A stretch of DNA of 42,374 nt, taken from positions 1 through 42,374 of the forward strand of contig JALAGF010005534.1 of the NCBI GenBank assembly GCA_030167865.1, given 5' to 3'. The stretch's first letter is position 1, and the number at the start of each line of letters is the position of its first letter. The position numbers and the translations under genes were made by a program. Source of the DNA: Craspedostauros australis. Taxonomy: Eukaryota. Shown here piece by piece: positions 1 through 42,374 of the stretch. The notes beneath the pieces are model-generated. The model saw only the letters and a program-made list of their open reading frames with translations. It had not been told where the DNA came from and did no database searches.

Positions 1-2984
1 CTGATGCCGTGGTCGCAGAATGGCTCTTCGTCTCCGTCACCGCGAATGTTGGGAACTCCGTCGGACAGGAAGACCATGAGGTTGGTCCATTCGTCGAAGT
101 TGATGGTCGGGTCGTTCTCTCGCTCGATGAAATAGTCGATGGACTTGTCCAAGGCATCGTCGAAGTTGGTGAAACCCTTGTTCTGGTAGATGACGGTGGC
201 GTTCGTTTTGAGGGTCTGGATGCTGCGGAGATCTTTGAGGAGTTCGGGGTTGATGCCGTCTCCGTTGCTGTTGAGAGGCTTGTAGCGTCCTGCTGACATG
301 TAGTCGCCCTTGTAGAAGCCGGAGGTCTCGAACACCACAACACCAAGGTCCACGTTGTCGTTATCCAGAACGTCGGAGTTCTCGATGACCTTGAGCAGCT
401 GGAGGACCGCGCCAATCTCTGCATCCAAGATTGTGTTCGCCTTGCCGTCGCCGTTGAGGTCGCCAATGTGGGAACCGCCGAATTGGGTGAGGTAGCTGGA
501 GTAGGAAATGTCGATGACGATGTTGATGTTGACCGGTGGCTTGGTGAGGAATCCGTCCTGGCATGCAGTTGGCGAGTCGGTTGGGCTTTCCGTGCACTCG
601 CTCTTCGTCTTCTTGAAGAGATCGGTGACCCACATCTGACGTCCGAAGTTGTATAGATCCAGACCTTGCTCGTTGTTGGTGCAGCGGTACTGAACCTCAC
701 CCTGAAAACCATTGTCCTTGAGACGGATGACGCGCGTGTCGCCGCTTCGCCAGGTGTTCACCTTGGGGGACTTGCCGTAGACGAACTTGGGGGTGCGGAC
801 ATCGTGTCTGGTGCAAGATGGCCAGGAGGTCGCGCAATCCGTGAAGAATTCCCACACGTCGTTGGTACGGAGTTGCTCATCGCTGTTGACATCCATGACG
901 ACAAAGTCGAATGGGCCGCAGAAGTCGCTCTGCTTGGTGTCCGCAAAGCAAGCGGTGGAACCATCGTCGACGCACATGGGGGAGATGCCGCACTTGTTGT
1001 TCTCGTCGTACGTGTTGAAGACCTCGTTGTCATTCTTGGCGATTTCGAAGAACAATCTGCGGAATCGGGAGACGTAGGTCCTGGACTCGAAAAGGAAGAT
1101 CTTGTCGGCATGTAGCACACCTTCATGCTGTTCGAACTTGGCATACCACCAATCCTTCTTGCACCACGGCTCATCCGTGCAAAAGGCGTATCCGATCTTC
1201 TCCTTGTCCATCCTTGCGAGCGGATCGAACTTGGCACCATTGTCGATGAGAGTTGCGCCCCAGGCTTCGGCGAAGGCTTCGACCAGCTCCTCGGCGTTGT
1301 TCACGTACTTGTTACCCTGGACACCGCCTCCGTACAGGTAGTACTGGCAATGCTTGTTGACCACCACGGTGGTCTTTCCAGATGGTCCGTCGGACGATCG
1401 CTTGGCATGGTTGCTGGTCCTTGGCTTTGCGTACGGGAAGTGGTAGCCAAGATCCTTGGCACAATCAGGAGCGACGGGAAGGGATGGGGCTGGACTGGAG
1501 GTGGGGACCATGCTCTCGGAGGGGGCGGCGCTTTCGCAGGTTCCGACGGGAGTTTGGAACAGTCTGCGCCCGTCTCCAAGGATCTTGGTGTTGTACACGG
1601 CGTCAGTGAAGTGCTTCATGCCGTACGCGGCTTCCTTGGTTGGGCACTTCCACTTGTATGCGCCGCCTGNGACGCCGTTTCCATCGAGGGTGAATCGGTA
1701 GTATCCTGGCACGTCTCCTTTGGAACTGATCCAGCTCACCTTCCTGACGTTCGGAGCTCCGTAGGTGAAGTCTACGTTCTTGTCATGCTCGGGAGCGCAC
1801 TCGTAGGAGGTGACACAGTGCTGGTACCAGTCAAACACATCGGAAGTGCGGTAGTTGTCCATCGAGTTGGCGCCTTCGATCATGAAATCGACGAGTCCGC
1901 ATTCGGATTCGTTGACGACGTAGCAGGTGGTGGCAGCCTTGCCGCGACCACGTCCGCGGCCTCGGTACACTCCATCGTAGTTGCTGCCATCGTAGCAGAA
2001 TGGAAGTTTGTCGATGTATNNNNNNNNNNNNNNNNNNNNNNNNNNNNNNNNNNNNNNNNNNNNNNNNNNCTTGCCGCGACCACGTCCGCGGCCTCGGTAC
2101 ACTCCATCGTAGTTGCTGCCATCGTAGCAGAATGGAAGTTTGTCGATGTATCCGTCTGGAAGGTGGGTGATTCTGCCACAGCCGGGACCCTGCTCGCCAG
2201 TTGGTGCCACGCTGGTGGTTGGCTCGAAGCTGACGCTGGGGGCGTTGGTCTTTTTCGGTGGCGCAGTCGGCGAACCGGTCGGTGCAGGGGTTGGGCGCAG
2301 TTGGGCATCCAGCTTGCGTTGGACGTTGGTGTCGATCTCGGCTGGTTCGGCATCTTCATCAACATCATTCGAATCGGAATCAGCATCGGCATCGGCGTCA
2401 ATCTCCACTTCCTCTTCAGCGGAATCCTCGGAGCAGCCGCACTTGATCTCGTAGGCCACGGTGCACATCTCCGTGGGAACGAACTCCCCAAGATCGCATT
2501 CGTCAGGGAAGCGACCGTCGAAGTCTTCGGCAAGATCCTCGAGCTTCTCTCCGTCGAGATGATGGTCGGAGATGTAGATCGCAATCTTCGCCGTGTTGGT
2601 GAGCGGGTCGCACATGATGTCCATGGCTTGACCCTCCGCAGTGTAGAGGTTGGAACCAAACGTCACGGGCCCGAAGTTCTCGATGCAGACCGGTTCGCCG
2701 TTGGTGTAGACGGATGGGATCACCAAACCCGCAAAGTCGACGTCCTGCCCTTCGAAGAAGTTCTGCTTGATGACGACGCGGACAGATTCTGGATCCTCCG
2801 GTTGCTCCGGAGCCAGAACGACGGCCTCATCCTTGGCGTTGACGAGACCGGCCGCATGGCAGCTGCCGCTCTTGGCCGGCTTGGCGCAGGTTGGCTTGGA
2901 GACCGCCATGGGCTCACGTTCGGGAGAGGCATCGACCGCTGCACCCCCGAGAAGGGCGAGCAACGATGCTGCAGAAAGCTTCAT
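1..2984 (-). CDS. Large secreted extracellular-matrix/adhesin-like protein: signal peptide, Cys-rich domain, acidic linker+RKL, Pro/Thr/Ser linkers, duplicated Cys-rich domain, vWA domain (3' partial)
   Basis: Manual translation from ATG 2984 (MKLSAASLLALLGGAAVDA-SPER) stays open to the window edge, ~950 aa after collapsing the gap duplication. It has no stop in the window, so it is missing from the ORF track. vWA MIDAS elements: NIVIDISYS (~498-530), GFTNFDDAL, MVFLSDG. The long + strand ORFs here are its antisense shadows. Confidence 0.9.
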   Translation of the reverse strand, partial: MKLSAASLLALLGGAAVDASPEREPMAVSKPTCAKPAKSGSCHAAGLVNAKDEAVVLAPEQPEDPESVRVVIKQNFFEGQDVDFAGLVIPSVYTNGEPVCIENFGPVTFGSNLYTAEGQAMDIMCDPLTNTAKIAIYISDHHLDGEKLEDLAEDFDGRFPDECDLGEFVPTEMCTVAYEIKCGCSEDSAEEEVEIDADADADSDSNDVDEDAEPAEIDTNVQRKLDAQLRPTPAPTGSPTAPPKKTNAPSVSFEPTTSVAPTGEQGPGCGRITHLPDGYIDKLPFCYDGSNYDGVYRGRGRGRGKXXXXXXXXXXXXXXXXXYIDKLPFCYDGSNYDGVYRGRGRGRGKAATTCYVVNESECGLVDFMIEGANSMDNYRTSDVFDWYQHCVTSYECAPEHDKNVDFTYGAPNVRKVSWISSKGDVPGYYRFTLDGNGVXGGAYKWKCPTKEAAYGMKHFTDAVYNTKILGDGRRLFQTPVGTCESAAPSESMVPTSSPAPSLPVAPDCAKDLGYHFPYAKPRTSNHAKRSSDGPSGKTTVVVNKHCQYYLYGGGVQGNKYVNNAEELVEAFAEAWGATLIDNGAKFDPLARMDKEKIGYAFCTDEPWCKKDWWYAKFEQHEGVLHADKIFLFESRTYVSRFRRLFFEIAKNDNEVFNTYDENNKCGISPMCVDDGSTACFADTKQSDFCGPFDFVVMDVNSDEQLRTNDVWEFFTDCATSWPSCTRHDVRTPKFVYGKSPKVNTWRSGDTRVIRLKDNGFQGEVQYRCTNNEQGLDLYNFGRQMWVTDLFKKTKSECTESPTDSPTACQDGFLTKPPVNINIVIDISYSSYLTQFGGSHIGDLNGDGKANTILDAEIGAVLQLLKVIENSDVLDNDNVDLGVVVFETSGFYKGDYMSAGRYKPLNSNGDGINPELLKDLRSIQTLKTNATVIYQNKGFTNFDDALDKSIDYFIERENDPTINFDEWTNLMVFLSDGVPNIRGDGDEEPFCDHGI
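1938..2151. other. 82-bp exact duplication flanking a 50-N gap (probable unmerged contig overlap)
   Basis: 1938-2019 equals 2070-2151, separated only by Ns; the 132-nt offset keeps the reading frame. Confidence 0.85.
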
Positions 2985-4105
2985 GGTTGCTTGGGCGCTT
3001 AGTGGCTTGGTTGTTTGATTTTGACGCTTGCGATGTGTTGTTTGTTGTTTGCGTTTGCGTTGGTCAGCTCAAACTTTTTATGAGTGTTGGATGATCAGAA
3101 TAGAAGGTGTAGTCCGATGATGCATGTGATGAAGCATGTGGGGCGAGTGTTGGCTGTCGCCCTTTGAAGATGCTGCATCAGATCATGATGGTGATGATCA
3201 TGATGATGGTGGTGATCCTGCTGCGTTGGTGTTCAACAAGACACGGGCGCCATCGTTGTGGTTGGGTTGATCAGAAACAAACTCCGCTCTCGCGATCGCA
3301 TCATGTCGCTGAGCATTCCATTATACATATGCCGATGACGATGCCGATGACGATGCCGGAAAGCCACCGGAGGAATGTTGCGGTTGGTGGTGGTCATGGC
3401 GATGACGATGTCCCTGATTGTGGTTGCGATGATGTGCCGCAACCTCAAGAGCAACCAAAGCAAGAGAATAGGTTCGGCTACAGTTGTTACCCGTAGTTGC
3501 TACATGAAGAAGACCTTTTTGGCAACAACGCGACGAACACAACCAGAATGACTTTCGCTGACACCAAAACCATCTCGTTCCGTGGATGCCGACACAATCG
3601 CCGATTTCGTTTTTCGGATAAACATAGTGTTCGAAGTCGTGCGTGGATTCAACATTTCGGAGATACTATCTCTCGTTCGTGACGAAGATTCGCCGTTGAA
3701 GAAAGAAAGAAAGTGTGAGGTAGAAATCGTCACTCATTTTGCGAACAAGTTCCCAACAAACCGACACCAGACGCATCCAACCAAGCCCTCGCTTTCTGAG
3801 ATGCTGCTCCGAAAGTATCGGTCACTGAGTCACGTTGATTCCTTCCATACTGTGCTAGGAGGAATACTGGTCATCGGGGACGGAGCCCATTCGATTTCTC
3901 CCTGTCCAACACCGAGATCGTCGTCATCGTCAATACCGGCGTCATCAATATCGCATCGCAAACACAGTGGCGATCCCATCGAACGTCAGCTTCGCTCCAA
4001 CGGCTCCCACCTTACGCATCGCCGCCATTTGGGTTCCCCATTCGGCTTGTTGGACTTTGGCTGCTCTTGTCAATCAACGCTCACGCCGACGCTTCGGAAT
4101 CCGAA

Positions 4106-5060
4106 ACTAGTGCCTCAAAGAGCCGGCTGTAACCAACGTTTTGGTTACAGTTAGTTACAAGAAAAATGTCGTGTAGATCGTGGTACGATTTCTACGTAGG
4201 TCCCGAACAAAAATAGGCCAAAAACAGCAGCATCCATAGTCAAACTCTCCGGACTGAGCTCGTGTGCGTGTTCTTGTACTCATCTTGCCATTGCATCATC
4301 ACATGGAATTTATATATACCATACTGAAGTTTGGTGGCTGTTGCTCTCTTTCTCGGTGAGGAATGATGCCATCCATCAAGTACCCCCCATCATTCAAGGA
4401 CGTTGTTGGCTTCTGGTCGGCAAGTTTTCTTGTTCTGGTTGGTCCAAAGAAGTGTCCCAACTGTCGCTGACGTCACGATGACGCAGGCGTTGGAGCCAGA
4501 AATCTCCAAACTTGCTACCGAAGTTGTGGATCCGAGTGGTCAAATATCGTTCCGAACTCCTTGGGAGCACTAAACGCAAGCACAACACCATACCATCGCA
4601 CTCAAACATATTATAGACCATGTGGCTGTAACCGTCTCAGAGAGAGGATTCTGAAATGATGTCTATTGTGCAGATTGAGCCAAACACCGCTAACTCCGGT
4701 GACTTCAAAGATGGAGAGTCGAATTTCTCGAAGAAAAGAGGCAAGATCCTACCGGACTCCTGTAGAATCCTACGTGTAACCAACTGTAACCACGAGATCC
4801 AAAAAAGCCCCGGTCTGTCCGTCGTCCGATGGAAAAACCACAACAAGGGGGTCAATAAACACATCAAGATCGACAAGATAGTAGTAACAACAAGATAATT
4901 TTATTACTTTCCTGGATAGCCCTGGCTCTTAGTTTTATGAAGGTGTAAAGAGATACTTGATTGAGTGTCTACAGATTCAAGTCTGAGGTCGAGAAAATGG
5001 ATCCAAAATCTGTAGCCAACTGTAGCCAATTTTTGGGGTCCGTTTGTTTGAGGCACTAGT
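4106..5060. mobile_element. Non-autonomous DNA transposon (MITE-like TIR element), ~950 bp
   Basis: ACTAGTGCCTCAAA (4106-4119) is the exact reverse complement of TTTGAGGCACTAGT (5047-5060). Imperfect inverted similarity continues ~50 bp inward (TTGGTTACAGTTAGTTACA vs TTGGCTACAGTTGGCTACA). Palindromic TA/CTAG/ACTAGT lies at both ends, TGTARCC copies occur inside, and there is no credible ORF. Confidence 0.7.
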
Positions 5061-5358
5061 GTCTTCGAGTCGCGCGGAACATGTTTCTGGGACCACTCAT
5101 GACTCTCTACGACTATTCCGTTCGAGATACGAATGCGTGTACGCTCGGCAGGGTGTCCAATGTCCAAGACGGCGTTCAATCAAAAGCTGCTCGACTCTAT
5201 GCATTATTTGCTGGCGCACGATTATTCTACCTTCATCTTGTGTTGAGATATGCGGCGCGAGCTGGGATCTGTGCTCTCTCCGCTGTCGTAGTCTCCAGCT
5301 GCTCATGTTGCTGCTGTTGCCATCGAACTGCCGATGGCTGCAGCCTCCCGCATTGTTT

Positions 5359-7032
5359 TCACATGGTCTTGTAGGCCGTGTAGCCAACACCGCATCCCAT
5401 GCATGAAAGCACCGCGAATACCATGGTCCCACCAACGCGTGGTGGAAACACTCCGGATGAGATGCAAAAGGACACCAAGAACCCGACAAACGTCGGTGCT
5501 AGTCCTTTCACCAAACTTCCTCCCAACATGCTGAAGCCGTTCATTGTCCCGCGCTGTTCGGGTAAGACGGTGCGATTCGTCAACACCGTGATGCTCGAAA
5601 GGAACATCAAGTTGAAGATTCTATACAGCGCCAGGACGATGCTCAGGAATATGTACGTCGACCAAGACAACTCATCGTCATCGCTGTTGCCTGTCACGTC
5701 CTGTACGCCGCTGATGTCCGTGGATGCGTTCAGTAGAACAGAGAGCGGAATGAGCATCAGCAATGGCCCCGCGATGGAGCTTCCGATCTGGACCGATCTT
5801 GTCAATCCAAATCGATGCACCATGCTGTCGTAGGTTGAGTACTGACACAGTGCAAAAATCAAGCCGCTCGTTGAGAGGATCTTTCCGATGTTGACCTCGG
5901 ATAATCCCAGCCCTCCCTGTTGGCTGATGCAGAATAACGGAAAACCCTCATCGACCGCCACCGAGACGAATGAGAACAACCAATACACGATGAGGTGGGT
6001 CCTGGTGTCGATCTTAGACCAGATCTGGGCGATTGTTGCCTTCGGAATATCGTCAGGTGTGCGGGTAGCCTTCACAGTTTCCAATTCGTGTTTGGATTCT
6101 GTTTTCGCTGTTCCGTACGCAATTGAAGCCCCGTTTTCTGTTTTCATGAGACCATCCGTTTCTTCTTTGTTGTGAAGCTTTGAAGTGAGGTGAGATGTGA
6201 AGAACCCGCATACACCTCGAACAGCATCACCCACTATATATTTCGGACTTCGTCTTCGTTCTGGCGGCAGCGTTTCTGGCACGAAGGAGCTGACGACAAA
6301 GAGAGACACGATGCACATGATCACAGACACCAGGTTGGGCAGGATGAATGGATACCGTGATAGGATACCGTGGAAGTGCTGTACGATGGCAGAGTTGGGA
6401 TACGCCTCGACCGGTTGTGAGAGGAACCCGCTGAGTGCGGGGCCGGCAAGGTATGACCATGCCCACATTCCCATCGCCGCGCCCATGCCCTTCGTTTCCA
6501 ATGTACCGTCGCCCTGTGCCAGTTCCGATACGCAGGTCTTGGTGGTACCGGTGAGGCCGCTGCAAAGGCCCATCATAAAGCGCCAAAAGATGGCCAAGGA
6601 GAACGATGAGGTGGTCCCGAATTGCATGGACAGCGCGCAGCAAGCCGTCAAGGAGGTGATGAGGACAACCCGGCGTCCGTACGTATCGGCAATCTTACCC
6701 CAAGTAACAGACGTCAGAACCCGGCCAGCCATGAAGGCGGACGCGAGCAGCCCAGCATAGGACCCCGCGTTCTCTTCGTTGACACCGTCAATGAGTTCGA
6801 TTGCCATGAAGCCGCTGTACGGAAAGACGCTGATGATCACCCAAGCTTGGGTTGCGGCCACCGTGCACAACGCATAGATGCCGAGCCAGTATTGACTTTC
6901 GGTTAGCTTTGGTACCTGAGTTTGGTTCTGATGATGCTCATCATGGTTGTCGTTGAGATCCCTCGATGATTGGGAAGCGCTGTCTTCATCGGTCCTATCG
7001 GACAGGGTCAATAGGGTGCGAGACTTACGCAT
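5359..7032 (-). CDS. Major facilitator superfamily transporter, ZINC INDUCED FACILITATOR-like
   Basis: About 12 hydrophobic segments in a 6+6 arrangement around a polar loop; motif A WGKIADTYGRR; FPYSGFM, YAGLLASAF and YPFILPN recall ZIFL-type MFS proteins. ATG 7032 (MRKSR) is preferred because the ORF-track start 7185 is a GTG in the upstream repeat. Confidence 0.9.
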   Translation of the reverse strand: MRKSRTLLTLSDRTDEDSASQSSRDLNDNHDEHHQNQTQVPKLTESQYWLGIYALCTVAATQAWVIISVFPYSGFMAIELIDGVNEENAGSYAGLLASAFMAGRVLTSVTWGKIADTYGRRVVLITSLTACCALSMQFGTTSSFSLAIFWRFMMGLCSGLTGTTKTCVSELAQGDGTLETKGMGAAMGMWAWSYLAGPALSGFLSQPVEAYPNSAIVQHFHGILSRYPFILPNLVSVIMCIVSLFVVSSFVPETLPPERRRSPKYIVGDAVRGVCGFFTSHLTSKLHNKEETDGLMKTENGASIAYGTAKTESKHELETVKATRTPDDIPKATIAQIWSKIDTRTHLIVYWLFSFVSVAVDEGFPLFCISQQGGLGLSEVNIGKILSTSGLIFALCQYSTYDSMVHRFGLTRSVQIGSSIAGPLLMLIPLSVLLNASTDISGVQDVTGNSDDDELSWSTYIFLSIVLALYRIFNLMFLSSITVLTNRTVLPEQRGTMNGFSMLGGSLVKGLAPTFVGFLVSFCISSGVFPPRVGGTMVFAVLSCMGCGVGYTAYKTM

Positions 7033-7182
7033 CACTGTTGTCAAAACTGCTGCGATTCTCTGTTGGAATAGGTGGTTGCAATCGGTGTGCGGTTTCGTGC
7101 GTTGCTGTGTTTTGTGGAATTGACTGATCAACCTGCAACCACTCTGTTTTGTCTTTGTGCCTGTCTTGGCGCAGGTGGACCA

Positions 7183-7250
7183 CATGCCTGTGTACTACAT
7201 GCCTGTGTACTACATGCCTGTGTACTACATGCCTGTGTACTACATGCCTG
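7183..7250. repeat. 15-bp minisatellite (CATGCCTGTGTACTA) x4.5, followed by a degenerate 12-bp repeat (7261-7302)
   Basis: Read directly; lies in the divergent intergenic region between the MFS gene and the gene at 7963. Confidence 0.95.
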
Positions 7251-7962
7251 CATGTTCGATCGGTTCGTCACCTGGTTCGTTGCTCGGTTCGTCACTCGGT
7301 TGCAACCCCGAATGCCGCTTCTTGGTCGGAACATTGTTGGTGCGGACAAACGGTGTTGGTTCGATGAGGAAAAACGTCGGTCGGCCACTCGCCAACAAGA
7401 AGCTGAAAGTTCTGCGTGGTTGGGGGAATTCCTGTGCGATGTTTGTCCACGTTCCTGTTGTTGTTCTCTCCATGAGGAATCATGACAGAACATTGGGAGT
7501 GCGTGTCGCAGGAACTGAGAGGAATTCTCGGGGTTGCGGCAAATTGCACAAAACAAACAATATTCTGCATCCAGCAATTATCGACTCATAGGACTAGATC
7601 ATGCATCTGGTTATGAGACAACGTGATGATGCCATCAAAAGCGGAGAGGGCCAAAACAAAGCCAAAATCGCCACAGAACACCCATCAAGAACAACAGGAT
7701 CCACGATACCCACAGAATGACACATCAAGAGAGACAGCAACCCATCATAGAATACCTACGTGTACTCGTGTGGCAGAGATCATCATCAACACCTGCGCAG
7801 ATCCGCCACTGCAACGCATTGTATTGTATTGTATTGTATTGTATTGCTCTGGAGATCTCTGGAGTGACCAAGTACTCGACCAATCCGTCACGTCGAAGCT
7901 CACAGAAGAGAAGACAAGAGAAAGGCTCCACACGGCGATAGTGCACCAAGCTCCGCAACGCA

Positions 7963-9084
7963 ATGATGCCATCCCAACGAAACCGTAGTGCGACCGCGAG
8001 GAGGAGCGCCGTGAAGCGGCATGTGGCGATGTCCTCGTGCTTTGCGTTGGCGCTTGGCGGTGCTGTTGCCCGCACCTGTCATGCGTTTGCTCCGTCCGCC
8101 TTCCCAACTCGCTCTTTGGCGTTCGTCGCGGACGATGCCCAACGGCGCTCCATCGCAGCATCGTCGCGGCTGTTCATCATCCCACCGCCAGGATCGGGAT
8201 ACTTGACTGCGGAGGACGAAGAATCGGAGCTTCCCGACACTTACGAACCCATGATGGAGTACCCCGGCACCATGCGCCCTGGCCGAACGCCAGAGAATGC
8301 TCCCTTCCACGATCTGCCGTTGGATGACGGCGAACCCGACCCCATCCCATGGCCGCACTTTCAGCAGATCGAGTGGCATCATCGGTGGGAGCCACCGCAT
8401 CCGCACCCGGTCCCCATGGAGGAGTTCATCGAGCAGCAGGGCCGATGGGCCACGCCCGAGATGGAGGCGCAGATGCGTGCCGGCGTCCGCCGTTCCGCGA
8501 GGCAGCGCAAGGAGATTGCGGAGGAGCAGAAGCGCGTCACCACCATCATGGACGATGACGACGATGACGAAGAAGACGGTCCCACCGATCTGGGAGAAGG
8601 CGTGTTCGGATCGCTCGGTTCCACGGCCGACATGGCCATTACTGCAGCGGCGACCTCGCCTGATGGGCAGGTCGAGGCGGACGAAAGCGAGAGCACCGAC
8701 GCTGCCGAGGACGAAGGCGATGACCTTGATGACTTCCTGCTCGATCTTGGTCTCGATCTGGAGGAGGAGCTGAATGAGGAGCCCGCCCCGCCCGTCGTTC
8801 GCAACAGCGGTGCGTTGGAGGATGTGGAGGTCGGAGAGGATGATGGCACGGACGACATCGCTCCCGAGGATGCCACCGTCGACACCAGCGTGACGGCTTC
8901 CATCAACGTCGAGGAAGATGACGACCTGGATCTTGGCCTGGACGAGGAGGAATTGGATGACGGGGTCAGCACTGTGCCGCTGGAGGACTTTGGGGACAAC
9001 GACACCTTCGACACTGACGAGTTCTTCGATGACGGTGGCTTCGACTACGATTCCGGTGATTTTGATGCAGGCGATTCTTGGTAG
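7963..9084 (+). CDS. Hypothetical plastid-targeted protein with Trp/Pro/His-rich core and long acidic tail
   Basis: Single ORF with coding-like codon usage; hydrophobic stretch then TCHA-FAP cleavage motif and Ser/Arg-rich transit; ~190-aa D/E-rich C-terminus. The exact start Met is uncertain. Confidence 0.85.
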   Translation: MMPSQRNRSATARRSAVKRHVAMSSCFALALGGAVARTCHAFAPSAFPTRSLAFVADDAQRRSIAASSRLFIIPPPGSGYLTAEDEESELPDTYEPMMEYPGTMRPGRTPENAPFHDLPLDDGEPDPIPWPHFQQIEWHHRWEPPHPHPVPMEEFIEQQGRWATPEMEAQMRAGVRRSARQRKEIAEEQKRVTTIMDDDDDDEEDGPTDLGEGVFGSLGSTADMAITAAATSPDGQVEADESESTDAAEDEGDDLDDFLLDLGLDLEEELNEEPAPPVVRNSGALEDVEVGEDDGTDDIAPEDATVDTSVTASINVEEDDDLDLGLDEEELDDGVSTVPLEDFGDNDTFDTDEFFDDGGFDYDSGDFDAGDSW

Positions 9085-9297
9085 ACATGTGTTGCAGTTT
9101 CAATACGAGTAGGACGCGGTAGAGTTTAGTTCATCCCACGAGACGTGGCCAAGGATGCAAGTGTGTGGTAGAGCGAGCACACGAGCAGGCAATCAGTCAG
9201 GCAGAAAAGATAGGAAGGTACGAGTAGGCTGTACATGTTAGCATTTGCCACAACGAAGGCAACAGGCCTACGCGTGCCTCGTGTGATATCCTCTCTT

Positions 9298-9324
<27 letters not shown>
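9298..9324. repeat. (GA)n microsatellite
   Basis: Read directly between two convergent genes. Confidence 0.95.
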
Positions 9325-9328
<4 letters not shown>

Positions 9329-9653
9329 CTCCAGTCGTACGGATCATGCTCGAATGTGCACGGCCGTGAGTCGTACTAGTAGTACTTGCAGTATGCTGCA
9401 GTCCAGGCACGCTCGCATACTCGTAGCTGTTGGGAATGTCATTTGCAAAATGCAACGCAAGATATTGCGGGCATCTCAAGTAGCGATGTGCCTTGTGCGA
9501 TGGAACGTAGTATTGCAATCATGAGGACAATTTGGCATGCGACTATGATTATACAATGACCGTGCCACTGGATGCCACCATTTGAAAATGCACACATGCA
9601 CACATGTGTTCGTCCACTGCTCTACTCTGGAGTCGGCAAGTCGCAAACTCTCT

Positions 9654-10676
9654 TCAAAGCTCCTCGCTTTCCGGCTCGCCGCCCATCCTGTCGATAGCGA
9701 GGACGTCCTCCTCAGTGAGAAAGCTGTCGTCGGTGAGCAATCTCGCGAGCTCGTCGATGTGATGTTTCTTGCTGGATCGCGGGATGACGCTCATGTTACT
9801 CTGCCTGGCCCAGCTCAGCACCACCTCCGCCACGCTGCGAGAGTACTTCTCCGCAAGTTCAATGACTGTGGGATGCGTGAGCACCGGATTCGATCCACCA
9901 TGCGCCATGCTGTGCTGCGTCCCGAGCGTGGAGTACGAGACGAATTCGATGCCATGCTCCTCGCAGATGGACCGCAGCTCCCTCGCCGGGCGCAATGGAT
10001 CGGCGTAGATCTGGATGGCATCGGGCATCCGCGGCGGGGCGACGTCCTTGTTCGCAGCGCTGCGCACACCTCCGTTCCGTTCGAACACTTCCTGGCGTTG
10101 CTTCACGAACGCGATGATATCCAGCAGGTCGTTGGGCCATATGTTGGACAACCCGATCCGCTGTGCGGAGCGATCCAACCCCACCACGGCCTCCATCGCC
10201 ATCCACGTATCCCGGAGACCCAAGGTGGGAGGCGGGTCCTTGCAGCGCGGGTGCCACCCATCCCAGCATCGCGGGGCATGTATGAAGTACACATCCAGCG
10301 GGTACGGTGCCACGCTGCCATCGTCCAGCAGCACATCCGGGCAGTATCCCACCAGCTCCATCCGGCTCTTCGACGCATGATTGCGGATGTCGTCGAAGCT
10401 GGTCAATTTCCACGGAGGGATTTTGGTGGAGATGCCGTACTTCAATTCTTGGCATGAGACGGGTTCCTCCAGCTCCTCGTAGAAGCCATGCAGGGCTCGT
10501 CCCACGGCCTTTTGATCGTACCACCAGTCGGCTTCCGCAGTGTCGAACTTGCGAAACCCCGCATGCAACGCCATGGACACGACGCTGTGGCAGTTGTGAC
10601 CCAGGGCGGCAGTGCCGAAGCCCACGCCGATCCAGGTCGAGTTGCCCAACTGTTTGACAAGTTCCATCGCGCTCAT
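9654..10676 (-). CDS. Aldo-keto reductase family protein
   Basis: VGFGT, FDTAEADWWY (Asp/Tyr), ISTK (Lys), YFIHAP (His), IGLSN, YSTLG, VIPRSS; ends SEEL. Confidence 0.92.
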   Translation of the reverse strand: MSAMELVKQLGNSTWIGVGFGTAALGHNCHSVVSMALHAGFRKFDTAEADWWYDQKAVGRALHGFYEELEEPVSCQELKYGISTKIPPWKLTSFDDIRNHASKSRMELVGYCPDVLLDDGSVAPYPLDVYFIHAPRCWDGWHPRCKDPPPTLGLRDTWMAMEAVVGLDRSAQRIGLSNIWPNDLLDIIAFVKQRQEVFERNGGVRSAANKDVAPPRMPDAIQIYADPLRPARELRSICEEHGIEFVSYSTLGTQHSMAHGGSNPVLTHPTVIELAEKYSRSVAEVVLSWARQSNMSVIPRSSKKHHIDELARLLTDDSFLTEEDVLAIDRMGGEPESEEL

Positions 10677-11578
10677 GGTGAGACTACGAGTATGCTGTGC
10701 AAGTGACTCTCTCTCTGTCTGTCTCTGTCTGTCTCGTGTGTGCGACTGTGTGCGACTGTGTGCGACTGTGATGAGAGACAGAATGGGAGAAGCGCAGGAC
10801 GGGATCTCCCGCGCGCTTCAAAGTGTCCTTGTGTCTGGCGATCCTGATTTTGGTCTTGGTTGTCAGACGTGACACTTGGATACTGCTGGTAGACTTCTGT
10901 CGAGGCTAGAGACATGTGTTGTCCACCCACATCGCGACCAACACCAGGCAAAACAATGTACCTTGTCTCTTCTCTGCATCATTTCGCGAGCATGGGCACG
11001 AGCACTCGCACTCGTGGCTCGGCTGTATCAAAGTCCTTTGCTGCTCCAGTGCTGCCTCTGCCTTTGTGGACCAGCCATGCCGGCAACAACCGCAGTTCAG
11101 GAACCGGAGAAGTGCAAGGGATCATGCGCAGGCATGTGTTCATGAAGGCGTGCGTGTCTGTTCTGTTCTATGACATGATGTATCTATTGTTTTTTGTGTT
11201 TTATGGAATCTGTGCATCGGCTTTATCCGCGAAGGCACTTGTGTTCTGTTTCTCTATTGCTGGCGTTGGTGCTCTGTTGCTGTTGATGGTGCTGTTGTTG
11301 ATGCTGTTGCCATCGTCAAGTGTCTTCCACTTGGCGACGGGCGCTCTCGTTGTTTCCAGAGCTGTTGTCCTTGTTGCTGTCAATGTTGCCGTCAATGTTG
11401 TTGCTGGTGATGGTGATGTTGTTCTTGGACGGAACAGGCGATGTCGCCACCCAAGAACGATGCGCGATCAGATCGTCTGATTGCGTGGGAATGAACCAAT
11501 AGATTCGGAATGGACATGGATGTAATTTATGGTCGCAGCTATCTCGTTCGCTGCCGCTGGTGCGCTGTAGCTACGCGG

Positions 11579-12379
11579 TCAGACCACCTGCACGGATCGA
11601 TGGAAGGCATCGATGCGGGAGATGCGTCCGTTGCGCTTGTACATGACGAGGGAGGACTTGGTGGTCGCCACCCGTGTCGCTGCTTCCTGATCTCTCATCG
11701 CCATGGTGAGAGCCGTATGACGCGGACCTTGCGTCATGCACTGGTAGACCTCCGCCAAGTACTGAGGATCGTACACGCCCTCGCTGCGCTGCACCGCCTG
11801 CTCGTCAAGGACGGTGGTGGTGGCGACGAGCTTGTTGCGGCGTCGGATCTTGGCGCCGACGTTGGTCTTGTACTCCAGTCCTCGGATGGAGTAGACGTCC
11901 TCGTCGAATGGCACGTTCTTCACCATGAGCTGGATGGTGTAGATGCATTCGTGCTTGATGCCGTTGAGCTCTTCGGGGCTGTACCATGTGGCGTCGATCT
12001 CCTCGTCGCTGTAGTCGTCCACGGTCTCGATGGTGCGGTATCGCGAGACGGGGGCGAACTTGACGGATTTCTCCAGGCGTGGAGACTGCGGGACGAAGAG
12101 GATCTCGCCATCCTCGACGTCGTGCTCGCACTCGTCGATGGTCTCCAGCATTGGAAGGCCGAGGCCGAGGTTGATAGTGCGGTGGTACTGTTCGTGGTGC
12201 TTTGACTTTTGCGTTTGCGTTTGCGACTGTGGCTGCGATTGCAGATGCTTTTCCAGGCAGTGGTACTGCTCCTTTGGCAGGGTCTGCTGCTCCAGCACAA
12301 TGTCGTGGACGCTGGTTGGTGAGTACGGTGGGACGTAGACATCCGGCATGCCTTCCATTTGCTTGAGTTGAGGAGCCAT
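11579..12379 (-). CDS. Diatom-type hypothetical protein of the VxF...WYS...RGLE...VLDEQ family
   Basis: KSVKFAP, DYSDEEIDATWYSPEE, SIRGLEYKT, VLDEQAVQR and DPQYLAEVY match an expanded diatom family recognised from memory. Confidence 0.85.
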   Translation of the reverse strand: MAPQLKQMEGMPDVYVPPYSPTSVHDIVLEQQTLPKEQYHCLEKHLQSQPQSQTQTQKSKHHEQYHRTINLGLGLPMLETIDECEHDVEDGEILFVPQSPRLEKSVKFAPVSRYRTIETVDDYSDEEIDATWYSPEELNGIKHECIYTIQLMVKNVPFDEDVYSIRGLEYKTNVGAKIRRRNKLVATTTVLDEQAVQRSEGVYDPQYLAEVYQCMTQGPRHTALTMAMRDQEAATRVATTKSSLVMYKRNGRISRIDAFHRSVQVV

Positions 12380-15143
12380 CGTGCTGCTGTAGTTGTGCTG
12401 TTGTTGTGCTTTTGGAATTTATGGAATGATTGGTGGATGGATGCACTGGTGGACGGATGCAATGATGGATGCAACAATGGATGCGATGATGGACGCACTA
12501 GTGAATGAAACCAGGAGTACAAGCCCTGCAGGATGGAGCAGAGTGATGGAACAACGGTCGTTGTGCTATTGTGTTGCTTTGCTTGCCAGTGTGGTCTGGA
12601 TCGTTCGGTTTTGGTGTGGCGTGGTAGTTCTCGCGCGTCTGGCACAAGCGAGGGTTTGCTGCTTCGACTTGTTCGATGGCTGATTGCTTTGCTGGTTTTG
12701 TGAGCCTGCGATGGTCTTGTTTGACAAGTTCCTCCTTGTCACTCCCTCTCTCTTGGGCTGCAAGTGCGATTATCCCTGCTTTCCGCTCCAACCGGCAGTG
12801 CGTGTGCTGTTGCGAATTTCGCTGAATTTGTGATCTGTGCGATCTGGGAAACGAAACCGAAGTCGACCCTCTCGCGATCCGCACGCACCACGCACAACAA
12901 TCCCACGACTGTGTCTTCCCATTCTCCATTGTACCTATCATTCGCATATATACGAAAATAGTATAATCGGCCAGCGGCATCGGCCTTGTCGTATCAAGAA
13001 TGAACGGGTCCATGCCAAGACAAAAGAGTGATGATGTTGGAACTGTTGGATGACCGATGTTGCTTTGTGCATTCGTGAACACGTGACGCTGTGCTTGGTC
13101 TTGTGACGTTAATGTTGGCGGAGTCGCCAAGCTGACATTCGATTGGTCTTTTTTCAGACCAATGATCCTTGGGAAGATATAACCATACAGACAACATTTA
13201 AAGTGCGTTCTTGTTGTGCTGCATCGTGATTGGGAGATTGCCAATACCAATCGGGGTCTGGATGTCACTCACAGTCCCCTGTTGGGCTCTTTGCATCACT
13301 TTGCCTTACTGCGTCACGCTTTCTATCTCCTTCTCTGTCTCTGTGTATCAATTTGCTTCCACGAGTTCTGTATTCCTGCATGCGGCGGTTCCTTCTGTGT
13401 GCACAACTCAGCCAGGTGAGAGTTGTCTCGCTCCTGCGTGTGCTTGAGATCTGCGGAGAATTGCTGAGATGTGTTCTTGGTGTGTTGCTGTAGCCTCATC
13501 CATGATTCTCGTAGCGCAGACTCTGGAGAGTGGACGGGATGCGACAAGCCAAGGCACTAACCAGGTCCTGTACCACCATCTAAAACGACTATTCGAGGTA
13601 CGAGCTGCAGTGGAGAACCATCACTTCCGCATGCTCACTGGTCTTGTTGGCACAGGAGTGCGAGAAATGCCTCGTACGAGTAGTAGATCGTGCAGCAAAG
13701 TAGAAGTGCCGAAGGTGGCATACCATACCATAGCTCGGACGTGTGCATTCGCACTCCATGAGATGCAGCCTCCGCAAGATCTTGCAGCTGCGGATATCCT
13801 CGTTGCCATTGCTAAGATTGCCCCATGGCAACACATAAACGGGCACTTTTGGAGATGGGGCGACGATGTTGCCAGCGTTCTGGTTGTTGAAGTTCCTTTC
13901 TGGTGATGATGATGATGGTGGTGGTGTCGTGCAAGGCATTGCTCCTGGTTGTTCTGGATGGCTTTGAGGGCGTCCCAAGCCGCAAGGCGCACATCTTGGA
14001 TGTCCCGCCATGCCAAGGTGGTCTTGTGGTGGCGGCATGGGCACGAAGCAGACACTTCCGTCTTGCGACTCCGCACAGGATTTATGAACATCGCCGCTCT
14101 GTTGGGCATGAGATGCAAGAATGACGCAACTGCGGGTCGAGCACGATCTATGGTAACATGTGTACTGCATGTTTCGGGGTGGTAGGAGTATACATGCCAA
14201 ATTAGTAGAGTCCCAAGACAGCGCGCTTTCAGACGGGCACGAGTATGGTGTGGAGAACGAACTATGGCAGGATGTGGGGGATACCGAAGTGAACGTAGCA
14301 GCGGGAGCATGAGACATTGTGATGCAGAGGTCACGCAACACCAGAATGCTCGGTCCATCAAGGGTCACGCGTTCTGGTCTGGTCTGCTCTGAGTTGTATG
14401 GTGCCCTCTCCCACATCATGCCACACCATACATTCCATGCCATACATTCCATGCCATACATTTCAAGTCACATACGCAAGTGCGCTCTTCGTGCCATGCT
14501 CTCTGGAGAGTTGAAACAGCAGCACATGATGGCCACTCTCATAAATTCCTGACATCCGTTTGAATCACCAGCACGCATGGTACTCTGCATGTAGGATGTG
14601 GGAAGGAAGGCGCGTGGGCCATGAGGTGACAGCCGGAATGGACGCGCTCTTTGTGTCTGCGCACTTGGGCGGACTCTCTTCGCATGCGCTGCGGCGATGT
14701 GGCCGGAGACATGAAGTGTACATGGTACTCTCCACAACATTCTCTGCTGACACTCAGCAAGGAAGCGAACAAAGCAGAAGTGTCGCTGGCGAATGTGTGA
14801 AGCAGGTCCTAAAGAATTACAATCGCAATGCTGATACTCAGCCAATACTTCATAAAGTACCACCTCCATCGCGAGCATCCTGTTTGTCTGGCAGAGCATG
14901 GTGAGCCGAAATGTTGTGTGTGATTGGAATAGGTCATTCACAATGCATATCGCCGTCCGTGTTTCTTTTTGCTCTATCTGTCTGTCTGTCTGCCTTTTTG
15001 GCTGCAGTGCAGCCCGTTTCATCTCATGTTGTGCGTGCGCTGCAGTGAACTCCACGCTTGTTTGCTTGCTGTATTTATTGCAGTAACAGCACTAGCACTG
15101 TCGTGCTTGTATGATGAGTACGAATTGCTCTGTTGTGTCGCGC

Positions 15144-17174
15144 TTAGAAACAATGATTTGCATCGGGTACGCCAAGAGCATCGAGAGATTCGTTGCAGTT
15201 CCCGATGTAGGCGTTGTCTGGAAATCCATGAACGCCTCCACCCAAGGTGGTCTTGTGATGGATGGACGTCCACGTGATGACGTTCTGCGCGCCGGTGGTG
15301 AGCGAGGTCCCGACGCGGAATGTGAGACCATGCGTCCACGCATACTTGAGGCGCTTGAGGAGGTTCTTGCCTTCATTGTTGTGCGGGAGGTAGGCCGTGC
15401 GGGATGTTCCGGAGTATCGCGCTCCTGGATTGTCGTGGAACTGCCGCTGCGTGCCGCTTGGCATGCTGTAGTCGATCTGGATGGTCTCGTGGGTGTTGCG
15501 GAAGCCTGGGCATGCTGCTTGGATGACGTGGATGGACATGGTGCCGGACGGACTGCGGCCTTGCGGTTCCCCAACGGTCATGCGACAGATGGGGCAGCGC
15601 GGTTCCTTGTTGAGGCACTCCTGGATGCATTCGTCGTGGAAGACGTGGCCGCATTTGGCGATGGCGACTTGCGGGCCATCAGAAAGGGGGCAGAGACAGA
15701 TGACGCAGTCCTCCTCCTCGTCTTCGTCGTCCTGCTTCTTCTCCTCGTTGCTAGTTGCGGGTGCCTGATGACTTGGCGCTTTGCTGCTGCTGCTGCCGTT
15801 ATCTGGGGATGAGAGGCTGGGCCGGCTGCGCTTCTTGGACTTTTTGCAGGAGCGCACTGATATGCACTGCAAGGCGGAGGCGATGGACACCCCCTGGGCC
15901 AGCGTTTGCGGGGCGTCGTAGCGGATGTGCTCCGTCTGCACTGTCTGGTTTGATGTCATGGCTGGTGCTGAGAATCCAAACATCATGGAAGTTGCATGGG
16001 TTTGTGTTGTGATGGAAGCTGAACCTTGTGGAATTGTTGCAAAGGCAGAAGTTGAGTGAGCGCCTGGAACGTGGCGGCGTGTTCTGGCCCTTGTTCGTGA
16101 TCGTGTGCTGGGAGCAGACGCAGCGTGTCGGACCGTGGGAAGCGTGGAAGAAGACGAGGATGGGAGATTGACGTGCACAGGCACCGTGGGAACTGTCATC
16201 GCCTGCTGTTGCTGCTGTTGTTGCTGACACGATCGTGCATCGGGAATGTGCAGACGATCCATGGCATCGTGGCATTGCTGGAGGTAGGTGGGATCTGGGT
16301 AGCCGAAAGAGCCGCCCTGGAGTCCAGTTTTGTGGGGAATGCCTGCCCACACCACCACGTTGGACCTGCCGGAGGTCTGCGACGTGCCCACCTTGAAGGT
16401 GAGGCCCGCAAGCCAGCAGAACTTGAGGCGTGCCAGCAGGTCCAGTCCCTCACGCGTGGTGGGAACGTAGGCCGTCCTGGAGGTTCCGGAGTGCGGTGCG
16501 CCTGGCTTGTCATTGTAGTCCTTCTGCGTGCCGCCGGAGATCGTGTACATGATCTGGATGGTCTGCGTGTTGGTTGGGAAGCCTGGCACTTCGCCTGGCT
16601 TGACGGAGACGGACATGGTGCCGCTGGGGCACTCTGCGGAGGCCTCGATGACGGGCGCGGAGCAAACAGGACAGTTGGACGTGCAGGACAAGGGGGCGTG
16701 GATGCAGGCCTTGTGGAAAGAGTGGCTGCAGGTCTTCAGCTGCACGGACGCCTGCGTTGACAGCGGAGCGAAGCAGATGTTGCACGAGGCGCAGCTGCTG
16801 TTGTTGCTGGAAGCATTGGAAGCATTGGAAGGGGCAGAAGCGGGTGGAACGGGAAGGTAGGCCTTCTCCAGCAGCGCTGCCTTGTTGGGAGGGGCGCTGT
16901 ACGTCAACGTCTCGGTTATCACTGATCCACCGCCTGTTGCTGGCGTTGCAGGTTGATGCGCTGGTTGATGGTTGTTCGTCCTCATACGAGTGCTCCTCAT
17001 GGTGCGACCACCCGCGACACCTGCAACAGCTGCAACACCACCATTGCCATTAGCATTAGCATGAGAGTTAGAGCTTACATTGGAACTGCCATTGCCATTG
17101 CCATGACTGTTGCCACCTCCGTTCAAAGAGACGTTCATCTTCGCAAACCTCCGTGAGATGCTGCTGGCACTCAT
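15144..17174 (-). CDS. Deltex-type E3 ubiquitin ligase with two tandem RING-H2 + Deltex C-terminal (DTC) modules
   Basis: RING1 CNIC...CSHSFHKAC...CPVC (~16662-16784) then DTC1 PSGTM...RTAYVP...GLTFKVGTS...HKT...GYPDPTY. RING2 CVIC...CGHVFHDEC...CPIC (~15585-15707) then DTC2 PSGTM...RTAYLP...GLTFRVGTS...IHHKT...HGFPD. First ATG is 17174; the ORF-track start 17228 is TTG. Confidence 0.93.
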   Translation of the reverse strand: MSASSISRRFAKMNVSLNGGGNSHGNGNGSSNVSSNSHANANGNGGVAAVAGVAGGRTMRSTRMRTNNHQPAHQPATPATGGGSVITETLTYSAPPNKAALLEKAYLPVPPASAPSNASNASSNNSSCASCNICFAPLSTQASVQLKTCSHSFHKACIHAPLSCTSNCPVCSAPVIEASAECPSGTMSVSVKPGEVPGFPTNTQTIQIMYTISGGTQKDYNDKPGAPHSGTSRTAYVPTTREGLDLLARLKFCWLAGLTFKVGTSQTSGRSNVVVWAGIPHKTGLQGGSFGYPDPTYLQQCHDAMDRLHIPDARSCQQQQQQQQAMTVPTVPVHVNLPSSSSSTLPTVRHAASAPSTRSRTRARTRRHVPGAHSTSAFATIPQGSASITTQTHATSMMFGFSAPAMTSNQTVQTEHIRYDAPQTLAQGVSIASALQCISVRSCKKSKKRSRPSLSSPDNGSSSSKAPSHQAPATSNEEKKQDDEDEEEDCVICLCPLSDGPQVAIAKCGHVFHDECIQECLNKEPRCPICRMTVGEPQGRSPSGTMSIHVIQAACPGFRNTHETIQIDYSMPSGTQRQFHDNPGARYSGTSRTAYLPHNNEGKNLLKRLKYAWTHGLTFRVGTSLTTGAQNVITWTSIHHKTTLGGGVHGFPDNAYIGNCNESLDALGVPDANHCF

Positions 17175-19433
17175 GGAACACTCCTCTTGATGGCCTTGAT
17201 GGTCTGAGCTGCTTGTGTTGCTGCTCAAACCTCAACCAAGAGATGGATTGTGGGAGGAAGGGAGCGACACCTGACGCTCTGCTTGTGGTTGCTGAGCTGG
17301 GGCGTGGCTGTTGGCGGCCTCTTTCTGTCGTCTCTTTGCTTCGGGACTTGGCGGTTGGTGGCCTCTTTGATTCGTTGCGCGAGTATCAGTTGCCTTGGTC
17401 GCCTCAGTCAGTTCGGTTGGTTGTGTCGGTTGCTTCTTTTGATCCTTTGTTTGGTGTGGCTTGGCTTGGTGCCAATACCGGCGACGTTGCGGAAGGAGGA
17501 GGAGGCAGGCCTCGAGTGATTCGTGCTCCGCTTCGTGGTTGCTTCCCTTTCTTTTCGTCGCTTCCGTCTTGGCTGTCGCTCGTGCTCCTCCTCTCTTTGC
17601 GTGTTGTTCCTGTTCTTGCTGCAGTCTTGCCGCTGCTGCTGCTTCTGACCACGCGACAACCACCGTAAATTTCTCCCTCGCCTTGGCCCTTCGGGGTTTC
17701 TGAGTTCGATGACGGATGCAATTCCCACGAACAGACACACAAAACACGGGAAAACATGCACCCAACTTCGCGGTGTTTCTGGTGGAAGTTGACGCCACCT
17801 TCCAAAGCTGCATCCAAGACTTGATTGTATGTGGCTCGAGGTCAATTTCGTGTCCACAACATCAATATATGTTACATTTATAAAATAGACCTCTTGATGG
17901 TTCACGAACAAATGCGTCTATTGTATCGAACCTAGAGAGGATCTTCGGATGGAATTATTTGAGCCCCAACAGGTTTTTAACCTCCATTTTCACCTGCTTC
18001 AACAGACCGAATTCCATCGCTCCGAACAGAGGAACTCAGATCTTCGTGTCACTTGTCACGTTCTACGAGTGAAGGAGGATAGGTCGGAATACTCGTAGAA
18101 TGCTCCAAGCTTGTAGAGAGATTGGGATGAGGGTCAAAGCGGATAGGAAGAGTGAGGAGTAATATTGTCGTCTATTCTATTGCATTCCATCATATTCAAT
18201 TGCATTAGGTAGATAGTGCAATAGAATATAATGGAATGGGGTGGTGGAGAGAATGCAACGATGGAGCGTCCTCGCATTCGTGCTCAAGCTCTTCTGGAGC
18301 ATACCACAGACTGTTCGATGGCAAGTGCCAAACACGTTCGATGCGCGATGAAGTCCCAGCGAGCGCACATACCACTACTCCAGTCTCTTGGACCAAATGA
18401 GCACGATGATGGACGAGATTGCGCGCGCCAAGATGAAGCAAACATACACGTCCTCGTACCTGCCGAGGAAGACATGGGAGTAGGTAGGTACTCCAATTGT
18501 TTGCGAGCGTCACAGTGTTCCCACAACTGCGATCGACCTATGGATGGTCGGAATACGAATTCTGCTGCACGGGATACAGGGACGAACATGAACTCCATCA
18601 GCGTCCGAAAACATAGACGTTGGATGAATGCGAAGGAGGCATGAACCAGCGCGACAGCAACCTTCTTCCTTGTTGGGACGTCGTGATGGTGGCGGGAACT
18701 TGAGGCTTCCATCGAGTGCCTCCGGACTCCGACACCGATTCACTAAGGTCATGCTACCAATAGGAGCATATAATTGTCTGAATAACACTCTACACACATG
18801 TGTGTGTGTTCACGCTTCAACACATAGAATAGCTGTGGGCACTTGCGGTGACTGTGTTGACGTCGGTGATGTCCCACACAGGATAGTATTGTATTATTTG
18901 AATTGTCGCAGGCATCACCCTGGTCAACGTCATCGATGCGGGGAAGATTCGCAGACCAGAGCAGAGCACCAATAGAGGTCGTGCAGCAGGGCAACATTGA
19001 TGAGCTGGAGGCGGTGCCCGAGAAGAGTAATTGCAGAAGAGGCTGCAGGCGATGCACGTCGGCGATTTTTCCACAACGCCGACGATGATGCCTTTGTATT
19101 TCGCCGAGGCCCAGATCGTTCAAGAAACTCGCGGCATTGTCTGGATGTGGTTGCGCATGCGACAACGTCATCTATCTCTCTCTCTCTCTCTGTGTGTGTC
19201 TGTGCATCTTTCTAACTTAAGTAGGGTACTCTAGGGTATATCATCCTCCAGCCCATCCATCTCCATATCTCCGTGTCCAGCTTGTATAACACGCATCAAG
19301 ATAATCCGTACCGTACTGGAGTGCGCATCCAACACATATAATATTCATACTTGTACATCTCCTTCATTTGCTTCCTCGTCTGACTTTCTGCGCATTGCAC
19401 TTTCTGCACATTGCACGCTCTGTGCATTACGAG

Positions 19434-20315
19434 CTACGCGTCCTTGCGCTCATCTCCGAAGTTGTGGAACACAAAGCTTGTGCACATCATCATCGCCAGC
19501 ACGCAAATGCCAATTGAGTGGGACACCTTGCACATGTACGGGATTTCGTTGAAATGCTCGAACAGGGTGAGGTCTGGCTCCGTCACCATGTAGTCGCATC
19601 CAGTCCAAGTCTCCTGCTCCATGATGCCGAGCATGATGGTGACCCCGCTTCCGACGTAGATGAACGGACCCAGGTACTTATGCACCAGCAAGACCTTGGC
19701 CTTGTAGCTGGGGGTCAGGGATTGACGTGGGACCGCGAATGTCAGCATGCCCATGAAGAACTGGACGAGGTACATGACGATGACGATGGCGCCGATCCAC
19801 GAATGCATGCTCCACATGTTGGGAAACAGTCCGCTGACGCGGTCGGTGTGGGATTTGAACACCGCGAGGATGCCGATCACCGCGCAGAGCGTCGTCACCA
19901 TCCACGAAACGATGTGCAACGACTTGCGCAACGGCCGGTCCATCGGCAATCGGAAGACGAGCGTTGCGACCGTCATGAAGGCGAAGGCCGTGATCATGAG
20001 CACCGGATGCCAGTTGAAGACGCGTGTGGCTTCGCCTGTCTTCCATGAGAATCCACCCATGAGGTGGGCCCAGTGCACCACGAGCACCATCGTCACAAGG
20101 GCAATGAGATGCGCCAAGGAGATGGCAACGACCTGCAGCTGCTTGAGGCGCGCTGTGAATCGCTGGACATCATCTTCCGCGGACTCAGCCGTCGCTGCGT
20201 CCTTGCCGTTGTGGAAAAGCCCGCCTTCCATGGCGTCCGCTCCAACAGTTGCCTGGGTGCCCGTGCCATTGTCCCCGTTCGATAGCAACGGGCTGCTCTC
20301 GCCAGATCCAGTCAT
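19434..20315 (-). CDS. Cytochrome b561 (transmembrane ascorbate-dependent reductase family)
   Basis: Six TM helices and four heme His: FNWHP, KSLH, SMHSW, VHKYLG. Start placed at MTGSGESSPLL (20315); the upstream in-frame part is a low-complexity repeat. Confidence 0.92.
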   Translation of the reverse strand: MTGSGESSPLLSNGDNGTGTQATVGADAMEGGLFHNGKDAATAESAEDDVQRFTARLKQLQVVAISLAHLIALVTMVLVVHWAHLMGGFSWKTGEATRVFNWHPVLMITAFAFMTVATLVFRLPMDRPLRKSLHIVSWMVTTLCAVIGILAVFKSHTDRVSGLFPNMWSMHSWIGAIVIVMYLVQFFMGMLTFAVPRQSLTPSYKAKVLLVHKYLGPFIYVGSGVTIMLGIMEQETWTGCDYMVTEPDLTLFEHFNEIPYMCKVSHSIGICVLAMMMCTSFVFHNFGDERKDA

Positions 20316-21045
20316 CTTGTTGCTGCTGATGTTGCTGATGTTGCTGATGTGGTTGTGTTTTGTGTTGTTGCGTTGGTTGCGTTGGTGGCGTTGGTTGTGT
20401 TGGTTGTGTTGGTTGTGTTGGTGGCGTTGGTTGTGTCGTTGATGTTCGAGCGAATCTGGGGAGCAGTCAGCGTTTTGCGAGAGCGAGAGTTTGCCTGATG
20501 TCATTGATGATGTTGGTGTTGGCGTTGTTTTTGGGATTGTGGTGTGATGACGCATCACGCGGCCGATTTGTCCCAAATCGATTTTCTTTGTTGTTTGATG
20601 AAGTGAGAGAGATGGAATGTGGACGTGGTCATGTGGAAGAATGAAGACGAATCTTCCGCAGATCGCGCGCCTCGCACACTCCAAGCAATGTTGATGTGTC
20701 AGAGCGTGTCATGCTCGTGCCTGGCGCGTGTCCAGAAATGCCAACCAGTCAGCGGACAGAAATTGATCCCCACGAGTAGATCGTACTCTACGAACTACCC
20801 GCACGAGTCGGCGAAAAGAGAACCCTGTTGGAGAATAGAGATAGTGGTACGTGTACGACCTATTATATGTTAGTTCACTGCTATTCTGTTGGTATCATGT
20901 TGTTCAGGTGGAGGATCTATCACGCCATGCAAGCATAATAGTAAAGTACGTACTGTTCGATAGTGTTCAATACTACATCACCTTTTCCCACATGCATGGT
21001 GATCAAAGTACTATATGCTCACCGCGCCATTCCAGCCCATCCAAG

Positions 21046-21843
21046 TCACGCTAAACTCTCCAACTTCCTCTTCTTAATAGCGTTGCCCAACGCCTCTGCA
21101 TTATCGGCAAGGTACACGCGAACCTTGGCGAGGGAGCGACCGCGATGGCTGATCTTGTTCTTTGCGTCCTTCTCCATCTCCGCATATGTCTTGCCCCCGC
21201 TTTCATCGGGCTCGAAGACCGGATCCCATCCAAAATCCAGCGGCCCTCTCGGCTGCACGATCTTCCCGTTCGTTCGACCATCAAAGACCTGGATCTCTTC
21301 GCCAGGTCCGGCTGAAAAGGCCACCACCGTCTGCGCGTACGCAGATCGGTCGTCAAATCCATCCAGCATGCGATTCAGTCCGTCGTGGCCGCATTTCTCC
21401 AGGAACCACTTGATGTACGGACCCGGCATGCCGTTGAGCGCATTGAAGCACAGGGAGGTGTCCTCCGTCAGAACGGCCCCGCCCACGCGTTCAGCCGCCA
21501 GCTTGCATTTCTCGGCCGCGATCTCCAGTGGTTCGCCCTGCAGCTCGGGCAGGTCGATCTTTTGGTTCGTGATGGCGAATGGCAACGGCGTGCCCTTGCT
21601 CAGAATCTGCTGCACCTCCTCCAGCTTCTTCTTGTTGCCCGTGACGAAAGTGATCGTGGGGTTGGAATCGGCGGACATGTTGCGGCGTTGGTGGGAATGC
21701 GGGCGGTGGGATTGCGAAATATAGTTGTGGGTTGCGACGGTGTGGAATGCGCTGACGGTCGGTACGCCACGCACGGAGAAGAATGGTCGGGATGCGGATA
21801 ACGCACTGAAGAGGACGAGAGTTTGTTGGGGTCTGATGAGCAT
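21046..21843 (-). CDS. ITPA: Inosine triphosphate pyrophosphatase (HAM1/ITPase) with N-terminal extension
   Basis: [53 protein letters not shown]; second Met at 21678. Confidence 0.96.
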
Positions 21844-22551
21844 CGGATCTGCTATGGCGCGCAGCGCAGCGATCGAACTGTCTCGGTCGGAGCAGAACAG
21901 AACAATTCTTGTGAACTATTCTATTATATAATATGATATCAAATGCAGGAAGCTGCGGGTGTTTTGAGGAGAGCTGTGGTGTGTGAGTGTGATGTATGAT
22001 GTGATTGTCGCTTTGGATCCGCTACGTCTCATGCATTGGTTGACTTCGATGGTGTGGGTATTGTGGTCACACTCTCTTGCCATTCAACATGGTTGATGGC
22101 ATCAACGCCAACAAAAGAAGCAGGAAGATGATGGCGCAAAATCTTTTCTTGCGCATCCGTCTGCTCGTCTGTCCGTTCCTTGTACTCTCAACATCCGATG
22201 CCTCTTGGCGGGTGCGTTTGGAGACGTGACTGCTGGACAGCACCTCTGGACGCTCGGTGCTGTGTGAAGGAGAGTCCTCCAGCCTAAATGACATGATCCG
22301 AGATTGATTATGTATGGTGTATTACTATAATAGCTTGGTCTAGCGAATTCATTATTGCATGATTGTGGCAGCAGGTTGAGCTCTCCTTTGTGCTTGTTGC
22401 GAGACGCGATCGCCGATGATCTCTGACGGAATCATGTGCCCATCTGACAGAATTAGCGTGAACTCTCATGCCATATCCTTCCGTGGCGTATTCGTAGCTT
22501 GCATGATGTCCAGAGATACCGCAATCTACCCGTAACAGAGCAGCTGCGCCT

Positions 22552-24065
22552 CTACGCGGCCTTTTGGATGGATTCCAACTGCAAACACGGTGGAAGATCG
22601 GCCTTCGTGGGATAGGACGTCTGTGCACCGACCTTACGGACGGACATGCTGGCGACTCCGCAGGCAAATATGGCAGACTGCTGCAAGCTGACTCCCATCG
22701 ATAGGTACGCCGCGAGGGCACCGCAGAATGCATCGCCTGCGCCGATCGTGTCCTGCACGGGTTCGTTGCGGGCTGGCAAATCCTCGGGCGCGTCCACCAA
22801 CGTGACAGCAGTTTCAGCAGAATCACCATCGTTGGTGACGATCATGGCGCCGCGTGCTCCGAGCGTGACCAGCACAGACTGCACTCCTTTGGCGAGGAGC
22901 GCTTTGGCCATCTCCTCCTCCGTCATCGTATCCGATCCCATCCCTTGGCAGATCTTCTGCAATTCTGTCTCGTTGGGAATGAGAATGTCGACATGCGGGT
23001 AGAACTCTTGTCCGGGATCCTCCAATGTCCAACCCTCCGGCGCCGGCGCTGTGTTGAGGATCGTGATGGCTCCGATCTCCTTGCCGACCTTCAATGCTTC
23101 GAGTGCCACTTCTGGCTTGATCTCCAGCTGCACAACCACCACGGCTGGCTTGGCCTCCAGCAAGGATTTGCGCACATCGTCTTTGGTCATGGCGTAGTTC
23201 GCGCCCGGCGATACGATGATCATGTTGTCACCTGATTTGGAATCGACCGTGATGCTTGCCACGCCGGATGGCGTATCGGCCAGCACGGTCGTTGCTTCGT
23301 CGAACTCCACATTCACGCGTCCTGTGGCAGCAGCGGACGATACATGTAGTATGACGTATAATAGATGACAACGATTAGCAACATGGGAACTTGACATGTG
23401 GATTGCGAGAAGAATACTGGTGGAGCGGAACAGTGTGTGGTTTCTGCGAATATATAACGCGCATGTATGTAGGGCTTGGACAAAACATCGGTTCTGGACG
23501 CCACCATGGGGACAGCGAGCAGCTTCACATCGCATCGCATCGCATCCCACCATGTGGCACCATCAATTTGCATCATCGCACGCACTCGAAATGAGAACTT
23601 ACGAAAGTTGTCCAACAAGTTCCTGCCAAAGATGTCATCACCCACGCGGCACAGCATGGAGACGGGCACGAGGCCCAAGGAAGCGGCCGCAACTGCCTGG
23701 TTGGCACCCTTGCCACCACAGGCCGTAGTGAAGGTATCACCCATGACGGTCTCGCCCAGCGTGGGGAGGATGTTGGTGTTGGAGATCAGATCCTGATTGG
23801 TGGATCCCACCACGACGATGCGCTGATCGTCGTTGCGAGCATCGCTGTCTGTGTTGGACGCGGACATGCTGAGCATGGGTGAAGAGGAGCGTGGCTGTGT
23901 GTATGAGTGCGTGTCTTGGTACGGATGTGTTGTGGATAGTCTTGGTGGTGCCGTTGATTGGATTGTGAAAGAGCGAGCCGTGGGAGTCTGAAGGATTGTG
24001 ACCAAAGTGAAGAGGCAGATCAGGAGGCTGGAGGAGGAAAGCACATGCACTGCTTGTCGGACCAT
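22552..24065 (-). CDS. RBKS: Ribokinase (PfkB family), two exons: 24065-23603 and 23321-22552
   Basis: VVVGSTNQDL, GGKGANQAVAAA, QLEI, NTAPA, PNETE, VTLGARG, DTIGAGDAFCG. The GTAAGT donor at 23602 and CAG acceptor at 23322 join ...NFR-RVNVEFD in frame. Confidence 0.93.
23322..23602 (-). other. Spliceosomal intron (281 nt, phase 1) in ribokinase
   Basis: GTAAGT...GCTAAT (branch-like)...ACAG; splicing restores the PfkB frame. Confidence 0.85.
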
Positions 24066-25040
24066 GGTGTTCTCCGTAGTGGCAAGCTGTAGTATGCTGT
24101 AGTATGCTGTAGTAAGCTGGAGTAAGCTGCAGTATGCTGGAGGAAGGCTGTTGATGATGCTGGAGTCTGGTGATGATCACGATCGCGAAGTGTTGTGTTG
24201 TGGCTGCACGTTGACTCTTGAATCTGCCGAGATCGGCGCGACGTCGATGCTCACACCAATACGACTGCTGTCGCCCATGTCTCTGGTTGCGTCGAAAAGA
24301 ACAACGCAGATCTCGCTTGTTGCCGTGTTGCTTCTTCCTTCTTTGGATCCAAAACTCCGATGTTCGTTTTCGGAACATTCTTGACGCATCGATTCGCGTT
24401 GGTCATGACGTCATCGAACCAGACAGTCATGGTCGAATGAGTCGGAGGTAGCTTCTCGTTCCGAAACAAGATACCATCTGTCTCACATCAACAAACACAA
24501 TTCTCAGTCACAACAAAAAGAACATCGTCATGTCTGCGCGTCCATGTGCAGAGAATTCGCCCAACAACCAAACGTGCCGAGTGGTTCTTTTTCGCGCGTG
24601 TGGCTTGGTTGCTTCGGACGACAATGAGAACACTGTGCCGTCACTGATGCAGGCAGTTGCGAGTTGATGTTGTGGCTGTCATCGGTGGAGAACGGAAGGA
24701 GGTCTTGTGTGGCTCGATTCTGTGTTGTCTTTGCATTCACTCTGTGCCATTGCTCCTGTTGCGCCTCTCATTTCAGTCCATGCCAGTCAATGGCATCGTT
24801 CTTCCCCTGACTTTGGTGTGGAAATAGCAGGAACTCCATTCGGTTTCCATTGGAGGACTTTCGGGAGAGACCATCATTGTGGTCATTGCTCACTTCAGGA
24901 GGCAGCGAAGCTTGAGAGCAGAGGGCAACAGCAGTGAATCGACGAATGCAAGCAAAGCCACAGCCATAGTCGTACTATCCAAACAACGAGAAAGCAAGAG
25001 GAGGAGAGAGGAGGAGGCGCACTTCAACATTAGCCTCAAC

Positions 25041-25922
25041 ATGACACGAGATGCGGAGCGATCAACGCCAACGCATACCAGACGAAGGCGGCGCATCATT
25101 CCTTTCATGACTTGCGCTCTTGCGCAACTGATCGCGTTGTCATCGAGAACAACAGCGACGGAGGCCTTCCAATGCATGCCATGTCGCAGAACGTTCTTGG
25201 GTGCACGAGGCAAAGGCATTGGAACCGGCCATGCACCGCCAACCATCATCGGACATCCATCTGCACGCCTTTCAAACACGCAAGTCGCAAGCGGCGGCAA
25301 TAGCAACGACAACGCGAACAACAACAGCGGCGGCTGCGGCAATGATGATGATGATGGCTTCAATCCATACCACAGCGACAACGCCCTCCTGATGCAACGC
25401 ATACAGCAACTGCGCGTGGGCATCCTGGAGGAGGAGTACAAGCGACCACCCAACGCCCATCTCTCCCCCACCGAGCTGGTGCACGAAGTCGTCATGGGAT
25501 TGTACTCGCCGTACGACCCCACGCCCGATGCCGGATTCCGATTGCTGCTGCAGGCATCCACGCAGGATTGGAGATCGGCCATCGCGCGATCTATCGGCGC
25601 CCGCGATGATTCCGATATCGCCGTCGTGGCGTCCGCCTTGGGCGCAGCGCTGGAACGTCCCAACAACCAGTATTCGATCCTCGTGGGGGAAGCCGAGGAG
25701 TTCCAGCTGGACTTTCCATCCGAGCTCGACTTTGAGGATGGCACGTGCTGGATCGAGTGCCAGTTGCGCGACACGGCAGAGAGCAGGTTGCTGGTCGTGA
25801 CGGGATGGGATCTCGTGCGGGAGGATGGCGCTTGGCTCGTGGATCGAGTGATGTGGCAGGACTTTCGCGATGGCTTTCGTCCCGGCGTGGGCAGGGAAGA
25901 GTGGTTCATGTTGGTGGACTGA
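25041..25922 (+). CDS. Hypothetical plastid-targeted protein (possible NTF2-like/DUF4864-like core)
   Basis: Hydrophobic segment then TEA-F cleavage motif; core PPNAHLSPTELV...DPTPDAGF...WDLVREDGAWLVDRV. The fold assignment is a weak recollection. Confidence 0.8.
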   Translation: MTRDAERSTPTHTRRRRRIIPFMTCALAQLIALSSRTTATEAFQCMPCRRTFLGARGKGIGTGHAPPTIIGHPSARLSNTQVASGGNSNDNANNNSGGCGNDDDDGFNPYHSDNALLMQRIQQLRVGILEEEYKRPPNAHLSPTELVHEVVMGLYSPYDPTPDAGFRLLLQASTQDWRSAIARSIGARDDSDIAVVASALGAALERPNNQYSILVGEAEEFQLDFPSELDFEDGTCWIECQLRDTAESRLLVVTGWDLVREDGAWLVDRVMWQDFRDGFRPGVGREEWFMLVD

Positions 25923-26753
25923 CGCCTGCCCGCCTAGCAACTATTCTATACACATCGAGTGAGCGCAAAGGCGCTTGTACGTATAGTATGATATTCATGT
26001 GGAATAGAGCATGGGAGTATTATTGTAGTACAATGTTAGAGTAACAGCAGAGTACAGATACTCGTTGTAGGCAATGATTTCTCCTGTGCACTACATAGTA
26101 TTGCGACTGTTAGTGCTTTGGTGTACTACGACCATCCAAGAAGACAATGCTACACAGCGCGGTGCTGGCCGATGCTGCTGTGCAAGTCTTTCCAGACCAG
26201 GGAGGGTCGAGCATGGTTGGAAGGTGCCGGGGTGCTGATCTGTGGTGCTCCAAGAGAGAAGAAGTTGGTAGGGATAGATTTCCTCTTGCTTCGCTTCTGT
26301 TGGCGTCGAACCGAGTCCCGAGTAACAATCAGTCGTGTAACGTCTTCGCGCCGATCTCGTTCAGTCAAACAAATCGAACGGCGCGGACGACTCACAGGAT
26401 CAAATCTAGCGTTCAAGTACGTGCGTGCTTGGCGCCCAATGAAACATGCAAAGGATCGGCACCAAACACCGTGGCTGTTGCGACGACGACGATGGCGGAA
26501 GGCGACGGCAACAGCTGCAACACGAGGAAGAGGAGAGTGGAGCAAGAAAACGGTGTGGCCGCTCGTACTCGACGAGCGGTGGTGTTGTGCTTCAACTCTG
26601 TCAACGCAGCCAGCAACGCAGCCAGCAACGCAGCCAGCAAACCAACCCAAACAACAAATAGTTCATCCCAACAGACGACTCTACCCTACAGTCTTCGTAC
26701 TCTACACACACGCAAACACACACACACACACACGCACACACACGTATCCAACC

Positions 26754-27890
26754 ATGGCTCCACTGAAGATCCTCCTCGTCGCTGCAGCGGCCACCGTTGC
26801 CAATGCCTTCGCCCCTATGCAGTACAGCCGACCAGCGGCCTCCACCCAGCTTCAGGAATCCTTCGGTCTTGGAATTGGCGAAGACACCTACGAGAACCAG
26901 CCGGATCTGCTCAAGGGAGAGGCCGAATACAAGCAGTACATGAACAGAGTCAAGGAGGACAACTTGCTTAACGAGAAGGTCAGTCATCTCGTTGCTTTGT
27001 TTTGTATTGTTTTGTTTTGTCTGTATTGTATTGTATTGTATTGTATTGTATTGTATTGTATTGTGTTGGGTAAAGTGTTGGGTAGAATGGAGATGGATGG
27101 CATCGGGGAGAGCAGAGGAGAGGACATTCGAGTGCCTTGGAGAACTCCACTTTGGATGCTCTCCATGCTTTCGACATGCGTTGCATTACGTCATGCTGGA
27201 GCATTCCTTCGTCTCCATGTCTGTCTCTCTGCCTGCATCGTGTGATGTCATCCTCAATTCCAGATGGTCCGTTCGCTGACTGATCCTGCCATTGGCGCCA
27301 TTCTCACAGAGCTTGTTTCGACACAACCGATGCGATCATCATCATCAACAACAACAACATCAACATCATGGCGACTGACTGTTGATATGCCAATGACGAT
27401 GCTGCCAATACCATGACCAACAACCATACTCTGCATGTTGTACCATTGACAATTACAGTACAACGCCATCCGACGCGTGCGCGAGCTCGAGCTTCTGGAG
27501 AAGACCGTCGATGCTGGAATCCTGTCCAAGCTGGAGGCCCTCGGACTTGACTTCGAGACCATCGAGGAGCTCCTCCCAGCCATCGAATCGGCCGGACTCC
27601 TCTCCATCGCCGGAAACAACCAGCAGCTCCTCGTCAACCTCGCCGCCCCGCTCCTCATTGAGGGCGCACCATTCCTCCTCCCAGTCGTCGCCCAGGCTCT
27701 CGCCATCGGACCAGCCGCCTTCTACGGAGCTGCCGCCGCTGTTGCAGCCGTCGAGGCCGGACTCGTCGTCAACGACGTCGAGATTCCATTCGTCGGACTT
27801 TCCGCCGGAACCTTCGTGGGTCTCCTCCTCGTTCCACTGGCCGCCGTCCTTGCCGGTGCCGGAGTTGTCCTCGGCAGCTTGAAGAAGTAA
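26754..27890 (+). CDS. DUF1118 / RIQ-like thylakoid membrane protein, two exons: 26754-26978 and 27459-27890 (218 aa)
   Basis: MAPLKILLVAAAATVANA-FAP presequence. The GTCAGT donor at 26979 and TACAG acceptor at 27458 join NEK-YNAIRRVRE in frame. VRELELLEKTVDAGILSKLEALGLDFETIEELLPAIESAGLLS plus C-terminal hydrophobic helices resembles DUF1118. Confidence 0.85.
26979..27458 (+). other. Spliceosomal intron (480 nt, phase 0) containing an (ATTGT)n microsatellite at ~27022-27064
   Basis: GT-AG ends and in-frame join. A similar ATTGT run lies at ~7818-7845. Confidence 0.85.
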
Positions 27891-28701
27891 GCGATTTCAC
27901 ATGCTCCACATTCATTTGGTAGTTTTACTTTAATGAACGATTCGCAACGTGCACCACGATCAACGACGGCAGCCTGCGATGTCGTGCTTGCAGGTGTCGC
28001 GTTCAATCCCTGCATCAAGCGATGGAAAAGCAAACGAACAACAACAAGCGACCGTTCATTCCGTCTATGAGTTCATCCATCCGTCTTCCTCTTTGGTGTC
28101 GTCCCATTGCACAAACAAATCATCCTGGCCAACAGGCCGAAGGCACACATTAATCTACAATAACCATGGTGGACTTGAGCAGGAATCAAACCAGTAGAAG
28201 TCTTGCGTGCTCAACCTTGCCAAGCACATCGTAACAGAGTGGGATAGAACTAGAGTAGAGAGCATGCCATACGAACGTAATCCTCCCTCATGAATGGGCT
28301 TCATTCGAATCTGAAACGTCATCGCAAGCATGTTGCGGAGTGGATAGTTTCGTGATGTGTGTGTGTGCGAGTGTTGCATGAGCCAGATTGCGCAAACGGT
28401 GAGAAATGGTGGCGTAGTTGAAGCCGATCCAACCTCCGCGACATGTTTCGGAAGACCAGTTTCTGTGGTCACAGAGGCAGGTGACCGCACAAAAATGAGA
28501 ACCACCTTCATCTTTCTTGCACATCACATCACCCTCTCTTCTGGCATTGGCGGCCGTCCATTCTTTCCGACAATCATTGTCATCATCATCTCACACATAC
28601 TACATGTACATTCGTGGAATATAATACCATATTTCAAGGCACATAGCAACACACTGCTCTACGACACTCTACCACCATACTATCATAGAATAATATACAG
28701 C

Positions 28702-29517
28702 ATGTTGAACCGACTGCTTCTCACATCCTTCGTGGCCATGCAGCCACGCAGTTTGCACACATTACCAATGGCTGGTACATCAGTGCCATCTTTCTGCACG
28801 TACCAATCTTCACACCTCCACGTCAGGCAGCTGTCCTCTTTGTCATCATCGACATCAACATCATCAACGCCCAACGTCGTCGTGTGCTTTGGCCGTCCGG
28901 GTGCAGGCAAAACCACGGTGGCCAACAAAGCGCTGGATACTCTCCTCTCGCAATCATCATCGTCACCGTCCATCCGCTGCGTTGGATTGGATCTGGATGT
29001 CTGCGTGCCGCAATGGATGAAGGACAACTTTGCCAACGGCATCTACCCGACTCTCCAACAACGTCAGACCTTTGCAACGGAAGCTTGCGACTATGTCGAC
29101 GAACAACTGGCGGCGCAGCTCACAACCACAAGCAGCATGGTGACGACACAATCGCCAACGCCGATCGTGGCCTTGGTGTCTTTCAGCTTCGTCAACACCG
29201 ATCTGCGGGATACCTTCCGATCCAGGTTTCCGCAGGCGGAATGGGTGCTGATTCATACGGATATTGAAGAAGCGCAACGCCGCATTCAGCAGCGCGAAGG
29301 ACACTTCTACAAAGGCAACACGTCTGGTGCGAAGGACGATGTGCCATCCTCCGCAGCAGCAGCAGCAGCAGCAGAAGATGATGAGAACAATAGCGAATGG
29401 GACTTTGCTCCAGTCACCTTCCCGCACCGCGTCTTGGATGGAGACGATTGCGTCGAGCACAACAGCGATCAGATTGTCGAGATCATTCGATCTATCGCAG
29501 AGAAACGCAATGTCTAG
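28702..29517 (+). CDS. P-loop kinase, gluconokinase/shikimate-kinase-like, with organellar-type presequence
   Basis: Walker A GRPGAGKTT; DLDVCVPQWMKDNFANGIYPT and RIQQREGHFY echo the GntK/IdnK motifs. Start placed at MLNRLLL (28702). Confidence 0.8.
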   Translation: MLNRLLLTSFVAMQPRSLHTLPMAGTSVPSFCTYQSSHLHVRQLSSLSSSTSTSSTPNVVVCFGRPGAGKTTVANKALDTLLSQSSSSPSIRCVGLDLDVCVPQWMKDNFANGIYPTLQQRQTFATEACDYVDEQLAAQLTTTSSMVTTQSPTPIVALVSFSFVNTDLRDTFRSRFPQAEWVLIHTDIEEAQRRIQQREGHFYKGNTSGAKDDVPSSAAAAAAAEDDENNSEWDFAPVTFPHRVLDGDDCVEHNSDQIVEIIRSIAEKRNV

Positions 29518-29816
29518 AAGACTACGAGTGCTCGATCCCGTCTTGATTTCAGGCACACACCACCATGGATGGATCGTTCGGTCCATTTGGTGCTCTTCTC
29601 TGGATCGTATACTATTTTACTCGCATGCCATGCAAGAGAGAGTCAGGCCAACACCGAGGCCAGAAATTCATTGGCAACAGCAAAAACAATTGGCAGGAGA
29701 AGGAACTCCCAATGCCCTACCCTGTGTACGTGTGCACATTCATCCTGCACACTCGGCTATCAGGCATCAGCCATCAAGTATCACCATCGTCATCACGACC
29801 ACGATCACGATCATAT

Positions 29817-30827
29817 TCATTGCAGCGTATCGTTTGTATCCAAGTACTCCTGCAACTTCTTATCGACGATCTCCACGCGCTCCACCAGCTCAGAATCCAC
29901 TTCGCCTCGCACTTGCGTGAAGCCTTCCAAAGCTTCCTCAGTCAGTGCCTTCATCTCATGTGCGAAGGAGACGCCTCGCACCATCAGGCCAGCTTCAAGG
30001 ACGCCGTTCATCTCCTCGATCTTTTCGTACGCCATCAGCTGCCCCAGAACGATCGCACCTTCTCCCAGATCCTTCCCGAGCTCCTCCAGCACCCTTGTTT
30101 GGATGATGCGGATAATCTCGAGCAACCGCACGCTCTCGGGAGTCATTTTGGGCGCGCCCGCAATTCGTTCGCACTCGCCATCGAGATGACGCAGGAACCC
30201 CGGCGTGAAATTCTCCTTCTCTTTCGCAATCAATTTGTCGAGCAGTTCCTCACGGTTTCCGCCCGATTCCTTGTCTCTCATGGTATTGATGATCTTGCCC
30301 AGAAGCTTCTTATTCTGCATGTCCATCGTCTCCGCCTGCTCCACAAAGTCCTCCGTGAAGGACATGATGGATTCCATGATCTCGATGGTGCGCGGGAAGT
30401 CCTCGTTGTCCTTCGACTCTTCGAGGACTTGCTTCAGAATTTCGGCCCCGTCCTCGCCCTTCAACGACAGGATAGTCTCGACGTTCCTGGCCATGACCTG
30501 CGGTAGATGGGTTGGATCCTCGGTGGCCAATGCGGTGTCCAAGAAGGCGCGGAAATCACTCATGCGTTTGTCCTTTTCAGCTTTCGCCTTCTGCTTCAGC
30601 ACTTCCATTTCAGTCGGCTTGCCGTCTTCGCTCTCTTCGTACGGATTGGACGACGGTGGTCCGTATCGCGGCGTGGCATGAAGCTCTGTACTCGTAGTTC
30701 GACCGAAGATCGTGGGCAATCGCGGAAGGTACGCATATCCATTCACTGGATGACTTCCAATCGCGGCGCTGCACAACAGCAACGTCAGCGCAACATGCGA
30801 GCGTGCTTTTCTGTCCATTTTCATCAT
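29817..30827 (-). CDS. Hypothetical helical protein, probably plastid-targeted
   Basis: Single 336-aa ORF with coding-like codon use; signal peptide, VNG-Y cleavage with aromatic +1, Arg/Thr/Pro-rich transit; acidic amphipathic helices. Confidence 0.85.
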   Translation of the reverse strand: MMKMDRKARSHVALTLLLCSAAIGSHPVNGYAYLPRLPTIFGRTTSTELHATPRYGPPSSNPYEESEDGKPTEMEVLKQKAKAEKDKRMSDFRAFLDTALATEDPTHLPQVMARNVETILSLKGEDGAEILKQVLEESKDNEDFPRTIEIMESIMSFTEDFVEQAETMDMQNKKLLGKIINTMRDKESGGNREELLDKLIAKEKENFTPGFLRHLDGECERIAGAPKMTPESVRLLEIIRIIQTRVLEELGKDLGEGAIVLGQLMAYEKIEEMNGVLEAGLMVRGVSFAHEMKALTEEALEGFTQVRGEVDSELVERVEIVDKKLQEYLDTNDTLQ

Positions 30828-32426
30828 TGTCTGTGGCCAGAGGAGAGCACTCCAATTGAGTATAATATAAAATATTAGATCACACCCGTCCTCGTAGTTT
30901 ACCTCACAGTATCTGTGAAGAAATGGAATAGCAATGGCAATAAAGTACGACTATGAGTACTCGTCGAGAGTCCGTCTCCTCTTGATGATGGATGTTGTGT
31001 GAAATGTGTTGGAGGATCTTTGCGTTGGCTGCAGAAGCTGGTTGTTGTCGGCGTGTTGGTTGGTTTGTCGAAGCGAAGTTCTCTTCGTTTCTGGTGACAC
31101 ATCAAGATGATTTTGATCGTCTTGATCCTATTAACTCATAACCTAAGACCATGCGACATAAAGTACTGTCATAGCGTCTATTGGAGACGGACAGAATCGA
31201 GCCCTTTTCTGTATGTCGCTGCGACGTCGTAGTTCAAGAACGCTGACGAACAACAACTTTGTTCACAAGAGAAGCGCCGACTGGCGAACACACGATGGAG
31301 AACATTCAATCTCACAATGTTGTTTCGCACCCATCGTGGCTCAAGCACCAACGATCAACGATCGATGGTATCTCTGACGTTGTTGCCAGCTTGTCAATGA
31401 GCTGATGACAGGATCATCGTCGTCGTCATCATCGTCATCGCCGCCGATGCCATTAAAATGCCCTCATTCCGGTGCCATGGCGGCGGTTTCAATGAAGAAC
31501 CGATTCACTCTGATGTCATGATCCATGAACTGATGGGTGCTTGGAGGCGGAATGAATGGGCACTCGTCCCCCAAGCACCACGCAGATCTTCTCTTGGGCA
31601 TTGCCAAACCAGGCGGCTGGATCAGCTGCCCCCGATACTCGAGGCATCCCCCCTGCGCGACCGGAATGTGTCATATTCGCCAAAGCAGATGTGGTGAATG
31701 TCTCGGCCGTTCTGCGCACGGCGGTCAATGAAGTACGATAATACGATTCTGCAGAGGATCCGGATGCAATGGTAACGATACAGATACCAGCGCCAGCGCA
31801 TCACTCTCGCTGCACAACATCTCTTCGTCGGCCCAAACGTCCGCATGTCCATGAGACAACCCAGATCAAAACGTTGCGATGGTCACGGCAACGGCCCGGA
31901 TTTGCATGCTGCCAGCAGAAACTGCGCCAGTTGATTCGAAGCAAATGCCCACGCGCATTCCTGTCAGTTTTAGCCACACCATGGCTGTGAGGCTTCCGTC
32001 CTTCGCCATGCAATTCAACGCAATGCAATTCAACACAATGCAATTCAATGCAGTATGATGCGATGGGCCTGGAAATGACGCGCGGTCTCGTGCAAATTGT
32101 AGCGTACGCAGAGTATCAAGAGTGTGTGCCAAAGGTATATATTCGTGTCTACTCGTACTGTGTTGGACAGTGATGTCACGGATAGCCAGCGACGCAATCA
32201 TCATTTCATCACAACCAAATGCAACCTCGCGCACACGATGAATTCAAGTATAGTATGCTATCCTGCATTGCTTAGTATTCTTAGAATACTCTCTACCGGT
32301 ATGCACACATGCGCGCGCGCGTGTGTGTGTGACGCTATTCCTCCGCTAATGCCCATTGAATAGATGAGTATTTAATTGCTCTAATTCCACATTCTTTACA
32401 ACGCCCTGACGATTGAGCTTTGAAGC

Positions 32427-34379
32427 TCACAGCTCTTCCGCCATGTCGTCCCTGTCGCTGTCCGGCGTGATCCACCCGAATCGCTGCGCCACCAGCTTGG
32501 CGACGGCCTTTGCACCGACGGCGCTCAGCTCGATGCAAGCGAACGTCAGCTCCATGGCATTCGGATAGTACAGCGCACCTGATTTCGTGTGGCCATGCAG
32601 GCCATCGGCACCGTCGTACATGAGGAAGTTGACATCGGTCGCCGTGCCTTGGTAGTCCGGCGTGGCGCCACCATGCGGTCCGCCCCACACCTTCTCGGCC
32701 GCGACCTGGACGGATGGCCCAAAATACTTTTGCAGCAGCTCGATGGAGAGGGGCTGGGATGAGAAGATCTTGTAGACGCCATCGGCAAGCCAGGCTATCG
32801 ACGCGATGTCGTTCTCGGCAGGCTTGCCCTTGGGCGTCATGAGGATGCTGCGCGGCAGCTGATCTTGCTCGAGGCCGAACTGTCCTGCCTGCAGCTTGCC
32901 GTCCTTCACGACGGTTGTGACGACCTGCGTGTACGGCCTTGTGACGCCATGCGGCAGAGGCTTGGGCAGGACATCGAATCCTACGTGGCTGTCATCCGTC
33001 GGGATCTTGGACCGGCCTTCGCTGTCCGCGTGCTGGATGAGATCTCCCATCGGCATCGGCATGAGGACGGAATCGTCCACGTGACTGTGGATGAGGAACT
33101 CGATCTGCGCCATGGAGTACGGCGCAGCCAAGATGACAACGTCGTACACTCCCATGAGGTCGGAAGCGTCGTCGTATACTTCGAACCCGGAATGGCTGCC
33201 GATGACCGTGGCAACGCGGTTGGACTTGTGCGAGATGATGTCCGCCTTCTGGCTGCAGGTTTGTTGCCTGTGCTGTTTGGCTTGCTTGAAGGCGCTGGAG
33301 ATGAGGTTTGAGTTGCCACCCGCGAGAGCGAACAGACCTCCGGTCGTGGCGGAGAAGCTGCCCAGACCAGCAATGCCGTTGATCTGAGTGAGGTTCTGAT
33401 GGTAGTTGACGATGTTGATCGCTCCCAGAAGCTCGTCTCGCAATGCGGCGTGCTTGTCCACACCAAAGAAAAGCTGGGCCATCTGGTGCGCAATCCATTG
33501 TGGCAGGGACTTGATGAGGGAGACCGTGCCGTTCCTGCTGAGCAACCCGAGGTCATCGCAGACTTCGTCCAGCGACTTGGTCACGATGTTCTGCCACACA
33601 TCGACTGTCTCCCACATCTCCCTGGGTGACCGGAATGCCTTGCGCGTCGGATCGTCGATGAGATCATGAAGACGCCCGAACGCTGCTTCTGCCGCTGCTG
33701 CCGCCTTGTCGACGGCGTAGAGATCCAGATGGTACCGCTTCATGAGGAGGGACTTGGTTTCGTCCTTCGACATTCCCGTTGACAGCGTGGCAAAGTCATG
33801 ATCGCCCTCGTAGATGCCCATCCCATCGGGGCGGTCGCCAACGTCTGGCTTCACCTCGGTGGACGTGGTGAATGGCTTCACTATCTGCAAGGCCTCATCG
33901 CCTTCGATCATCTCCAGCGCGTACCGGAAGGCCTTGTACATGATGGAGGCTCCGATCTCCACGGTGGTGATGCCGCCATCTCGGCCGCTGTTGGGAATGT
34001 GAACGGCGGAAAGCCGGCTCTCCTGCCACCGCCGTTGCTTGCCCCCCTCCTCGTGGCTGCGATCAAAGTCCCGCATGTCATTGTGGCTGGCACCCAAGGA
34101 CGGCATGGGATCGAAGATGGTGAGGCTGTCAATGTCGCAGGCGTCGCCATCGTACTCCATGAGGTACTTCGTCACGAAGCTTCCTGAAATGCCGCCACCG
34201 ATCACGGCGATGCGCACTGCTTCCTGCTTGTCTTGAGCTGCGTCGCACGATGGCAGGCATGTCGCTGACAGCGTCAAGAGGAGCAGGGCGACGGCGGCTC
34301 GTGTATCGAGGCGTCTGACCTTGCCGCTTGGCAACGAAACGTCACGACGACAACGCGCAGATGGCGAAGGACGCATCAT
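32427..34379 (-). CDS. PCYOX1: Prenylcysteine oxidase / farnesylcysteine lyase (FAD-dependent), secretory pathway
   Basis: Signal peptide; RIAVIGGGISG; VEIGASIM; LFALAGGN; YDVVILAAP; LYYPNAME...IELSAVGAKAVA; C-terminal AEEL. Confidence 0.88.
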   Translation of the reverse strand: MMRPSPSARCRRDVSLPSGKVRRLDTRAAVALLLLTLSATCLPSCDAAQDKQEAVRIAVIGGGISGSFVTKYLMEYDGDACDIDSLTIFDPMPSLGASHNDMRDFDRSHEEGGKQRRWQESRLSAVHIPNSGRDGGITTVEIGASIMYKAFRYALEMIEGDEALQIVKPFTTSTEVKPDVGDRPDGMGIYEGDHDFATLSTGMSKDETKSLLMKRYHLDLYAVDKAAAAAEAAFGRLHDLIDDPTRKAFRSPREMWETVDVWQNIVTKSLDEVCDDLGLLSRNGTVSLIKSLPQWIAHQMAQLFFGVDKHAALRDELLGAINIVNYHQNLTQINGIAGLGSFSATTGGLFALAGGNSNLISSAFKQAKQHRQQTCSQKADIISHKSNRVATVIGSHSGFEVYDDASDLMGVYDVVILAAPYSMAQIEFLIHSHVDDSVLMPMPMGDLIQHADSEGRSKIPTDDSHVGFDVLPKPLPHGVTRPYTQVVTTVVKDGKLQAGQFGLEQDQLPRSILMTPKGKPAENDIASIAWLADGVYKIFSSQPLSIELLQKYFGPSVQVAAEKVWGGPHGGATPDYQGTATDVNFLMYDGADGLHGHTKSGALYYPNAMELTFACIELSAVGAKAVAKLVAQRFGWITPDSDRDDMAEEL

Positions 34380-36420
34380 GATCGCTCTTTCACGGCCGTG
34401 AGCGTGGACTTGGCTTGGGTGGGGGTTGTCAGTGCTGCACTCTGCTCCGTACGCCCTATTAAGCTATAATACTATATTGTACAGCCTATTGCTCTTGGGA
34501 CGTTGTTGATGAACGTGGGCATCCCACTGTGTTGTCAGGTGGGCAAATCACCACACCTGGGTTGTGTGGAAGGAATCAGCGATTGTTTCTGCTACGATTC
34601 TCCCCCACGTTGTTATCTCCGTTCAAATCGTTTCGACAAAGATACTGATGGATGGTGGAATCCATGGAGTCGAATATCTCTGGAGAGAAAGAGTGTTCGC
34701 AAGTACAAGTACGAGCGCAGAAAGCAGCACCGTGCTGTGTCTTGCATTGTGCGGCATCGGGAGGCTGCAAGGATCCCGCCACGCCAATTGAAATAGTCGT
34801 AGCTCATGGAGCACCAGCGCTCTCCAGAGGCAGAGCAGCAACGGATAGCGCGTCCGCAGCAGATGAGGTGACACCGGCCGCTCCATTCTGCATCCCGGAA
34901 TGCGAAAGTGCTTCATTGGTGACCACAGAGACCTGATGAAGCGCAGCGCATCAAGGCCCAAGCAGAAGTCTTGCATCCATCAACTTGCGACGCCCCCCGA
35001 ATGGAAGACGACGCGGAAGCAATGATGTGCGCTAGGCGGAGTGAGTGAACCTTGTTCTGTTGGTGCAATGTTTGCATTGGAACAATGGCGCGCTTGCTCT
35101 ACGTGTTCGTACAAGCAGCCAAACGCGACGCTGTTTGCAGGCTTGGTTGTTTTGAGAGATCCATCTCCATGAATCCTGGGTGCTGCTTTCGTTGCGGTAC
35201 TTATTGGCACGCCCTTTCGCTCGAAGATTCCTGCTTACTCACAGGATGCTTACCTGTTAGTCATCAGGATGGGTCCGCTTCCCGCCGGAGTAATCTCGCC
35301 GACAGCATACAAACTGCGAGCAGAGTAGAACAGAACAGAGCGGAGCTGAGCGCTCCGAGTCTAATTGTCGCGTCGCCAGTACCACCTATCGATCACAGTA
35401 TGAACGATTGCATACATCGCAACCGTGACACAGCTCGAAGACAATGCCAATCGCAAGATCAAGGATGGCGCAACAGACAAAATAGCTGGTGATTCCAACG
35501 ATGGTCACAAGCGAAGTCATGCAAACATGGAATACAGCATACCATTGTATTATTACGACATCTCGCGAGCGTCGTCGGCTTCTTGCCGGTTGGTGAGATC
35601 GGAATCAAAAGGCGGAAGGAAGGCAAAAAACCGCCGTCCTGGTGGTCATCTTGGTTGTTGGCTGGTGAAGTCTTGGTCATCGGCATAGATGTTGTGCCGA
35701 ACCCGTCGGATCCTCCCAATCCCGCCAATCGGTGGTCAGCGATCTCGACACATTTGTTCCGTGATTGGGTCTTTGGTGCAGTTTCCGGAGCGTCTTGTTG
35801 CGACACAGGAACGCAATTGATAGTTGTGTTGTGGCTGTGTCACACCTCCCAGAGAATCAGAGGCAAAAACAACTCGAACAATAAATCACAAAAGATTGTT
35901 CTCCACACACAAGGCCATTCACAACAAGGGAAGGAGCGAAGGACGGAACAAACCACCCGCTCATCTCCATTCCAAAGTGTGATTGCACCAATGACCACAA
36001 TGCCGCTTTGATTGTCCCACCCGCATTTGATACCTGTCGTGCGAAGTTGCGACAGCCAAACTGCCGATTGGTGTACTGCTTCAGCCACTCGAGCCGCTGT
36101 TGCCTTCTGGCGATGGTGGCAGCGACTTGGAGGGCTTTTTGCGCGATCCGCATAGGGGTTGGCTGTTGCTGCGCAGTCATGGTGCATCGATTGGCGCTCT
36201 CGAAGACTGCACGGTTTGTTGATCCCAGGGCGTGTGCAGTGGCATGTGATGCGTCTTTTCTTTGGCGTGCCGCTGTGGGTGGGCCCGATCCTTTGCCTCG
36301 GGACATCCATCCTCTCACAAAATCAAAAAGCCAGCAACCAATCAAGCTCACAAAACCGGAACCGAAACAAGCAATCAACCAAGCTCACAAAAAACAACCA
36401 CAAACAAAAAATCATCAACC

Positions 36421-37936
36421 ATGAAGACTAGCCTCATCCTTTTCCTCTCCGCCGTCGCCTCCACCCAGGCATGCCCATACCTTGGATACACGGCTGGCGG
36501 CGACAACCCGCACGACAACGATGCTGCGGCTCCTTGTGATGACGGCGCTGCGGCCGCACCCGACACCGATCTTCGTCGCGGTCGACACTTGCAACGACCA
36601 CGTGGCGGTCAACCTCGTGATGGACGTGAGCCTCGTGATGGACGTGAGCCTCGTGATGGACGTGAACCTCGTGATGGACGTGAGCCTCGTGATGGACGTG
36701 ACGACCCCTCTGCGCCCGACAACAACCCTCCAGATACACCAGTGAATGACGCAGAGGTCTTCCAGAACCCCAGGGCAGCCGTTGACGCTCTAAAGGCAGA
36801 AGTTGCTGGCATGGTCCGCGACAGCGGCCGTCTCGGCCCACAGCTCGTCCGCCTTGGTTTCCACGATTGCGTGGACCAGTGCGATGGGTGCGTAGACTTG
36901 GAACAAAGCGACAACGATGGCCTGGCTGGCCCCATCGCTGATCTGCGCCCTTTGGTCGTCAAGTACGGACAATTCTTGAGCCGCACCGATGTGTGGGCCT
37001 TGGCAGCCTTGACGGCAGCCGAGACCATGCAACCAGATGGGCAACGTCTCGAGTACGAGTTCAACTTCTACGGCCGCCCAACCTGCGAGGAGCTCGGAGA
37101 TGCCGCGGACAATGAGACAAGCGGCCCAGTTCGCCGACTGCCTGGGCCACATCTCAACACCGAAGGCTTGGTGCAATACTTCTCGGACCATTTCAATTTC
37201 AGCGAAGACGAGACTGTGGCCATCATGGGAGCGCACACACTGTAAGTCCATCGCATCAGAACAAATGCTTCCATCCATGCTTCTATGCATCTTCTCCAAG
37301 TCGTAGCGCCATTGCGCAATCGCTGAGATGCTCTCTCCTTCACTTCCCTCCGCACCTGTTCTCAATCTCACGCACACTCTCTTTCATTTCTCTTTGACCT
37401 TCGCATCATCTTTTGAACACCGAATGGGTCAATCGTATGCCATCCGCAACGTGGAATACAACAACACCTCGATCTGCAGTGGCCGATTGAACGAGGGCAA
37501 CTCCGGCTTCCCCAACGGTCGCTGGGTCCCAAACGATACCACGCTGGACAACGAATTCTTCCGCCGCGTGCTGAATGGAGACTTCAACGCGGACGAAACT
37601 GGTGGCGGTGACGCTTTCTGGCGCTTCGGTCGCACCCGCCGACAGGGCACCCGTGGCTTGCAGCGCGGCGGTGCCATCTTCTTGAATGCCGATCTCGCGC
37701 TCGCCTACGACTTTGGCGACGACATCGACGAGGACGGCGTTGTGACCTGCAACTTCGCCGGCACCAACGAGAATCTGGGGCAAACCAACTGCGGCGTTGC
37801 CGAAACGAGAGCCAAGCTGGAGGAGTACGTCGGCAACCAAGCGCTCTGGCTGGAGGATTTCCGTGATGCATTCGTCAAGATGATGCGCAATGGGCACAAC
37901 ACCAACAACTTGAACCTTGTCGATGGCATGAACTAA
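36421..37936 (+). CDS. Secreted heme peroxidase (peroxidase-catalase superfamily, APX-like hybrid), two exons: 36421-37241 and 37480-37936
   Basis: Signal MKTSLILFLSAVASTQA-CPY; distal RLGFHDC..CDGC; SRTDVWALA; proximal GAHTL-GR formed across the GTAAGT (37242)/CAG (37479) junction; W..TTLDNEFF; LNADLAL; FRDAFVKM. Confidence 0.92.
36613..36702 (+). repeat. Coding 18-bp tandem repeat x5 (PRDGRE)
   Basis: CCTCGTGATGGACGTGA[G/A/C] repeated five times. Confidence 0.97.
37242..37479 (+). other. Spliceosomal intron (238 nt, phase 2) in peroxidase
   Basis: GTAAGT...CTGCAG; splicing restores GAHTLGR. Confidence 0.88.
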
Positions 37937-39191
37937 TGTGCTCGTCGACTGGTACCGTCTGTCCACAAGGCTGAACTGGAGCGTGCAAGTGGAAGTGCCG
38001 AAACCGAAGGAGCCCGAATCTACGATTGCTCGCGCAGAGGCACCGGACACCAAAAACAACCAACAACCAACAAACAGAAGTCATAGACATCACACACAAA
38101 CAGCAGACAATACACACTGCACAACAACAGAGAAAACAATAGAAACAGAAACAGAAGCAGCAACAGCAAGAGGAGGCGCAGCAACACAGTGACCTACCTA
38201 CGATTAGACGGAGACTACCAACAGATCTACTCCATACTCACCAGCATCTACGAGTCGGTGCGGTATTGGAATCTGGCGCGAGGACCACTGACCGTTGGTC
38301 AGATCCTTGCCTCTTCGCCATTACATGATAAGAAAATGAAACACACGAATTACCGTTACAAATGTACTGCCTCTGTGTCTCTCTCCCCAGAGACAGAGAG
38401 AACGCTGGTCGATCGTACGGTACAAGTAGTGCACCGGAAATCAACAACCGCCACATACATAGCTCGTACGAGTGCAGCAGTGGCCGTTGTTTTTATCTAT
38501 CGCTCTAGGACTGGTGCACATCTTGTCGTGACGATGAATGCCACTCCTGCTCGTCGAATACCGACGAACACGATAGCTGAGATGGTATGCACCTCATTCA
38601 GCTGGATTCAAGGAGTAAACTGCCTGCTGTTGACCGTATGCGCTTGATCTCAATGTCCTCGCGTTGCGTTTCATCCTGCAGATCGTGCAGTGGGGTCACG
38701 CTCGATGTTCTCTCTGTATGTACTAGCTGCGGAGAATGTAAAATACACCAAACGATAACGCTAGTTGTAGAGTTTTTGGCCCCTTCTGGCCCCTTGTTGC
38801 CACTGGTTTGCTTGCTTTTGGGAGCAACGGCGATTGTACATTTAGAGCTATTTCGTGTTGTCTCCCTATGATCCGTCTTCTACGTCATATGACGGATTCG
38901 ACGTCATGCAAAACCACTCACACCACAAGATGCGAGTGCGTCTCGCAGCACGTGACCCCTGCTCCGCGGCACAACGTGACGGCTGCGCGGCGCACACCAG
39001 TTGCGCTGCAACACAACGCACACCATTCACAACACAAAAATAACGGTCCTCGTGGCAAAAATCACATCACTCATCACAAAACACAAAAAAACTCAAACAC
39101 AACACATCACATCACATCACAATCCTCCATGCCATCAAGCAGACGATGCGCACACCACCATTCGAACCACAGGTGTACCTCACACATATAA

Positions 39192-39221
39192 TACTACTAC
39201 TACTACTACTACTACTACTAC
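39192..39221. repeat. (TAC)10 microsatellite
   Basis: Read directly, just beyond the probable transposase stop. Confidence 0.95.
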
Positions 39222-39230
39222 GATTTGCAG

Positions 39231-42200
39231 CTACACCTCTGCTGTGTTGGCATCCTGCTCTGCTTTGCTGTGATGCTCGGTCTTGCCNNNNNNNNNNNNN
39301 NNNNNNNNNNNNNNNNNNNNNNNNNNNNNNNNNNNNNNNNNNNNNNNNNNNNNNNNNNNNNNNNNNNNNNNNNNNNNNNNNNNNNNNNNNNNNNNNNNNN
39401 NNNNNNNNNNNNNNNNNNNNNNNNNNNNNNNNNNNNNNNNNNNNNNNNNNNNNNNNNNNNNNNNNNNNNNNNNNGCAATGGAATGAGGCTGCTGGTTGTT
39501 CGCAGGTTCGTTTTCAGGCACTGCAGTCCACTGACAGCCATCACCTTGAGGGCATCATTGTACATACCTTTGATGTCAGGCTTGGCGTACTTGAAGCCAG
39601 CTGATTTGCCTTTCTTGCCTGTTGCGGTTGGCTTCTTGGTGGTCGTGTTGGTTGCCTCCTCCTCCTCCTCCTCCAACGCAAAGTCTGTGTGAGACACGGT
39701 AACGCCAATCTCGTTGCCATGCTTGTCAGTTTCAGTGAACGTTTGTTTCCGCACGTTCATGCTCAGTCCCTTGCGCTCCGTCACAAACTCGTCACCTCCT
39801 TTCGCAGCACAAATTGCGTAGGCGATCTGATGGTGGCGAACATACGCGCGCGCGACCTTGTCCAGCCCAAATTGCTCCCAACAGGTTTCGCAAGCACCCC
39901 ACAATGCCTCGGTGGTGAACATGCGACTCCCGTAGTGCTTACCTTGATGTGCTGACACGTGCTTCGACATCGCTGGGAATATCGCATCGTCTTTCACATT
40001 CGTGATGGGAGAATTCGATGGTTGGAATCGGAGGTGCCATCCGCGACTGTCGAACTCCTCATTGATGAACCTGAGTAGTTCCGTGTCTCTGTGTGGCCCC
40101 GCGCCATCCATCTGGTACCGAATCACCACGTTCTTNCCCNTTTCGGCCTTGATTTTGCTGGCGAGCGAATCCAGTGCGGGGAGTTCTTTTTCGCGGAAGA
40201 ATTTCTTGAGGCTGTACTTCGGCTTGGGCTTAACACGATGACCATCTGTTTCCTTGCTGCCCGTGATTTCCAGTGGTTGGAAGTACAGTTCACCCTTCTT
40301 GCGAGAGATTTTCTTGGGATCAGGAAGGTGCTTGTACTGGGTTGCCGAGACCCAAGTTCGCTTGTACGTGGTCTTCTGCGCTCGAGCCATGCGCCCAACA
40401 CGTTCGAAGTTATCCTTATACACCTTTCCTCCGTTCTCAAAGCGGTTGTTTGTTGGGGCGAACGCTGTTGATGCAATCGCCATGGTCTTGTCAATGTGGC
40501 ACTTGTGGTGCACAGGATGGTCAACAGGCTTAACTCCCATCTGGGGCACATGTTTGAGNNNNNNNNNNNNNNNNNNNNNNNNNNNNNNNNNNNNNNNNNN
40601 NNNNNNNNGAACTCCTCATTGATGAACCTGAGTAGTTCCGTGTCTCTGTGTGGCCCCGCGCCATCCATCTGGTACCGAATCACCACGTTCTTACCCATTT
40701 CGGCCTTGATTTTGCTGGCGAGCGAATCCAGTGCGGGGAGTTCTTTTTCGCGGAAGAATTTCTTGAGGCTGTACTTCGGCTTGGGCTTAACACGATGACC
40801 ATCTGTTTCCTTGCTGCCCGTGATTTCCAGTGGTTGGAAGTACAGTTCACCCTTCTTGCGAGAGATTTTCTTGGGATCAGGAAGGTGCTTGTACTGGGTT
40901 GCCGAGACCCAAGTTCGCTTGTACGTGGTCTTCTGCGCTCGAGCCATGCGCCCAACACGTTCGAAGTTATCCTTATACACCTTTCCTCCGTTCTCAAAGC
41001 GGTTGTTTGTTGGGGCGAACGCTGTTGATGCAATCGCCATGGTCTTGTCAATGTGGCACTTGTGGTGCACAGGATGGTCAACAGGCTTAACTCCCATCTG
41101 GGGCACATGTTTGAGATTCTTGCGAGCGACAATGGAGTAGAACCACTTCTCGTCCATGTGGACAACAACAACTTGCGTATTCTGGAACTGCTCCGCTGAT
41201 TCCCAGAACACACAGAAGTCCTTGGCCCAGATCTCGCGCTTCGTCTTGATGATGCCCTTGATCTTGGGGAGCATTGTTGTAGTGCGGTATTCGCTGCCCT
41301 CCAACCCCATCACGTATGTTTGGATGGTGTCTTTGCAGACGCATTGGACGTTGCCCCTTCCTGCTAGTTCGCGTGCAACATCGTCCCACGAGATTGCGCC
41401 ATTGCATCGTTGCAACACATCCTGGAGCTCAAATTGCAGGAACGGACCGCGCTCCAACCACGAATCAGACAGGGCTTTTGCGGATGCCAACTCTTGAGGC
41501 GAAGCAGAGGCAAATGCACAAGAGATGTCATCAGTTGTCAACCGTTGTCTTGGATGTTTAAGCCGCAGTTGTTTCGCAAAGATGGCACGCGGCGTGAAGT
41601 ATTGCTGTTGCTTCTTGGGGCAGGTGAAGATGGTGCTCCCCACGTCGCTGCGCTTCTTCCGTTCCAGCTTGTTCTGTTGGAAATTCTTGATATTCCGGGC
41701 AACAGTGGTGCGGTGAACATCCCAAGCGTGCGCGATCAATTTCGTGTTGGCCGGGACCGCACCCAAATTGAAGTACAGAACGATGTAGCTTTGTAGTTCA
41801 TCTCTGCCAAGTTGTTTCTTTCTATTGATGGTCTTAGTGTTGCTACACCCTCCATCCTTTCGCATCCATCCTTTCACATCCATCCTTTCGTTTTTGCGCC
41901 TTTCTCCATCTGCTTCGTGAGACGGGCGATGGCTGCTGTCCTGTGCTCTCGTGCCAGCTCGAGAAAAGCCGCGATGTTGGCTTCTTGCGATTCCTTGGTA
42001 GTTGGGGATGGTGTGGGGGGCTTAGCCTTGTTGTTGGCACGCGCGGCAGCGACGGAGCGATGCTGGGGAGAAAGGAGGGAAGGCTGAGCAAGGCCACCAG
42101 CAGTGCGAGTCCGTGCGAATGTAGCAAGGCTGTGTGGCGTGCACAGATCCTCACGAACAACATACATTCGGCTCTGCCCCATCACTGGGGTCACCATGAC

Positions 42201-42374
42201 CATTGCCACCTCTCCTGGTGCAAGAGGCCCATCGCGTTTGATTGTAGCGCCGTCCGTGGTCTGCTTCATTGCAAAATCAACATGACATATGCCCAGGTCA
42301 TGGACCCTGCCACTTGCGCTCTGGTGGGGTGCCACCTTCACACAGTCACCAGCGCGCAGCATGCTTGCAAGGTG
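39231..42374 (-). mobile_element. IS630-Tc1-mariner superfamily transposase (plant/oomycete mariner-like, DD38D), frameshifted; element ends not defined
   Basis: HMDEKWFY (D1), YQMDGAGPH (D2), QPSNSPITNVKD (D3); HTH-like IAHAWDVHRTTVARNI and RKKRSDVG. The upstream ORF 42362-41874 joins in frame if one 14-bp repeat unit is removed. The C-terminus is interrupted by the N-gap 39288-39474. Confidence 0.88.
40052..41115. other. ~507-bp duplication flanking a 50-N gap (probable unmerged contig overlap)
   Basis: 40052-40558 equals 40609-41115 apart from two Ns. Collapsing it gives one continuous DDD domain. Confidence 0.85.

Follow-up and report, generated by a model that had tools for sequence, protein, structure and literature searches.

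Tandem RING-DTC proteins of the Deltex type in diatoms: a His-type and a Pro-type DTC domain as a conserved pair

The closest described systems to the protein analysed here are the human Deltex (DTX) ligases: DTX1, DTX2 and DTX4 share the architecture WWE-WWE-RING-H2-DTC (PDB IDs: 6Y5N, 6Y5P, 6Y22, 6Y3J), and DTX3L and DTX3 are built as KH-RING-DTC (PDB ID: 3PG6), with DTX3L known in complex with PARP9. In DTX2, both His582 and Glu608 are needed for the ubiquitylation of ADP-ribose, where they and the ADP-ribose 3' hydroxyl form a catalytic arrangement, and both residues are reported to be strictly conserved among DTX proteins (PMC7615817). The adenine is stacked by Trp578 and His594 and the diphosphate is held by Arg535 and Ser567/568 (PMC7442474, PMC7500938), with His582 also contributing to ligand binding in DTX1/2 (PMC7615817, PMC7442474, PMC7500938); the accessible portions of these three reports yielded no single-mutant affinity for His582. 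In the case of DTX3L, ubiquitylation of ssDNA was abolished by the H707A mutation and impaired by E733A (PMC11460948). Nucleic-acid activity was limited to DTX3L and, to a lesser degree, DTX3 (PMC11460948), and hence cannot be assumed for the protein described below. The arginine linchpin of RING domains, which favours transfer to lysine, is absent from human DTX proteins (PMC7615817), the RINGs of which function without it (PMC7615817, PMC7500938). The mechanistic Deltex work found in the literature searched concerns animal proteins only.

The window analysed here is the whole stretch of 42,374 nucleotides of contig JALAGF010005534.1 from Craspedostauros australis. The original prediction had placed it in a diatom, with which the 92 silicon-transporter matches in the genome agree; about a dozen of these are near full length, many are fragments or contain stops, and the number may reflect either a large expansion or assembly redundancy. 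Within the window, a reading frame of 676 codons without a stop (P0001) exhibits the following features:

15144..17174, minus strand: open reading frame P0001, 676 aa, in the order YxAP-RING-DTC(Pro), linker, YxAP-RING-DTC(His)
16917..17174, minus strand: N-terminal low-complexity region rich in N/G/S/A, aa 1-86, codon usage not coding-like
16890..16916, minus strand: YxAP motif 1, aa 87-95, modelled as a strand and then a short helix
16662..16784, minus strand: RING-H2 1, aa 131-171, eight zinc ligands, linchpin position Ser
16236..16643, minus strand: DTC 1, His-less, aa 178-313, Pro280 codon at 16335-16337
15936..16226, minus strand: Q/S/T-rich linker, aa 317-413, pLDDT < 50 for the most part
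16019..16228, minus strand: candidate in-frame intron of 210 nt with a weak donor
15909..15935, minus strand: YxAP motif 2, aa 414-422
15825..15848, minus strand: basic patch, aa 443-450, in a low-complexity stretch between YxAP motif 2 and RING 2
15708-15734, minus strand: acidic patch, following the basic patch
15585..15707, minus strand: RING-H2 2, aa 490-530, eight zinc ligands, linchpin position Arg
15159..15566, minus strand: DTC 2, His-type, aa 537-672, His639 codon at 15258-15260

The original prediction of a duplicated Deltex-type RING-DTC protein, with two RING-H2 and DTC units in one frame and neither WWE nor KH domains, is borne out by Pfam, by the reading frame and by the alignment of AlphaFold2 folds. 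Pfam detected two DTC domains (E 1.4e-78 for the whole protein) and two RINGs, both of the H2 type, and no WWE or KH family at E <= 0.01; the two units are 48% identical across 183 aa. A search of the genome returned three DTC matches: two in P0001, both within its single open frame (E 6.9e-42 and 1.0e-33), and a third, weak match located on a different contig. The AlphaFold2 model, which covers aa 84-676 and was calculated from an input alignment of 78 sequences, exhibits a pLDDT of 81; both units are folded and the linker between them is disordered, with no further folded region in the part modelled; the pTM of 0.52 for the full model means that no fixed orientation of the units is predicted, and nothing more. 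Over the full unit length, unit 1 aligns with the solved RING-DTC structures of DTX1/DTX2 with a Z score of 20.3 (rmsd 3.9, 202 aligned residues) and unit 2 with a Z score of 21.1 (rmsd 4.7, 197 aligned residues). In both units Pfam and structure place the RING directly before the DTC, the arrangement that defines Deltex proteins, and in most homologous units the gap between the last CxxC and the DTC is 5-7 residues. No link to the Deltex gene was found among its neighbours (MFS transporter, aldo-keto reductase, cytochrome b561, Ham1 and PfkB); the PfkB kinase at 22552-24065 of the window (minus strand) lies in two overlapping frames, a split probably due to an intron.

DTX2 numbering was transferred from alignments to 6Y22, with which the structural alignment agrees (residue 588 of the model pairs with DTX2 616). 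The adenine/diphosphate pocket (DTX2 Arg535, Ser567, Trp578, Thr585 and the aromatic residue 594) is present in both units: unit 1 retains Arg233, Ser265, Trp276 and Thr283, with Phe290 at the His594 site, and unit 2 retains Arg592, Ser624, Trp635 and Thr642, with His649 as the equivalent of His594. At the catalytic His582 position, unit 2 has His639 and unit 1 has Pro280. The catalytic Glu608 is found in neither unit, with Ser663 (unit 2) and Ala304 (unit 1) at this site and a Glu or Asp sitting one residue before it in each. P0001 is a Deltex protein by its domains, with both members of the His-Glu pair missing from unit 1 and the Glu missing from unit 2; the original description of the units as complete thus stands for the fold but not for the catalytic residues, as unit 1 has no His582 equivalent. 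That both units act in tandem as active ubiquitin ligases on ADP-ribose or nucleic acids, which is the plain reading of that description, appears to us highly improbable: whilst both RINGs exhibit eight zinc ligands, both units fold like the DTX1/2 RING-DTC and human DTX RINGs work without the Arg linchpin (PMC7615817, PMC7500938), the His-Glu pair in unit 1 is replaced by Pro and Ala, the His mutant abolished DTX3L activity (PMC11460948) and most His-less relatives have lost the RING. Two equivalent enzymes are unlikely because unit 1 lacks the catalytic His.

The reading that we prefer for the observed frame, folds, residue states and family-wide pattern of P0001 and its relatives, and which could as easily fail as hold, is that of one working ligase joined to a dead DTC that serves as a second binding site for ADP-ribose or nucleotides. 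By analogy with human DTX1/2/3L, from which we infer both chemistry and ligand, unit 2 would be the working ligase: RING2, with its Arg linchpin, would hold E2~ubiquitin, DTC2 would bind ADP-ribose or an adenine-nucleotide end, and His639 would direct ubiquitin to a ribose hydroxyl. Transfer to the hydroxyl would probably be slower, as this unit has Ser where the His-Glu pair has its Glu; nearby lysines of an ADP-ribosylated carrier would be the alternative ubiquitin target. With Pro in place of His, unit 1 should be unable to activate the hydroxyl, and would be a pseudo-catalytic copy that retains the residues for adenine stacking and pyrophosphate binding. Its putative role would be that of a binding module, a tethered second site for ADP-ribose, poly-ADP-ribose or nucleic acid that would stand in for the WWE or KH domains of animal Deltex proteins, and its RING, lost in most relatives, would be dispensable.

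This reading presumes one polypeptide. The original prediction had placed the basic KKSKKR patch in the Q/S/T-rich linker, although its actual position is after the second YxAP motif and before RING2. It had also noted a motif shared by the two units, which is indeed present upstream of each but is not special to P0001: YxAP precedes 254/326 DTC units examined compared to 10% in shuffles, at a median of 24-25 residues before the RING and, in RING-less tandem units, 8 residues before the DTC. AlphaFold2 models it as a confident strand, and its retention after RING loss suggests that it is a structural part of the module. In the linker, the codons of aa 314-396 resemble those of non-coding sequence, with a change to coding-like usage at Met397, a second frame is likewise free of stops (openness alone is therefore weak evidence for coding), and the linker is long when compared to the family median of 30 aa. 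All three observations would suit two separate genes, or the production of unit 2 mostly alone from an internal start at Met397, with the long frame being read-through. We nevertheless regard this as very unlikely: the frame is maintained, with no stop codon behind unit 1; negative codon-usage scores are also obtained for low-complexity stretches elsewhere in the genes of this genome; and splicing of the candidate 210-nt intron would explain the codon signal whilst leaving a single protein with units 1 and 2 and a linker close in length to the family median. Furthermore, complete transcript-derived two-DTC entries exist for Conticribra, Licmophora and Attheya, which means that, in those diatoms at any rate, a single protein contains the tandem. 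In case of P0001, no read or contig joining units 1 and 2 was found; from one sequencing run, for which an RNA origin is a guess, a single contig was obtained (14787-15625), which does not extend from one unit to the other and was weighed neither for nor against a joint transcript. At the N-terminus, translation may in truth begin at Met59 or Met64, judging by the codon usage of aa 1-86. A brief Phe-plus-basic stretch at the N-terminus (window 17130-17174) is seen in 14/46 His-less-first proteins and 1/35 single-DTC proteins, by a loose pattern chosen after looking at the sequences, and is possibly a targeting signal.

The homologues do not support the view that the tandem is peculiar to this gene. 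At least two DTCs are present in 85 of the best 120 homologues listed, with 2 of these 85 having three; named tandem relatives come from Conticribra weissflogii, Licmophora paradoxa, Attheya, Cylindrotheca, Amphora, Chaetoceros dichaeta and the entry Psemu1, which we take to be Pseudo-nitzschia multiseries. Multi-unit RING-DTC entries are also found in vertebrates, namely fish and frog (zebrafish dtx3lb.2 and the DTX3L-like entries of Anabarilius, Engraulis and Mantella; P0123, P0134, P0135, P0148), which together with the diatom tandems indicates that the architecture alone is not rare. Widespread as it is, a description of the tandem RING-DTC architecture was not found in the literature searched, outside of which subscription journals mostly lie, and the accessible portions of the algal papers found to mention Deltex give no architecture. 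The strict two-RING form accounts for a minority, 18/84 two-DTC proteins; a single RING next to two DTCs is seen most often, with the RING on the His unit in 56/84. A metagenome scan gave five loci, all with two DTCs, of which four have one His and one has two; the exact peptide patterns of unit 2, an insensitive search, had no match in viral contigs, and the ESM Atlas returned ordinary Deltex clusters only.

The duplication itself is common; what deserves attention is that a His-type and a Pro-type DTC are paired in a conserved manner. In the first homologue set, ranked by likeness to P0001, exactly one DTC exhibits the His in 76/82 scorable two-DTC proteins, P0001 included, with the His-less unit first in 45 and second in 31 of these; three of the remaining proteins have two His and three have none, and single-DTC matches kept the His in 35/35 cases. 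Relatives in these counts are not independent samples. In a second, more distant set, the 24 multi-DTC proteins divide into 11 without His, seven with one, four with two (all vertebrate entries) and two that were unscorable in one unit, and 76/79 single-DTC proteins kept the His. A rule of always exactly one His was rejected owing to the 11/24 distant multi-DTC proteins without it. The P0020 cluster from Conticribra weissflogii is a transcript-derived two-RING tandem with Pro at the His582 site in both DTCs and, together with these 11/24 proteins, means that the one-His rule is not universal; it can safely be stated that two His are rarely kept in diatom-type tandems.

The replacement is Pro in 69/86 His-less units. 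A full RING precedes 79/86 His units compared to 22/86 His-less units, where RINGs were called by regular expression and four N-truncated entries, cut at the wrong place, were counted as RING-less; 28 His-less N-terminal units begin <=55 aa from the protein start, and some of these may be truncated predictions. His-less units retain Arg535 in 86/86, Ser567 in 85/86, Trp578 in 86/86, an aromatic residue at 594 in 86/86 and Thr/Ser585 in 86/86 cases, whereas single-DTC proteins retain Arg535 in only 20/35, which argues that this residue is not a mere requirement of the fold. His-less DTCs evolve only about 1.3 times faster than their His partners across the 17 closest pairs, being the more diverged unit in 11/17, and exhibit 18 invariant columns of 139 compared to 32 in His units. 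An unrooted DTC tree of 206 units (3/209 were left out as incomplete) requires eight changes between His and non-His, compared to a shuffled mean of 66, with at least two forced by well-supported branches, and places the two units of P0008, P0046 and P0028 as sisters within one protein; thus, the split probably arose more than once. A single origin of the Pro-type unit is likely the weaker explanation when compared to repeated origin, within a tree that is poorly resolved (83/203 inner branches are under 80). A shallow search for stand-alone Pro-type proteins (127-406 aa, only 320 candidates scored) gave 11 matches, ten with a single DTC, of which nine have the His and one was unreadable by the pattern.

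These data bear on whether the His-less DTC binds nucleotides at all. It could instead be a structural, spacer or protein-binding module or a slowly decaying duplicate, with unit 2 responsible for all binding and catalysis, an explanation that we consider unlikely. His582 is needed for binding in DTX1/2 (PMC7615817, PMC7442474, PMC7500938), and hence binding by a Pro unit may be weak or absent; the smaller number of invariant columns, the greater divergence in 11/17 pairs and the absence of a RING from most His-less units also agree with such a loss. Pro is furthermore found at the His582 site of the decayed DTC of the other DTC gene in this genome (described below), which may mean no more than a preference for Pro at this site when the His is no longer constrained. 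These two points, the contribution of His582 to binding and the Pro in a decayed DTC, are the chief weakness of reading the dead DTC as a binding site. Against decay, however, Arg535, Ser567, Trp578 and the aromatic 594 remain in 85-86/86 His-less units, with Arg535 kept more strictly than in single-DTC proteins; the His-less unit persists in tandems that span centric, araphid and raphid diatoms, the groups to which we take the named genera to belong; and the choice of Pro in 69/86 looks like selection rather than drift.

The state of the His units themselves has to be weighed as well. An acid at 608 is seen in 20/86 tandem His units compared to 31/35 single-DTC proteins, so that hydroxyl transfer may be inefficient even by unit 2, and the Arg linchpin is found in 75/79 RINGs of His units, 12/22 of His-less units and 32/35 single-DTC proteins. 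The general loss of Glu608, a linchpin that favours lysine transfer and the 11/24 distant multi-DTC proteins without His could all be accommodated if the tandem family had left ADP-ribose hydroxyl chemistry to become a conventional lysine-directed RING ligase with both DTCs as readers, possibly of some other adenine ligand such as the end of an RNA, a nucleotide with a 3' substituent or ADP-ribose to which ubiquitin is already attached. This we judge quite unlikely: the linchpin in 32/35 single-DTC proteins that keep the His, and mostly the Glu, is not a mark of lost hydroxyl chemistry; the sites of Ser637, His649 and Asn659 (P0001 numbering) are kept in His units and relaxed in His-less units, which indicates that the His site is still under selection; and E733A only impaired DTX3L (PMC11460948). 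A working ligase with a second, non-catalytic binding site remains our preferred reading of P0001.

The link to ADP-ribose in a diatom that the original prediction had suggested is plausible, given 12 PARP matches over the cut-off in the C. australis genome and the PARP-like domains fused to most single-DTC relatives. An N-terminal PARP-like domain is present in 76/114 single-DTC proteins compared to 2/110 multi-DTC proteins (P0070, P0140), and its profile has no match in P0001: tandems have a His-less DTC where single-DTC proteins have the PARP-like domain. The model of one such single-DTC relative resembles the catalytic domains of PARPs (Foldseek E about 5e-6), and the ESM Atlas returned PARP clusters at 0.91 for the PARP-like domain. 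In P0091 and 75 other single-DTC proteins the PARP-fold domain was missed by the Pfam cut-off (best E 0.008), although a Pfam PARP signal appears in 15/30 PARP-fold members at E <= 0.5; judged by the modelled fold, these proteins would be a hidden fusion of writer and ligase. The other DTC gene of this genome (L009:1489-3870, plus strand; G000:C4012) is such a PARP-like-RING-DTC fusion, the RING of which is short of some zinc ligands and the DTC pocket of which is largely lost, with Pro at the His582 site. A PARG search of the genome gave no matches, as did its controls. Among the single-DTC relatives, P0106, P0110 and P0114 exhibit WWE and WGR domains, one of them also PARP_reg; WWE-bearing Deltex-like proteins thus occur among close relatives too. 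Sexual reproduction is reported to be accompanied by upregulation of Deltex family members in four species of diatom (PMC12618581).

A broader proposal, speculative and on balance doubtful, is that diatoms repeatedly turned a duplicated DTC into a dedicated non-catalytic reader via one His-to-Pro change, which would be the first natural pseudo-DTC. Without the His, the pocket would be open on the side of the ribose hydroxyl and may prefer ligands that extend in this direction: candidates would be PAR or RNA units from within a chain, or ADP-ribose already modified with ubiquitin. With the PARP-RING-DTC fusions, the tandems would under this proposal form an ADP-ribose-ubiquitin circuit of writer, ligase and reader outside animals, possibly the Deltex activity reported to increase during diatom sex (PMC12618581). 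A Pro-type DTC that binds ADP-ribose without modifying it would be a novel type of reader, with possible use as a detection reagent, whilst the natural His-type/Pro-type pairs offer separation-of-function variants for binding versus catalysis and for the need for the Glu. The tandem family also points to crosstalk between ADP-ribose and ubiquitin in diatoms.

Comparison with the known systems places P0001 as follows. Like DTX1/2/4, it exhibits a RING-H2 followed by a DTC, the same fold (Z 20-21) and the residues of the adenine/diphosphate pocket, with His582 and His594 equivalents in unit 2; unlike these proteins it has no WWE domain, two RING-DTC units, Pro at His582 in unit 1, Glu608 in neither unit and an Arg linchpin in RING2. 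It shares no KH domain with DTX3L/DTX3, the RINGs of which are of the RING-HC type whereas those of P0001 are H2, but its DTC2 superposes on the DTX3L DTC (Z 21.1, rmsd 1.0, 133 aligned residues), and the aromatic Tyr/Phe at the 594 site of DTX3L/DTX3 resembles that of unit 1. The vertebrate multi-RING-DTC entries, known as gene models, resemble P0001 in that a predicted protein contains more than one RING-DTC unit, two or three in these entries, and differ in that at least two units exhibit His582, Glu608 is mostly kept and Pro is found in none. The nearest single-unit relatives are the diatom-type PARP-like-RING-DTC proteins, of which L009 is a degenerate copy in this genome: they share the YxAP-RING-DTC module (best alignments are 36-62% identical across the listed matches) and combine an N-terminal PARP fold with the His and mostly the Glu, whereas the tandems have no PARP domain and an extra, His-less DTC.
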